Below are positions 1 to 13,664 of a DNA stretch of 13,664 nt, one piece after another. The translations under genes were made by a program, and so were the position numbers. How positions within the stretch are numbered: the stretch's first letter is position 1; each line of letters begins with the position of its first letter. Source of the stretch: a virus. The stretch lies in the UHGV virus genome UHGV-0143428; one strand, 5' to 3'. The notes beneath the pieces were generated by a model. It had not been told where the DNA came from. It did not search any database and saw only the letters and a list, made by a program, of their open reading frames with translations.

Positions 1-48
1 CGAGATAGGCTCCGGTCTCGTGGGCTCGGAGATGTGTATAAGAGACAG
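1..48. other. Illumina Nextera P7-side adapter (non-biological contig-end contamination)
   Basis: Bases 1-6 CGAGAT (end of P7), 7-14 AGGCTCCG (8-nt i7 index position; as recalled the reverse complement of Nextera index N720 CGGAGCCT), 15-29 GTCTCGTGGGCTCGG, 30-48 AGATGTGTATAAGAGACAG (Tn5 mosaic end). Genomic sequence begins at base 49. Confidence 0.9.
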
Positions 49-50
49 GG

Positions 51-80
51 CTAGGGAAGGCTAACCTTCCCTAGTTTTTT
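51..80. terminator. Perfect 10-bp inverted repeat (CTAGGGAAGG-ctaa-CCTTCCCTAG) plus T6, immediately downstream of the 355-aa gene stop; terminator-like hairpin
   Basis: Stem 51-60 / 65-74, loop 61-64, T-run 75-80 on the + strand. On the minus strand the U-run side would lie in the adapter-truncated region, so its function for the minus-strand operon cannot be confirmed. Confidence 0.4.
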
Positions 81-81
81 A

Positions 82-1149
82 TTAGATAAGATCTTCCTCA
101 TCATGATCAAAGCCATACTGTAGAGCTTCAGATAGCTCAATTTGCTTATTTAAGTGTAGATTCACTCGAACAGCAATCCATTTAGCTGGACTTCCCATAC
201 CTGCTATATCCCCTATAGCAGCATTTCTTATCATTGCAGCTCCCCAAGAGTCCTCCCTTTGATAATGTGGATACTCTGCCAAAATTGATTTCGCAGCTTC
301 AATGAACCCTTCTTTATTCATCCCAGGGCGGCGCTCGAAATACCATGAATCATTTAACGCTATATCAATTCTAGGAACATATCGCCCAATTATGTTGTCA
401 TACACTACTGAATGAATTGAACCATGATCGCCATAAATAGCGACATCACTTCCACCAATATTTTGATGCAATTCTCTCTCAATAACATCAATATATCCGG
501 ACTGTCCATTTTCACGGCAAAAATTTGTAACTGAACTAGGGAAGCTTGTTGCTAGCACACTAATTATGGCTTCAGGAATCTCAGTTCTAATCTGATTAAT
601 CGAATTTATTGCTGCAGCTGTTATAGCAGATACATTCCCTCTAATGTAGCCCAAATCTATGAAAACTATGGCATTTTCTGGAGAGTTCATCGATACTAGT
701 GACGTCAGGGTTTTATTAATGTCTGTATTTAGATTTCTAATTCTAAATGCAATTGAACCTTTAAGTTCCTCTAAAACCCTGGCTTGGATAGATATATCTC
801 TAAGTTTTGCTGAATCCGGCATCTGGACTACTGGAATAATATTATCATTTCTGGAACAAAACTCTATCCAGTTTTTAAAACCATTCTCAGGAGAGAGTAG
901 TTCGAAGCTTGACGCGCAATGATGAGAATTATCCTTTGTGACATCCAAAATAAATGGGAGATTACTCATCACTTCTAAACTTTTATCTAACGATACCTGT
1001 ATTTCTTCCGAGCGAGGCCATTTCCCCAAAGAAATTAAAGGTAATATTTTTTTCTTATTCTCATATGATAAATTATTCAGTCCGGTCATTTCTGCTGATC
1101 GTGTTCTTAGGGCTGGATAGTATGAGTAATTTTCAAAATATACTTTCAT
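82..1149 (-). CDS. Hypothetical 355-aa soluble protein, distal gene of the hotspot cassette; candidate P4 beta-type protein (unverified)
   Basis: Uninterrupted 355-codon ORF with a GGAGG RBS about 11 nt upstream of the ATG. The start lies 2 nt after the stop of the upstream 133-aa gene (TAA-AT-ATG), indicating translational coupling. About 37% GC versus about 55-60% in psu/alpha. No Walker A or other motif I can recognise by eye. It sits where P4 carries gop-beta-cII, between cos and int. Confidence 0.7.
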   Translation of the reverse strand: MKVYFENYSYYPALRTRSAEMTGLNNLSYENKKKILPLISLGKWPRSEEIQVSLDKSLEVMSNLPFILDVTKDNSHHCASSFELLSPENGFKNWIEFCSRNDNIIPVVQMPDSAKLRDISIQARVLEELKGSIAFRIRNLNTDINKTLTSLVSMNSPENAIVFIDLGYIRGNVSAITAAAINSINQIRTEIPEAIISVLATSFPSSVTNFCRENGQSGYIDVIERELHQNIGGSDVAIYGDHGSIHSVVYDNIIGRYVPRIDIALNDSWYFERRPGMNKEGFIEAAKSILAEYPHYQREDSWGAAMIRNAAIGDIAGMGSPAKWIAVRVNLHLNKQIELSEALQYGFDHDEEDLI

Positions 1150-1151
1150 AT

Positions 1152-1553
1152 TTAATTAGCCTCCGAATCGATATTTTCTGGTCGGCTTGCTGTTCTTGGC
1201 ATAGCGTTAATTTGGGGGTTCTGAGTAGCAAGATAAGCAGCTATACTTTCCATCTTCTCTTTCTGTTCTGAAGTTCTTGCAAGTTCTTTAATCAATTCTT
1301 TGTTTTCAGCCATCAAGTTTTGATTGGATTCATTATGACTCTTGATTACCTCCATATTACTTTTTATAACATTCGTGTGGTTGTTGCTAATTGCTTTAAT
1401 CGTTCTGTGTGTAAACCATCCAATAAGTAAAGCAGCTAACCATCCAGAACAAACGAGCAACCATTGTGAAATATCTTGGTTGCGGATGAAGCTAGTAGCA
1501 ATAGTGATTATGGTCCCAACAACGCCAATTAATCCATATACATGATTCAGCAT
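1152..1553 (-). CDS. 133-aa small membrane protein (two N-terminal TM helices plus charged coiled-coil tail); candidate toxin/effector of the hotspot cassette, possibly gop-type (unverified)
   Basis: Hydrophobic segments at about residues 6-23 (YGLIGVVGTIITIATSFI) and 31-47 (WLLVCSGWLAALLIGWF), followed by a K/E/N-rich helical tail. It is the first gene after cos, transcribed away from cos, and is AT-rich like its partner. Confidence 0.6.
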   Translation of the reverse strand: MLNHVYGLIGVVGTIITIATSFIRNQDISQWLLVCSGWLAALLIGWFTHRTIKAISNNHTNVIKSNMEVIKSHNESNQNLMAENKELIKELARTSEQKEKMESIAAYLATQNPQINAMPRTASRPENIDSEAN

Positions 1554-1780
1554 CCTTTAACTCTCTCATGCCACGAATTCTTAAGGATCTTGCGACACTG
1601 ACAAGAACCACCTTACATCAATCTATTTTTTGCATATTTTTCAGGATAGTGCCATCAAAAAAGACAGTTTTGGACCATAGGCCATAGATTTTCTTCATTA
1701 TGCTCCAATGTATTAACGAGGTATGTACTGAAGGCACTTTGACTACACAAATAATTAACTAACTTGTCGGTTTGCGCGCG

Positions 1781-1799
1781 GTGCTTTCCCCGCCTCGCC
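1781..1799. other. cos site: P2/P4-type 19-nt cohesive end sequence
   Basis: GTGCTTTCCCCGCCTCGCC at 1781-1799 is the reverse complement of GGCGAGGCGGGGAAAGCAC, the cohesive end of P2/186/P4 as I recall it. It is located just beyond the psu stop, as in P4. Confidence 0.8.
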
Positions 1800-1900
1800 C
1801 GCCCGCTTTGCGGGGCGGTTTTAATGCAGTTGCACTGACACGCTCAGACCGCGCCGGGAATGGCGCGGTTTGCAGAAAATGAGGCAGGAAAACGCATGCA

Positions 1901-1934
1901 AAGCCATGCACCTTATCGATGCATGGCTTTTTTC
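1901..1934. terminator. Intrinsic-terminator-like hairpin between psu stop and cos
   Basis: AAGCCATGCA (1901-1910), 9-nt loop, TGCATGGCTT (1920-1929), then a T-run on the + strand. It lies about 30 bp downstream of the psu stop codon (1965) on the opposite strand, so it is possibly bidirectional. Confidence 0.45.
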
Positions 1935-1964
1935 AGTAAAAACAGGCGGATTTTTCGGGGAGTT

Positions 1965-2537
1965 TTACACAGACTGACGTGATGCCAGTTCTGCACTTTT
2001 ACGCGAAAAAATCATGTTCTGCGCAGGGGTGAATTTTTCACGGCTGTCATCCACCGAAGCCGCGTCAGGCCTGAATCCGATGGTCGTTAAAATGTCGCTA
2101 TCCTGTGCGGAATAATTAATTTTTTCCCCCTTCGCAAGCCAGGACAGAAGGGCTTCACGCAGGGCATCTGTGGCACGCTGTATGGCACAGTTTCGGGCAA
2201 TGGCCGTCAGCTCACTGTAGCCCATCAGCTCCGGTGCCAGTGCGGCCGCCAGTGCTGTGCCGTGCTGCTGCATAAAATCATTCAGCCGCTCGCGGATGCT
2301 GATGTGCTGAACGGCTTCATGCGAACGAATATAACGACCGGCGGCCTGATTCACCTGCCATTTTCTGACTTCGATAATATTGCGTAATTCGTCCAGGCGA
2401 CTGACGTTTCTGCCTTCTCCTGACAGAAGCCGCAGATATTCCTGTTCGGCCGCTGCCAGCTCATTTTTGCGTTGCAGCCATGCTGCTTTGTTATTCTGAC
2501 AGGTGTCAAAGGCCTGCTGTAAGGCTGTGCTTTCCAT
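1965..2537 (-). CDS. psu: Psu, polarity suppression / capsid decoration protein (P4-type)
   Basis: 190-aa ORF starting MESTALQQAFDTCQNNK. Length and N-terminus match my recollection of P4 Psu. It is the last gene of the sid-delta-psu operon, adjacent to cos. Confidence 0.85.
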   Translation of the reverse strand: MESTALQQAFDTCQNNKAAWLQRKNELAAAEQEYLRLLSGEGRNVSRLDELRNIIEVRKWQVNQAAGRYIRSHEAVQHISIRERLNDFMQQHGTALAAALAPELMGYSELTAIARNCAIQRATDALREALLSWLAKGEKINYSAQDSDILTTIGFRPDAASVDDSREKFTPAQNMIFSRKSAELASRQSV

Positions 2538-2610
2538 CGTTATCTCTTTCTCATCATGCTGAAGAATAAAAATACGGTGTGCGGCGACGGCCGGTGTTAA
2601 CCGGCAGCCC

Positions 2611-3111
2611 TCATTCCAGACGCAGCGAATATGATTGTGTTTTTAACCGTACTGGCGGCAGTTCCTGTTTTTCATGCAGGCGTTCTGCCAGTTCGTCCGG
2701 CGTGACCGGGCGGACAATGAAGCGGTTGATGGTCTGAAGCGTTTTAAACACCAGACCACAGCCCGGATCCGTGCACACATAAAAACGCTCGGTGACTTCC
2801 TGAGACAGACGCCGCGATGTTCTTGACAGTGCAAGGCCTTTACATCTCCGACAACAATATCCGGTAACAAGCATTCTTTTCGGGCGTTTCATACCGCAGG
2901 AGGCTGACGTCAGTGAATCGCGGTATCTCTGTTTGCCTGAAATGTATTCCATTCCTGAATCTTTACTGTCAGAGAAAAAGCTTTCACTCGCTTCAAATGT
3001 CGCAGAGCAATAAATATTCCGGCACTGTGCAATCATTATCTTGGTGCCATCGTCCATGAAATGTGCGCGACGGGTGTGAGCAACATGTCCACACGACGGA
3101 CAGTAAATCAT
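2611..3111 (-). CDS. delta: Delta, late-gene transcriptional activator (tandem Ogr-type zinc-finger protein)
   Basis: 166 aa. Two Ogr-like Cys4 units (CPSCGH...CRNIYC near the N-terminus, and CCRRCKG...CTDPGC in the second half). Its start overlaps the sid stop (ATGA). Length matches P4 Delta as recalled. Confidence 0.85.
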   Translation of the reverse strand: MIYCPSCGHVAHTRRAHFMDDGTKIMIAQCRNIYCSATFEASESFFSDSKDSGMEYISGKQRYRDSLTSASCGMKRPKRMLVTGYCCRRCKGLALSRTSRRLSQEVTERFYVCTDPGCGLVFKTLQTINRFIVRPVTPDELAERLHEKQELPPVRLKTQSYSLRLE

Positions 3112-3842
3112 GACAGCAGCCCTCTGGCCTTAAGCTCTGCTCCCTGCTGGTCTATTTTGTCCTGCCACACCTTGCGCTGTGCCGGTGTGCCTGCCACCTC
3201 ATAATCCATGTGCGGGAGTGTTGCCGCTGACAGTCCGGTCAGCCGGAGAACCGGCTCGCCGGTGAGGCTGATTTGCATCTGTTTAATTTTCTGTTCCAGC
3301 GATGATTTCACCTGCTGCATGACAGCCTTTTCCGGTGCGACGTAGCCCTGATGGCCGGTGGTGTTGGCGAGCGGATTTTCCTGTACCAGAATGCTCAGAT
3401 GCATTGCCCGGACAAGCGCCTCACAGGTTTCATTCAGGGCGTGTTCCAGCTCATGCTCTGCATACAGACTCAGAAGGTGATGATGTGCCTTCCGGTAGGC
3501 GGTGGCCGTGCTGTCACACGCCCCTTTCAGGCGTTCACGTTCGAAATTCAGCACCACGGCCAGATTGTCATATTCCTGTACCAGCTCCCGGCGTGCCACG
3601 CGCTCAATGTGGCGCTGTTTCAGCTCGTCGCTCAGGACACCACCGGCTGCACGAAAGGCCGTGCGCCAGTCGTCAGCGTCGTTTCCGTCGGCCTGCGCCA
3701 GCGCATTTTTTTCCTGCTCTGCCCGTTCAATGGCCGTGACGGTCTCATCCATCAGGCGGGCGTTCTCAAGATGGGCGGCTCTGGCCTTTTCCAGTTGTGC
3801 CAGTGCGGGTTGCAGATATTCAGGGATAGTGTGGTCAGACAT
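3108..3842 (-). CDS. sid: Sid, capsid size-determination (external scaffold) protein
   Basis: The ORF is open from 3860, but the GAGGAG RBS sits 8 nt upstream of the internal ATG at 3842 (MSDHTIPEYL...), giving 244 aa, the P4 Sid length as recalled. It is a helical, Q/E/A-rich protein and the first gene of the late operon. Confidence 0.85.
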   Translation of the reverse strand: MSDHTIPEYLQPALAQLEKARAAHLENARLMDETVTAIERAEQEKNALAQADGNDADDWRTAFRAAGGVLSDELKQRHIERVARRELVQEYDNLAVVLNFERERLKGACDSTATAYRKAHHHLLSLYAEHELEHALNETCEALVRAMHLSILVQENPLANTTGHQGYVAPEKAVMQQVKSSLEQKIKQMQISLTGEPVLRLTGLSAATLPHMDYEVAGTPAQRKVWQDKIDQQGAELKARGLLS

Positions 3843-3914
3843 TTTCCGGCTCCTCGTCACTTCAGGTTAAGAAAATTGTGACGTACACCGGACAACAACA
3901 CGACGCATTGCAGA

Positions 3915-3932
3915 TGTGCCAGCCCTGACACA
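3915..3932 (-). promoter_or_regulatory. Candidate Delta/Ogr binding dyad (TGT-N12-ACA) of the sid late promoter
   Basis: TGTGCCAGCCCTGACACA. Its centre is about 80 bp upstream of the sid ATG, which would place a transcription start about 25 nt upstream of the ATG if the dyad is centred at -55, as in P2/P4 late promoters. The motif is short and could occur by chance. Confidence 0.3.
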
Positions 3933-4011
3933 GGAGACTCATCCTCAGACCGGCAAGCCAGGAAAAGGTCGCAGGAAAAACCGGCTTACTGTTTGTTTTT
4001 TTATATTTTAC

Positions 4012-4116
4012 TGTTCACCTCTGTTCACCTTAATAAAAAAGATAAGTAATACAGTAAGTTAAAGGGTGAACAATCGCAGTAATGACTGTTCACCGTCTGT
4101 TCACCACTGTTCACCC
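4012..4116. repeat. Iteron cluster (TGTTCACC octamers), ori-like alpha-protein binding region
   Basis: Direct copies of TGTTCACC at 4012, 4022, 4087, 4098 and 4109, and one inverted copy (GGTGAACA) at 4065. Flanked by AT-rich tracts. P4 alpha binds iterons of this type in ori and crr (recalled). Confidence 0.75.
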
Positions 4117-4219
4117 GTTGATGGGCTTTTTGTGCTGTTTACTACTGTTTGTTTTTATTAATTCGCCGGGAATGAATAAGAAGAAACGATTTGTATTTCA
4201 CTATAAAAATTACAAATTG

Positions 4220-4249
4220 CTTTAAGTGGCTTTAAATGACTTTAAGTGG
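4220..4249 (+). promoter_or_regulatory. Helically phased triple CTTTAA repeat / duplicated TTTAAGTGG upstream of vis (candidate operator/promoter element)
   Basis: CTTTAA at 4220, 4230 and 4240 (exact 10-bp phasing). TTTAAGTGG at 4221-4229 and 4241-4249. It is located about 150 bp upstream of the vis start in an AT-rich region. Confidence 0.35.
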
Positions 4250-4394
4250 AGATGAACAAAAAACACACAGCCATTGTAAGGCAGCCTGAACAAATCCCCC
4301 CTGTTGCGTCTGCTGAAAATATTCACAAAATAAAGCGCTACCCGAAGCCGGACGGACTTATCCGGTGCTGTATGGACATTAACGAGGTAGCCCG

Positions 4395-4661
4395 ATGCAA
4401 GCTGTTTTTTCTTCCCCGTCTCCCGCCCCAGTGACGCCACTGATGCCGCTGCCGGACATCACGCAGGAGCGTTTTTTACGTCTGCCGGAAGTGATGCACC
4501 TGTGCGGCCTGTCACGCTCGACCATCTACGAACTCATCCGTAAGGGGGAATTTCCGCCGCAGGTGAGTCTTGGCGGTAAAAATGTGGCCTGGCTGCACTC
4601 TGAAGTCACCGCATGGATGGCCGGGCGCATTGCCGGACGCAAACGGGGGTACGACGCATGA
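4395..4661 (+). CDS. vis: Vis/AlpA-family excisionase-type transcriptional regulator
   Basis: 88-aa ORF with the AlpA-family signature ([32 protein letters not shown]). GAGGT RBS 8 nt upstream of the ATG at 4395. An internal start at MPLPD cannot be excluded. Confidence 0.75.
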
Positions 4662-5059
4662 TGATGCCCGCTCTGCAAAAACTCCCTTTTTCTGGCTTGC
4701 CTTTTTCCGGCATTTGCGGATATAGTTTTTCCGCTGCCGCAAAATCGGCAGCCGGGCGTGAGAACCCGAGCAATTCACAGGCGACATATGACGCGCCACG
4801 CGTCTTTTTTTGTGTCGCAATCAATGCCACAGAGCGCCAGATTATGGTGTGGTGTGTGGTCAGTCGTGCAGATGGCATTCCGTGCATCCTGCCCGCGTCC
4901 GCTCATTATGCCGCAGAGTCAATGGTAGCTCAGGCGGGGCAGCCTCCGGGCTGGCCGGTATCCGTTAGAGCCGGTATTCTCACCCCCGTCTGGGCTATCG
5001 CCATCGAGCGTGAGAACTCCGGCGATAGCGTTATTTGCTATTCACAGGAGGCTGCCATC

Positions 5060-5257
5060 ATGGCTACAACCCTTACCCCCTCACACCCTGAATTTGTCTT
5101 TGTGTTTGCGGCTGTCCGTCGCGCAGACCGTCATCCCCGTATCTGTATGCTTCGCACCGTCGCCGGTGATGAACGCAGTGCCCGCCGTTCCCTTGTCCGT
5201 GACTATGTGCTCTCCCTTGCTGCCCGTCTGCCGGTGGTGGAGGTGTCCCGTGCGTAA
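5060..5257 (+). CDS. Small hypothetical protein (65 aa) of the leftward operon, translationally coupled to the epsilon-like gene
   Basis: An internal ATG at 5060 within the long 4613-5257 reading frame is preceded by AGGAGG 7 nt upstream. The stop overlaps the GTG start of the next gene. The upstream part of the long ORF is more likely RNA/leader. Confidence 0.4.
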
Positions 5258-5537
5258 TAAAAAAGCCCCTCAGACCGTCTCAGCGCGTCATGACGCCCGT
5301 GAACACCTCAGCATTGAGGCTTACCATAAGCTCAACCGCGCCAGCGCCGTATCCCGGTTTGTTGGGGGTGATTTGATTCACCGTGAACTCTCCGGCCTGC
5401 ATCAGCTCTACATTCCGCATATTTTCAGCTACCTGAATGAAGATATTGATTTTGTGCTGAATGAGCTGAAAGCCAAAGGCCTGTGCCGCGATTTTCTCGC
5501 CCAGCAGAAAGACCGGGGAGACAGGACGCATGTTTGA
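5250..5537 (+). CDS. Epsilon-like protein (P2-derepression factor position), about 95 aa, GTG start
   Basis: GTG at 5250 preceded by GGAGGTG 5-6 nt upstream, in frame through the stop at 5535-5537, which overlaps the ATG of the orf151-like gene. Size and position relative to orf151/alpha match P4 epsilon as recalled; the sequence identity is not verified. Confidence 0.5.
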
Positions 5538-5985
5538 TTTTCCCCAGCCCGGTGAGATTTACCGTTCTGCCGGTTTTCCCGATGTGGCCGTGGTCGGCAT
5601 TCTGGAAGACGGTATTCCGTGGGAAATGCCGTACCGCTGCCCGGACATTGTCTGGAACCCGTACCGCCGTAAATTCAGTATCCTTGTGCGTATCCTCGCT
5701 GACGGACGCACCACAGACATCCCGCTGGGGCGTTTTCTGCGGGAATTTACCTGTGACCGTCCTGACCTGTTTAAACGCAGCCCCGTAAACCGGCATTCGG
5801 TACTGAAAGAAATGGCCGGAGACCCGGAATTACAGAAATGGCGGGAAAAATATCTGGATATTTACCCGCAGGACACTGTTCCGGTCAGCCGGGCAGCACC
5901 GGTGGCGCGGGAATGGCGGGAAATTCCCCGCACGGAGCCTGACCCGGAAACCACCCCGGATAACAGTTACCGCAATTATCTGTAA
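5530..5985 (+). CDS. orf151-like protein (151 aa) of the alpha operon
   Basis: Exactly 151 codons. Its ATG overlaps the upstream gene's stop. It lies upstream of alpha, as does P4 orf151. Confidence 0.65.
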   Translation: MFDFPQPGEIYRSAGFPDVAVVGILEDGIPWEMPYRCPDIVWNPYRRKFSILVRILADGRTTDIPLGRFLREFTCDRPDLFKRSPVNRHSVLKEMAGDPELQKWREKYLDIYPQDTVPVSRAAPVAREWREIPRTEPDPETTPDNSYRNYL

Positions 5986-6120
5986 TTAAAAAACGACCCC
6001 CGAAAAATTAAATGTGCGTATTCGCGCAGGGATACGCACGTCTTCAGGAGACGCAGATATGCCTTATCAGTTAATGCAACCGGCACGGAATGCAGTCATC
6101 TGTCACAGGGAGAAAAGCAA

Positions 6121-6441
6121 ATGAAAACACCCTTACCGCCCGTCTTACGCGCTGCCCTTTACCGTCGCGCTGTCGCCTGTGCCTGGCTGACCGTGTGCGA
6201 ACGTCAGCACCGCTACCCGCATCTCACCCTTGAATCACTGGAGGCGGCCATCGCCGCTGAGCTGGAAGGCTTTTATCTGCGCCAGCACGGTGAGGAAAAA
6301 GGGCGCCAGATAGCCTGTGCCCTGCTGGAAGATTTAATGGAATCCGGCCCCCTGAAGGCCGCGCCGTCGCTGTCCTTTCTCGGGCTGGTTGTGATGGATG
6401 AACTCTGTGCCCGTCACATAAAAGCGCCGGTACTGCACTGA
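6121..6441 (+). CDS. Hypothetical 106-aa protein immediately upstream of alpha
   Basis: ORF with a GGGAGA RBS, ending 14 bp before the alpha start. Preceded by a 21-codon upstream ORF whose TGA overlaps its ATG. Confidence 0.55.
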
Positions 6442-6455
6442 AGGAGAACAACACC

Positions 6456-8789
6456 ATGAAAATGAACGTAACCGCCACCGTCAGCCATGCGCTCGGCCAC
6501 TGGCCGCGTATTCTCCCGGCGCTGGGGATTCAGGTGCTGAAGAACCGTCATCAGCCCTGTCCGGTCTGTGGCGGGAGTGACCGTTTCCGTTTTGATGACA
6601 GGGAGGGGCGCGGCACCTGGTACTGCAATCAGTGTGGTGCCGGTGACGGCCTGAAACTGGTTGAAAAGGTGTTTGGTGTTTCCCCGTCCGACGCGGCCGC
6701 AAAGGTGGCTGCCGTGACCGGCAGCCTGCCACCGGCTGACCCGGCAGTGACGACCGCCGCCGGTGCTGAAACAGACGCTGCCCGGAAGAACGCCGCCGCA
6801 CTGGCACAAACCCTGATGGCGAAAACCCGTCCCGGAACCGGTAACGCCTACCTGACCCGCAAGGGCTTTCCCGGCCGGGAATGCCGGATGCTGACCGGCA
6901 CACACAGAGCCGGTGGCGTGAGCTGGCGCGCCGGTGACCTTGTGGTGCCACTGTATGACGACAGCGGCGAACTGGTTAACCTTCAGTTAATCAGTGCTGA
7001 CGGCCGTAAGCGCACCCTGAAAGGCGGGCAGGTCAGGGGCACCTGTCACATCCTTGAAGGACAGAATCAGGCCGGAAAACGTCTGTGGATAGCGGAGGGA
7101 TACGCGACCGCACTTACCGTGCATCACCTGACCGGTGAAACGGTGATGGTGGCGCTTTCTTCCGTGAACCTCCTTTCTCTGGCCAGCCTTGCCCGGCAGA
7201 AGCATCCGGCCTGTCAGATTGTCCTTGCCGCAGACCGTGACCTCAGCGGTGACGGCCAGAAAAAAGCCGCCGCAGCCGCAGATGCGTGTGAGGGCGTTGT
7301 TGCCCTGCCGCCGGTCTTCGGTGACTGGAATGATGCCTTCACGCAGTACGGCAGGGAGGCCACCCGTAAGGCCATTTATGATGCCATCCGGCCACCGGCT
7401 GAAAGCCCGTTCGACACCATGAGCGAAGCGGAGTTTTCCGCCATGAGTACCAGCGAAAAGGCCATGCGTATCTATGAGCATTACGGCGAGGCGCTCGCGG
7501 TCGATGCCAACGGCCAGCTTCTGTCCCGCTATGAAAATGGTGTCTGGAAGGTGCTGCCACCACAGGACTTTGCCCGGGATGTGGCCGGGCTGTTTCAGCG
7601 TCTGCGCGCGCCGTTCTCCTCCGGGAAGGTGGCCTCCGTGGTGGACACCCTGAAGCTGATTATTCCGCAGCAGGAAGCCCCCTCCCGCCGCCTGATTGGC
7701 TTTCGTAACGGCGTGCTCGACACGCAGAACGGCACGTTCCACCCGCACAGTCCGTCACACTGGATGCGCACCCTGTGCGATGTGGATTTCACCCCGCCGG
7801 TGGACGGTGAAACGCTGGAGACCCACGCCCCCGCGTTCTGGCGCTGGCTTGACCGTGCCGCCGGTGGCCGTGCGGAAAAACGCGACGTGATTCTGGCCGC
7901 ACTGTTTATGGTGCTGGCAAACCGCTACGACTGGCAGCTCTTTCTGGAGGTGACCGGTCCCGGCGGCAGCGGCAAAAGTATCATGGCCGAAATAGCCACC
8001 CTGCTGGCCGGGGAGGATAACGCCACGTCGGCCACCATTGAGACGCTGGAATCCCCGCGTGAACGTGCCGCGTTAACTGGCTTCTCACTGATACGCCTGC
8101 CGGACCAGGAAAAATGGAGCGGCGACGGTGCCGGACTCAAGGCCATCACCGGCGGCGATGCGGTGTCCGTTGACCCGAAATACCGGGATGCGTACTCCAC
8201 GCATATCCCGGCGGTGATTCTGGCCGTGAACAATAACCCGATGCGCTTCACCGACCGCAGCGGCGGCGTGTCACGCCGGCGGGTGATTATTCACTTCCCG
8301 GAACAGATAGCCCCGCAGGAGCGCGACCCGCAGCTTAAGGACAAAATCACCCGCGAGCTGGCGGTCATCGTGCGTCACCTGATGCAGAAGTTCAGCGACC
8401 CGATGCTCGCCCGGTCACTGCTTCAGTCCCAGCAGAACTCAGACGAGGCGCTGAACATCAAACGGGATGCCGACCCGACGTTTGATTTTATCGGCTATCT
8501 GGAAACCCTGCCGCAGACCAGCGGCATGTATATGGGGAACGCCAGTATCATCCCGCGCAATTACCGTAAATACCTCTATCACGCCTATCTGGCCTACATG
8601 GAGGCAAACGGCTACCGGAATGTACTCAGTCTGAAAATGTTCGGGCTGGGGCTGCCGGTGATGCTGAAGGAATACGGACTGAATTACGAGAAGCGCCATA
8701 CCAAACAGGGGATACAGACCAACCTGACGCTGAAAGAGGAAAGCTACGGCGACTGGCTGCCAAAATGTGACGACCCTACAACAGCCTGA
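6456..8789 (+). CDS. alpha: Alpha protein: bifunctional primase-helicase with C-terminal origin-binding domain
   Basis: 777 aa, the P4 alpha length as recalled. N-terminal zinc motif CPVCGG...YCNQCG, TOPRIM-like EGYATALTV and LAADRD, Walker A GPGGSGKS at 7951-7974, and Walker-B-like acidic residues. AAGGAG RBS 8 nt upstream of the ATG. Confidence 0.9.
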   Translation: MKMNVTATVSHALGHWPRILPALGIQVLKNRHQPCPVCGGSDRFRFDDREGRGTWYCNQCGAGDGLKLVEKVFGVSPSDAAAKVAAVTGSLPPADPAVTTAAGAETDAARKNAAALAQTLMAKTRPGTGNAYLTRKGFPGRECRMLTGTHRAGGVSWRAGDLVVPLYDDSGELVNLQLISADGRKRTLKGGQVRGTCHILEGQNQAGKRLWIAEGYATALTVHHLTGETVMVALSSVNLLSLASLARQKHPACQIVLAADRDLSGDGQKKAAAAADACEGVVALPPVFGDWNDAFTQYGREATRKAIYDAIRPPAESPFDTMSEAEFSAMSTSEKAMRIYEHYGEALAVDANGQLLSRYENGVWKVLPPQDFARDVAGLFQRLRAPFSSGKVASVVDTLKLIIPQQEAPSRRLIGFRNGVLDTQNGTFHPHSPSHWMRTLCDVDFTPPVDGETLETHAPAFWRWLDRAAGGRAEKRDVILAALFMVLANRYDWQLFLEVTGPGGSGKSIMAEIATLLAGEDNATSATIETLESPRERAALTGFSLIRLPDQEKWSGDGAGLKAITGGDAVSVDPKYRDAYSTHIPAVILAVNNNPMRFTDRSGGVSRRRVIIHFPEQIAPQERDPQLKDKITRELAVIVRHLMQKFSDPMLARSLLQSQQNSDEALNIKRDADPTFDFIGYLETLPQTSGMYMGNASIIPRNYRKYLYHAYLAYMEANGYRNVLSLKMFGLGLPVMLKEYGLNYEKRHTKQGIQTNLTLKEESYGDWLPKCDDPTTA

Positions 8790-8837
8790 CCCACCTGACC
8801 GGCATCTGCCGGTCTTTTTTTATCCCGACATCCCCCG

Positions 8838-9115
8838 AAGGTGAACAATCCACTGTTCACCCTTCACCGTATATTCACCCGTTATCACACTGAAATTAAA
8901 AGAGAAAAACGAAAGGTGAACAGTGTGAACAATCAAATCAAAAAAAACTTTTTTCTTCCTGAGTGATTTCAGTGCGGAGGATTAATCACCGGTATGAGTC
9001 ACACCGGCAGAATGCCGGAGGTGAAGAATCGAATGTTCACCCTTCACCCATTATTCACCACCTATCACTCTGAAATAAAAGGAGAAAACAGAAAGGTGAA
9101 CAGTGTGAACAGTTC
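8838..9115. repeat. crr-like cis replication region: two ~97-bp direct repeats (about 85% identical, period 180 bp) each carrying several iterons and followed by an A-run/T-run block
   Basis: Repeat A at 8838-8934 and repeat B at 9018-9114. Each contains GGTGAACA, TGTTCACC, CTTCACC, ATTCACC and the terminal GAAAGGTGAACAGTGTGAACA. A7/T6 tracts follow at 8938-8954 and 9120-9136. Confidence 0.75.
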
Positions 9116-9326
9116 TTTCGAAAAAAAATTTTTTATGTGGATAAAAGATGCACTGGTTTGGATCCGAGCTACGGATCCAAACTTACTGATTAAAAATGAT
9201 TTAACTTTCCGATTTATTGATGGGCTGAAAATAGATTGGTCAGAAAAACAGTGGGGGCACAAAAGGGGGCATATTTCATTGTTGTGTTTTATTATTTGTT
9301 TTTTATCATTAACTTATTTTGATGTT

Positions 9327-9346
9327 TGAGTCCGGCCTTCGCACCA
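9327..9346 (+). other. att core: 20-bp copy of a tRNA 3' end (T-arm/acceptor/CCA), tRNA-Leu (leuX)-like
   Basis: TGAGTCCGGCCTTCGCACCA matches, with one missing G, the 3' end of E. coli tRNA-Leu(CAA) as I recall it (..TTCGAGTCCGGCCTTCGGCACCA). Upstream sequence is AT-rich and not tRNA-like, so this is a core repeat (attR-type) rather than a full tRNA gene. Confidence 0.6.
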
Positions 9347-9359
9347 AAAGTATGTAAAT

Positions 9360-9384
9360 AGACCTCAACTGAGGTCTTTTTTTA
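9360..9384 (+). terminator. Rho-independent terminator (tRNA-type terminator on the chromosomal side of the att core)
   Basis: AGACCTC (9360-9366), loop AACT, GAGGTCT (9371-9377), followed by T7 (9378-9384). Confidence 0.7.
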
Positions 9385-9459
9385 TGCCTGAAATCCAGTG
9401 TTTATCTATCTTTCCCGCTATATTAACTCTCTCAAGGTCAACCGATATCAACGTACATC

Positions 9460-9477
9460 TACCAACATATGTTGGTA
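9460..9477. promoter_or_regulatory. 18-bp perfect palindrome TACCAACATATGTTGGTA in the integrase promoter region, plus a third half-site
   Basis: Perfect dyad at 9460-9477. An additional TACCAACA half-site at 9511-9518 lies just upstream of the int RBS (GGGAGGG). Candidate Int arm-type or repressor site. Confidence 0.45.
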
Positions 9478-9531
9478 CAGATGATGGTATTTCCGGTTCG
9501 ATAATGCTTGTACCAACAGGGAGGGAATACG

Positions 9532-10797
9532 ATGGCATTAACAGATATCAAAGTCAGAGCAGCCAAGCCAACGGATAAGCAATATTAGCTGACTGATGGT
9601 GGCGGTATGCATCTGCTTGTCCATCCAAATGGTTCTAAGTACTGGCGTTTGCAGTACCGTTATGAGGGAAAGCAAAAAATGCTGGCACTTGGGGTTTATC
9701 CTGAAATCACACTAGCGGATGCCAGAGTACGTCGTGACGAGACGCGTAAGCTGCTTGCGAATGGCGTCGATCCGGGAGACAAAAAGAAAAATGATAAGGT
9801 TGAACAGAGTAAAGCACGAACCTTTAAAGAAGTCGCGATTGAGTGGCATGGCACCAATAAAAAGTGGTCTGAAGATCACGCCCATCGTGTGCTAAAAAGT
9901 CTTGAAGATAATCTTTTTGCAGCGCTTGGTGAACGTAATATCGCTGAGTTAAAAACTCGAGATTTATTAGCACCTATTAAGGCCGTAGAAATGTCTGGAC
10001 GTCTTGAAGTGGCCGCTCGTCTTCAGCAGCGCACTACAGCCATCATGCGCTATGCAGTGCAAAGTGGGTTAATTGATTATAACCCGGCACAAGAGATGGC
10101 TGGGGCGGTTGCTTCCTGTAATCGACAACATCGTCCCGCGCTTGAATTAAAGCGCATCCCTGAGTTGCTTACAAAAATAGATAGCTATACTGGTAGGCCG
10201 CTAACCCGATGGGCGATAGAACTCACTTTGCTGATCTTTATTCGGTCCAGTGAGCTGCGTTTTGCTCGTTGGTCAGAGATCGATTTCGAAGCGTCTATAT
10301 GGACTATCCCACCGGAGCGGGAGCCTATTCCTGGAGTGAAACATTCCCATAGAGGCTCAAAAATGCGTACAACGCATCTAGTGCCTCTTTCAACGCAAGC
10401 TCTTGCAATTTTAAAGCAGATAAAACAGTTTTATGGGGCCCATGACTTGATATTTATTGGTGATCACGATTCGCACAAACCCATGAGTGAGAATACGGTA
10501 AATAGTGCGTTACGGGTCATGGGGTATGATACAAAAGTAGAGGTTTGTGGTCATGGCTTTCGAACAATGGCCTGTAGTTCATTGGTCGAATCAGGTCTGT
10601 GGTCTCGTGATGCTGTTGAACGTCAGATGAGCCACATGGCGCGAAATTCAGTGAGGGCCGCGTATATCCATAAAGCAGAGCATCTGGAAGAACGGCGATT
10701 GATGCTACAGTGGTGGGCCGATTTTCTGGATGTAAACAGAGAAAGGTTTATCAGTCCATTTGAATATGCAAAGATTAATAATCCATTAAAACAGTAA
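9532..10797 (+). pseudogene. int: P4-family tyrosine integrase with an in-frame amber codon at codon 19 (N-terminally disrupted; 396-aa ORF remains from an internal Met)
   Basis: ATG at 9532 with RBS encodes MALTDIKVRAAKPTDKQY, then TAG at 9586-9588, then in the same frame LTDGGGMHLLVHPNGSKYW... This is the conserved P4-type integrase N-terminus interrupted by a stop. The downstream ORF 9607-10797 carries the integrase catalytic region (R..H..R..Y type C-terminus). Confidence 0.8.
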
Positions 10798-11197
10798 TCA
10801 TCCCGGGCAAATGCCCGGGAATTATTCTAGGATTATTTTCTTTGTTAAAAAAGACAAACGGTATTAACTGATGTATTTACTATTTACCGCTCCCTGCAGG
10901 GGGGATTATCAGAATCCGCGGTTATTCATTATTTATATACATTCAATAAAAAAGTAACCTCATAAAAAATCCTGTACTCACAGGGTGATGCGGGATAACT
11001 GACGTAAGGAGTGCTGCAGGGATTTGATGGTCCCTTGTGCTGATATGAATACGGATATTTTATACAGAATACTTTTCAGTACAAGCGACTGTATTACAGT
11101 CTGCCATATATGATTACCTGTGATCAGGAAGAATAAGTGGCTGAGGTTTCAAACTGTCTGCCGGTATATTCCTCTCTCCCTTAAAAACCATAACAGG

Positions 11198-12420
11198 TTA
11201 GTTATCTTCGTCTGTCAGCGGATTGAATGGCGGTATATTTTCAGTACAAATACCGGTCATCCACTGAAAAATACCTGCGAAATGACGGGCACTGATTTTT
11301 CTACTGACGGGCTGATGAGACGTTATGTCACTGGCGGTAATAATCAGTGGCACACTGTAGCCTCCCTGCACATGACCATAATGATGAACAGGATTGGCAC
11401 TGTCGCTGACCGACAGCCCAAGGCCAGAAAAGTAAAGCATGGCGAAATGACGTGAGTACCGGCGAAGGATACCATCAAGCTGGCCAAGAAAGTTATCCAG
11501 TTTACTGATGCTGGCGAGGTAACAGGCAATTTTTCGGGGATACTGCTCCAGGTAATTATTCGGCTAGGAGTTAAGGCTGTCACACGGATTTGGATGAGAA
11601 CCCATCATGTGCAGGAAAATTATCTTCGGAGAGGATGTATCCGCCAGCGCACGTTCTGTTTCCTGTAACAACAGTTTGTCATCTGTTTTACGGGAAGCGA
11701 AGCTGCCTTTCTTGAGGAAAGTGGCATGCTCCGCATCAGAAGCAATAACAGAGATGCGTGTGTCATGCTCCCCCAGTTTTCCTTGATTGGATATCCACCA
11801 TGTGCTGTATCCTGCTTTTGCTGCCAGCGCCACCACATTGTTGCCGGAATCAGGGTTCTGCTCATAGTCATAAATCAGTGTCCGGCTCAGGGAAGACACT
11901 GTACTGGAGGCTGTCGAGGTATAATCGTCAATAAATAAACCGGGTGCCGTATTCAGCCACGGTGTGGTTGGTACGGGATAGTCATACACTGACATATAAT
12001 CCCTGCGCACACTCTCACCAGTGACAATAACAATCGTATCATATAACGGTGCTCCCGGCTGGATTTTCCAGTTGTCAGCCCCGTGCTACTCAGTTGTTCA
12101 TAACGCTGCATTTCACGTAATGTGTCAGTTGTCCCCACAACTGTTCCTTTAACCATCCGCAATGGCCAACGGTTTACAGAGCATAATACGAATAGCCGTA
12201 GAGCCAGCCAGTTACGGTGGTCGCGATGGTGTGTCCGCCAGAAAATCACCACGAATACCAGAATCGCGGCACTGACCAGAAAATGATAAACAGGAAACAC
12301 GGGGCGGTTCACTTTGCTTTCTCCTGTAGTGTTTTCTGTAGGTTCTGAACCGGTTCTAGCGGGGTTGTGAGGCTGATGGCAATCGCCGGGCTCTTCCTGC
12401 ATGTTACACTGGTACTGCAA
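11198..12420 (-). pseudogene. Frameshifted sulfatase-family (phosphoethanolamine-transferase-like) membrane protein pseudogene
   Basis: Adjacent minus-strand ORFs in different frames: 11953-12420 contains a hydrophobic TM segment; 11564-12010 contains sulfatase-type motifs (RRDYMSVYDYPV, FLHMMGSHP); 11344-11583 and 11198-11440 continue in other frames. Boundaries are approximate. Confidence 0.5.
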
Positions 12421-12780
12421 GAGGGGGCCTTCGCTCCTCTGACATTACTCAGTATTTTCACTACTACACCCCATCTGCCATCCATAACAACCGATTCACC
12501 CCCTCGCGAGGCGTTGTTGCCCGTCACCCGGACAGACACCGTTATGGACTTCTCTTGTTGCACGATCGATCAATTGTTATGCATGCTGACACCACAACCC
12601 CGGTGGGTATGACCGATGCCTTTCTCACTCTCTTCCCGGTCATCGTCGGCCTTCCCCGTTATTGTGGCGTGTCAGCACCCTCGACGGCATTTCGATGGCT
12701 GCTCAGTGTTCACTCACGTTACGGCCCGCATAACCCGTTGACTTCCTGAAGAAGTCGTTTCAGGGAGAGATTCAGCCCTT

Positions 12781-13110
12781 TTGTTACCTCCTGGACCGCT
12801 TCTTGTCCTTCCAGTCGGAGCGAGAGTTAGCCGGGGCGGACTTTCACCGACGGAAAGATCGTGCATTTCAAGGCACACACAACAATATCTGCGAGCGTGC
12901 TATCCGTCCGGTCGTTATGGGACGAAAGGCCTGGTTGTTCGCTGGTTCACTGGTGGCCGGGAACCGCGCGGCACAGATAATGAGCCTTCTGGGAACCGCA
13001 GTCTGGAGCCACATGCTTGGCTGACGGACGTCCTGACGCGTCTGCCGGAGTGGCCGGAGGAGAGGTTGGCTGAGTTACTGCCTCTTGAGGGCTTTACCTT
13101 CTTCGGGTAA
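12781..13110 (+). mobile_element. IS66-family transposase 3' remnant (C-terminal about 100 codons, frameshifted, lacking the DDE domain)
   Basis: Frame 1 (12803-13024) reads NNICERAIRPVVMGRKAWLFAGSLVAGNRAAQIMSLLGTA; frame 2 (to 13110) reads PHAWLTDVLTRLPEWPEERLAELLPLEGF. Together these are the conserved IS66 TnpC C-terminal block, split by a frameshift near 12990-13020. No upstream catalytic region is present. Confidence 0.6.
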
Positions 13111-13614
13111 GTGATACCTGCCGTCAGGTGTTTGTGCACCGGGCCATAACCTGCAGTTGGGAATTGAACGCCTGACAACAGGAAATGAGCTAGAGCAGTA
13201 AACACGCGGGCTGACAATGGGTCAGAATATGAGTTAGCCCGGCGTTATTCCTGGGGTCAGTACTTCAGATCTAGCCTCCGGTACCAGACTAGCTAGCCCC
13301 TACGCAACCAAATAAATCAACCATCGTCAGAGTGCAATCGTTCATATACACTGTCGGTGATGCGCTAAAAAATGCGTTAATGTTGAGTTCCTCGAACCCT
13401 TACCAATTAAGGGACATAGCCAGATACGCAACTGGCTGATGCAAGCAGTCTAATGTCTTTAGATCCGCTGGCCTGCGGGCATGACAATGTCAAACAGTCA
13501 AAGATTGTGGCGTTGACGGTCAGTCTTGGGGACAAAAAAGCTCAGTATTCTCGTTGGCAACCAGATAATTTAACAGTTGATGCTGAAACGAAATAGGCAT
13601 CTTGGTTCTGTAAT

Positions 13615-13647
13615 GCCAGTCAGTTAAGCAACTGACTGGCTCTTTTT
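13615..13647 (+). terminator. Strong rho-independent terminator with no upstream ORF over 60 codons
   Basis: GCCAGTCAGTT (13615-13625), loop AAGC, AACTGACTGGC (13630-13640), then TCTTTTT (13641-13647). Confidence 0.6.
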
Positions 13648-13664
13648 CGGGGCTGTGGGGTATT

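Follow-up and report, generated by a model that had tools for sequence, protein, structure and literature searches.

A Nextera i7 adapter at the left end of a metagenomic contig carrying a phage P4 prophage at leuX

The window, i.e., the whole stretch of DNA analysed here (13,664 nt), starts with 48 nt of a synthetic Illumina Nextera i7 (P7-side) adapter carrying index N720, which is a technical artefact and not biology. It is highly probable (about 90%) that the adapter was left on a low-coverage contig, and that a phage P4 prophage integrated at leuX was truncated at a coverage dead end, 6 nt before the end of its cII gene. The left contig end is thus technical and not a boundary of the element, as had been proposed in a first-pass annotation made from the letters alone; in support of this, the window is an entire low-coverage contig with a SPAdes-style name, and the genomic sequence continues leftward in its relatives.

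The adapter at the contig tip

The window is the whole of contig NODE_336_length_13664_cov_5.454993 of the ENA metagenome assembly ERZ1755458 (L138) and is identical to it over 13,664 bases. This contig was reached through the exact sequence of the 777-aa alpha protein. SPAdes contig names state k-mer coverage, and the SPAdes-style name of NODE_336 gives a value of 5.45. Two Logan contigs encoding the same alpha protein (L139 and L140) were ruled out as source runs, their identity to the window being 99.4–99.5%.

Direct reading and a script check resolved bases 1–48 into CGAGAT + AGGCTCCG + GTCTCGTGGGCTCGG + AGATGTGTATAAGAGACAG, comprising the following segments:

1–6, + strand: CGAGAT, the 3' end of the P7 flow-cell segment in the Nextera i7 adapter (layout from PMC6265951)
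7–14, + strand: i7 index AGGCTCCG, N720 (index table, PMC7589761 Appendix B)
15–29, + strand: Nextera transposase adapter/Read 2 primer segment GTCTCGTGGGCTCGG, exact, single occurrence in the window
30–48, + strand: Tn5 mosaic end AGATGTGTATAAGAGACAG, 3' end joined to genomic DNA, exact, single occurrence in the window

The published Nextera i7 adapter consists of CAAGCAGAAGACGGCATACGAGAT-NNNNNNNN-GTCTCGTGGGCTCGGAGATGTGTATAAGAGACAG, the middle part being N8 (PMC6265951). Of the 24-nt P7 segment CAAGCAGAAGACGGCATACGAGAT, the final six bases (CGAGAT) fall inside the window, and the other 18 lie beyond the contig end. The reverse complement of the 8-mer at 7–14 was computed by script as CGGAGCCT, and the index table gives N720 as ...CGAGAT-AGGCTCCG-..., with CGGAGCCT as the sample-sheet form (PMC7589761 Appendix B). 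The i7 side is indicated by GTCTCGTGGGCTCGG located directly 5' of the mosaic end, where the i5 side would have TCGTCGGCAGCGTC. The adapter is oriented as at the end of a library fragment, its 5' part being outermost and the mosaic end adjoining the insert. The 19-nt mosaic end was found once in the window with up to three mismatches allowed and not once in 200 shuffles, and the 15-mer GTCTCGTGGGCTCGG occurs only at 15–29. Other Nextera or TruSeq adapter stretches of at least 10 nt were not found in the window, save two isolated 10-mer chance matches. The proposal that bases 1–48 represent P7-side Nextera adapter read-through is supported by the published adapter and index sequences.

The limit between adapter and genomic DNA was located by megablast searches of window 1–2000 and of the whole window against 5,426 complete Escherichia coli genomes. 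Window 48–2000 was matched by 39 of these genomes at 99.4–99.7% identity, while bases 1–47 had no match in any of the 5,426; in the whole-window search, every full-length match likewise started at query base 48. Comparison with one of the lysogens (L001) and with P4 revealed that base 48 (G), the final base of the mosaic end, is by chance also the P4 base, so that BLAST alignments begin at 48 and the provably foreign part comprises bases 1–47. The advice to trim the first 48 bases before any annotation or submission consequently stands in full for bases 1–47, while the ambiguity of base 48 makes trimming of either 1–47 or 1–48 appropriate.

Adapter tips of this kind are found on other public contigs. 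IMG/VR was scanned for the 34-mer GTCTCGTGGGCTCGGAGATGTGTATAAGAGACAG, and at least 120 contig stretches (loci L012–L131) carry it. Among the IMG/VR matches listed, the 34-mer points inward and lies no more than 60 nt from the stretch end in 123 of 124 occurrences, the modal class of nucleotides beyond it is 13–15 (14 in the window), and index AGGCTCCG is present in six occurrences. Most of the adapter-tipped stretches among these listed matches come from one dataset, 3300045988, and a second small peak is seen at 42 nt beyond the 34-mer, exceeding the adapter itself. The junction pattern between adapter and genome had no match in IMG/VR. The genomic 37-mer at 49–85 matched three metagenome contigs, being internal in all of them, and none was the source; it had no match in GTDB representative genomes. 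A literature search on adapter-contaminated contig tips yielded no specific usable source. Overall, the adapter tip is a common and well-understood contaminant.

Phage P4 prophage and its right boundary

BLAST comparison with the phage P4 genome (NC_001609) aligned window 48–1799 with P4 1752–1 at 99.94% identity and window 1800–9346 with P4 11624–4078 at 99.3% identity. The two are collinear over 9.3 kb, including gop, beta, cos, psu, delta, sid, the cI region, epsilon, alpha, and crr. On sequence grounds, what the first-pass annotation had called an island is phage P4 itself, integrated at leuX. The following features were assigned, those from psu to alpha on the basis of Pfam, the genes called on contig L138, and the P4 annotation:

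49–54, + strand: P4 cII remnant, last sense codon GGC and stop TAG (P4 cII CDS 1746–2540, - strand)
51–80, + strand: cII rho-independent terminator, stem 51–60/65–74 and T-run 75–80 (NC_001609 1720–1749, mapped by BLAST)
82–1149, - strand: beta, 355 aa (Pfam Beta_protein 4e-56; PADLOC beta 8e-188; DNA identity to P4 99.94%)
1152–1553, - strand: gop, 133 aa (PADLOC gop 4e-70; P4 annotation)
1799–1800, no strand: joined cos ends of P4, coordinate 1 adjoining 11624 (BLAST against NC_001609)
1965–2537, - strand: psu
2611–3111, - strand: delta
3108–3842, - strand: sid
4395–4661, + strand: ORF88
4658–5257, + strand: cI region
5250–5537, + strand: epsilon
5530–5985, + strand: ORF151
6121–6441, + strand: ORF106
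6456–8789, + strand: alpha, 777 aa
9328–9346, + strand: attR core GAGTCCGGCCTTCGCACCA, marking the right limit of the P4 prophage (19 nt; the attP/leuX core has 20, with one additional G)
13611–13664, + strand: first 54 nt of IS4 (start of K-12 IS4, L135 7591, corresponding to window 13611)

A total of 52 differences from the P4 reference were found, with about 27 substitutions in alpha (6584–8693) and nine differences around psu and its downstream flank (1944–2289). Only one mismatch with P4 is present in the 1,752 bp of the gop-beta part, which, compared with the differences in the core, makes the accessory cassette more conserved than the core in this element.

At the right boundary, the attR core retains 19 of the 20 core nucleotides and is followed by K-12-type sequence downstream of leuX. 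The same one-G deletion is present at attR of nine other P4 lysogens at leuX (L001 (21279), L136 (15235), L002–L005, and L009–L011), and attL keeps the full core. This common deletion hints at either shared descent of the lysogens or a systematic outcome of recombination.

Beyond attR, identity to K-12 is 99.8% over window 9324–11038 (3' end of leuX through intB) and 100% over window 11033–13664 (2,632 bp, yjgX to IS4). IS2K, located between intB and yjgX in K-12 MG1655, is missing from the window, with the empty site at about 11033–11038; 6 nt (11033–11038) are common to both K-12 alignments, as expected of an empty IS2 target site. The integrase encoded at 9607–10797 is a K-12-type intB pseudogene, which belongs to the neighbouring KpLE2/PR-Y element and is distinct from P4 int; it should not be mistaken for the integrase of the satellite. 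The full intB frame opens with ATG at 9532, but a TAG at 9586–9588 breaks it, so that a 396-aa ORF from 9607 is left; the homologue in NZ_CP075640 is intact (421 aa). Likewise, fragmented phosphoethanolamine transferase ORFs at 11564–13217 on the - strand correspond to the K-12 yjgX pseudogene, and the annotation of NZ_CP091756 records a frameshift and an internal stop in yjgX. A tRNA scan of the window found no tRNA, which fits the location of leuX beyond the left end, with only the 3' core held in attR. Up to 32 sites per E. coli genome, annotated as IS4, share the final 55–57 nt of the window.

Missing genes and the cause of the left break

The genomic part of the contig starts at P4 coordinate 1751/1752, 6 nt before the end of cII. 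The cII homologue of lysogen L001 ends at the same base as window 54, and the terminator that follows is labelled in NC_001609 as "put. rho independent terminator of transcription of cII". P4 1753–4077, i.e., 2,326 bp comprising cII (264 aa), int, and the int-side attP arm repeats, is absent from the window, and attL within the tRNA-Leu gene (leuX) also lies beyond the left contig end. Since the element is P4 proper, the missing part (2,326 bp) is known with single-base precision.

Identical genomic sequence runs on leftward in 39 complete E. coli genomes, three metagenome contigs, and phage P4, so that the continuation, which the first-pass annotation had suggested seeking on other contigs, was found in genomes of relatives, in metagenome contigs, and in P4. 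The gene order in NZ_CP075640 and NZ_CP091756 is ahr, tRNA-Leu, int (422 aa), cII, beta, and gop. The identical beta protein was found in 6,939 collection blocks, and 10 contigs encoding it were inspected. All 10 carry a 264-aa cII gene and an adjoining integrase gene; in L002 the latter is broken into two reading frames, and the other nine encode an integrase of 418–422 aa. The P4 integrase is annotated with 440 aa. A cII homologue is also present under the match in all of the 25 complete E. coli genomes listed. In relatives, cII is annotated as a "sce7726 family protein" and is recognised by PADLOC as cll (E = 3e-113). The earlier expectation that a third cassette gene following the 355-aa gene, the satellite's own integrase, and the tRNA are missing from the window was borne out in all three respects: relatives carry P4 cII of 264 aa after beta, int next to cII, and, in the annotated genomes, tRNA-Leu leuX beyond int. 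By comparison with these relatives, the source strain probably carries the same cII-int-leuX arrangement.

The genes gop, beta, and cII form a hotspot cassette of P4, reported to be an anti-phage system (PMC9122126). In the window, the PADLOC gop_beta_cll system has complete gop and beta genes, and cII is represented by 6 nt owing to the contig end. As cII was cut off for technical reasons, the gop-beta pair does not warrant classification as a two-gene or "incomplete" system.

The adapter was most likely incorporated as follows. Read 1 of a short Tn5-tagmentation insert would run through the insert into the i7 adapter, i.e., into the mosaic end, CCGAGCCCACGAGAC, index N720, and ATCTCG; window 1–48 is the reverse complement of such a Read 1 read-through. 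The reads were untrimmed or incompletely adapter-trimmed before a de Bruijn assembly of the SPAdes type. At the left end, genomic reads with enough overlap to bridge onward would have been absent, and the sole remaining k-mer path would have been a read-through fragment with a Tn5 cut at base 49, so that the contig would have run 48 nt into the adapter and halted at the read end. Upon mapping, read-through reads would be expected to be soft-clipped at window base 49, with the clipped part being CTGTCTCTTATACACATCTCCGAGCCCACGAGACCGGAGCCTATCTCG. At a well-covered position, an adapter branch would form a short low-coverage tip, clipped in the de Bruijn graph; its survival at a contig tip would require the continuing genomic path to be missing or weaker.

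This scheme suggests that the adapter is likely a symptom of the left break rather than its cause, and that the break itself was probably caused by low coverage in an AT-rich stretch. The earlier claim that the island was cut for technical reasons thus holds as regards its technical nature, while the adapter itself appears as a symptom of the break. The GC content of cII is 33.7%, with 28–38% in 100-nt windows, compared with 50.4% for the whole window, and a strong bias against low-GC regions has been described for Nextera XT (PMC6796507). An under-sampling of cII such as occurs with Nextera XT could have taken place here, the kit presumably being Nextera XT or another Nextera-compatible preparation with the same index set. 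At a k-mer coverage of 5.45, the Lander–Waterman model predicts about 0.1–8 gaps per 13.7 kb as read length and minimum overlap vary, and a 2–3-fold local drop in coverage would give 0.5–2.5 expected gaps inside cII alone.

The two ends of the contig differ in type. The right end is a repeat-type break (repeat collapse) and holds exactly 54 nt of IS4, the k-1 bases kept at such a break, which implies that the final k was probably 55. The 48 nt of adapter are shorter than the 54 nt of IS4, and the left end has no shared genomic sequence; it is thus best read as a dead end and not as a stop at a shared node. The length of 48 nt was also considered as the k-1 of the assembler, which was rejected since the IS4 end gives 54 nt. 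As a counterpoint, k = 55 with abundant adapter k-mers would predict a stop after 54 nt and not 48. The stop after 48 nt fits a read end, although partial trimming of the P7 tail could be an alternative; many of the adapter-tipped contigs among the IMG/VR matches listed stop 5–7 nt past the index, for which partial trimming of the P7 tail is likewise a possibility.

Other explanations of the left end were also considered. The break could be a branch in the assembly graph, caused by a second P4-like element or by co-existing E. coli strains diverging at beta/cII, with the adapter tip having merely outlasted graph clean-up. Several P4-like elements are indeed present in many E. coli genomes, window 1–2000 matching at 1–6 places per genome and the whole window at as many as 33; the identical beta protein is often found on short draft contigs, the longest being below 5 kb in about 1,090 of the 6,939 collection blocks, and the sample was assembled as a metagenome. 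However, a break at a repeat or branch keeps the k-1 shared bases, as the 54 nt at the IS4 end illustrate, and not an adapter, whose presence at the tip implies that no incoming edge other than that of the adapter was retained. Moreover, the breakpoint lies inside the gop-beta-cII cassette, away from the boundary of the hotspot. We therefore consider this reading unlikely.

It could also be supposed that the P4 prophage of the source strain truly ends near this point, owing to a deletion or rearrangement of cII-int, and that the adapter masks the real junction. Only 6 nt of cII are left in the window, and degraded P4 copies do exist, such as L008, which lacks the part from psu through alpha, and L007 and L011 with insertions or losses. 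Nevertheless, cII follows beta in 10 of 10 inspected contigs and 25 of 25 listed complete genomes, not a single non-P4 genomic base separates P4 position 1752 from the adapter, and a fragment end at a Tn5 cut says nothing about a genomic junction. A true end is thus extremely improbable; that the adapter tip hides a structural difference, the P4 copy without cII-int-attL being an immobilised remnant, is also very improbable. Finally, as the 19-nt mosaic end goes back to the ends of Tn5, bases 1–48 might be taken for something biological, e.g., the end of a Tn5-family transposon. The mosaic end is, however, preceded, in the exact order of the kit, by the P7 tail, an index from the catalogue (N720), and a synthetic 15-mer; none of the 5,426 E. 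coli genomes contains a match to the sequence, and it is terminal and inward-pointing, as are 123 of 124 occurrences among the IMG/VR matches listed, leaving a biological origin with practically no probability. The adapter-tipped coverage dead end therefore remains the preferred explanation.

Comparison with known systems

The value of the adapter finding is purely practical. The underlying element is the textbook satellite phage P4, so nothing biologically new is involved. The finding also shows that the Nextera reads behind assembly ERZ1755458 had their adapters trimmed in part or not at all, so the tips of its other contigs deserve the same check.

Compared with the Illumina Nextera i7 (P7-side) adapter, the window is identical in 42 fixed bases and the 8-nt index, with order and orientation kept, and differs in that its copy is truncated, 6 of the 24 P7 bases being present. 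Adapter-tipped public contigs in IMG/VR have the same placement of the tip, and the contig analysed here, which comes from ENA, differs from them in nothing substantial. In relation to the leuX-intB-yjgX-IS4 region of K-12 (KpLE2/cryptic prophage PR-Y), the window is distinguished by the presence of P4 at leuX and the absence of IS2K. With phage P4 (NC_001609/X51522), it shares the gene order, the joined cos ends, and the attP core at the right boundary, while P4 1753–4077, carrying cII, int, and the attP arms, is lacking because the contig ends there.

Follow-up and report, generated by a model that had tools for sequence, protein, structure and literature searches.

The gop and beta genes of the satellite phage P4 were reported by Ghisotti et al. 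in 1990; as that work is cited in PMC9122126, Gop is toxic without Beta and Beta suppresses the toxicity. Rousset et al. (2022; PMC9122126) subsequently found that E. coli with a cloned gop-beta-cII locus is protected from lambda and P1, abortive infection being the probable means, and that P4 still propagated when gop was swapped for a KanR cassette. The phage accessory gene orf184 triggers cell death via gop-beta-cII (Silas et al. 2023; bioRxiv 10.1101/2023.04.06.535777), and a 2024 survey identified gop-beta-cII as recurrent cargo of the P4 hotspot (PMC11754643). In these papers abortive infection by gop-beta-cII is proposed, not demonstrated, and our search of the literature on gop/beta/cII, sce7726, sce7725 and PF14350 found no mechanistic paper. 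A second described system, PD-lambda-2, is a three-gene, toxin-antitoxin-like abortive-infection system active against lambda, whose third protein is stated to be "related to a P4 phage antitoxin" (Vassallo et al. 2022; PMC9519451). That protein, PD-lambda-2C, is dispensable for neutralisation of the toxin and required for defence (PMC9519451).

Here we compare with these systems a two-gene cassette found at one end of a stretch of viral DNA of 13,664 nucleotides (UHGV virus genome UHGV-0143428; the whole stretch is called the window below). We conclude that the cassette is almost certainly, on its sequence, the gop-beta operon of P4 carried by an E. coli prophage, and that together with the convergent cII gene it constitutes the published Gop-beta-cII anti-phage system, a reading to which we assign a probability of about 0.9. 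The coordinates of the features are collected in Table 1.

Table 1. Features at the left end of the window, in order of position
Feature	Position	Strand	Remarks
Illumina Nextera adapter read-through (presumed)	1-47		On the minus strand CTGTCTCTTATACACATCTCCGAGCCCACGAGAC, then index CGGAGCCT, then ATCTCG
cII, last 7 nt	48-54	+	TAG stop at 52-54; P4 cII CDS is 1746-2540 (minus strand), P4 1746-1752 being window 54-48
Hairpin between convergent beta and cII	51-80		CTAGGGAAGG-ttag-CCTTCCCTAG; P4 record 1720-1749
beta	82-1149	-	Pfam PF14350 Beta_protein, 4.3e-56, 191 bits against a cut-off of 27; PADLOC 'beta', 8.2e-188
gop	1152-1553	-	PADLOC PDLC03001 'gop', 4.3e-70, residues 1-133
GGAGG, ribosome-binding site of beta	1160-1164	-	Within gop, at its 3' end; beta ATG 10 nt downstream; assigned from sequence context
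Candidate sigma-70-like promoter upstream of gop	1577-1604	-	TTGTCA-16 nt-AAGAAT; consensus scan, 9/12 matches
cos region	1770-1846		Matches P2-family cos regions
psu	1965-2537	-	P4 backbone after cos

Identity and layout of the cassette

Megablast against phage records places window positions 48-1799 on nucleotides 1-1752 of P4 (X51522 / NC_001609), opposite strand, a segment whose annotated features are gop, beta, a terminator and the end of cII. When the two are compared base by base, 1751 of the 1752 nucleotides are identical, which excludes a chance match. The sole difference, C to G at P4 position 459, exchanges N71 of Gop for lysine (N71K), leaving Gop identical to its P4 counterpart at 132 of 133 residues; Beta is identical at all 355 (100%). 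The PADLOC models 'beta' and 'gop' both match end to end, so that the curated models, the Pfam beta family (PF14350) and the P4 proteins themselves all agree. The preliminary description of this DNA had offered two readings, a toxin or abortive-infection-type module in the satellite hotspot or, alternatively, P4's own gop-beta pair. The alternative proves correct, to within one base in 1752, and the first reading holds as well, the P4 gop-beta-cII locus being treated as just such a module in PMC9122126 and bioRxiv 10.1101/2023.04.06.535777; the two readings are in fact the same thing. Any novelty implied for the cassette is unsupported, as P4 gop-beta was sequenced in 1990 and recognised as part of an anti-phage system in 2022. 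What we have is the long-described gop and beta of P4; with cII these two make up the published Gop-beta-cII system.

The layout is as originally described. In the six-frame list of open reading frames, gop encodes 133 amino acids and beta 355, and the stop codon of gop (TAA, 1154-1152, minus strand) and the start codon of beta (ATG, 1149-1147, minus strand) leave a gap of 2 nt, beta having its own GGAGG. Because the genes lie only 2 nt apart, their translational coupling is likely. The AT-richness of the cassette, first put at about 37% GC against 55-60%, was measured as 37.0% in 82-1553 and 56.3% in 1965-8789, and the step is also visible in a sliding profile. From this difference in GC we infer that the cassette was acquired separately from the satellite backbone, which fits cargo swapping at the cos boundary. 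A promoter scan gave matches no commoner than those in shuffled sequence; the candidate listed in Table 1 may be a promoter shared by gop and beta. The two genes were reportedly placed under one promoter in 1990. Between beta and cII, which converge, is a hairpin that the P4 annotation gives as a putative rho-independent terminator of cII, and a partial terminator-like match (66-49, minus strand) overlaps it.

The prophage, the contig end and the wider distribution of the genes

The remainder of the P4 match runs from 1800 to 9346 of the window (P4 11624-4078; 7547 bp, 99.3% identity) and encodes psu, delta, sid, orf88, epsilon, orf151, orf106 and alpha, whose products show 98.4-100% protein identity to those of P4. 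The two alignment blocks join at 1799/1800, which corresponds to the ends of the linear P4 record, that is, to the cos junction. cos separates the variable cargo from the conserved satellite backbone, and the cassette adjoins both it and psu, as is the case for the variable locus of P4 and as the preliminary description had recognised. In many E. coli genomes the match to the window starts only near cos and extends rightwards, as would be expected of a hotspot where cargo is swapped. At its other end the P4 match stops at the attP core, of which the window copy is without one G that is present in P4. To the right of 9346 is E. coli chromosome with a gene for a 396-aa tyrosine integrase, a phosphoethanolamine-transferase gene, a transposase-domain gene and IS4; no tRNA gene was found in the window. 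With its two blocks of P4 sequence meeting at cos and the second of them stopping at the attP core, the window is an integrated P4-type prophage in the E. coli chromosome.

The left end of the contig has a different origin. The P4 match begins only at base 48, and an exact 34-nt Nextera string is located in positions 1-47, which we take to be Illumina Nextera adapter plus index. This non-biological sequence accounts for the contig end: P4 nucleotides 1753-4077, with cII, int and the att arm, are missing from the window because the contig ends in adapter, and cII and int have been lost to an assembly artefact. All that the contig retains of cII is 7 nt of the 3' end, and of the three-gene system the window itself shows only gop and beta whole. 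cII is thus the third gene suspected from the outset to have been lost at the contig break. The accompanying arithmetic was sound, since the stretch from cos to the att core takes up 7547 bp, and 4077 bp of P4 are left to hold gop, beta, cII, int and the att arm.

Complete genomes show the arrangement beyond the break. The cassette is present in 39 of 5426 complete E. coli genomes, chromosomal every time; at least 11 of the copies are 100% identical, and K71 is the Gop allele that at least 11 complete E. coli genomes carry at 100% identity. Strain S19-141 has, in this order, tRNA-Leu, int, cII (sce7726 family), beta, gop, psu, delta and sid; where the complete E. coli genomes listed have the identical cassette, a cII of 264 aa from the sce7726 family is annotated beside beta. 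The cII taken from a complete-genome cassette matches PADLOC 'cll' (3.2e-113) and NF033832 (2.5e-44); a Pfam scan of cII was empty and a PDB sequence search with it gave nothing significant. By eye cII has an apparent D...E-x-K motif (RRADLAI...FEIKSD), on which we rest no claim.

The association of the three genes extends well beyond P4. We examined four distant loci, in P. aeruginosa, Methylibium petroleiphilum, Acinetobacter and Rhodocyclus tenuis, and in all four a small open reading frame lies just upstream of a Beta gene and a convergent cII-family gene lies downstream, with the tight gop-beta spacing kept. All four small proteins have two hydrophobic segments and a helical tail of varying length. 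An SGW(L/M/F)AA motif is common to Gop and the small proteins of Methylibium, Rhodocyclus and P. aeruginosa; the Acinetobacter protein is without it. PADLOC 'gop' matches the small proteins of P. aeruginosa (3e-8) and Methylibium (9e-10), while those of Acinetobacter and Rhodocyclus were checked only for their two hydrophobic segments and by alignment. P4-type cII shares 42% identity with the cII protein of P. aeruginosa and 39% with that of Methylibium. No P4 backbone genes were called in the flanks of these homologous chromosomal trios. The Gop-like protein, Beta and convergent cII thus form a conserved unit and not a peculiarity of P4, and the conservation of this trio in distant Proteobacteria is a modest new observation of the present work.

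The Gop and Beta proteins and their possible mode of action

Gop has hydrophobic peaks at approximately residues 5-23 (2.01) and 28-49 (1.56) on the Kyte-Doolittle scale with a 19-residue window. These transmembrane-like segments, called by hydropathy alone, agree with the two transmembrane helices already ascribed to the small protein. The charged coiled-coil tail also ascribed to it holds in respect of charge, which is balanced (11 K/R and 11 D/E), and less clearly in respect of the coiled coil: the matches to coiled-coil families are weak (Taxilin and others, Pfam E 0.003-0.1, well under the cut-offs), and we take them just as a sign of coiled-coil-like composition. TIGR04402 was dismissed as a match for Gop (19.9 bits against an NCBIfam cut-off of 70), and comparison with the named toxin families in Pfam and NCBIfam revealed no sequence relationship. 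We suggest that Gop is probably a small membrane-inserted toxin with two transmembrane segments.

Beta has no hydrophobic segment (maximum hydropathy 1.23) and is a soluble protein. The homologue search gave 268 Beta-family proteins across Gamma- and Betaproteobacteria, and when 48 of the 268 were aligned, the most divergent at 42% identity, 39 positions were invariant, with Arg, Asp, Glu, His or Lys at many of these (R15, R17, E20, K32, D69, R170, R188, D241, H246, D262 and R273 among them). The AlphaFold2 model calculated from this 48-homologue alignment (pLDDT 92.8, pTM 0.91) has the alternating strands and helices of a (beta/alpha)8 TIM barrel, followed by a long C-terminal helix (321-352) that is conserved at W324-Q336. 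In the model, 18 of the 39 invariant residues are located at the C-terminal ends of the strands, where 9.7 would be expected (p=0.0017); the N-terminal face of the barrel shows no such enrichment. TIM barrels bind their substrates at the C-terminal strand ends, and because the invariant residues sit on this face of the barrel, Beta is possibly an enzyme or a ligand binder, and not solely an antitoxin that binds Gop.

The fold search proposed for the 355-aa protein in the preliminary description returned generic TIM barrels alone (Foldseek against the PDB, E >= 1.5e-3) and pointed to no specific enzyme family. PDB sequence searches with Beta and with a Beta profile found no related solved structure, NCBIfam has no family for Beta, and a search of BFVD gave no annotated match and a single uncharacterised one, a protein of a Gordonia phage (E 7e-13). 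The tRNA/DNA-guanine transglycosylase family (TGT, DpdA, Cap10-like) was considered and rejected, Beta having no specific similarity to it beyond the generic TIM-barrel fold. Beta does match PADLOC PD-Lambda-2_C, at 8.1e-14, which confirms the published relationship to PD-lambda-2. The predicted barrel, with its invariant residues on what would be the catalytic face, is the other modest novelty that we offer.

The following scheme would accommodate these data. Gop would be a small protein that spans the inner membrane with two transmembrane segments, extends a coiled-coil tail into the cytoplasm and is lethal when unopposed. Beta, produced from the same mRNA by coupled translation, would hold Gop harmless in uninfected cells. 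Upon infection by a sensitive phage (lambda, P1), a phage product, for example that of orf184, would lift the neutralisation, and the freed Gop would arrest or kill the cell before progeny are released (abortive infection), protecting satellite-carrying sister cells. The toxicity of Gop without Beta, the protection against lambda and P1 and the cell death triggered by orf184 are published steps, whereas we infer the membrane as the target of Gop, the mode of neutralisation by Beta, the phage sensor and the role of cII. We regard the general toxin-antitoxin-like abortive-infection picture as reasonably probable. A classical type II toxin-antitoxin pair was rejected, as Beta is unlike a classical antitoxin in size, in its position downstream of gop, in having no HTH, RHH or AbrB domain (nor any DNA-binding domain found in Pfam) and in its modelled TIM barrel.

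Simple stoichiometric neutralisation may moreover be an incomplete picture, because PD-lambda-2C is not needed to neutralise its toxin and is needed for defence (PMC9519451). This property of a Beta homologue is one of several that favour a different division of labour, in which Beta acts as an enzyme or as a sensor that binds a ligand and, with cII, makes up a conserved sensing or catalytic core controlling Gop, the membrane effector or anchor. The confidently modelled barrel, the invariance of 39 residues across such divergent homologues, their concentration at the C-terminal strand ends and the presence of Beta and cII together at all four distant loci point the same way. The conserved residues could, however, serve protein-protein contacts, the only barrels retrieved by Foldseek are generic, no solved structure is related by sequence, and the literature reports only suppression of Gop toxicity by Beta. 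We therefore hold this reading to be possible but tentative, and note that it refines the preferred explanation and does not exclude it. An equally tentative extension is that the Gop-like/Beta/cII trio is an ancient module of Beta- and Gammaproteobacteria, borrowed by P4, with a catalytic or ligand-sensing Beta. If so, Beta, perhaps aided by cII, would sense a signal of the phage and set free Gop, the membrane toxin. Beta would then have a novel biochemical activity, there being no characterised enzyme or solved structure to which it is specifically related.

It is unlikely that gop-beta is mainly an addiction or stabilisation toxin-antitoxin pair for the P4 prophage or plasmid, with defence as a side effect. 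P4 can also persist as a plasmid, which would suit such a function, as would the toxicity that Gop shows without Beta (Ghisotti 1990, cited in PMC9122126). Yet the cloned three-gene locus protects against lambda and P1, P4 propagated after replacement of gop by KanR, which argues against an essential role in maintenance (both PMC9122126), and a phage accessory protein triggers the system (bioRxiv 10.1101/2023.04.06.535777). In addition, many other defence systems alternate at the locus, homologous trios are present on the chromosome in unrelated bacteria, their flanks having no called P4 backbone genes, and Beta does not have the small, labile, DNA-binding architecture of an antitoxin. That the cassette is instead a previously undescribed toxin/immunity or abortive-infection module merely occupying the P4 hotspot is scarcely credible, as only the gene layout and the low GC speak for it and the nucleotide identity to P4 gop-beta, with both proteins matched end to end by curated models, rules it out.

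With the locus read as P4 gop-beta, its residual value lies in the mechanism of a known system, for which the Beta TIM barrel with its invariant, putatively catalytic face and the conservation of the trio far outside P4 provide two handles. Neither changes the classification of the cassette.

Comparison with known systems

The classical type II antitoxin is small, binds DNA and is usually encoded upstream of the toxin, whereas Beta is large and is encoded downstream of Gop. Gop itself bears a likeness to the general class of small membrane-protein toxins, which are likewise short, have two transmembrane-like segments and are toxic when unopposed. It differs from them in its neutraliser, which is a large protein, predicted to be a TIM barrel, in place of an RNA or a small antitoxin. 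PD-lambda-2 has a Beta-family protein as its third component. The partners of that protein are, however, a HigB-like toxin and an Xre-peptidase fusion, in contrast to Gop and cII here, and it does not neutralise its toxin, whereas P4 Beta is published as the neutraliser of Gop.

The correspondence with Gop-beta-cII (PMC9122126; PADLOC gop, beta and cll) is direct: two of the three components are present, with end-to-end model matches and in the same hotspot, the difference being that the contig here runs into adapter after the last 7 nt of cII. Closest of all is P4 gop-beta (NC_001609 / X51522, P4p01 and P4p02; Ghisotti et al. 1990), whose genes are the same as those described here; the 2-nt gap, the terminator hairpin and the position beside cos and psu are identical, and residue 71 of Gop is K here and N in P4. 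Outside the cassette the backbone is 99.3%, not 100%, identical to that of P4, and we therefore regard the window as a natural P4-type prophage, not necessarily laboratory P4, that carries the gop-beta operon of P4.

Ends of the prophage and replacement of its cargo

The first 47 nt of the window are adapter read-through, whose sequence we take to be the Illumina Nextera adapter, and are assembly contamination rather than biological sequence. It is because of this adapter that P4 is cut off at nt 1752 and that cII and int are missing. In many complete E. coli genomes the match to the window (98.5-98.8%) runs from about cos (~1770) rightwards, and the gop-beta cassette is lacking; this boundary at about cos shows directly how cargo is replaced in the P4 hotspot.

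At the other end of the prophage, the att core has one G fewer than the attP core of P4 (GAGTCCGGCCTTCGGCACCA), and several complete genomes contain the identical prophage-chromosome junction (100% identity). No tRNA gene was found within the window. The chromosomal flank contains a second integrase, fragmented ORFs, a transposase-like ORF and the start of an IS4, and the P4 prophage therefore adjoins an older, decayed integrated element.

Features at the contig end, in the chromosomal flank and in the E. coli S19-141 locus (L002)
Feature	Coordinates	Location	Description
Adapter read-through	window 1-47	left contig end	mosaic end, CCGAGCCCACGAGAC, index CGGAGCCT, ATCTCG
att core	window 9327-9345	prophage-chromosome junction	reads GAGTCCGGCCTTCGCACCA
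Second tyrosine integrase	window 9607-10797	chromosomal flank (9607-13664)	396 aa
Broken-up ORFs	window about 11560-12420	chromosomal flank	RefSeq annotation phosphoethanolamine transferase
ORF	window 12781-13110	chromosomal flank	109 aa, C-terminus transposase-like
IS4	within window 9607-13664	chromosomal flank	start only
cII	L002 3713-4507	outside the window	E. coli S19-141

Residues of Gop, Beta and cII

Codon 71 of gop (window 1341, minus strand) encodes lysine, as opposed to the asparagine of the P4 reference, by a single C-to-G change. At least 11 complete E. coli genomes carry the K71 Gop sequence with 100% identity, so that N71 may be a variant of the laboratory strain or go back to a mistake in the old sequencing. 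Beta has an invariant run at 324-336 (window about 142-180, minus strand; W324, I325, R328, V329, N330, H332 and Q336), which the predicted structure places on the long C-terminal helix, outside the barrel. The run may form an interface with another protein, such as Gop or cII. The cII protein of E. coli S19-141, for which the Pfam scan gave no match, has RRADLAI...FEIKSD in its N-terminal part; by eye this resembles a PD-(D/E)xK nuclease motif, a likeness that is only a lead.

Neighbourhood of the Pseudomonas aeruginosa trio

The distant Gop-like, Beta and cII trio of P. aeruginosa (L003, GCA_040258005.1; neighbourhood 1-3721 and 7264-7859) is flanked on one side by filamentous-phage-like genes and on the other by a gene pair encoding a HigB-like toxin and an HTH protein. 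At this locus the filamentous-phage-like genes include DUF2523 and DUF5447; the sister loci, L004 and L005, have Phage_Coat_B. The proximity of the HigB-like toxin to the trio may not be a coincidence, since a HigB-like toxin and a Beta-family protein are also found together in PD-lambda-2 (PMC9519451).

Follow-up and report, generated by a model that had tools for sequence, protein, structure and literature searches.

Is the P4-type satellite in this viral DNA phage P4 itself, and if so, which P4, in what state, and with what borders? The window, i.e., the whole stretch of 13,664 nucleotides (nt) that was analyzed (UHGV virus genome UHGV-0143428), had been described in the initial annotation as holding a near-complete P4-type backbone at positions 1781 to 9346, likely P4 or a very close relative. 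Alignment to the phage P4 reference (NC_001609/X51522) bore this out. Positions 48 to 9346 are colinear with P4. Over these 9,299 nt, the two differ 53 times (99.4% identity), and gene order, orientation, and gene lengths are all the same as in the reference; neither low identity nor an altered gene order was found. We are highly confident that the window contains the right-hand four-fifths of a P4 prophage, a wild allele variant inserted at the leuX 3' end of an E. coli chromosome, and that the short-read contig carrying it ends before cII, int, and attL.

Correspondence with the P4 reference

The match consists of two megablast/blastn blocks, window 48-1799 (P4 1752 to 1, with 1 mismatch) and window 1800-9346 (P4 11624 to 4078, with 47 mismatches plus small indels). 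The two blocks meet at cos, which is the joint of the two ends of the linear P4 record. The window includes 80% of the P4 genome, and 1781-9346 includes 65%. Both ends of the latter range are exact landmarks: 1781 opens cos, and 9346 closes the att core. "Near-complete" is a fair wording for it (the window lacks cII, int, and attL). P4 DNA runs on to the left of cos as far as position 48. All 12 of the coding sequence (CDS) intervals annotated in P4 that fall inside the window are at reference length and without an internal stop; one of these 12 is the old "cI" interval, which actually houses the CI RNA. Every item listed earlier, from cos through psu, delta, sid, the ori iterons, vis, epsilon, orf151, and alpha to crr, was found at its place and at its given size with all open reading frames (ORFs) intact, but the list had omitted gop-beta, cnr/orf106, and the CI RNA with its target (Table 1).

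TABLE 1 Features of the window
Feature	Position	Strand	Description
P4 nonessential region, cos to cII	48-1780	-	P4 1752 to 20, 1 mismatch
cII terminator hairpin	~51-80
beta	82-1149	-	355 aa; Pfam Beta_protein, 4e-56
gop	1152-1553	-	133 aa; one change versus reference, N71K
cos	1781-1799	.	GTGCTTTCCCCGCCTCGCC; exact reverse complement of P4 bases 1-19
psu	1965-2537	-	190 aa; capsid decoration protein and Rho inhibitor; Pfam Psu (PF07455), E = 1.8e-88, full length
delta	2611-3111	-	166 aa; late-gene transactivator; two Ogr-type zinc-finger halves
sid	3108-3842	-	244 aa from ATG; external scaffold forcing small capsids
ori	3616-4339	.	Mapped from P4 rep_origin annotation 9086-9809
vis (orf88)	4395-4661	+	88 aa; AlpA-family excisionase/regulator; Pfam Phage_AlpA (PF05930), E = 7.3e-21
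Early (left) operon leader	4720-4810	+	Immunity-RNA target (c4-a1b1 type, 4720-4772); isrK-like terminator element (4733-4810)
CI immunity RNA (C4 antisense RNA family)	4918-5005	+	Rfam RF01695, 74.5 bits, E = 1e-14, full length
epsilon	5250-5537	+	95 aa, GTG start; helper derepression protein; Pfam Derepression (PF25738), 9e-51
orf151	5530-5985	+	151 aa; single change versus P4 ORF151, A90S
orf106/cnr (copy-number regulator)	6121-6441	+	106 aa; Pfam DUF5375, 3e-63
alpha	6456-8789	+	777 aa; primase-helicase, ori/crr-binding replication protein
t-alpha terminator	~8797-8821
crr	8835-9134	.	cis-required replication region; maps to P4 crr annotation 4291-4590; carries type-1 iterons
attR	9251-9346	+	P4 att arm repeats, 9251-9274; core, 9328-9346
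E. coli chromosome 3' of leuX, outside the element	9347-13664	+	Matches E. coli C, BL21, REL606, and many other genomes lacking P4 here at 100% identity
Resident leuX-island integrase	9607-10797	+	396 aa; P4 type, 59% identical to P4 Int

The Sid, Delta, Beta, Epsilon, and ORF106 proteins are identical to those of the reference, and sid and delta are identical in nucleotide sequence as well. Amino acid changes were found in Alpha (5), Psu (3), Gop (1), Vis (1), and ORF151 (1). The cos site, the ori iterons, crr, the att arm repeats, and the gop-beta hotspot cargo are the same in both. Delta matched Ogr_Delta (PF04606) in two stretches (E = 6.5e-22). Pfam has no Sid model, and Sid was called by its identity with P4 Sid; the mechanically defined ORF starts at an upstream GTG and gives 250 aa, versus 244 aa from the ATG. 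Alpha matched Zn_Ribbon_Prim, Toprim_3, D5_N, DUF5906, and Pox_D5 (PF03288; E = 3.6e-16) in Pfam and, at its cutoff, TIGR01613 ("primase, P4 family"). No Pfam family was matched by orf151.

The direct repeats of the replication origin were also found independently of the P4 annotation. A repeat search gave five direct copies of the type-1 iteron (TGTTCACC) in 4010-4029 and 4085-4115 and three type-2 repeats of 10 bp each in 4214-4249; a sixth type-1 copy, inverted, was mapped from the P4 annotation to 4065-4072. The same kind of search resolved crr into two 120-nt direct repeats (8835-8954 and 9015-9134) that are 82% alike and spaced 180 nt apart.

The sequence GTGCTTTCCCCGCCTCGCC at cos, which we take to be the 19-nt cohesive end (GGCGAGGCGGGGAAAGCAC), is a P2-type cohesive-end site that exactly matches the terminal 19 nt of the P4 record, and the region around it (1770-1846) is 88 to 94% identical to the cos regions of P2-type phages. 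Within the window, cos is internal and has not been cut, as would be expected of a genome that was circularized and then integrated. The P4 reference, in contrast, is virion DNA; here the element is integrated, and cII, int, and the other att arm are off the contig. By these comparisons, the element is known P4 in a wild allele variant, the type member of the P4-like family and not a divergent one, and nothing in it is new.

P4-like satellites in E. coli number in the thousands. Between a quarter and a half of E. coli genomes carry a member of the P4 satellite family (PMC8628076, PMC9122126). By the criteria of Moura de Sousa and Rocha (PMC8628076), which use PF10554 (Phage_ASH) as the epsilon marker and a custom profile for sid, the window contains the P4-like markers psu, delta, sid, alpA, the epsilon marker, and alpha; the seventh, an integrase belonging to the element itself, is not on the contig. 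The cnr family is present between epsilon and alpha in 90% of P4-like elements (PMC8628076).

Borders of the element and the leuX site

Positions 1-47 have no match to P4, and the start of the contig (1-48) is an untrimmed Nextera transposase adapter plus index. P4 cII, int, and attL are missing from the window because the contig stops in this adapter; P4 1753-4077 (cII and int) is not on the contig, and the only integrase present sits in the host island. A biological junction at the left end (a deletion, a cassette, or other hotspot cargo) was considered and rejected, since adapter sequence is read there.

At the right end, five sequences were aligned: the attR of the window, attB of E. coli C, attP of P4, and a wild attL and attR. 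The P4 match stops at 9346, and identity with the host begins one base on, at 9347, which in E. coli C directly follows tRNA-Leu(CAA). The attR core, 19 bp (GAGTCCGGCCTTCGCACCA), is the 3' end of leuX minus one G; it has the arm of P4 attP on its left and post-leuX host DNA on its right, and it agrees with 19 of the 20 nt of the core. The core of P4 attP and leuX has one G more (20 bp), whereas the 19-bp form is found in three wild lysogens. A tRNA scan of the window found no tRNA, as expected because attR keeps only the 3' 19 nt of leuX. Judged by this alignment, the element is integrated at the usual tRNA-Leu site, leuX, of an E. coli chromosome. The flank also holds a sulfatase/EptA-type pseudogene, IS66 and group II intron fragments, and an IS4 end.

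The integrase gene just beyond attR could be taken for the element's own, as in an int-swapped P4-like element read in circular order (alpha-att-int). Circular P4 has alpha, att, and int side by side in the same order and orientation (PMC8628076), and the protein is a P4-type integrase related to P4 Int. However, E. coli C, BL21, and REL606, which lack P4 at this site, carry the same flank, with the integrase and what lies downstream of it directly after leuX at 100% identity; furthermore, wild lysogens carry two integrases, one per end. This reading is therefore extremely improbable, and the empty-site comparison with E. coli C led us to reject it; from that comparison, the 396-aa integrase is a property of the resident leuX island and not of P4. 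It is also unlikely, if less so, that the window shows a stranded, defective P4 that has lost int, cII, and attL and can no longer be mobilized. Their absence from the window and the 19-bp rather than 20-bp attR core would fit such a remnant, but the left break is an assembly artifact because the contig ends in adapter, every gene present is intact, and int-cII modules are complete in wild lysogens that share the 19-bp attR core.

Origin of the differences from the reference

The 53 differences were compared site by site among the P4 reference and three wild leuX P4-like prophages, CNREC_004-43, EEC_W5, and LC-1302-2020, which are 99.2%, 98.7%, and 98% identical, respectively. These share with the window the leuX site, the 19-bp attR core, the backbone, and the gop-beta-cII hotspot cargo, but they lie further from it than the P4 reference, with 74 to 264 differing sites across the 9.3 kb in common. 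The layout of LC-1302-2020 is complete: ahr-leuX-int-cII-beta-gop-psu-...-alpha-attR-island integrase-...-IS4. Its island integrase, EptA pseudogene, and IS4 lie downstream as in the window.

Could the element be laboratory P4 lysogenized in a laboratory host such as E. coli C, with every one of the 53 differences an error in the 1990 reference? The window does have all three wild relatives on its side against the reference at 19 of these sites, some differences are adjacent-base swaps (e.g., CG/GC at 4732-4733) that resemble gel-reading errors, and the host flank is 100% identical to that of the E. coli C and B laboratory strains. Many wild isolates, however, share that flank, likewise at 100% identity. 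Twelve of the 53 differences are private to the window, the reference and all three wild prophages agreeing against it, and 21 sites are polymorphic among the wild prophages with the reference allele included, which makes them real polymorphisms. In addition, 22 of the 27 nucleotide differences in alpha are synonymous (the other 5 are nonsynonymous), a bias not expected of errors. Using the three wild prophages as outgroups, and given the skew toward synonymous changes in alpha, we reject this account for most of the sites and consider it very unlikely as a whole.

The element, with its 53 differences, is not identical to the sequenced laboratory isolate; on the site-by-site comparison it is a sibling of laboratory P4. 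Its alleles form a mosaic of alleles found in different wild elements, and the allele at the psu end (1900-2300) is 100% identical in at least eight wild E. coli genomes. As judged from these patterns, the differences are largely natural alleles, beyond reference errors alone. About 19 sites of the 1990 P4 reference, at which its bases are absent from the wild relatives examined, are probably errors or private laboratory mutations.

The significance of the locus is low, P4 being the type member of a common satellite family and this copy being 99.4% identical to it. Its value is to annotation: the borders of the element are set at 48 and 9346, its state is given as integrated, at attR, the neighboring integrase is assigned to the host island and not to the satellite, and an untrimmed sequencing adapter is exposed at the start of the contig.

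Immunity region and predicted life cycle

The leader of the early operon matched Rfam families RF03163 (49.5 bits) and RF01394 (69.7 bits), both above their gathering scores. The CI RNA sits within the old "cI 137 aa"/Ash-family ORF (4613-5257; 214 aa), which matched Phage_ASH (PF10554; E = 2e-24). In the window, 4 of the 12 nt of the second-hairpin loop of the CI RNA are changed relative to the P4 reference. When the CI RNA was compared with the remainder of the early leader, Watson-Crick complementarity of ≥8 nt occurred only in runs at 4938-4947 and 4994-5002, and in this search no run touched the polymorphic loop. A 7-nt match (UUCUCAC/GUGAGAA) with the a1b1 hairpin loop was spotted by eye only. 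We think it most improbable that the four-base change in the loop alters immunity specificity or that the 19-bp attR core alters excision. Both variants are common to other wild lysogens.

The regulatory and hijacking steps that follow are proposed from the intact parts, from PMC8628076 and PMC9122126, and from general knowledge of P4. In the lysogen, the CI RNA would pair with its targets in the early-operon leader, terminating transcription and keeping epsilon, cnr, and alpha off. A P2-type helper, resident or infecting, would derepress P4, and Vis, together with Int (which lies outside the window), would excise the element across attL and attR. Alpha would then replicate P4 from ori with crr, while Epsilon would inactivate the P2 repressor and Delta would switch on the late genes of both P2 and P4. 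With Sid as external scaffold, P2 capsid protein would be built into small heads, which Psu would decorate, also blocking Rho; finally, the P2 terminase would cut the shared cos and package the 11.6-kb genome. That the element is probably inducible by a P2-type helper, as the initial annotation supposed, can reasonably be inferred from its intact epsilon, delta, sid, psu, cos, alpha, ori, and crr.

The gap between cos and cII is a variable defense hotspot in P4-like satellites, and gop-beta-cII has anti-lambda and anti-P1 activity (Rousset et al., PMC9122126). Next to cos, gop-beta(-cII) would serve P4 as an accessory antiphage cassette; in the window, the cos-adjacent hotspot holds gop-beta.

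Composition of the contig and its match to phage P4

The window, a contig from short-read assembly, consists of three segments: adapter, satellite phage P4, and E. coli chromosome (see the table). A megablast search of 50,697 phage records returned the P4 reference genome (X51522/NC_001609) as the top match, with 99.4% identity. In a pairwise blastn alignment, positions 48-1799 differed from P4 1752..1 by one mismatch and positions 1800-9346 from P4 11624..4078 by 47 mismatches as well as a few indels; a global alignment gave 53 differences in total. The two blocks are colinear and meet at 1799/1800, where cos joins the linear virion record end to end. Reverse-complemented, the sequence GTGCTTTCCCCGCCTCGCC at 1781-1799 is identical to P4 bases 1-19; it is the 19-nt P2/P4 cohesive end. 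The region around it (1770-1846) was an 88-94% match to P2-type phages in the megablast search.

The initial annotation had proposed P4 or a very close relative, and the alignment to the P4 reference bears this out. All the backbone items that it listed (cos, psu, delta, sid, ori, vis/AlpA, epsilon, orf151, alpha, and crr) are present at the sizes it gave, and its borders are exact: cos starts at 1781, and the att core ends at 9346. Its observation is confirmed, and its interpretation is supported by sequence comparison. Missing from its list were the CI RNA and its target, the isrK-like element, orf106/cnr, gop, and beta. The P4 element here is already known; nothing about it is new.

Features of the contig (gene map transferred from the P4 reference annotation)
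Feature	Position	Strand	Details
Illumina Nextera adapter, untrimmed	1-48		CGAGAT, 1-6; 8-nt index AGGCTCCG, 7-14; GTCTCGTGGGCTCGGAGATGTGTATAAGAGACAG, 15-48
Satellite phage P4	48-9346
beta	82-1149	-	355 aa
gop	1152-1553	-	133 aa
cos	1781-1799		GTGCTTTCCCCGCCTCGCC
psu	1965-2537	-	190 aa
delta	2611-3111	-	166 aa
sid	3108-3842	-	244 aa
ori type-1 units	4010-4029, 4085-4115		five direct copies of TGTTCACC (repeat search)
ori type-2 repeats	4214-4249		three, 10 bp (repeat search)
vis/orf88	4395-4661	+	88 aa
Immunity RNA upstream target, c4-a1b1	4720-4772		Rfam
isrK-like element	4733-4810		Rfam
Immunity RNA (CI RNA), C4 family	4918-5005		Rfam, 74.5 bits
epsilon	5250-5537	+	95 aa, GTG start
orf151	5530-5985	+	151 aa
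orf106/cnr	6121-6441	+	106 aa
alpha	6456-8789	+	777 aa
crr	8835-8954, 9015-9134		two 120-nt copies, 82% alike (repeat search)
attR core	9328-9346		19 bp, GAGTCCGGCCTTCGCACCA
E. coli chromosome	9347-13664
P4-type tyrosine integrase	9607-10797		396 aa, 59% identical to P4 Int; 261 nt after att core
Sulfatase/EptA-type pseudogene fragment	11564-12010		identical in E. coli C and B
Group II intron D1-D4 fragment	12714-12853	-	RF02003 (Rfam); identical in E. coli C and B
IS66 C-terminal fragment	12781-13110		identical in E. coli C and B
IS4	13625-13664		right contig end

Both ends of the contig lie at typical short-read assembly breaks. The left end is adapter read-through (a literature search gave 1,836 papers containing both the adapter's 34-mer and the word Nextera), and positions 1-48 are an assembly artifact that should be masked. 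The right end lies inside IS4, where the E. coli C match extends only 41 nt into the insG 3' end; repeats commonly break contigs in this way. That cII, int, and attL are missing is therefore uninformative about the strain.

Genes and immunity RNA of the P4 element

None of the 10 mapped genes, beta to alpha, has an internal stop or a change in length. Pfam and NCBIfam independently confirmed the gene families Psu, Phage_AlpA, "Derepression," and DUF5375. Ogr_Delta matched the delta protein in two stretches, the tandem zinc-finger halves noticed previously, and alpha matched Zn_Ribbon_Prim, Toprim_3, D5_N, DUF5906, Pox_D5, and TIGR01613 ("primase, P4 family"). orf106 is cnr, and in 90% of P4-like elements a member of its family lies between epsilon and alpha (PMC8628076). 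The further P4 DNA to the left of cos carries gop and beta, which with cII make up the P4 hotspot's accessory anti-phage cassette (PMC9122126).

The immunity RNA region lies inside an ORF named "cI 137 aa" or "ash" in old records, and a Phage_ASH domain is found there. That domain, PF10554, is the literature's "epsilon" marker for P4-like satellites, and it matched the ORF at 4613-5257, which overlaps the CI RNA gene; the 95-aa epsilon protein belongs to PF25738 and had no PF10554 match. Use of PF10554 as "epsilon" is a naming trap in satellite annotation. At 4964-4968, in the loop of the second CI RNA hairpin, the window has GUUAG and the P4 reference UGUGA, so that 4 of the 12 loop nts differ. 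This loop is polymorphic in the wild, the prophage of EEC_W5 having the window's version and that of CNREC_004-43 the reference's. A search of the CI RNA against the remainder of the leader for perfect complementarity of ≥8 nts gave nothing that involved the polymorphic loop.

Every part required for the P4 lifestyle that falls on the contig is intact. From established P4 biology (PMC8628076, PMC9122126, and the wider P4 literature), we infer that in the lysogen the early operon would be held terminated by CI RNA until a P2-type helper derepressed P4. Vis and Int would then excise the element, and Alpha would replicate it from ori with crr, with copy number under Cnr control. Epsilon would derepress a resident P2, Delta would switch on the late genes, and Sid would direct the P2 capsid protein into small heads, which Psu, also an inhibitor of Rho, would stabilize. 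P2 terminase would package from cos, and gop-beta-cII would shield the host from unrelated phages.

Differences from the P4 reference

We sorted the 53 differing sites using three wild leuX prophages (CNREC_004-43, EEC_W5, and LC-1302-2020) as outgroups. At 19 sites all three agreed with the window, at 12 all three agreed with the reference, at 21 both alleles occurred among them, and 1 site had another pattern. The approximately 19 reference-private positions, which include adjacent-base swaps (e.g., CG/GC at 4732-4733), are probably errors or private laboratory mutations in the 1990 sequence. Of the 27 differences in alpha, 22 are synonymous, a pattern characteristic of real divergence under selection and not of sequencing error. 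The window's alpha allele is 99.3% identical to wild alleles versus 98.8% to the reference, and an apparently private cluster at the psu 3' end (1944-1992) was 100% identical in at least eight wild genomes. The best whole-element match in 5,426 complete E. coli genomes was 99.2%, lower than the 99.4% of the reference. Taken together, the site patterns, the bias in alpha, the shared psu variants, and the match levels indicate that the element is a mosaic of wild alleles, and no closer relative of sequenced P4 is known.

Integration at leuX and the host flank

Because cos is internal and uncut, the element is not virion DNA. The P4 match ends with the att core. E. coli C, BL21, REL606, and many wild strains share the following 4,318 nts at 100% identity; in E. 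coli C the matching stretch begins at the first base after the tRNA-Leu gene leuX, at a site without P4. A five-way alignment gave the textbook pattern: the window's attR consists of the attP left arm, the core, and host post-leuX sequence, and a wild attL consists of leuX, the core, and the int-side arm of P4. A tRNA scan of the whole window predicted none, as expected because attR retains only the last 19 nts of leuX. The leuX 3' end and the reference attP have one G more than the attR core. The one-G-short core was also present in attR of all three wild leuX lysogens, and the full GG in the sole attL examined and in leuX of E. coli C, where the site is empty. Either the true attP has one G with the crossover 3' of it, or decay has occurred in the displaced tRNA end.

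The layout is complete in LC-1302-2020 (ahr-leuX-int-cII-beta-gop-psu-delta-sid-vis-...-alpha-attR-integrase-EptA pseudogene-IS66 fragment-IS4), of which the window spans the end of cII to the IS4 edge. The 396-aa integrase follows alpha-crr-att, the position held by P4's own int in the circular genome. We assign it to the resident leuX island and not to P4 because in E. coli C and B it is present, base for base, beside a leuX that carries no P4. A satellite finder based on gene order could misassign it to P4, a claim that the initial annotation did not make. The locus thus has P4-type integrases in tandem. The region from 11564 to 13110 is decayed island cargo.

The chromosome directly 3' of the island integrase (10792-11028) shares 237 bp at 100% identity with Escherichia phage Ge15 (PP359696, a 170.9-kb record; host, MG1655). 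This match could be host DNA acquired by the phage or a contaminated record.

Follow-up and report, generated by a model that had tools for sequence, protein, structure and literature searches.

The Ogr/Delta-activated late promoters of phage P2 and its satellite P4 have the consensus TGT-N12-ACA (PMC3931495). The P2 Cox protein recognizes boxes of the type TTAAA(G/C)NC(A/C), starting 10-11 bp apart, and binds upstream of the P4 promoter PLL with the first box facing away from it (PMC3936717), while the cox annotation in NC_001895 lists activation of the P4 late promoter; the Cox protein of phage Wphi neither binds the P2 boxes nor activates P4 (PMC5009727). The Apl operators of phage 186 are seven TGGCAA-like units, 10-11 bp apart, located between pR and pL. 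In the SaPI (Stl antirepressors) and PLE systems, an early protein of the helper wakes the satellite by binding the repressor protein of the latter. The minimal ori1 of P4 is reportedly a 123-bp segment with six type I iterons and a 35-bp AT-rich region.

The window considered here is the whole 13,664-nt stretch of UHGV virus genome UHGV-0143428. Its positions 3600-4700 were 99.7% identical to P4 (X51522), with a single base mismatch within 3800-4450 (4281, G here and A in X51522), which falls inside the spacer of a dyad at 4275-4292. On this identity, the window is satellite phage P4, integrated as a prophage, and 3843-4394 is its sid-vis intergenic control region, as the initial annotation had placed it. 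The same intergenic region was found in ~20% of complete E. coli genomes. The X51522 record contains a rep_origin flanked by sid and ORF88; following the alignment suggested at the outset, its 'ori type 1 repeat' units, six in number, coincided exactly with the iterons, and its three 'ori type 2 repeat' units with the CTTTAA motifs. GenBank assigns the triple repeat to the origin and not to Cox. Four known devices are very probably packed into these 552 bp: Psid, ori1, an array of P2 Cox boxes and PLL, and the function of the region as a hub with two helper-activated late promoters, an origin and a Cox site is already known. The identity to P4, the coordinates, motif excess, conservation, the Cox-box consensus match and the absence of co-variation with Vis were computed directly. 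The features are the following (strand given where one applies):

3842-3840, minus strand: ATG start of sid with a Shine-Dalgarno sequence at 3851-3853 (the sid CDS start in X51522, P4 position 9583, corresponds to window 3842)
3851-3853, minus strand: potential SD annotated in X02534
3868-3880, minus strand: Psid core, -10 hexamer CACAAT at 3880-3875 (sid strand), predicted start ~3868, placed from the dyad
3877-3894: second TGT-N12-ACA dyad, TGTGACGTACACCGGACA, centre at ~-18 of Psid
3891-3903: GACAACAACACGA, a nearly invariant sequence (conservation 0.7-1.0 in 32 distant loci) within -23 to -35 of Psid
3915-3932: predicted Ogr/Delta activator site of Psid, TGT-N12-ACA dyad TGTGCCAGCCCTGACACA, centre at ~-55
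3950-3981: conserved block CCGGC..GCCAGGAAAAGGTCGCAGGAAAAAC (conservation ~0.9 in 32 distant loci)
3989-4011: T-rich/AT-rich stretch with conserved CTGTTTGTTTTTTTA, adjoining the first iteron on the left
3999-4009: 'put. ori consensus sequence' annotated in X02534
4012-4115, plus strand: P4 ori (ori1) with six type I iterons TGTTCACC, annotated in X51522
4012-4019, 4022-4029, 4087-4094, 4098-4105 and 4108-4115, plus strand: direct copies of TGTTCACC, from motif search
4065-4072, minus strand: inverted copy of TGTTCACC, from motif search
4198-4256, core 4217-4245, minus strand: predicted P2 Cox operator (the GenBank 'ori type 2 repeats'), from consensus and spacing
4245-4237, 4235-4227 and 4225-4217, minus strand: core Cox boxes TTAAAGTCA, TTAAAGCCA and TTAAAGCAA, matched to TTAAASNCM
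4275-4292: TGT-N12-ACA dyad of PLL, centre at ~-55, from motif search
4316-4339, plus strand: PLL -10 block AAAATATTCACAAAATAAAG, near-invariant in all loci, predicted start ~4339
4347-4366, plus strand: conserved vis leader hairpin GCCGGA...UCCGGU, stem kept and loop variable
4395-4661, plus strand: vis (ORF88 in X51522), AlpA-family helix-turn-helix regulator, first gene of the PLL transcript
6456-8789, plus strand: alpha, primase-helicase with a C-terminal origin-binding domain (X51522)
8840-9102: crr, second cis-acting replication site with five further perfect TGTTCACC iterons

Both transcription starts, the assignment of proteins to sites and the activation mechanism derive from inference or from the literature. 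The Psid start was set by taking the 3915-3932 dyad to be centred at -55 and the PLL start as the dyad centre plus 55; given these starts, both promoters resembled the known P2/P4 late promoters in having a perfect dyad ~55 bp upstream and no -35 element, with delta present in cis (2611-3111). A scan of 3750-4500 on both strands for sigma-70 consensus promoters was negative, as expected of activator-dependent promoters. No Rfam family matched inside 3843-4394, and the sole terminator candidate was the inverted iteron pair 4065-4094. At the place equivalent to 3915-3932 a perfect dyad was present in nearly all of ~40 loci (family consensus TTGTGGCA..TGGCACAA), and the half-sites were kept, with a variable spacer, in over 30 relatives belonging to other genera. 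The initial annotation had proposed this dyad for Delta/Ogr activation of the sid promoter, and its placement and conservation were as expected for such a site. Across 32 distant loci, the -10 motif ATTxTG (CAxAAT on the sid strand) was conserved to 90% or more. P4 differs from the general scheme in the second dyad of Psid, which is perfect solely in the E. coli P4 clade and reads TCT...ACA in distant relatives; In the P4 late promoters, Delta reportedly has a second site, at -18. In the whole window TGT-N12-ACA occurred five times against 3.24 expected, a count equalled by 46 of 200 shuffles, and three of the five matches were located within the 552-bp region, i.e., 4% of the window (binomial P ~6e-4); two of these perfect dyads, 3877-3894 and 4275-4292, had been overlooked initially. 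Psid would be a leftward late promoter with a weak -10 and without a -35, driving sid-delta-psu and switched on at 3915-3932 by zinc-finger activators, either P4 Delta or the Ogr of the helper. The conserved block at 3950-3981, for which neither annotation nor an Rfam match or terminator was found, includes two copies of CAGGAAAA, 13 bp apart. This motif, considered as a candidate Vis box, occurred seven times (0.65 expected), but with its copies scattered through coding regions.

The cluster of iterons corresponds to the origin of replication annotated in P4: it showed zero differences from the alpha-driven ori1/crr replicon of P4, the iterons being identical at the annotated positions, and both alpha and crr are present in the window. 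The five direct and one inverted iterons initially noted at 4012-4116 were all real and perfect, except that the last copy ends at 4115; they are spaced by 10, 43, 22, 11 and 10 bp, with a 35-bp spacer (4030-4064) of 83% A+T. The window contains 11 copies of TGTTCACC against 0.51 expected, a number reached in none of 200 shuffles, and the layout of two direct, one inverted and three direct iterons was kept together with its spacing in ~35 loci from many genera. Residues 671-770 of alpha matched PDB 1KA8 (E = 1e-63), and the repeats under 8840-9102 are annotated in X05623 as direct repeats of the 'cis replication region (crr)'. Alpha would bind the type I iterons via its C-terminal winged-helix domain, and ori1 would cooperate with crr, whose iterons lie at a distance of 4.7 kb.

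On the other side of the origin, the PLL dyad, unseen in the initial annotation, bears out its proposal of divergent late promoters flanking the origin. Besides the E. coli P4 clade, one further element (L007) has this dyad in perfect form, while the distant relatives have N11 or N13 instead of N12 spacing at an unchanged distance from the -10 block. The predicted start at ~4339 precedes the 5' end of an isrK match (4733) by 394 nt, which fits the distance of ~400 nt that we take to separate PLL from PLE. Transcription from PLL would run rightward into vis and the replication operon. The predicted fold of the vis leader hairpin was no more stable than that of shuffled sequences (z = +1.0). Vis itself matched Pfam Phage_AlpA (E = 7e-21) and PDB 8c3t, an AlpA family protein. 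Altogether, 32 loci from other genera, at ~60% identity, shared the Psid half-sites, CAxAAT, all six iterons and the distances between them, the PLL -10 block and the leader.

Between the iterons and the PLL dyad, the three CTTTAA motifs at 10-bp phasing were confirmed at 4220, 4230 and 4240, with the duplicated TTTAAGTGG at 4221-4229 and 4241-4249. Such a phased triple occurred once in the window and in none of 200 shuffles, even with two mismatches permitted. On the minus strand, opposite to vis, the same letters form three direct repeats spaced by exactly 10 bp, of which those at 4237-4245 and 4227-4235 matched the consensus TTAAA(G/C)NC(A/C) in 8 of 8 positions and that at 4217-4225 in 7 of 8. 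Weaker in-phase units at ~4198-4206 and ~4248-4256 scored at most 6/8, and a unit at 4207 only 3/8; three strong boxes are visible in P4 versus at least six per target and a footprint of ~70 bp in the literature. Perfect Cox boxes occurred four times in the window (1.7 expected), two of them isolated and outside the array; because such lone boxes arise by chance, the motif alone does not carry the argument, which depends on the phasing and on the location of the array 30-58 bp upstream of the PLL dyad. Consensus, direct-repeat arrangement and 10-bp phasing are common to P4 and the Cox operator of P2 (Pe-Pc switch, attP): the P2 boxes CACTAAAAGG CATTATAAGA CATTAAACGC, located between the annotated -10 and -35 signals of Pc, closely resemble CCACTTAAAGTCA TTTAAAGCCA CTTAAAGCAA on the P4 minus strand. 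The two differ in position and effect: the P2 boxes overlap and repress Pc, while those of P4 point away from PLL, at ~95-120 bp upstream of its start, and are reported to activate it (PMC3936717).

The triple repeat is, therefore, best read as a set of helically phased sites for a small winged-helix regulator, the predicted one being the helper-encoded P2 Cox. When a P2 helper enters lytic growth, Cox would oligomerise on the boxes, bending the DNA, and would activate the adjoining PLL, whereupon the P4 prophage wakes. The logic of the helper signal would be the same as in SaPI and PLE derepression, with the difference that in P4 the helper protein would bind the satellite DNA directly.

The initial annotation had considered a small regulator such as Vis or IHF for the triple repeat; on this view, either of them would tune the divergent late promoters. 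Vis reportedly represses PLL and stimulates Psid and must, consequently, bind somewhere near; it is also a small AlpA-family helix-turn-helix protein encoded directly downstream of the array. Excisionase-type regulators, moreover, typically use phased direct repeats (PMC7498355). A small regulator on phased repeats was a sound expectation, but the protein was not, the array matching instead the consensus of the helper Cox. All 88 residues of Vis were identical in the window, in an element with the same CTTTAA array (L004) and in one with a wholly different array (L006), and in an element with a third array type (L005) only one C-terminal residue was changed. The helix-turn-helix core ERF[LI]... 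was nearly invariant (the exception being L007) in 32 aligned loci with radically different arrays. A protein so constant should have conserved sites, unlike these arrays, which do not track Vis across the relatives; a Vis operator in the triple repeat is not supported. As for IHF, its consensus WATCAANNNNTTR was absent from 3843-4394, even with one mismatch allowed, and this candidate was rejected. Overall, a Vis or IHF site is very improbable here.

Similarly improbable is a second class of origin iterons, required for replication and bound by alpha or by a host factor. The X51522 record does place the three 'ori type 2 repeat' units within rep_origin, and only ~105 bp separate them from the last of the type I iterons; however, they were not conserved, being replaced by unrelated sequence in relatives that kept alpha and all six type I iterons at their usual spacing, and in an element ~99% identical over 3.9 kb just the type 2 block was replaced. 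Furthermore, an interval of 123 bp, the reported size of minimal ori1, cannot extend beyond 4134 if it is to include 4012-4115, which leaves 4220-4249 outside, and at crr the type I iterons are not accompanied by a CTTTAA array. That all these motifs are functionless chance features of AT-rich intergenic DNA is scarcely credible and is refuted by shuffling and conservation: although the TGT-N12-ACA count in the window and single Cox-box matches were at chance level, neither the iteron count nor the phased triple was reproduced in 200 shuffles each, motif positions were conserved across genera, and the best local self-similarity was found at lag 10 at the position equivalent to the array in 29 of 35 loci.

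The predicted P2 Cox operator of P4 acquires a wider context from the variation of this array among P4-like elements. Two elements 96-100% identical over 3.9 kb dropped to 58-82% only at 4150-4249, and the array type did not co-vary with Vis. The TTAAAG (P2 Cox) type was found in P4 itself, TGGCAA(AC) units as in the Apl operators of 186 and ENT90 in most elements from other Enterobacterales, and mixed TGGCAA/TGACAA/TGATAA arrays in some, while the remainder had other motifs; in phage BIS20, TGATAA/TGACAA units precede the apl gene. The architecture is like that of the 186 Apl operators, and in most of the non-E. coli elements the phased TGGCAA(AC) units take the place of the Cox boxes and mostly share their orientation, in contrast to P4, which has no phased TGGCAA chain (longest chain in the array segment of the window, 0). 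Of 37 loci, 22 had chains of at least three phased Apl-type sites and 3 had P2-type chains, compared to 0 of 480 background tiles. The array difference between the P4 clade and the other elements is confounded with phylogeny. The P4 anti-P2-repressor epsilon was undetectable in all Apl-type loci. The second array type from E. coli (L005) reads CCTTCAGAAC CCTTTGAGAC CCTTCCAGTC; its best match to the Wphi Cox 12-mer CCTAGAARGGAC was 9 of 12 positions, a score equalled by 15% of background tiles, and this assignment was dropped. Mimicry of sigma-54 (-24/-12) promoters by the phased TGGCA units of Apl-type arrays was likewise set aside as irrelevant to P4 itself.

These comparisons, together with the failure of Wphi Cox to bind the P2 boxes or to activate P4, suggest that the ~100-bp 'type 2 repeat' block may be one allele of a swappable helper-sensing cassette spread through the whole P4 satellite family, a reading whose chances we judge to be evenly balanced. 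All elements would then carry 3-6 direct repeats in helical phase, placed at a constant distance ahead of PLL, and these repeats would match the operator of the Cox/Apl-type excisionase-regulator from one P2-like helper lineage. In a crude co-occurrence check with a chimeric BLAST query, which covered one of four combinations of array type and helper immunity type, no enrichment of satellites with P2 boxes was seen: of the 60 P2-immune lysogens among the matches listed, 5 at the most had a second matching place, equal to the base rate of 8.1%, and partial hits blur the union counts. The cassette reading may be new: no report of it was found in the searchable literature, older subscription papers lying outside of it.

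The sid-vis region as described in the initial annotation is textbook P4 biology and serves as a calibration case, in which a reading from the letters alone correctly recovered the origin and the late promoter. If the cassette reading is true, the region would illustrate in compact form how a parasite copies the operator sites of its host virus, and the cassette, not the conserved genes, would set which helper awakens a given satellite. It would then be a sequence-readable predictor of which P2-like phage can induce which of the P4-like satellites, themselves very common.

All three features that the initial annotation had described between sid and vis (3843-4394) were confirmed in place: a late-promoter dyad, a cluster of iterons and a phased triple repeat; everything in these 552 bp is already known for bacteriophage P4. 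The stretch 3600-4700 is the minus strand of P4 (X51522/NC_001609) at 99.7% identity, with coordinates converted as window = 4395 + (9030 - P4). The P4 homology spans 48-9346, including beta, cos, psu, delta, sid, vis and alpha up to the attP core, and the E. coli chromosome begins to the right of ~9346, where the homology stops at this core; the window thus comprises the right-hand portion of a P4 prophage and its junction. A second P4-type tyrosine integrase (396 aa, 9607-10797) lies beyond the P4 homology, and the flank carries a sulfatase-domain fragment (11564-12010, minus strand) and, in its chromosomal part beyond the prophage, an Rfam match (69 bits) to group II intron domains D1-D4 (12714-12853, minus strand); no tRNA gene was detected in the window. 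Within 3800-4450 a single difference from X51522 was found at 4281 (G in the window, A in X51522), in the dyad spacer of the rightward late promoter PLL. Because natural E. coli relatives also carry G, the A of the reference P4 may have arisen as a change in the laboratory strain or through an error in sequencing.

Features in the window
2611-3111: P4 delta, a gene of the Ogr/Delta family
3616-4339: rep_origin (X51522 annotation)
3842, minus strand: start codon of sid, flanking the repeats (X51522)
Six 'ori type 1 repeat' entries (X51522 annotation), exactly at the six iterons
Three 'ori type 2 repeat' entries (X51522 annotation), exactly at the three CTTTAA units
4395-4661: ORF88, present name vis, flanking the repeats on the other side (X51522)
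6456-8789: alpha protein, residues 671-770 matching 1KA8, the solved P4 origin-binding domain

The iteron cluster consists, as claimed, of five direct copies and one inverted copy of TGTTCACC within 4012-4115. The whole window holds 11 copies versus 0.51 expected, a count reached by no shuffle, and the remaining five are at 8840-9102, where crr, the cis replication region, is annotated. Since the type 1 repeats of X51522 coincide with all six iterons, and given crr and the alpha domain, the proposed iteron origin is the known P4 ori; the older record X02534 annotates the same repeats plus the Shine-Dalgarno of sid. In one P4-like locus (L006, NZ_AP042673.1) a 10-bp deletion at the equivalent of 4096-4105 takes out a type I iteron, leaving five of six. 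Should losing a single iteron be enough to inactivate oriI, the L006 element may be replication-defective.

The initial annotation had also proposed divergent late promoters, and here the sid side was read correctly: the dyad TGTGCCAGCCCTGACACA is present at 3915-3932 with half-sites conserved across relatives. The PLL side was incomplete, the dyad at 4275-4292 having been missed together with another one at 3877-3894. TGT-N12-ACA is not over-represented window-wide (5 versus 3.2 expected), and three of the five copies fall in the studied region, which makes up 4% of the window. The same dyad is present in the P2 late promoters, which are Ogr-dependent (PMC3931495). With the centre of the 3915-3932 dyad set at -55, the start of the leftward late promoter, Psid, would be at ~3868, and its -10 hexamer would be the sid-strand CACAAT of 3880-3875. 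The centre of the 3877-3894 dyad would then be at about -18, which agrees with the second Delta site at -18 reportedly described by Julien and Calendar in 1995. The same placement of the 4275-4292 dyad puts the PLL start at ~4339, and from there it is 394 nt downstream to where the isrK/C4-target RNAs, markers of the PLE transcript, have their 5' end; this agrees with the position of PLL ~400 nt upstream of PLE. A search of the region for a sigma-70 consensus promoter gave none, as expected for activator-dependent promoters. Downstream of PLE, the P4 immunity region was visible in Rfam matches to c4-a1b1 (4720-4772), isrK (4733-4810) and C4 antisense RNA (4918-5005).

The region was found in 1069 of 5426 complete E. 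coli genomes, and a Vis-based scan gave 42 loci from many genera of Enterobacterales. A phylogenetic footprint built on 32 loci, each ~60% identical to the window, revealed high conservation of the Psid half-sites (family consensus TTGTGGCA..TGGCACAA) and the accompanying CAxAAT and GACAACAACACGA block, of the T-rich stretch and all six iterons in the layout 2 + 1 inverted + 3, and of the PLL -10 block and vis leader, small hairpin included; the sequence from the last iteron to PLL was not conserved. The leader hairpin (4347-4366, GCCGGA..UCCGGU) keeps its stem with a variable loop across genera and is not unusually stable. The block CCGGC..GCCAGGAAAAGGTCGCAGGAAAAAC at 3950-3981, with the Psid dyad on one side and the origin on the other, was ~90% conserved in these loci despite their low overall identity; it had no annotation, RNA-family match or obvious hairpin, and might be where the invariant Vis binds, or else the left margin of ori. 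The motif CAGGAAAA occurs seven times window-wide versus 0.65 expected (0/200 shuffles), with two copies in this block and the others scattered over sid, alpha and the flank.

The CTTTAA units were confirmed at 4220, 4230 and 4240, a phased triple obtained in none of 200 shuffles with two mismatches permitted. Their minus-strand forms, TTAAAGTCA, TTAAAGCCA and TTAAAGCAA, were compared with the cox-box consensus TTAAA(G/C)NC(A/C): two match perfectly and one at 7/8. P2 Cox binds upstream of PLL to boxes whose starts are spaced by 10-11 bp, the first box pointing away from the promoter, which stays accessible, and PLL activation by Cox derepresses the P4 prophage (PMC3936717). In the P2 genome record, Cox is described as activating the P4 late promoter, and P2 itself has very similar phased units, CACTAAAAGG CATTATAAGA CATTAAACGC, between the annotated -10 and -35 signals of Pc. 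Wphi Cox neither binds these boxes nor activates P4 (PMC5009727). The triple repeat is the predicted P2 Cox operator, with only three strong boxes visible in the P4 array versus at least six in the literature. A functional role of the array in the origin, under which X51522 lists it, is unlikely: relatives keeping iterons and alpha do not retain it and, with the minimal ori1 being 123 bp, an interval of this length holding all six iterons falls short of 4220. The Vis protein, which had been named as a possible binder, is the same in elements with different arrays, its helix-turn-helix core being nearly invariant over all array classes (one exception, L007). IHF, the other binder named, has no consensus site in the region. 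The suggestion of Vis or IHF for the phased repeat was therefore not supported.

The putative Cox operator lies in a part of the region which varies among relatives. Between the last iteron and PLL, local self-similarity peaked at lag 10 in 29 of 35 loci. The distance from this peak down to the -10 block was always ~90-125 nt, whereas the motif repeated there varied by locus. In 22 of 37 loci, three or more TGGCAA-like sites (5/6 or better) follow one another in phase. In L011-L048 (other Enterobacterales) these chains comprise three to five units and lie where P4 has its putative Cox boxes, ~145-195 nt upstream of vis; most share the minus-strand orientation of the P4 boxes, and those of L020 and L046 are reversed. 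The three P4-clade loci carry P2-type chains. As background, 480 tiles of 200 nt taken from these loci were examined, and no motif formed a chain of three in any of them. Phage 186 has TGGCAA as the unit of its seven annotated Apl sites (TGGCTA ACGCAA TGGCAA TGGCAA AGTCAA TTGCAA TGGCTA), and the extended TGGCAAAC is common to the satellites. Apl homologues were found in Escherichia, Klebsiella, Erwinia, Yersinia and Salmonella phages, among them Erwinia phage ENT90 (Apl 82% identical, TGGCAA x3) and Salmonella phage BIS20 (70% identical, TGATAA/TGACAA units upstream of apl); the mixed TTGCCA and TTGTCA/TTATCA units of L025, L030 and L035 are similar to those of BIS20.

P4 epsilon acts as an anti-repressor against the C protein of P2. 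Its homologues, and those of orf151, were undetectable downstream of vis in all loci with Apl-type units among L011-L048, epsilon being confined to the P4 clade and L015; the Apl-type loci retain Vis (~72% identical) and an Icd-like protein (~57%).

Within E. coli, the selC-integrated L059 (NZ_CP024131.1) has the same proteins epsilon, orf151 and Icd-like. Compared with the window in 50-nt bins over 2600-6500, it shows 96-100% identity in every bin but 4150-4199 (82%) and 4200-4249 (58%). In the very close E. coli relatives L059, L005 and L006, only a ~100-bp block corresponding to 4150-4255 is replaced by different 10-bp-phased repeats between flanks of 96-100% identity. Of the 5426 complete genomes, 439 have the P2-box allele and 277 the alternative allele of L059; the resemblance of this second E. 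coli allele to the Wphi motif was not significant, and a crude co-occurrence test of array type versus helper was null. Taken together, these comparisons suggest that the ~100-bp block upstream of PLL may be an exchangeable helper-sensing module.

Follow-up and report, generated by a model that had tools for sequence, protein, structure and literature searches.

Immunity region of a P4 prophage in virus genome UHGV-0143428 and a mismatch between its CI RNA loop and target boxes

Results and discussion

Gene content and identity of the locus

The DNA analysed is a stretch of 13,664 nucleotides (13.7 kb) of the virus genome UHGV-0143428, the whole of which is called the window below. It represents a P4 prophage, extending from beta/gop through alpha up to the attachment core. 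Downstream of the attachment core, a second integrase gene was found, followed by other chromosomal material. The region under study contained the following protein-coding genes.

4395-4661, plus strand: vis/orf88, an AlpA-family excisionase/regulator (Pfam Phage_AlpA, E 7.3e-21; ORF88 in the P4 annotation)
4658-5257, plus strand: eta, 199 codons (199-aa CDS of PGAP; Pfam Phage_ASH, E 1.8e-24, on residues 22-146)
5060-5257, plus strand: kil, 65 codons, an Icd-like cell-division inhibitor (63-65 aa in all 21 loci compared; named 'Icd-like' by PGAP)
5250-5537, plus strand: epsilon, a helper derepression protein and the next gene of the controlled left operon (Pfam Derepression, E 9.2e-51; P4 annotation)

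Positions 4380-5540 of the window were 99.2% identical to satellite phage P4 (X02534, X51522, and NC_001609) over 1161 nt, which bears out the RNA-based immunity leader of the P4 kind that the preliminary description of this DNA had proposed. Nine differences from the P4 reference were found over these 1161 nt, four of them being clustered in the loop of hairpin 2 of the CI RNA. The P4 backbone as a whole was present too (window 48-9346, 99.4% identical to the P4 genome). The same region was retrieved from 1057 of 5426 complete Escherichia coli genomes, which contain as many as three to four such elements each, co-resident copies being common. The immunity region of the window shares with that of P4 the gene order (sid-delta-psu to one side, vis-eta/kil-epsilon-orf151-cnr-alpha to the other), identical seqA, seqB, and seqC sequences, and the positions of the promoter -10 sequence and the terminator. 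It differs from it in the hairpin-2 loop, which reads CCTGTGAA in P4 and CCGTTAGA in the window, whereby the complementarity of this loop to both TTCACAGG boxes is broken. The same loop changes turn ..VSCEAG.. of the P4 Eta protein into ..VSVRAG.. in the window.

RNA genes, target sites, and regulatory signals

Within and around the eta frame, the following RNA elements and signals were located.

4697-4726, plus strand: PLE-like constitutive promoter inside eta, sigma-70-like, with -35 TTGCCT (4697-4702), an 18-nt spacer, and -10 TATAGT (4721-4726) (promoter scan)
4733-4810, plus strand: seqA RNA, an IsrK homologue (Rfam isrK, 69.7 bits, gathering score 50; predicted fold)
4753-4768, plus strand: seqA hairpin, a 4-bp GC stem (4753-4756/4765-4768) with CGUGAGAA in the loop; stem invariant and 100% paired, loop covarying with seqB
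4774-4781, plus strand: box 1 (TTCACAGG), complementary to the CI hairpin-2 loop in relatives and canonical P4, but not in the window
4790-4811, plus strand: intrinsic terminator, a 6-bp GC-rich stem and a U run (terminator scan); stem conserved, with one compensatory pair
4918-5005, plus strand: cI gene, encoding the CI RNA (C4 antisense RNA family; Rfam C4, 74.5 bits, gathering score 45)
4962-4969, plus strand: hairpin-2 loop of the CI RNA, differing from that of P4 at 4964, 4965, 4967, and 4968
4977-4983, plus strand: seqB core TTCTCAC, within the unpaired segment that joins hairpin 2 of the CI RNA to its stalk, pairing with seqA and seqC
4994-5029, plus strand: seqC hairpin, a 9-bp stem with seqC (5008-5017; core GTGAGAA, 5010-5016) in the loop; three compensatory pairs, 98.4% paired, z-score -2.72
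5041-5051, plus strand: box 2 (TTCACAGG, 5041-5048) and the overlapping Shine-Dalgarno sequence of kil, AGGAGG (5046-5051)

The predicted -10 sequence of the promoter coincided with the feature labelled 'consensus -10 sequence' in X02534. Downstream of it, the seqA RNA consisted, in this order, of a hairpin (4733-4752), the seqA hairpin, box 1, and the terminator at 4790-4811. This terminator, which ends the seqA RNA, is probably the published t1 of Briani et al. (2000), a study cited in PMC4825925. The two 5' hairpins and the intrinsic terminator fitted the model of the IsrK family (RF01394), their helices being 98-100% paired, and a c4-a1b1 target motif was found at 4720-4772 with a score of 49.5 bits, above the Rfam gathering score. 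IsrK has been equated with the seqA RNA, and the C4 RNA with the CI RNA, of the P4 literature (PMC3632133).

A covariance-model search for the P4 CI RNA, suggested as a check in the preliminary description, returned the C4 family at the position of the cI gene. The predicted fold of this RNA is that of a stalk (4923-4939/4984-5000) carrying two hairpins (hairpin 1, 4940-4953; hairpin 2, 4954-4975), with a free energy of -48.1 kcal/mol and a z-score of -4.76, and 99.8% of its cells were paired across 21 sequences. The 3' arm of the stalk doubles as the 5' arm of the seqC hairpin. No clean seqB had been recognised before, but the seqB core complements GTGAGAA exactly in both target copies and lies within the very stretch noted earlier as partly complementary (GGTATTCTCAC), the real position of which is 4973-4983 instead of 4971-4981, i.e., two bases rightward. 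With each target, seqB forms seven contiguous pairs, and the match with seqA extends to 14 out of 16 positions. Similarly, a repeat finder reported 88% complementarity between 4749-4764 and 4977-4992 and 73% between 4963-4988 and 5005-5030. The predicted core duplexes amounted to -14.5 kcal/mol for seqB with seqA and -9.2 kcal/mol for seqB with seqC. According to the literature, the CI RNA is processed from an untranslated primary transcript and pairs with seqA and seqC, which leads to premature termination of transcription (PMC4825925); it is listed among the substrates of RNase P (PMC5499578).

The 10-bp direct repeat that had drawn attention to this region, GCGTGAGAAC, was confirmed at 4756-4765 and 5008-5017 and had no further occurrence on either strand of the window; its two copies are seqA and seqC. 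Also as described before, the second copy lies in the 18-nt loop of a 9-bp hairpin, the arms of which, GCTATCGCC (4994-5002) and GGCGATAGC (5021-5029), are 100% complementary. The first copy likewise occupies a hairpin loop (stem 4753-4756/4765-4768), a feature absent from the preliminary description, and seqA and seqC are hence both presented in hairpin loops. The repeat extends to 22 nt with 77% identity (4753-4774 and 5005-5026). Taken alone, the 10-mer repeat is not significant; when the 645 nt were shuffled 2000 times, some exact 10-mer repeat turned up in 371 cases, and two or more matches with up to one mismatch were found in 31 of 200 shuffles of the window. It stands above chance because it is conserved in 20 related loci and takes part there in a three-way covariation.

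Covariation of two RNA contacts among divergent relatives

A protein-guided scan with one genome per species yielded 22 loci with 49-96% Eta identity, originating from Klebsiella, Kluyvera, Pantoea, Erwinia, Mixta, Atlantibacter, and other genera. The isrK and C4 elements were present in the same order in all 20 relatives scanned for them. In the alignment of these 20 relatives, seqA, seqB, and seqC changed in concert through four specificity types.

Target (seqA and seqC) GAGAA, seqB TTCTC
Target (seqA and seqC) GGAAA, seqB TTTCC
Target (seqA and seqC) AGGAA, seqB TTCCT
Target (seqA and seqC) TTTGCAG, seqB CTGCAAA

A second contact accompanied that of seqB. In every relative, the hairpin-2 loop of the CI RNA was complementary to an 8-nt box located 5-6 nt past seqA (window 4774-4781), and the same loop was complementary to a second copy of this box just upstream of kil (window 5041-5048), where it overlaps the AGGAGG ribosome-binding site. 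Changes on both sides were found at six of the eight loop-box pairs, and the match was kept by 20 out of 20 relatives, canonical P4, and 11 IMG/VR contigs. When both contacts were considered together, 94.3% of the cells of seqA:seqB plus box 1:loop were paired, with 11 pairs changed on both sides (none of 500 shuffles as high; 40-52% paired in slid-partner controls on the seqA side). For seqB:seqC plus loop:box 2, this was 87.5%, again with 11 pairs changed on both sides and none of 500 shuffles as high. Covariation was also seen in the seqC hairpin and in the helices of the seqA RNA. This comparative evidence indicates that P4-like elements use two covarying contacts, through seqB and through the hairpin-2 loop, with several specificity types that are interchangeable.

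The eta frame and the nested kil gene

The frame at 4613-5257, from which the preliminary description departed, was indeed open over 214 aa. It was also GC-rich as claimed, be it moderately (58.4% versus 50.4% for the window), but it could not be called of low complexity, as its amino-acid entropy of 4.0 bits equals that of the neighbouring genes. The start of eta is the ATG at 4658 and not position 4613; it overlaps the TGA stop codon of vis/alpA (4659-4661) in a GCATGA context. From there, the eta frame spans the PLE promoter, seqA, the CI RNA, and seqC, and it ends with kil, which is the real gene that had been suspected in the last 65 codons (5060-5257) behind an AGGAGG site. The suggestion that the long frame probably does not encode one protein was thus right as to the substitution pattern, which is protein-like in the kil part only, but not as to the reading frame itself: a full-length Eta has been published, and the kil frame was free of stop codons from the eta ATG to kil in 20 of 21 loci, versus 78 and 115 stops in the other two frames. 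Differences in spacer length were multiples of three among the 20 intact loci. The broken frame, in locus L020, lacks one T in the U run of the terminator. An apparently broken eta in strain LC-1302-2020, annotated by PGAP as a 'partial ash' CDS plus kil, was considered and rejected, the frame being intact in that strain.

Divergence at the first, second, and third codon positions of kil was 0.234, 0.186, and 0.432, respectively, which is a coding pattern. Upstream of kil, it was flat, both in the spacer (0.24, 0.27, and 0.245) and in the C4 part (0.164, 0.157, and 0.177), and codon-position divergence across the Phage_ASH domain did not display protein-level purifying selection. Flat divergence combined with an open frame implies that the frame is kept translatable while the amino-acid sequence is apparently free, which suggests, as far as sequence comparison goes, selection for translatability rather than for amino-acid sequence upstream of kil. 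As a polypeptide, Eta may be without function. This would fit a role of translation, or ribosome transit, itself as the regulator. The summary of Forti et al. (1999) given in PMC10111431 places PLE inside eta and describes Kil as a truncated form that is translated on read-through. According to the same source, only the upstream late promoter gives translation of full-length Eta, a translation that is coupled to the alpA homologue and prevents termination (PMC10111431). The overlap of the eta ATG with the vis stop codon, the open frame, and the spacer lengths reported above are in agreement with this account.

The Phage_ASH match (residues 22-146, nt 4721-5095) falls on the RNA elements, and its conservation may be due to these; the lack of amino-acid constraint suggests that what the 'Ash' family of Pfam reflects is for the most part RNA genes. 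This bears on the alternative that a conventional repressor protein is encoded here and that the repeats are operator-like DNA sites. The labels in the databases speak for such a protein, since the 137-aa CDS of the old 'cI/ash' annotation is still named 'transcriptional repressor' in NC_001609 and 'put. ash gene' in X02534, and so does the Pfam match of Eta. This alternative is nevertheless highly improbable, given the strong RNA family matches and RNA-type covariation, the lack of a codon-position signature in the seqA, cI, and spacer parts, and a Phage_ASH match that overlies RNA elements and may reflect RNA conservation rather than a protein fold. Moreover, the immunity factor has been reported to be an RNA (PMC4825925, PMC3632133, and PMC10111431), a repressor protein being genetically refuted according to the literature cited.

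Proposed mechanism of immunity and related systems

The sequence identity to P4, the matches to RNA families with their predicted folds, the covariation of seqA, seqB, and seqC, the second covarying contact, and the conserved open frame together identify positions 4395-5537 of the window as the immunity region of a P4 prophage, expected to work as published for P4 (probability about 95%). Nothing in the sequence is at odds with the P4 mechanism. The locus is hence already known: it is the well-studied P4 immunity switch, a textbook case of transcription termination controlled by an antisense RNA, with a minor and possibly artefactual variant in this copy, and finding the switch again adds nothing new.

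On this basis, the following course of events would apply, the roles of RNA processing, termination, Eta, and Kil being those inferred from the literature. The constitutive PLE promoter (-10 at 4721-4726), located inside eta, would transcribe an untranslated leader, carrying successively seqA in a hairpin loop, the intrinsic terminator (4790-4811), cI (4918-5005), another hairpin loop with seqC, and the kil ribosome-binding site. This leader would be processed into a stable, cloverleaf-shaped CI RNA of approximately 80 nt, as the literature describes. On nascent PLE transcripts, its single-stranded seqB (UUCUCAC, 4977-4983) would pair with seqA as well as seqC, upon which transcription would stop ahead of kil, epsilon, and the alpha primase gene, resulting, again following the literature, in a quiescent prophage. 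On PLE transcripts, kil would be the first cistron to be translated. Transcripts from the upstream late promoter would be translated through the whole region as Eta, and ribosome transit would make them insensitive to immunity. The exact CI ends and the details of t4 and timm are assumed here from secondary summaries, and processing by RNase P and PNPase and CI-dependent termination at t1, t4, and timm are likewise taken from the literature; in the sequence itself, the one termination signal seen was the intrinsic terminator-like site at 4790-4811.

The RNA module is homologous to that of the immI region (c4, icd, and ant) of phages P1 and P7, as both belong to one RNA family, with the Rfam C4 and a1b1 target motifs in one clan; the operon is different. 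In P1 and P7, c4 is reportedly processed from the leader of the operon that it controls and is said to pair at two sites with duplicated targets that flank the RNA gene, the downstream target reportedly abutting the ribosome-binding site of a small Icd-like ORF (Citron & Schuster 1990, cited in PMC2864571; Biere et al. 1992). P4-like elements share this two-site design, the loop-box contact being the second site. In contrast, the P1/P7 operon consists of icd and ant (antirepressor), whereas the Icd-like kil gene is followed here by epsilon, orf151, cnr, and the alpha primase gene. Other differences are the emphasis of the P4 literature on transcription termination at several sites and the mismatch of the second site in the window. 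The c4 and c4-a1b1 motifs are both listed by Weinberg (2010), in the main text of which pairing details are not given.

Likewise, positions 4733-4810 relate the locus, through the isrK match of 69.7 bits, to IsrK and anrP of the Salmonella prophage Gifsy-1. The P4 seqA RNA has been described as a structural homologue of IsrK, and a CI-like RNA, STnc1160, lies downstream (PMC4825925). The systems differ in that IsrK targets its own long isoform in trans, allowing translation of orf45 and anrP, the latter coding for an anti-terminator inhibitor. The P4 seqA RNA is not known to have such a role.

The second contact in the window and the origin of its mismatch

In the window, the second contact was not found intact, three of the eight loop-box pairs being broken at both boxes. 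In the alignment, the unpaired cells of the loop-box helix belonged only to the window. P4 and an E. coli prophage both carry the loop CCTGTGAA, which matches TTCACAGG perfectly. The possibility that canonical P4 itself lacks the loop-box contact was rejected, as base-by-base comparison found P4 perfectly matched and only the window mismatched. Predicted energies of the loop-box duplexes dropped from -11.8/-14.5 kcal/mol to -3.3/-4.9 kcal/mol in the window. Such site-wise duplex energies were used for the loop-box and seqB contacts; upon cofolding of the whole CI RNA with its targets, the stable CI stalk dominates, and a ddG of -4 to -6 kcal/mol was obtained for both alleles. The second contact is thus predicted to be lost in this copy, and the immunity of this element may be weaker or altered.

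The loop/box mismatch is the only feature of this locus that is not already in databases. The four loop positions are the only differences from strain E308 over 748 nt. The window loop CCGTTAGA is the exact loop of another natural P4 type ('type 2'), represented by five IMG/VR contigs, the boxes of which are TCTAACGG. A census was made of E. coli records with approximately 99% identity or more over the 148 nt that span the loop and the downstream box, in the 5426 complete genomes.

Matched P4 type: 202 records
Matched type 2: 99 records
Hybrid of the window: 0 records
Reciprocal hybrid: 0 records

The hybrid of the window was absent from IMG/VR and from JGI metagenome contigs as well, and the reciprocal hybrid was absent from IMG/VR.

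A first explanation, for which the odds are nearly even, is a real natural recombinant, in which a short-patch exchange put the cI gene of a type-2 element into a P4-type element. The exchanged tract would comprise at least 4964-4968 and at most 4826-5031, as the flanking polymorphisms (4775-4779, 4799, 4825, and 5032-5046) are all of the P4 type. The prophage would then repress itself through seqB only, with a leaky or shifted immunity; its own CI RNA would fully match type-2 satellites, and its own targets would fully match the CI RNA of P4-type elements. Besides the identity of its loop to that of type 2, the occurrence of up to three to four such elements per E. coli genome is in favour of this origin, and so is the closest whole-window relative, which carries another immunity cassette (AGGAA/TTCAAGG, with a spacer that is 45 nt shorter) in a 98.7%-identical backbone, indicating that the immunity module is exchanged in nature. 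The absence of both hybrids from the collections mentioned above, against 202 P4-type and 99 type-2 records in complete E. coli genomes, argues against it and would mean that hybrids, if they arise, do not persist; furthermore, the functional effect is a prediction from duplex energies only.

A more far-reaching reading is rather doubtful. In it, the prophage is a genuine natural hybrid, with the CI RNA of one P4 immunity type and the seqA-side and kil-side boxes of another, and the loop-box contact, which was strictly matched in all other elements examined, would be a second determinant of immunity specificity. The element would then be a natural 'mismatched' satellite with self-repression that is leaky or cross-immunity that is asymmetric, being fully repressed in trans by the CI RNA of P4-type elements and fully repressing type-2 satellites. 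A real mismatch would offer a ready-made natural test of the role of the second contact.

A second explanation, to be taken seriously at somewhat less than even odds, is that of an artefact, namely a chimeric short-read consensus of co-resident P4-type and type-2 prophages, in which the assembler changed from one copy to the other between clusters of variants, or another sequence error, the true element then being an ordinary one of the P4 type or of type 2. Co-residence is common, as stated above, and of more than 300 elements with a close match, no other carries the hybrid. Also, the three clusters of variants are 139 and 64 identical bases apart, which is enough for independent branch choices in de Bruijn graph assembly. 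This explanation has to be weighed against the coherence of the window, which is otherwise of the P4 type over 748 nt, with no other switch.

CI RNA, target boxes and kil translation region

Four clustered substitutions (4964-4968) convert the hairpin-2 loop of the CI RNA, a C4-family antisense RNA, of the window into one that belongs to a different natural P4 immunity type, although both target boxes, the 8-nt segments after seqA (4774-4781) and before kil (5041-5048), are still of the P4 type. No second example of this loop/box hybrid was found in the sequences searched, namely E. coli complete genomes, IMG/VR and JGI metagenomes; over the loop and the downstream box, the E. coli complete genomes contained no hybrids versus 301 matched records. 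Further, CI hairpin 1 (GGCAGCCTCC; 4938-4947) is perfectly complementary over 10 nt to the kil ribosome-binding region (GGAGGCTGCC; 5047-5056), and this pairing is present as a long-range helix in the predicted minimum-energy fold of the whole leader. Judged by eye, the complementarity is kept with one wobble pair in the Enterobacteriaceae relatives and is not conserved in the Pantoea group.

The closest whole-window relative is E. coli LC-1302-2020 (L038; 98.7%), in which 4609-5163 corresponds to window 4658-5257. Its immunity cassette differs from that of the window (seqA/C targets, GCGTAGGAAC; seqB, the CI RNA segment pairing with both, TTCCTAC; boxes, TTCAAGG), and its spacer is 45 nt shorter.

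Eta frame and Ash protein family

The part of the eta frame upstream of kil (4658-5059), the latter being nested at its end, is a conserved open frame, yet it lacks an excess at the third codon position. A match to Pfam PF10554 ('Ash protein family'; nt 4721-5095) coincides with the isrK and C4 RNA genes, and this family may therefore largely reflect RNA conservation. The frame is broken in one of the 21 loci, that of Apirhabdus apintestini (L020), the terminator U-run of which (~1500-1507) is one T short, so that the upstream part of eta is out of frame; this loss may be genuine or may have arisen in the assembly. In L038, the intact eta frame is split by the PGAP annotation into a 'partial ash' pseudogene and a 65-aa Icd-like gene.

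Positions 4732-4733 read CG in the window, as in an E. coli prophage, and GC in the P4 reference. The difference is located exactly at the predicted transcript start of PLE, the promoter inside eta; the GC of the P4 entry is possibly an old sequencing transposition.

Features elsewhere in the window

8994-9329, + strand: 111-aa ORF between alpha and the attachment site; hypothetical in related prophages (PGAP)
9607-10797, + strand: second tyrosine integrase, 396 aa; Arm-DNA-bind_3, Phage_int_M and Phage_integrase domains
12714-12853, - strand: group II intron domains D1-D4; Rfam, 69.1 bits versus a gathering score of 49

The 111-aa ORF was without any Pfam match. The second integrase lies just past the P4 attachment core, P4 homology stopping at ~9346, which points to a tandem arrangement of islands at one tRNA site. 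The group II intron match is not part of the P4 prophage; in related genomes, transposase and phosphoethanolamine-transferase pseudogenes are annotated in this region.

Follow-up and report, generated by a model that had tools for sequence, protein, structure and literature searches.

Paired Modules of Predicted alpha-Binding Iterons in the crr of a Phage P4 Prophage

The window, a 13,664-nucleotide stretch of viral DNA (UHGV virus genome UHGV-0143428) that was analysed in full, carries the crr of phage P4 at 8835-9134. Very probably, this is a non-coding cis replication region in which paralogous 120-bp modules of predicted alpha-binding iterons serve as an auxiliary to the replication origin, ori. 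Its identity with P4 crr, its iteron content and the statistical excess of iterons, its pattern of conservation, and its non-coding status were all observed here.

crr and Its Direct Repeats

In the GenBank records X05623, X51522, and NC_001609, P4 positions 4291-4590 are annotated as crr, the cis required region for P4 replication. These positions correspond to 8835-9134 of the window, and 299 of the 300 nucleotides are identical. The GenBank features 'crr' and 'crr 120bp direct repeat' map exactly onto the coordinates found in the window. Judged by its sequence, the region is P4 crr itself and not merely crr-like, and nothing counts against this identity. The earlier note, which had called the region crr-like and had seen in it the two-site architecture of P4 (ori plus crr), thus understated the match. 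As such, crr is already known, being annotated in P4 records X05623 and X51522.

The region shares with those records its two 120-bp direct repeats 60 bp apart, the five annotated type-1 iterons in each, and its location past the alpha terminator and before attP. Each repeat is a 100% match to its NC_001609 counterpart, and the sole difference within crr is one substitution in the spacer, at 9004. The surroundings differ as well, since the window holds an integrated prophage with attR and not a phage genome.

Repeat A (8835-8954, + strand) and repeat B (9015-9134, + strand) are supported by annotation and by a repeat finder, which reported one family with two ungapped copies, 82% identical and 180 bp apart from start to start. 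Pairwise alignment gives 98 identical positions out of 120, or 82 of 97 (84.5%) over the first 97 columns. Two repeats of about 97 bp, about 85% identical and spaced 180 bp apart, had been proposed before. Self-alignment shows the repeats to be present, and their similarity and spacing (starts at 8835 and 9015) stand, but the proposed length does not. The repeat unit is 120 bp, because the A/T block at its end belongs to the repeat. The likeness is well above the level seen in comparable DNA: the best 80-nt diagonal downstream of alpha matches at 34-42 of 80 positions in most single-module loci, versus 68 of 80 in the window. The 60-bp spacer between the repeats (8955-9014) has an AT fraction of 0.50, against 0.62-0.64 in the repeats, and is not conserved in relatives.

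A scan of the whole window at Rfam gathering thresholds gave no RNA family match within 8700-9400. In P4 phasmid work, crr is called essential for replication (bioRxiv 10.64898/2026.03.30.715334). The region is routinely retained in P4 phasmid and cosmid designs.

The Prophage and Its Integration Site

Window positions 48-9346 align with phage P4 (X51522/NC_001609) at about 99.4% identity in reverse orientation, and coordinates can be converted as window = 13425 - P4 coordinate. As read from these alignments, the element is a P4 prophage integrated at the tRNA-Leu gene leuX, and the window shows its attR end. The attP/attR core lies at 9328-9346 (+ strand), as placed by annotation and by alignment to the reference. 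Homology to P4 stops at 9346, inside the attP core, and the DNA beyond is E. coli chromosome with remnants of a tyrosine recombinase and a phosphoethanolamine transferase. In a near-identical genome, the opposite prophage end adjoins a full tRNA-Leu. ARAGORN finds no tRNA in the whole window, so the junction at 9346 is the attR side, which holds only the duplicated 3' part of leuX. Relative to the P4 reference, the attP core has a 1-nt deletion; the other differences nearby are at 8829 and 9004.

The two repeats of crr could be imagined to be part of attP itself, as binding arms for Int, IHF, or Vis in integration or excision. This reading draws on position, as crr is only about 190 bp from the attP core and repeat B falls between alpha and attP. 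However, attP has arm-type repeats of its own. These are GGGGGCA-type 12-mers that differ in sequence from the crr words and sit outside crr, at 9251-9274 and beyond; the two at 9251-9274 (+ strand; GGGGGCACAAAA GGGGGCATATTT) are annotated and are kept in E. coli relatives. The words found in crr are instead those of ori, 4.9 kb away. In addition, many relatives keep a module beside the alpha terminator with the next module downstream of 0.3-2.2 kb of cargo, in loci whose att site was not located. An attP function for the repeats is most improbable on this evidence, and the reading of crr as a replication region is retained.

A perfect 11-bp inverted repeat, GTTTGGATCCG-5 nt-CGGATCCAAAC, lies at 9156-9182, between crr and the arm-type sites. 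The P4 record has no annotation for it. Its GGATCCG...CGGATCC core is kept in E. coli relatives at 72-76% identity, where the flanks have diverged. It is probably the site of an accessory protein of attP.

Directly 3' of the attR core, at 9360-9384, there is a terminator-like hairpin followed by a T-run. The segment 9324-9396 matches the tRNA-Leu region of a Salmonella genome. The hairpin is likely to be the terminator of leuX, left in place at attR.

At the other end of the window, positions 1-47 have no match in P4 or in the closest E. coli prophage, and both alignments begin at 48. This position equals P4 1752, which adjoins the stop codon of cII (P4 1746-2540) and falls inside the terminator annotated for that gene. 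For other prophages, alignment starts no earlier than about 1770. The unmatched end is consistent with the known variable defence hotspot between psu and int, which holds gop, beta, and cII in P4.

Two RNA features were also noted. Rfam matches at 4720-5005 (+ strand) to C4 antisense RNA, its a1/b1 targets, and isrK mark the known immunity (CI RNA) region of P4. In the chromosomal flank past the prophage, 12714-12853 (- strand) gives a gathering-level match to domains D1-D4 of a group II intron (RF02003, 69 bits against a cut-off of 49).

Iterons and A/T Blocks

Both repeats carry the same sites in the same order. The first site in each is a leftward iteron (GGTGAACA in A, GGTGAAGA in B), which is followed after 6 nt by a rightward TGTTCACC. 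The degenerate iteron CTTCACC abuts TGTTCACC; then come TATTCACC and a 35-nt AT-rich gap. A leftward tandem pair, GGTGAACAgTGTGAACA, ends the series and is separated by 8-9 nt from the A/T block.

In repeat A, the first iteron (8840-8847, - strand) is an exact type-1 iteron and forms an inverted pair, with a 6-bp gap, with a second exact copy at 8854-8861 (+ strand), which was found by word search and is annotated. CTTCACC follows at 8862-8868 (+ strand); it is unannotated in the P4 record and is kept in relatives. The variant TATTCACC at 8872-8879 (+ strand) is annotated and was found by a search allowing one mismatch. The tandem pair at 8915-8931 (- strand), of which 8915-8922 is exact and 8924-8931 has 1 mismatch, is among the most conserved parts of the module.

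In repeat B, the first iteron (9020-9027, - strand) is a type-1 variant that reads GGTGAAGA on the + strand; it was found by the one-mismatch search and is annotated. An exact iteron at 9034-9041 (+ strand; word search and annotation) is followed by CTTCACC at 9042-9048 (+ strand), read from the sequence, and by the variant TATTCACC at 9052-9059 (+ strand; one-mismatch search and annotation). The tandem pair occupies 9095-9111 (- strand), with 9095-9102 exact and 9104-9111 carrying 1 mismatch. The ordered set of iteron variants listed in the earlier note holds as to order, with two amendments: the first iteron in repeat B reads GGTGAAGA and not GGTGAACA, and the CTTCACC sites are those at 8862-8868 and 9042-9048.

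Exact copies of TGTTCACC number 11 in the 13.7-kb window, against 0.51 expected, and this count was reached in 0 of 200 shuffles. Five of them are in crr, six are at 4012-4115, and none is found elsewhere in the window. With up to one mismatch allowed, there are 29 copies in the window against 11.6 expected, and 10 of these fall within the 300-bp crr. The ten crr iterons, five exact and five with one mismatch, match ten annotated 'ori type 1 repeat' features.

An A-run and a T-run follow the iterons of each repeat, as had been described. Module A ends in an A8-C-T6 block (8940-8954) and module B in an A8-T6 block (9121-9134). Among 67 dereplicated modules, the block is conserved to the same degree as the iterons, and its duplex stability is locally low. 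By nearest-neighbour calculation, the blocks belong to the least stable 0.18-2% of P4 windows at 15 bp and to the least stable 2-4% at 30-60 bp.

The block had also been suggested to be an unwinding element. The nearest-neighbour stability profile does not support this role. Low stability spans no more than about 15 bp and is far less pronounced than at ori, and no extended low-stability segment is present at crr.

The Open Reading Frame over Repeat B

A 111-codon open reading frame (8994-9329, + strand) overlies repeat B. It is given in the list of open reading frames and appears in NC_001609 as RefSeq P4p05, 'Predicted by GeneMark'. If this frame encoded a protein, the repeats would be incidental to a gene. 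The frame is open with an ATG start, it is annotated in NC_001609, and a PGAP hypothetical protein is found at the same place in some near-identical E. coli prophages. A GGAGGA precedes the ATG, although at a distance of 12 nt.

Evidence that the frame is not a gene is provided by its relatives. Among 80 related loci, similarity detected by tblastn is limited essentially to residues ~4-48, which are translated repeat B. The same query also matches repeat A and ori, so what is conserved is iteron DNA. The only other conserved patch, 'WGHKRGHIS', is a translation of the attP arm-type repeats at 9251-9274. A few matches are longer (L018, L038, L026, L010, and L025), and they contain 1-6 in-frame stops. 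In E. coli relatives at 72-76% identity, neither a corresponding frame nor an annotation is found there.

The frame itself does not look like coding sequence either. GC content at codon positions 1, 2, and 3 is flat (35/34/39%), compared with 64/47/72% in alpha. No sigma-70-like promoter site is found within 8600-9500, and the alpha terminator lies upstream. That P4p05 encodes a protein can hardly be maintained, and the frame is judged not to be a gene. The opinion that it is an artefact is thereby borne out by in-frame stops, similarity confined to DNA sites, flat codon-position GC, and the lack of a promoter-like site in the interval searched. Where RefSeq and PGAP place a 'hypothetical protein' across repeat B and attP, the entry should be treated as spurious.

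P4p05 and the equivalent PGAP calls in E. coli prophages cover sequence from crr repeat B and from the arm-type repeats of attP, and they extend into the attP core by its first bases.

The Origin and Its Relation to crr

The other cluster of iterons consists of six exact copies of TGTTCACC at 4012-4115, which equals P4 9310-9413. In NC_001609 these are annotated as 'ori type 1 repeat' within a rep_origin feature (9086-9809). The second iteron cluster, noticed earlier at a distance of about 4.9 kb, is therefore the annotated P4 ori, and the separation of ori and crr is indeed about 4.9 kb from centre to centre.

The two sites have TGTTCACC iterons in common, as well as a sub-plan that appears when ori is read as its reverse complement. 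A profile of the crr module weakly matches ori on the opposite strand. In the corresponding alignment, the reverse complement of ori follows the right half of the module: a rightward iteron is followed by a 35-nt AT-rich gap, then by two leftward iterons, and finally by an A-run. ori differs from crr in its six exact iterons at 10-11-bp spacing, its type-2 repeats, and its far lower duplex stability. It also has no T-run after the A-run, and it is unduplicated.

The two sites also share words in related elements. There, the ori position carries the same 8-mers, with a CTGTTCAC core, as the crr of the same relatives. In Pantoea-type elements, words of the GTGAAGGA/CCTTCACC type are common to ori and crr. 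Counts of iteron words at the two sites show a modest, overall weak correlation across loci (Spearman 0.32-0.37), in a calculation that ignores phylogeny, and no conclusion is based on it.

Because crr shares its iterons and overall module plan with ori, and has short AT-rich blocks of low stability, it could be thought of as a second independent origin or a preferred priming site. The stability of the DNA argues against this. At 15, 30, and 60 bp alike, ori falls in the bottom 0.03-0.2% of P4 windows for duplex stability; at 30-60 bp, crr reaches only the least stable 2-4%, versus 0.1-0.2% for ori. The low stability of ori, compared with the short-range low stability of crr, is consistent with strand opening at ori. 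P4 replication begins at ori and is bidirectional. In addition, the rep_origin feature in GenBank covers only 9086-9809, and crr is labelled 'cis required'. Initiation at crr is thus very unlikely, and an auxiliary role remains the preferred reading.

crr Modules across P4-like Elements

To follow the region through related elements, the alpha protein (777 aa) was used as an anchor to fetch 80 Enterobacterales loci, with alpha identities of 58-99%. A module profile was built from 16 modules, and column conservation was calculated from 67 dereplicated modules. Modules A and B of the window score 96 and 101 bits against this profile.

The conserved unit is one module of about 119 nt. It is found in most of the 80 loci with the same iteron order, the same orientation, and the same A/T block. 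The profile detects it downstream of alpha in nearly all loci, without exception on the strand of alpha; it directly follows the terminator in the majority of loci and lies 0.3-2.3 kb further on in others. Hosts include Enterobacter, Klebsiella, Citrobacter, Kluyvera, Tatumella, Edwardsiella, Mangrovibacter, Pantoea, Rosenbergiella, and Pectobacterium. In one Serratia element, the module lies about 270 nt further downstream. Four distant loci (L071, L073, L077, and L078) have no match to the module profile, and a few others (for example L027, L058, and L079) match it at the ori position only.

In the 67 modules, conservation is highest in the columns of the iterons and of the A-run/T-run block. 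The AT-rich gap is constant in length and variable in sequence. A similar pattern can be seen in E. coli copies at 72-76% identity. There, the conserved islands are the terminator, the iterons, the A/T block, the GGATCCG...CGGATCC palindrome, the arm-type sites, and the attP core. In the 60-bp spacer these copies are unrelated, and one of these relatives has a single module.

The tandem pair of modules, with 166-180 bp spacing, is restricted to the P4 subclade. A modules, including that of the window, cluster with the A modules of other elements (83-90% identity), to which they are closer than to their own B (64-82%), and the same is true of B modules. Since A modules resemble each other more than they resemble B modules, the duplication is old and both copies have been kept. 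The A and B modules of P4 itself are unusually alike, at 81%, which suggests some homogenisation between them in this phage.

Four of the loci (L004, L005, L006, and L040) are short contigs with 98-99% alpha identity, from metagenome-assembled genomes labelled Ferruginibacter, Clostridiales, 'bacterium', and Ruminococcus. The short contigs L004 and L005 carry crr too. All four are almost certainly mis-binned E. coli/P4 contigs.

Defence Cargo between alpha and the Modules

In about one third of relatives, 0.3-2.2 kb of DNA lies between alpha and the module, or between two direct modules. Loci with such an interval, within 0-2.4 kb past the alpha stop codon, are L029, L030, L033, L035, L044, L054, L056, L062-L066, L068-L070, L012, L032, L034, L038, L042, L060, L074, L080, and L083. 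Among the proteins encoded there are an AriA/OLD/GajA-like ATPase, SIR2, FRG/PDC-S15, Mrr-like PDC-S02, and Fic/PDC-S04.

A minor hotspot for defence cargo between the primase gene and att has already been reported (PMC13586616). The observation that crr modules often bracket this hotspot is an addition, and it may be unreported.

The 60-bp spacer of P4 was considered as an empty cargo site, an idea that module typing does not support in this sample. The cargo-bearing loci have the arrangements S...cargo...S or S...cargo...S+B, and never A...cargo...B.

Several of these points can be joined into a wider proposal. The unit of crr would be a single module of about 119 nt, with an A/T block as constrained as its iterons from Escherichia to Pantoea, Pectobacterium, and Serratia; the A/B duplication would be ancient; ori would be an inverted, diverged module; and the modules would bracket the cargo hotspot, where they could anchor recombination. 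The proposal, which may exceed what has been published, is put forward tentatively, and it is doubtful that all of it will hold together.

If it were true, crr modules could be anchors for homologous recombination through which satellites exchange cargo.

Of practical use is the conserved single-module profile, a simple marker for crr in the thousands of P4-like satellites, including those in which cargo has pushed crr 1-2 kb from alpha. For the design of a minimal P4 replicon, the iterons, the 35-nt length of the gap, and the A/T block are seen to be constrained, and the 60-bp spacer is not.

alpha and the Proposed Role of crr

The alpha gene (6456-8789, + strand; 777 aa) is present in the list of open reading frames and corresponds to the alpha gene product in X51522 and NC_001609. 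It is followed by a rho-independent terminator at 8797-8821 (+ strand; stem-loop 8797-8814 plus T-run), which was found by a terminator scan and is annotated as 'talpha' in X51522. A hairpin and T-run 3' of alpha are also seen in the downstream sequences of most relatives. Residues 671-770 of alpha match PDB 1KA8, an origin-binding winged-helix domain, with E=1e-63. The protein is described as having primase, SF3 helicase, and C-terminal winged-helix origin-binding domains (PMC2777425), and it is essential for P4 replication (PMC8628076).

How crr might act can be pictured as follows. alpha oligomers bound at crr and at ori would interact through a DNA loop. Looping would raise the local concentration of alpha at ori and stabilise the initiation complex there. 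Opening, helicase loading, and priming are proposed to take place at ori, since it is ori that has easily melted DNA. crr would then be a cis-acting auxiliary loading or enhancer site rather than a second origin. The A/T block may be an intrinsic bend or a fixed spacer, going by the general behaviour of A-tracts. Two copies are not a general requirement, since many relatives carry one module only.

In earlier work on P4, alpha reportedly binds type-1 iterons at both ori and crr, crr functions at varied distance and in varied orientation, and looped complexes of ori and crr were observed. The binding by alpha, the cis requirement, and the looping are taken from prior work or inferred for the present element. 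The primary papers on P4 replication are reportedly those of Flensburg & Calendar 1987, Ziegelin et al. 1993/1995, Tocchetti et al. 1999, and Yeo et al. 2002.

Alternatively, crr could act mainly in negative control or incompatibility. By titrating alpha, or by handcuffing ori to crr across sister copies, its extra iterons would limit copy number in the plasmid state. P4 can exist as a plasmid, and auxiliary iteron arrays outside origins generally act in this manner in iteron plasmids, for example P1 incA and F incC. The number of modules varies from 1 to 3 among relatives, as might be the case for a dosage-type control element. Against this, both the name and the annotation of crr point to a positive role, that of a region required for replication. 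Negative control as the main function is accordingly unlikely. The two kinds of function are compatible, and crr may have a supplementary part in copy control in addition to its role as an auxiliary site for initiation at ori.

Comparison with Known Systems

A likeness to the proposed arrangement can be found in plasmid R6K, where one initiator binds iterons that are kilobases apart on one molecule and an origin fires only with the distant site present in cis. In R6K, the initiator is the pi protein, the enhancer at the gamma ori acts on the alpha and beta origins, and looping is mediated by the initiator. The two systems differ in their proteins, as pi is a Rep-family initiator unrelated to P4 alpha, which is a primase-helicase with a winged-helix domain. 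They also differ in that the iteron-rich site of R6K enhances other origins.

P1 incA and F incC are similar to crr in being clusters of initiator-binding repeats that lie outside the origin and beside the initiator gene. These clusters exert negative control over copy number, whereas P4 crr is annotated as required for replication.

Follow-up and report, generated by a model that had tools for sequence, protein, structure and literature searches.

The window, by which we mean the whole stretch of DNA that was analysed (13,664 nucleotides of the virus genome UHGV-0143428), carries satellite DNA up to position 9346 and Escherichia coli chromosomal DNA from 9347 onward. The features to which we refer below are the following.

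1-47, no strand assigned: Illumina Nextera i7 adapter, CGAGAT-AGGCTCCG-GTCTCGTGGGCTCGG-AGATGTGTATAAGAGACAG, read directly from the sequence and covered by no P4 or E. coli match
48-9346, no strand assigned: P4-like satellite, integrated, right-hand part of about 9.3 kb, 99.4% identical to X51522/NC_001609
from 48, at the start of the satellite: last 7 nt of cII and its terminator, following the P4 annotation
82-1149, minus strand: beta
1152-1553, minus strand: gop
about 1799/1800: joined cos ends
1965-2537, minus strand: psu
2611-3111, minus strand: delta
3108-3860, minus strand: sid
6456-8789, plus strand: alpha, 777 aa
8835-9134, plus strand: crr, the cis-required replication region of P4, with two 120-bp direct repeats (NC_001609 feature 4291-4590 and sequence identity)
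9251-9274, plus strand: two tandem 12-bp P4 Int arm-type repeats, GTGGGGGCACAA and AAGGGGGCATAT, of the attP left arm, kept at attR (NC_001609 4151-4162 and 4163-4174)
9328-9346, plus strand: attR core, satellite-borne copy, 19 bp, GAGTCCGGCCTTCGCACCA; the leuX 3' end minus one G, with the P4 match ending at 9346
9347-9384, plus strand: native leuX 3' trailer and rho-independent terminator (stem 9360-9377, T-run 9378-9384), identical to MG1655 after leuX
9460-9467, 9470-9477 (inverted) and 9511-9518, no strand assigned: three copies of TACCAACA, candidate arm-type sites of the older island's integrase, from a repeat search
9532-10797, plus strand: intB, P4-family tyrosine integrase pseudogene of an older island (PR-Y/KpLE2), identified by translation, Pfam and the MG1655 match

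The similarity of the left part of the window to P4 falls into two pieces across the joined cos ends and stops exactly at 9346, the last base of the core. The satellite genes follow one another in the order cII end, beta, gop, cos, psu, delta, sid, immunity and early region, alpha, crr, attP left arm and core, and the sizes of the ORFs agree with those of P4. For crr, P4 coordinates were converted to those of the window by subtracting them from 13425. The window begins at P4 position 1752, and P4 1753-4077, comprising what remains of cII together with int and the attP right arm, is absent. Given this missing segment and the order of the P4 map, the int end of the integrated P4 would lie to the left of the window. 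Over 6450-9346 (2.9 kb), in a comparison of three sequences, the window had 12 private substitutions, the P4 reference 18 and a natural prophage 36. Judged by these substitutions the satellite is a natural variant of P4, and this is one of its differences from the reference phage. The 12 window-private substitutions also ruled out that the window is laboratory P4, in which case the single G in its core (discussed below) would have proven an error in the reference.

Half of those substitutions (6 of the 12) fall within about 150 bp of alpha, at 7205-7353, a cluster that looks like a small recombination patch. An ORF of 111 aa (8994-9329) reaches from crr through the attP left arm to the beginning of the core; it has no Pfam match, the only corresponding entry in NC_001609 is the GeneMark prediction P4p05, and it is probably not a gene. 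Window 48-1553, with the cII terminator, beta and gop, corresponds to the variable region between int and cos, and here it holds the classical P4 genes. The beta and gop region of P4-like satellites sits in a defence hotspot. Defence hotspots in these satellites were characterised in a 2026 survey (PMC13586616).

A first reading of this DNA from the sequence alone had placed a contig break to the left of the satellite. The contig does end there, but its end is artefactual: positions 1-47 are a Nextera i7 adapter with index AGGCTCCG. This left end is an adapter artefact fused to P4 sequence at 48 and not biology, and it should be trimmed as contamination.

Read directly, window 9327-9384 is T-GAGTCCGGCCTTCGCACCA-aaagtatgtaaat-AGACCTCAACTGAGGTCT-TTTTTT, where aaagtatgtaaat is a 13-nt spacer between the core and the hairpin AGACCTCAACTGAGGTCT. 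We aligned the 19-mer GAGTCCGGCCTTCGCACCA with the last 20 nt of leuX, the tRNA-Leu(CAA) gene, using as reference the gene called by ARAGORN in MG1655 (E. coli K-12). The two are identical minus one G of the CGGC run, so that 19 of 20 positions match. The sequence-only reading had described a 20-bp tRNA 3' end, leuX-like and one base short; its comparison with a host-type tRNA holds, as the match to K-12 leuX minus one G shows, but the core has 19 and not 20 identical positions. The 19-mer occurs once in the window, and no chance match was found in 200 shuffles with up to 3 mismatches allowed. ARAGORN found no complete tRNA cloverleaf in the window (0 genes), and the tRNA-like part is confined to the last 19 nt. 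The DNA to the left of it is thus satellite and not the remainder of a tRNA, in agreement with what had been read from the sequence.

From 9347 the window corresponds to the DNA downstream of leuX in MG1655, the identity beginning at the base after the leuX ACCA. Over about 1.7 kb there is one SNP; IS2K is absent, and the sequences are then identical through yjgX and yjgZ. A terminator scan predicted a terminator at 9360-9384, with a 7-bp stem, a 4-nt loop and the T-run TTTTTTT, which bears out the canonical terminator noticed earlier; since the right flank is identical to MG1655 after leuX, we regard it as the native leuX terminator. The integrase gene noted about 185 bp downstream is also there, the intB ATG lying at 9532, 185 nt after the core. 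Its product has the domains Arm-DNA-bind_3 (PF13356), Phage_int_M (PF22022) and Phage_integrase (PF00589), all above their cut-offs, and shares 59% amino acid identity with P4 Int. The reading frame is not intact: an in-frame TAG stands at codon 19 (9586-9588), as in K-12, and an ORF of 396 aa resumes at 9607. MG1655 likewise annotates intB as a pseudogene, within 'cryptic prophage PR-Y' at this position, and the sole difference between the two intB copies is the SNP at 9742 (A versus G). IS2K, which in MG1655 lies between intB and yjgX, is missing at window position 11038 or thereabouts. By its sequence the host is K-12-like but not MG1655.

Just upstream of intB, at the place that the GGGGGCA repeats of P4 take with respect to the start of int, lie the three copies of TACCAACA. 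They differ from GGGGGCA, and we infer from their placement that they may be the older island's own arm-type sites.

These two flanks identify the junction. On the left are crr and the Int arm-type repeats, as at a P4 prophage attR, and over X05947 1-175 (window 9173-9346) a single gap is the sole difference from the P4 attachment site, whose feature is labelled '20 bp core seq. within attP'. A four-way alignment of the window, P4 attP, K-12 attB and a natural attL showed that the window follows the P4 attP left arm up to the core and the K-12 leuX trailer beyond it. This is the textbook picture of attP x attB giving attL and attR. We are highly confident that the feature is an attR, which arose when a P4-type satellite inserted itself at the 3' end of leuX in a K-12-like E. 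coli through site-specific recombination mediated by Int. The likeness to P4 attR at leuX extends to the left arm, crr, the two arm-type repeats and the core, which are those of P4 attP, to the target, the tRNA-Leu(CAA) 3' end, and to the right flank, which is that of K-12 attB; the difference is the core, with 19 rather than 20 matching positions and one G fewer than in X05947 and NC_001609. The recombination of P4 attP with E. coli attB at leuX was reportedly described by Pierson and Kahn in 1987.

The order alpha, crr, core and integrase on one strand is also that of P4 itself, and the same arrangement would be seen if a P4-like genome were free, as a circle or in a virion, with its attP-int module intact; no second island would then be needed. 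However, the P4 match ends with the core and there is no P4 similarity to the right of 9346. The right flank is instead chromosomal, being that of MG1655 downstream of leuX including the tRNA terminator, and it differs from the right arm in X05947. The integrase shares only 59% identity with P4 Int, the repeats beside it are different, and the window runs on into yjgX and yjgZ while the cII-int-right arm segment of P4 (1753-4077) is absent. The end of the P4 match at the core and the MG1655 right flank together refute a free attP-int module of circular P4, to which we assign practically no probability.

An integrated attR predicts a complete prophage around it, and such prophages were found in other genomes. 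In E. coli N61 the order is ahr, leuX, int, cII, beta, gop, psu, delta, sid, further genes, alpha, attR and a second integrase (intB), followed by a phosphoethanolamine-transferase pseudogene. FAM21845 agrees with N61 in gene order, with the fec genes of KpLE2 coming next, and its int is interrupted by IS1. In these two closest complete genomes the attL of the P4-type prophage is seen, with intact leuX, the P4 right arm and int. It had been proposed that the satellite sits in the tRNA gene with its own int and the intact tRNA lying leftward; the absence of P4 1753-4077 from the window agrees with this, and N61 and FAM21845 show int and the tRNA in just that place. From these relatives we infer that the prophage in the source strain would be complete, with attL, the satellite int and intact leuX to the left of the window.

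Of 5,426 complete E. coli genomes, 65 hold at least 80% of window 8800-9700, and 140-187 hold the junction of left arm, core and terminator. These counts bear on whether the junction could be an assembly chimera, in which a P4 contig and a chromosomal contig were joined through the tRNA-like core. The Nextera adapter at 1-47 speaks for faulty assembly, as does the fact that a core repeat common to attL and attR can mislead short-read assemblers. The junction, however, recurs with all of 131 nt unchanged in many closed E. coli genomes, it is the one that integration predicts, and had the contigs been joined through the core, the GG of leuX would more likely have come with it. A chimera is therefore very improbable. 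The attR of a P4-type prophage abutting the dead integrase of an older island at leuX is a known and common arrangement. P4-related sequence beside attB in K-12 is said to have been noticed by Pierson and Kahn in 1987, when the P4 att sites were first sequenced. leuX belongs to the tDNA sites at which integration is most frequent in E. coli (PMC7545054).

Integration split the site, with the intact tRNA, the satellite right arm and int going to attL, left of the window, and the satellite left arm (crr and the two Int arm sites) with its own core copy becoming joined to the old leuX trailer and terminator. The leuX terminator was thereby orphaned and no longer stands behind a tRNA. An attR at this position accounts for both the orphan terminator and the orphan tRNA fragment. 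The DNA downstream of leuX was by then already an older, decayed P4-family island (PR-Y/KpLE2), with intB 185 bp after the tRNA; since the DNA beside attB already held the left end of that island, the new prophage lies in tandem with the old. Tandem islands at one tRNA site had been proposed from the sequence, and the complete layouts of N61 and FAM21845, together with PR-Y beside leuX in MG1655, support that proposal.

The second integrase had been ascribed to an older P4-family island with an integrase of its own. That it belongs to a separate element stands, with 59% amino acid identity to P4 Int, but it is a pseudogene with the TAG at codon 19; the integrase at 9532-10797 is part of a separate, dead element and not of the satellite. 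A search for a second copy of the core, in the 20-bp or 19-bp form and with up to 3 mismatches, found none within 50 kb downstream of leuX in MG1655. With intB a pseudogene and no distal core copy in MG1655 within that distance, the older island is inert in this background. Since, moreover, the arm repeats of the two elements differ, P4 attL and attR, acted on by P4 Int plus Vis, would be the only pair able to recombine. Recombination between the islands and cross-regulation through Int and Vis, which the sequence-only reading had anticipated, are for the same reasons unlikely here.

Compared with PR-Y/KpLE2 of K-12 (intB, b4271), the stretch from the leuX trailer to yjgZ, intB and yjgX included, is identical bar one SNP and carries the same TAG; the window differs in having no IS2K and in the P4-like prophage that separates the element from leuX. 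As in other tandem islands at tRNA hot spots, one tDNA holds two elements that each have a P4-family integrase, and a displaced tRNA 3' fragment marks the boundary between them, in a layout found in dozens of complete genomes. Unlike those, the downstream element of the window is a remnant that has neither a working integrase nor a distal att site, so that the array could not rearrange through the older element's own system. The tandem at leuX is thus a familiar re-use of a tRNA integration hot spot. Its value is mainly for annotation: the satellite ends on the right exactly at 9346/9347, and the list of its genes should leave out the integrase at 9532-10797.

The one respect in which the junction departs from P4 is the G run of its core, where the window has a single G at 9341 and leuX has GG. 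The reference attP records (X05947 and NC_001609) give a 20-bp core with GG, like leuX. We compared other junctions for this base and found the single G in the majority of natural attR sites. Against a GG query, 35 of the best 40 of 187 E. coli junctions were one base shorter, and attR sites of the GG type amounted to only 3 exact and 2 near-exact matches among the same best 40 of 187; a single-G query gave exact matches in many E. coli lineages. E. coli attL sites with the P4 right arm aligned without a gap to the GG form, and FAM21845 has both states in one genome, GG at attL and a single G at attR. Outside these genomes, the single G was present in all 8 of 8 IMG/VR prophage ends, which have at least 4 different right flanks, in 5 of 5 metagenomic junctions between the left arm of a satellite and a right arm of P4 type, and in 14 loci spread over 8 further genera of enterobacteria (Erwinia, Pantoea, Dryocola, Mangrovibacter, Atlantibacter, Scandinavium, Serratia and Pseudescherichia), where the left arms had diverged too far for alignment. 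In the same multi-genus scan GG was found at 3 loci (Pantoea, Tatumella and Veillonellaceae) where the core stands behind a GCCGG T-stem as in a tRNA, at one Pseudescherichia attR-like site, and at 3 loci in deltaproteobacterial/Desulfobacterales MAGs with flanks unrelated to P4.

The missing G might have arisen by mutation after integration, 'locking in' the prophage, and would then be silent on the position of the crossover. The GG of the reference P4 attP is in keeping with this, as is the partial decay of many prophages with the junction (for example FAM21845, its int cut by IS1), and the O157:H7 matches, being clonal, count as one event. The same deletion, however, stands beside at least 4 unrelated right flanks, beside P4-type right arms and in 8 further genera. 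A run of two Gs is no slippage hot spot, and to suppose that one and the same deletion recurred is far less parsimonious than to suppose that it was inherited with the left arm. We consider a secondary mutation unlikely.

The distribution of the single G suggests instead a core copy that lacks the G in the satellite itself, with strand exchange on the 3' side of the missing base, within at most the last 6 bp (GCACCA) of leuX; the crossover is placed 3' of the G run because the single G always stays with the satellite left arm while the tRNA at attL keeps GG. GCACCA would be the end of the acceptor stem with the discriminator base and CCA, and the deletion, neither entering the tRNA nor being repaired from it, would serve as a natural marker. 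The tRNA body at attL would then stay entirely host-derived, and the single-G variant would be carried back into attP on excision. Against this stand the GG of the reference attP and the few natural attR sites with GG, and the searches described below yielded no free attP, from virion or plasmid, sequenced by modern methods. On balance we lean, by a narrow preference, towards a P4 '20-bp core' that really matches leuX over 14 + 5 bp and has a one-base deletion conserved in the satellite copy; on this view Int exchange would occur in GCACCA, the upstream 14 bp would act only as an Int core-binding site, and the GG of the reference would be a sequencing error or a rare variant. If confirmed, the core variant would refine the position at which P4-family integrases cut and would correct a reference annotation of 1987 that is still used to delimit P4-like elements. 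The junction also resembles the class of integration at the asymmetric 3' end of tRNA genes that Williams is said to have set out in 2002, in that the shared block is the 3' end of a tRNA gene and the exchange would lie at its extreme 3' end; it differs in that the use of a one-base mismatch between satellite and tRNA as a marker comes from the present analysis. Full-text literature searches and the P4/P2 survey PMC13586616, a scope that leaves the original P4 att papers outside, gave no mention of a 19-bp versus a 20-bp core. The one-base variant may be new as a detail, and is a modest lead for specialists in site-specific recombination.

A free attP form was found in 0 records at 80% coverage or more in complete E. 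coli genomes, and in none of the PLSDB plasmids or IMG/VR entries. Junctions of the attP type were present on five metagenome contigs, those of the 5 of 5 count above, and the one examined in detail (L014, OGRX01000413.1) has an apparent internal junction of a tandem array. Its positions 1-10823 hold alpha, crr, the junction and int; a second 183-aa ORF follows 9.8 kb after the first, and there is no long DNA repeat. It looks like two different P4-like satellites head to tail, a true satellite-satellite tandem array and not an episome.

The Pantoea, Tatumella and Veillonellaceae MAG loci with GG (L030 3378-3505, L032 7215-7342 and L025 11-138) are tRNA-like 3' halves with the GCCGG T-stem and an intact GG acceptor end. 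Their T-loop reads TTTGAGT, with T in place of the conserved tRNA C56, and they may be functional tRNA variants or island-borne copies.

Follow-up and report, generated by a model that had tools for sequence, protein, structure and literature searches.

The integrase of phage lambda recognises short arm repeats, P1, P2 and P'1 to P'3, which lie apart from the core, stand in tandem in the P' arm and are bound by a separate N-terminal domain of the protein. The arm repeats of the P4 attP are established, as are autoregulated int promoters that overlap attL. In KplE1, attL overlaps Pint, the P'1 site is situated at the -10 element and the integrase IntS represses the promoter; Leu-tRNA loci have been predicted to be mostly of this type, with attL overlapping the int promoter (PMC2951348). 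P4 Int likewise represses Pint and the integrase of PAI I536 represses its own promoter, and PintII of strain 536 shows, on average, hardly any activity (PMC7286903). The island PAI II536 has been observed in experiments to excise and integrate specifically at leuX (PMC3202238). Here we describe a locus that joins these themes. Four copies of an 8-mer that precede a broken integrase gene are predicted to be the P'-arm arm-type sites of the leuX-island integrase IntB, of the PAI II536 type, and would also have mediated repression of int; they now persist as a relic. We place the probability of this reading at about 0.8.

The window, by which we mean the whole stretch of 13,664 nucleotides analysed from the virus genome UHGV-0143428, is a composite of two elements. 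A P4 prophage contributes its right part, positions 1-9346, which ends at the att core (Table 1). From 48 to 9346 the window is 99.4-99.5% identical to phage P4, and this match ends at the P4 position 4078, the annotated attP core. The match to the E. coli chromosome downstream of leuX starts at 9324, and everything from 9347 onward is a chromosomal leuX island with intB (K-12 intB, KpLE2-type). In K-12 DH1 intB is followed by an IS2, which the window does not have, and the segment 10798-13664 aligns to K-12 pseudogene DNA. The window is the attR of a P4 prophage inserted in leuX, abutting an older leuX island. The P4 half of this composite attR holds the P-arm repeats of P4 itself, which are of another motif (GGGGGCA type) and start 82 bp left of the core sequence GGCCTTCG. 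The tRNA and int have the same orientation, with core, terminator, 8-mers and start codon following one another along the strand. As the gene is the intB of the island and not P4 int, sites placed in front of it would not be expected to bind the P4 proteins Int and Vis.

Table 1. Features of the P4/leuX-island junction and of the region upstream of intB, in window coordinates
Feature	Position	Strand	Remarks
P4 P-arm arm-type repeats AGTGGGGGCACA and AAAGGGGGCATA	9250-9273	+	annotated 'attP arm sequence repeat' (X51522, 4151-4174)
att core TGAGTCCGGCCTTCGCACCA	9327-9346	+	matches leuX 3' end; junction of P4 (left) and leuX island (right)
leuX rho-independent terminator	9360-9385	+	hairpin and T-run; kept in all loci, in two alleles
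Perfect 18-bp palindrome TACCAACATATGTTGGTA	9460-9477		central dinucleotide TA in the window; read from sequence
Predicted P'1 site TACCAACA	9460-9467	+	left half of palindrome; inverted relative to P'2 and P'3; lineage A only
Predicted P'2 site (TGTTGGTA on the + strand)	9470-9477	-	right half of palindrome; first unit of 12-bp tandem pair
Predicted P'3 site (TGATGGTA on the + strand, TACCATCA on the - strand)	9482-9489	-	one mismatch; second tandem unit
TTCGATAAT block	9497-9505	+	between tandem and inverted sites; conserved in every lineage
Predicted P'4 site TACCAACA	9511-9518	+	inverted; abuts the RBS; 10 bp as TGTACCAACA at 9509-9518
RBS GGGAGGG of intB	9520-9526	+	conserved in lineage A
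intB, P4-family tyrosine integrase pseudogene	9532-10797	+	ATG at 9532; amber TAG at 9586-9588 (codon 19)

A sequence-only reading of this DNA had reported a perfect palindrome and a third half-site in front of a disrupted integrase gene, and both lie exactly where it had placed them. The third copy extends to 10 bp, being the reverse complement of 9470-9479, and the right half of the palindrome has a degenerate fourth copy, P'3, at a distance of exactly 12 bp. The four copies span 114-172 bp right of the att core, between the core and int, which is the P' arm. First-order Markov simulations of the window gave a perfect palindrome of 18 bp or more in 62 of 1000 runs (~6%), and the palindrome by itself is therefore only marginal evidence. 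This frequency, and the fact that the neighbouring gene is dead, would suit a chance palindrome or a relic lacking any sequence-specific role. Against such an origin, the exact 8-mer is present in three copies within 59 bp and in none elsewhere in the 13.6-kb window, and the comparisons described below bear on it further. A direct repeat, D2 (9440-9454 and 9540-9554), was also considered as an additional pair of sites. It was rejected: its second copy codes for a conserved LTDIKV motif, and the repeat is lost in other lineages.

The protein encoded next to these repeats is of a kind that reads arm sites. IntB has the Pfam domains Arm-DNA-bind_3, Phage_int_M and Phage_integrase, the first of which (PF13356) covers residues 3-87 with an E-value of 1.2e-27. 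The crystallised HAI7 integrase domain that binds arm-type sites (3JU0) aligns with residues 1-94 at E=2e-37, as does 3JTZ at E=3.5e-22, so that the DNA-reading module of IntB is of that solved type. If Lys is assumed at the amber codon, IntB and the PAI II536 integrase share 97% identity. The disruption of the gene was confirmed, in that the amber interrupts the arm-DNA-binding domain at a codon where orthologues have Lys, and the annotated 396-aa ORF restarts at 9607. The proposal that the regulatory architecture has outlived the gene also held, as the four-site layout is still in place at 9460-9518.

We compared the region upstream of int across the Enterobacterales in a scan of one genome per species, which gave 80 loci with integrases 75-100% identical, all adjoining leuX. 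The layout from core to start codon is fixed, and consists of two tandem 8-mers with a 12-bp period, a conserved block of ~21 bp (ccggTTCGATAATgcttg), and an inverted 8-mer before the RBS. The 8-mer itself switches in all copies together across three integrase lineages, being TGTTGGTA, TGAGTATA or TGCGGGTA. In lineage A, the type found in the window (34 loci), the tandem sites are TGTTGGTA and TGATGGTA and the inverted site is TACCAACA. In lineage B (about 31-34 loci) the first tandem site is TGAGTATA, the second (T/C)GAGTATA, for example TGAGTATA, and the inverted copy TATACTCA; in lineage C (about 9-11 loci) they are TG(C/T)GGGTA, for example TGCGGGTA, then TGCGGGTA and TACCCACA. P4 has TGGGGGCA at both tandem positions and TGCCCCCA as an inverted copy overlapping the ATG, with the annotation 'attP arm sequence repeat'. 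Measured from the core GGCCTTCG, the tandem pair begins 136 bp to the right in lineage A; in lineages B and C this distance is 137 bp, and in P4 it is 127 bp. Three tandem copies occur in one Serratia locus (L043), where 12 bp are duplicated.

The palindrome proved to be a feature of one lineage. Upstream of homologous integrases, where its conservation had been suggested as a check, the half-sites are invariant in 33-34 of the 34 lineage-A loci; the dyad, on the other hand, does not extend to lineages B and C or to P4, which have no left inverted half-site. P'1 is invariant among lineage-A loci and its homologous position is empty in the other three, P'3 is TGATGGTA in 34/34 lineage-A loci, and P'4 is kept in 32/34. 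The central dinucleotide of the palindrome varies within lineage A (GA in 14 loci, CA in 12, TA in 4, GT in 3 and AG in 1). Invariant half-sites around a variable centre indicate two separately read 8-mers rather than a single 18-mer. Within lineage A the entire stretch 9425-9525 is highly conserved, beyond the sites, and the discriminating evidence is for this reason the comparison between lineages, which comprises only four or five that are independent.

In that comparison, across the three lineages and P4, the site 8-mer and the arm-binding domain of its integrase change together. All three Int domains are ~90% identical within lineages, and the arm-binding domain is the most diverged of them between lineages. 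Its identity is 64% between A and B, 66% between B and C and 77% between A and C, as against 90%, 84% and 84% for the catalytic domain. The arm domains bear the signatures KQYKLTDG.GMHLLV ... YWRLQYRF in lineage A, KEYSLVDGDGMFLLV ... YWRFRFRF in lineage B and KAYKLTDGEGMVLLV ... YWRLRYRF in lineage C. This pattern of divergence would fit a change of arm specificity with a common specificity for the leuX core being kept.

The same data speak to whether the repeats could be bound by Int or Vis of the neighbouring prophage, as part of the P4 attR or its regulatory region. They lie only 114-172 bp to the right of the core at which P4 integrated, and this position would allow it. However, the arm repeats of P4 are of the GGGGGCA type and are situated in P4 DNA (at 9250-9273 here, and near P4 int in the phage), the TACCAACA region is unchanged in genomes without P4, and the arm-binding domain of P4 Int is only ~50% identical to that of lineage A. 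Given that the P4 motif differs and that the region is identical in P4-free genomes, we regard binding by the P4 proteins as extremely unlikely.

Arm-type sites, unlike an operator, should recur in the distal arm of the element, and we looked for them there. E. coli SJ7 has an intact lineage-A int, the same four-site P' arm, and a far-end core repeat 34 kb away. Its P arm contains TGTTGGTAtctgCGTTGGTA, two copies of TGTTGGTA with a 12-bp period, starting 83 bp left of the far-end core GGCCTTCG. In PAI II536 the P' arm is identical, with CA as its centre, and the P-arm sequence TGTTGGTAtctgTGTTGGTA is found ~102 kb from int and 83 bp from the right-hand repeat. A BLAST search with the SJ7 arm showed that 1,677 (~1,600) E. 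coli genomes have a related P arm, most with flanks only ~73% identical. The seven P arms that we inspected, from six sampled loci and SJ7, represent three sequence backgrounds, and all have two copies of TGTTGGTA with a 12-bp period at 83 bp.

The other lineages gave corresponding results. A lineage-B P arm on a Salmonella contig has TGAGTATAcatgTGAGTATA, two copies of TGAGTATA, at 84 bp from the core. This arm came from L089, one of the matches in a plasmid collection, which turned out to be chromosomes or contigs with a wrong plasmid label. A fifth lineage follows the B arm in Salmonella, with an A-like arm domain and A-like sites (TACCAACC ga TGATGGTG taac TGATGGTA ... GTACCAACA). P4-type P arms have two copies of TGGGGGCA at 82 bp in 10 loci, including the window. 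Every lineage open to examination thus has the motif in both arms, and its distance from the core is conserved. No distal att repeat or P arm was found in K-12 DH1, ET565 and Ec42 within 39-50 kb, nor in the lineage-C island of OkiPb01697, and the absence of a distal repeat from these four indicates that their islands have decayed. In the window itself the DNA left of the core is that of P4, so the cognate P arm does not adjoin. A scan of viral contigs for the excised attP form of a lineage-A element gave four matches, all of them P4-like satellites beside a lineage-A int.

Together these data contradict the view of the repeats as a product of chance. Half-sites that are invariant across 34 species-level loci, and a motif that sister lineages have replaced in all copies together and that reappears in distal P arms, leave that explanation with next to no probability on the comparative evidence.

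They also weigh on a second ligand that the sequence-only reading had offered besides the integrase itself, namely an excisionase or repressor such as Vis. Under this explanation the palindrome would be the operator of a dimeric helix-turn-helix (HTH) regulator or recombination directionality factor (RDF) of the AlpA/Vis/Xis type that controls int. Dimeric HTH operators typically show a perfect dyad around a central dinucleotide that varies, P4 Vis and the KplE1 protein TorI down-regulate their int genes, and intact lineage-A islands encode small HTH proteins, such as the product of a 68-aa gene in SJ7. Nevertheless, the dyad is missing in lineages B and C and in P4, which retain the tandem-plus-inverted layout, and the motif changes along with the integrase's arm-binding domain. 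In the distal P arm the 8-mer forms a direct tandem pair at a P4-like distance from the core, with no palindrome. A non-exhaustive look at the island segment of the window identified no RDF gene. With a dyad specific to lineage A and P-arm copies that are direct repeats, an operator of this kind is disfavoured, and we consider it unlikely; for Vis in particular, the gene is intB and the P4 motif is GGGGGCA. The other half of the same proposal, that the repeats are arm-type sites of the integrase, gained strong comparative support from an 8-mer that changes with the arm-binding domain and from the tandem pair in the distal P arm.

We next consider how arm-type sites in this position would relate to transcription of int. 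The leuX terminator at 9360-9385 blocks read-through, and the int promoter must consequently lie within ~9386-9531 (~146 bp). The 8-mers fill the only space available for this promoter, and therefore probably also mediate autorepression. The conserved TTCGATAAT block, whose equivalent in P4 is TTCGATTAG, may hold the -10 element of the int promoter, as it includes a candidate hexamer, GATAAT (9500-9505), between P'3 and P'4. A scan of 9250-9700 with the sigma-70 consensus gave no promoter and no convincing conserved -35, and a search of 9347-9531 and the homologous regions for the IHF consensus WATCAANNNNTTR was likewise negative. As there is neither a consensus promoter nor a conserved -35, we infer the overlap between sites and promoter. 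Autoregulation of int through the sites is plausible: it would fit the layout and has precedents in P4, KplE1 IntS and the integrase of PAI I536.

Regulation at the level of RNA was also considered, with the palindrome forming a hairpin in the 5' leader of int that causes premature termination or attenuation. P4 int is reportedly subject to premature termination or degradation, and short int transcripts are said to occur in P4 lysogens. A stem of 7 bp with a 4-nt loop could form here. However, the palindrome is not followed by a T-run, the corresponding position of lineages B and C and of P4 offers no hairpin potential, and, since the half-sites never vary, there are no compensatory changes. 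A correct assignment of the -10 to the candidate at 9500-9505 would also place the palindrome upstream of the transcript. A role for an RNA hairpin is very unlikely on this evidence.

These data allow us to propose how the arm-type sites would have worked in an intact element. Each Int protomer would use its N-terminal arm-DNA-binding domain to dock on P'1-P'4 and also on the distal P arm, where the same 8-mer forms a tandem pair. The leuX core would be bound by the C-terminal domains, and Int, by bridging arms and core, would assemble the intasome for integration and excision. Given the model of arm-binding tyrosine recombinases drawn from lambda, P4 and KplE1, Int very probably binds the four sites. 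As these flank or overlap the candidate -10 and the expected transcription start, their occupancy by Int would also repress int. In the window this system is inactive, and the sites cannot be functional in this genome. The amber codon truncates int within the arm-binding domain, and the left side of the core has given way to the P arm of the P4 inserted in leuX. Most likely, the presence of the sites near leuX is an ordinary feature of such elements that has survived beside a broken integrase gene.

Elements at leuX are found in tandem as P4 beside intB in the window, as a lineage-A island beside a lineage-B island in TW10573, and as lineage B beside the fifth lineage in Salmonella. A tentative hypothesis, which we regard as possible but doubtful, is that the competitors for the leuX core, comprising P4-type satellites and at least three to four island lineages, co-diversified their 8-mer and arm domain, with core specificity retained and arm geometry constant to 1-2 bp, and may so have become recombinationally orthogonal. 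The additional half-site of lineage A would then strengthen autorepression and not recombination. If true, such orthogonality would explain the stable tandem arrays of co-resident leuX elements.

We know of no earlier explicit description of the PAI II536 arm-type sites. A literature search of incomplete coverage returned no description of TGTTGGTA sites in the PAI II536/IntB lineage, and none of concerted motif switching among leuX elements. The present comparison yields a testable map of the predicted recombination sites of PAI II536-type elements, with four P' sites and two P sites in a fixed geometry. It is an integrase of this type that mobilises a classic pathogenicity island of uropathogenic E. 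coli, and the intB locus of the E. coli K-12 type is a decayed copy of the same module. The annotation of the window is also corrected, in that the int promoter here is not that of P4. Set side by side, the lineages constitute a natural experiment on the re-coding of arm-binding specificity, with a possible use in the engineering of orthogonal integrases that share one attB.

Among known systems, lambda resembles this locus in having short repeated sites in both arms and tandem P' sites, and differs in that its arm-binding domain belongs to another Pfam family. The lambda arm sites are not an operator, because lambda int is not transcribed from within attL. The arm domains of the HAI7 and HPI integrases (3JU0, 3JTZ/3RMP; Szwagierczak et al. 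2009) align with IntB residues 1-94, whereas the islands themselves have other target sites and motifs. KplE1 at argW, with IntS and TorI, shares the orientation of tRNA and int and an attL that lies over the int promoter region (Panis et al. 2010, PMC2951348). Its integrase subfamily and site sequences are different, and its regulation was shown by mutagenesis and reporters, where ours is inferred.

The attP/Pint region of P4 (X51522; Pierson & Kahn 1987; Piazzolla et al. 2006) is closer still to the locus in organisation. It has in common the integrase family and the leuX core, a P-arm tandem pair with a 12-bp period ~82 bp from the core, and a P' tandem pair with an inverted copy near the int start codon, separated by a conserved TTCGAT block. 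In contrast to the locus described here, its 8-mer is TGGGGGCA and not TGTTGGTA, its inverted copy overlaps the ATG instead of preceding the RBS, and a further repeat is annotated inside P4 int, where none was found in intB. As it lacks a fourth, inverted copy, P4 has no palindrome. PAI II536 of uropathogenic E. coli 536 differs in the centre of its P' palindrome, which is CA as opposed to TA in the window, in the amber at codon 19 of the window int, and in the distal end of the island, which is outside the window and absent in the K-12-type relatives checked. It shares with this locus a 97% identical integrase and the four-site P' arm, and has the P-arm tandem pair at 83 bp.

Phage P4 prophage DNA occupies the left two-thirds of the window (1-9346) and matches the P4 reference record (X51522) at 99.4%; no match to P4 was found for positions 1-47. 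The segment wraps through cos and terminates at the P4 attP core. This makes the window a composite attR that comprises, from left to right, the P arm of P4, the core, and the P' arm of an older island. Features to the right of the prophage are collected in the table.

Features around the core and the integrase gene in the window
Feature	Position	Location or sequence
Core	9327-9346	
leuX rho-independent terminator	9360-9385	right of core, within island-supplied DNA
Partly conserved block	9434-9459	AAGGTCAACCGAnnTCAACGTACATC; directly left of the putative arm-type sites
Putative arm-type sites, including palindrome	9460-9518	upstream of intB
intB	9532-10797	

Secondary (attR-type) copies of the core were compared in the window (9334-9346) and at leuX-type loci L018, L029, L059, L061, L065, L074, L084, L091 (reverse complement, 34189) and L092-L098. 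The single-G form CCTTCGCACC is the near-universal reading of these copies; CCTTCGGCACC is the reading of the tRNA copy and of the P4 phage record. At the attR of L092 and of SJ7, an E. coli with an intact lineage-A island, the 8-mer CTTCGCAC is present in three to four tandem copies. These attR features may mark the crossover boundary or may reflect slippage.

The leuX terminator has two main alleles, gacctcaactgaggtc and gacgtcaacggacgtc, together with rarer variants, across the window and the homologous positions in L003-L082. These alleles assort independently of integrase lineage in the same set, which suggests that recombination has taken place inside the P' arm. Further along this arm, the block beside the putative arm-type sites is partially conserved across all three integrase lineages (A, B and C), with the pattern aagtcaacc...tcaa...acatc, and may bind an accessory factor, either an RDF or a host bending protein. 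A consensus scan of this block found no IHF consensus.

Position 4494638, in U00096.2 coordinates, would presumably fall about 126 bp past leuX, at the palindrome (window about 9472). In the leuX-insC spacer, a genomic SELEX study lists a peak for RpoH holoenzyme at 4494638 (PMC5493296); the peak is weak, and the resolution of the method is low.

In Serratia sp. PL17 (L043, about 1416-1460), where int is truncated, a 12-bp duplication has brought the number of putative arm-type copies in tandem to three, TGTTGGTAcagaTGTTGGTAcagaTGATGGTA; the modular unit of these repeats is thus 12 bp. Different leuX-type elements are also arrayed in tandem. In E. coli TW10573 (L096) the array runs from a lineage-A P arm and core into a lineage-B P' arm and int, and in a Salmonella contig (L089; OX345619.1, 4208-4500) a lineage-B P arm and core precede a fifth lineage, in which TGATGGTG/TGATGGTA sites go with an arm-binding domain of A-like type.

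A single lesion was seen in the window intB, an amber codon in the arm-binding domain (9586-9588, AAG Lys to TAG). Read-through of this codon, and with it production of full-length IntB, would be expected in amber-suppressor (supE) laboratory strains. K-12 DH1 carries IS2 just downstream of intB, which the window lacks (11033-11038 compared with L083, the DH1 locus); apart from IS2, the window and K-12 are 99.8-99.96% identical up through the phosphoethanolamine-transferase pseudogene.

Follow-up and report, generated by a model that had tools for sequence, protein, structure and literature searches.

The integrase gene intB of the leuX-associated island of E. coli appears to have lost its function through one nonsense substitution that turned Lys19 (AAG) into TAG, a reading to which we assign a probability of about 0.86. 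The gene was found in a 13,664-nt stretch of DNA (UHGV virus genome UHGV-0143428), which is referred to throughout, at its full length, as the window. By sequence identity, positions 9532–10797 of the window can be recognised as intB (b4271), which belongs to the leuX-associated island known as KpLE2 or 'cryptic prophage PR-Y', and the gene can be classed by descent as a P4-family (DUF4102 / IntSXT-subgroup) tyrosine integrase.

In the window, an ATG at 9532–9534 is followed by 18 sense codons (MALTDIKVRAAKPTDKQY) and then by TAG at 9586–9588, which stands at codon 19. Beyond the stop the frame continues unchanged, beginning with LTDGGGMHLLVHPNGSKYW, until TAA at 10795–10797, and a mechanical list of open reading frames (ORFs) contains a 396-aa ORF at 9607–10797 with an ATG start. 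The initial annotation had described an ATG at 9532 supported by a ribosome-binding site, an in-frame amber codon, a continuation in the same frame and an N-truncated 396-aa ORF from the Met at 9607, and the sequence reads exactly so. The Shine-Dalgarno (SD) sequence serving ATG 9532 forms an anti-SD duplex of −11.6 kcal/mol, placing it in the top 0.8% among all AUGs of the window. When the protein was translated through the stop, Pfam matched Arm-DNA-bind_3 (PF13356) to residues 3–87, covering profile positions 1–82 of 83 (E = 3e-28). Because a strong SD sequence precedes the frame and the domain match begins at the first profile position, the 54 bases before the TAG represent conserved coding sequence and not a chance reading frame. 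These 18 codons are identical to the N-terminus of the intact 421-aa alleles, and the sole difference at codon 19 is AAG versus TAG. The features of the locus are collected in Table 1.

Table 1. Coordinates of features within the window; empty cells indicate that no remark applies.
Feature	Position	Strand	Remarks
Satellite beta	82–1149	−	
Satellite gop	1152–1553	−	
Satellite psu	1965–2537	−	
Satellite delta	2611–3111	−	
Satellite sid-like gene	3108–3860	−	
Satellite alpha primase	6456–8789	+	Regulators lie between the sid-like gene and the primase
Satellite right attachment site, leuX 3'-end remnant (GTTTGAGTCCGGCCTTC-GCACCA)	9324–9346	+	Aligned to the RR1 leuX-intB region and to attL/attR of LC-1302-2020
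Terminator-like hairpin and T-run, normally following leuX	9360–9377	+	The same sequence is found after leuX in K-12 type genomes
TACCAACA, copy 1	9460–9467	+	Just upstream of the intB ribosome-binding site; from repeat count
TACCAACA, copy 2	9470–9477	−	As copy 1
TACCAACA, copy 3	9511–9518	+	As copy 1
Shine-Dalgarno sequence GGAGG	9520–9524	+	7 nt before ATG 9532
Original start and integrase codons 1–18 (MALTDIKVRAAKPTDKQY), today an 18-codon mini-ORF	9532–9585	+	
Amber TAG, codon 19	9586–9588	+	Ancestral AAG (Lys19), from comparison of alleles and orthologues and PDB 3JU0
Residual 396-codon ORF from Met26	9607–10797	+	Equals the intB pseudogene annotated in MG1655
Terminator-like GC-rich hairpin	10801–10820	+	Directly 3' of the integrase stop codon

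What the TAG replaced is apparent from relatives of the gene. Five E. coli loci were fetched, each slightly divergent from an 81-nt query centred on the TAG; all five carry AAG (Lys) at codon 19 and are annotated by the PGAP pipeline with a 420–421-aa integrase that starts at the equivalent of 9532. In intact E. coli alleles, the SD sequence and the ATG are separated by 8 nt (GCATG, as against G-ATG in the TAG haplotype). When the reconstituted sequence was used as a protein query, thousands of relatives were recovered, and nearly all of the best 120 matches, which were looked at, are 415–422 aa long; those with a named source come from Cronobacter, Enterobacter, Pectobacterium, Dickeya, Klebsiella, Citrobacter, Serratia, Yersinia and Pantoea, among others. 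Thirty orthologues from other Enterobacterales genera (415–422 aa) have Lys at codon 19, and residues 1–25, K19 included, are nearly invariant across 31 aligned full-length orthologues. The arm-binding domain of the HAI7 integrase (PDB 3JU0) also aligns with residues 1–94 (E = 2e-37) and reads YKLTDG around codon 19. This structure and that of the corresponding HPI domain (PDB 3JTZ) were reportedly described by Szwagierczak and colleagues in 2009; both are intact arm domains from other islands, whereas any Met26-started product of the window allele misses the first 25 residues.

Since the intact alleles, the orthologues from other genera, 3JU0 and P4 Int all conserve the N-terminus, Lys19 included, the TAG can be regarded as a derived nonsense mutation, AAG to TAG, in a P4-family tyrosine integrase. 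Aligning the gene with P4-family integrases, the check proposed at the outset, places the stop at a conserved sense codon (Lys19, AAG), and this premature stop is flanked by conserved coding sequence, as expected for a pseudogene. Homologues that natively start at the downstream Met, the case named in advance as contrary to this reading, can be ruled out, as all 30 orthologues, like the intact E. coli alleles, keep the 25 N-terminal residues.

The family assignment draws on domain content, overall similarity and genomic position. The Arm-DNA-bind_3 (DUF4102) domain that marks the P4 family is present in the read-through translation, and no single ORF encodes it completely. The core-binding domain Phage_int_M (PF22022, E = 1e-26) and the catalytic domain Phage_integrase (PF00589, E = 2e-18) were both detected. 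P4 Int (440 aa; X51522 / NC_001609) shares this three-domain architecture, also targets the 3' end of leuX, and is 58.5% identical to IntB over residues 1–408; P4 Int is intact and active, whereas IntB is interrupted at codon 19. The gene also lies where such an integrase is expected, directly downstream of the tRNA gene that holds the att core, since leuX and intB are adjacent in RR1, MG1655 and many other genomes. Close intact counterparts are the 421-aa leuX-island integrases of other E. coli, such as WP_001218930.1 and WP_001218934.1, which have 95–99.6% DNA identity, the same position after leuX and the same start codon, and which differ from the window in having AAG at codon 19 and the 8-nt spacer in place of TAG and 7 nt.

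Across 1,421 nt around intB, the window matches many genomes at 100% identity, among them RR1, BL21 and C derivatives. The 1,266-nt frame itself is identical to that of RR1 and one nucleotide away from that of MG1655, the difference falling in codon 71 (9742–9744), which is ACG (Thr) in the window and GCG (Ala) in MG1655. E. coli K-12 intB is the same gene with the same allele: its codon 19 is TAG, and the region upstream and the pseudogenes downstream match those of the window. It adjoins leuX, whereas in the window a P4-like satellite lies between leuX and intB, and MG1655 has an additional IS2K element downstream of intB. In NC_000913.3, the curated K-12 reference, the intB pseudogene is annotated at 4496750–4497940, from Met26 through the stop, and the 'cryptic prophage PR-Y' feature at 4496675–4497940 corresponds exactly to the whole 421-codon frame. 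The inactivation of intB is therefore already known, by virtue of this reference annotation and not of a paper; literature searches on intB and its island found no paper discussing the codon-19 stop. The initial annotation was right to propose a P4-family integrase inactivated by a nonsense mutation, but did not recognise the reference allele in it. As the reference K-12/B allele, recorded as a pseudogene within the remnant 'PR-Y' in curated MG1655, the intB TAG has little discovery value in itself.

Automated annotation presents the gene differently. In RR1, PGAP takes the CTG that immediately follows the TAG as the start of a 402-aa 'tyrosine-type recombinase/integrase' (9589–10797 in window coordinates) with no pseudogene flag, a call that occupies 3210–4418 in the fetched locus L001, and an unflagged integrase CDS was present at intB in every TAG-allele genome inspected or listed. 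This mismatch between PGAP and curated MG1655 probably affects most of the ~920 RefSeq genomes with the TAG allele. Because the allele goes unflagged, counts of an 'intact integrase' that are used to call islands mobile will be inflated at leuX.

The stop is common in the species. Among 5,426 complete E. coli genomes, 923 (MG1655, W3110, BL21 and C among them) contain the exact 81-mer with TAG, and 868 the matching 81-mer with AAG. The TAG haplotype is also missing one C at 9531/9532, which shortens the SD-ATG spacer from the 8 nt of intact alleles to 7 nt; a 95-mer that spans both the TAG and this deletion is found exactly in 922 genomes, so that the two changes are linked in 922 of 923. Two TAG subtypes, one nucleotide apart over 1,421 nt, could be distinguished, each with ~460 genomes, where both figures are extrapolated from 8 of 60 evenly spaced rows of the ranking. 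The subtype 100% identical to the window comprises natural isolates (from humans, pigs, chickens and dogs) together with B and C strains, and most sampled carriers of the 99.9%-identical MG1655-type subtype bear laboratory or K-12-derivative labels. A sequencing or assembly error at 9586, which had been raised as a possible explanation of the TAG, has a negligible probability and can be set aside: the same base is found in 923 independent complete assemblies, among them MG1655, W3110, BL21 and C, and the curated reference carries the TAG allele and marks it as a pseudogene.

If the nonsense codon acts as it appears to, ribosomes would initiate at the strong 9532 start and release an 18-residue peptide on reaching the UAG; the full 421-aa integrase would then be absent, barring rare read-through or a laboratory strain with an amber suppressor. 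A fraction of the ribosomes may initiate or reinitiate at AUG 9607, which would yield a 396-aa protein without the first 25 residues of the arm domain. If IntB behaves like the lambda-type and P4-type integrases, such a protein would be unable to form an arm-dependent intasome, and would support neither excision nor integration of the island. Lambda-type integrases require arm binding in order to build the recombinogenic complex. We infer that the integration and excision activity of intB has been lost owing to the nonsense codon. The gene would be the decaying remnant of an island that became fixed, and a P4-like satellite with its own intact integrase would later have entered leuX, moving intB ~12 kb from the tRNA gene.

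As predicted by the initial annotation, the sole long ORF left by the stop begins with Met26, so that 25 residues are missing from the N-terminal end of the arm-binding domain. Pfam still recognises all three domains in this ORF, and the central core-binding and catalytic domains are intact; the arm-binding match is limited to profile positions 24–82 of 83, positions 1–23 having been lost. Residues R238, K277, H341, R344, H368 and Y378, to which we assign catalytic roles from general knowledge of the family, are invariant in 32 sequences including the ORF of the window. AUG 9607 is separated by 18 nt from the UAG and by 4 nt from an SD-like GGUGG upstream, with an anti-SD pairing of −6.3 kcal/mol (top 13% of window AUGs), and reinitiation at this codon is plausible. 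Since the ORF is open, the catalytic residues are intact and the SD-like sequence is usable, an N-truncated protein with some activity could still be made. In an AlphaFold2 model of an intact allele (P0001), strands are placed at residues 18–21 and 26–30, which gives a weak hint only because the model is poor (mean pLDDT 55, with residues 1–20 below 50).

Two changes in the body of the gene bear on how the remainder should be read. E370A (codon 370, 10639–10641) is private to the TAG haplotype and common to the whole of it, and falls in the stretch bounded by the conserved His368 and the Tyr378 presumed to be catalytic. A71T is confined to the sub-lineage of the window and is not found in MG1655. 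At both sites the residue replaced (A71 and E370) is invariant among the 30 other-genus orthologues and is shared by P0001, the intact E. coli allele. Intact homologues show 0–2 private changes at invariant sites, and the TAG allele of the window shows two, so that as a sign of relaxed constraint these changes are suggestive only.

It is on this residual ORF that the main alternative to inactivation turns, namely that a Met26-started 396-aa IntB is made and retains a function, binding the leuX core and either stabilising the island or modulating recombination of the P4-like satellite. The 396 open codons and the full set of catalytic residues are what such a protein would need, reinitiation is favoured by a moderate SD-like sequence 4 nt ahead of AUG 9607 and by a stop only 18 nt upstream, the allele is common (923 genomes), and the satellite Int, at 58% identity to IntB, has the leuX core in common with it. 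Against this, the haplotype is nearly without internal diversity, so that an open ORF is expected from recency alone and says nothing about selection, and about half of the sampled copies are of the MG1655-type subtype, mostly laboratory or K-12-labelled strains. The private amino-acid changes of the haplotype fall on invariant residues, most of the gene is deleted in other lineages, and satellites adjoin both TAG and intact alleles. Moreover, loss of 25 of the ~85 residues of a small beta-rich domain seems more likely to misfold the N-terminus than to yield a clean arm-less protein. We therefore consider a functional truncated IntB unlikely. That a Met26-initiated, arm-defective protein is made and has some effect at the shared leuX site is similarly doubtful, and it is more improbable still that the TAG haplotype (~17% of complete E. 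coli genomes) persists through the action of an arm-less Met26 IntB on the leuX core, locking the island in place or tuning competing P4-like satellites.

A second alternative is that the amber codon is decoded, by natural read-through or by a host suppressor, giving functional full-length integrase at the low level that an integrase needs. UAG followed by C is a relatively weak terminator at which some read-through may occur, and many laboratory K-12 derivatives carry supE44, which partly suppresses UAG by inserting Gln and would do so here at codon 19; the strong SD sequence at 9532 has also been retained. The leuX gene is itself the supP locus. Its anticodon, however, is the wild-type CAA in two related genomes, and the 13.7-kb window contains no tRNA genes and hence no suppressor tRNA. 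The stop bears no recoding signal and is derived, being limited to one E. coli haplotype, with Lys in all other alleles and orthologues; together with the lack of a dedicated tRNA in the window, this is not the pattern of programmed read-through. The same haplotype also bears E370A at an invariant residue of the catalytic domain. These observations leave little room for the earlier suggestion that the gene needs amber suppression, and we regard decoding of the stop as highly improbable, in favour of inactivation by the nonsense codon.

The position of intB in the window reflects the insertion of a second element at leuX. The genome of LC-1302-2020 covers 99% of the window at 98.7% identity and was used to name the satellite genes on the basis of this DNA identity. 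In its annotated order, leuX is followed by a 422-aa P4-type integrase, an sce7726-family gene, beta, gop, psu, delta, a hypothetical gene (sid in other records), regulators, the alpha primase and a small ORF, and then by the leuX 3' remnant, intB with its TAG, and the downstream pseudogenes. The interval between int and beta, which holds the sce7726-family gene in LC-1302-2020, is a variable or defence hotspot of P4-like satellites. Positions 82–8789 of the window can be seen to comprise a P4-like satellite. The leuX remnant at 9324–9346 differs from intact leuX by one C>T change and one missing G, a variant that is also present in LC-1302-2020. Satellite-free genomes align to the window only from 9324 on, and from 9347 rightwards the sequence is that normally found downstream of leuX in K-12. 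The junction of a satellite with the leuX-island integrase was found in only 47 genomes, whereas direct adjacency of leuX and intB is common. This identifies the satellite as the newcomer and the intB island as the older resident, in agreement with the order proposed by the initial annotation.

The two elements also differ in their candidate arm-type repeats. TACCAACA occurs three times in the 13.7-kb window (0.36 expected), and all three copies lie within 9460–9518; two are direct and one is inverted, forming a perfect palindrome (TACCAACAT/ATGTTGGTA), and the third overlaps the SD region. These repeats are probably arm-type or operator/autoregulatory sites of the leuX-island integrase. On the satellite side, GGGGGCA-type repeats are present at the right end (9253–9271) and upstream of the satellite's own int (1799–1837 in the fetched locus L007); they are likely candidates for P4-type arm sites, although taken alone they are not statistically enriched in the window.

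A literature search on the integrase of P4-like satellites at leuX yielded nothing relevant. Satellites adjoin both the TAG allele (LC-1302-2020 and S1-ESP-02-A) and the intact 421-aa allele (JNE170426). TAG or AAG status was confirmed by fetching the loci, as the alignment span can mislead: S1-ESP-02-A, with a span of 408 nt, nevertheless carries the TAG allele and has an extra base in the satellite part. Among the fetched loci, there was no exclusive association between the TAG allele and the presence of a satellite. With satellites beside both types of allele, and with different candidate arm-type repeats on the two elements, the proposal that a truncated IntB interferes with the neighbouring satellite finds no support, though such an effect may still occur. 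The leuX locus can be viewed as a stack of elements, in which a live P4-like satellite lies ahead of a dead island integrase, and as such it offers a convenient natural test case for whether a defective integrase already in residence has any effect on incoming elements with the same att core.

The TAG is one of several forms of decay at this locus. In a second degenerate intB allele, codon 19 is still AAG and the part of the gene beyond about codon 149 is missing; this allele is carried by ~460 genomes, a figure again extrapolated from 8 of 60 rows. In the ST131 strain uk_P46212, the intB deletion runs into the neighbouring pseudogene, so that the remaining integrase sequence is joined to a phosphoethanolamine transferase fragment (2654–3255 in the fetched locus L009). 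Comparison of these alleles indicates that the leuX-island integrase is being lost by several routes in separate lineages. The genes 3' of intB are also pseudogenes, comprising a phosphoethanolamine transferase and a transposase fragment. The phosphoethanolamine transferase remnant (yjgX in K-12) lies at ~11114–12297 on the minus strand of the window; in related annotated genomes the yjgX-type remnant is frameshifted and has internal stops, a further sign that the island downstream of intB is degenerate.
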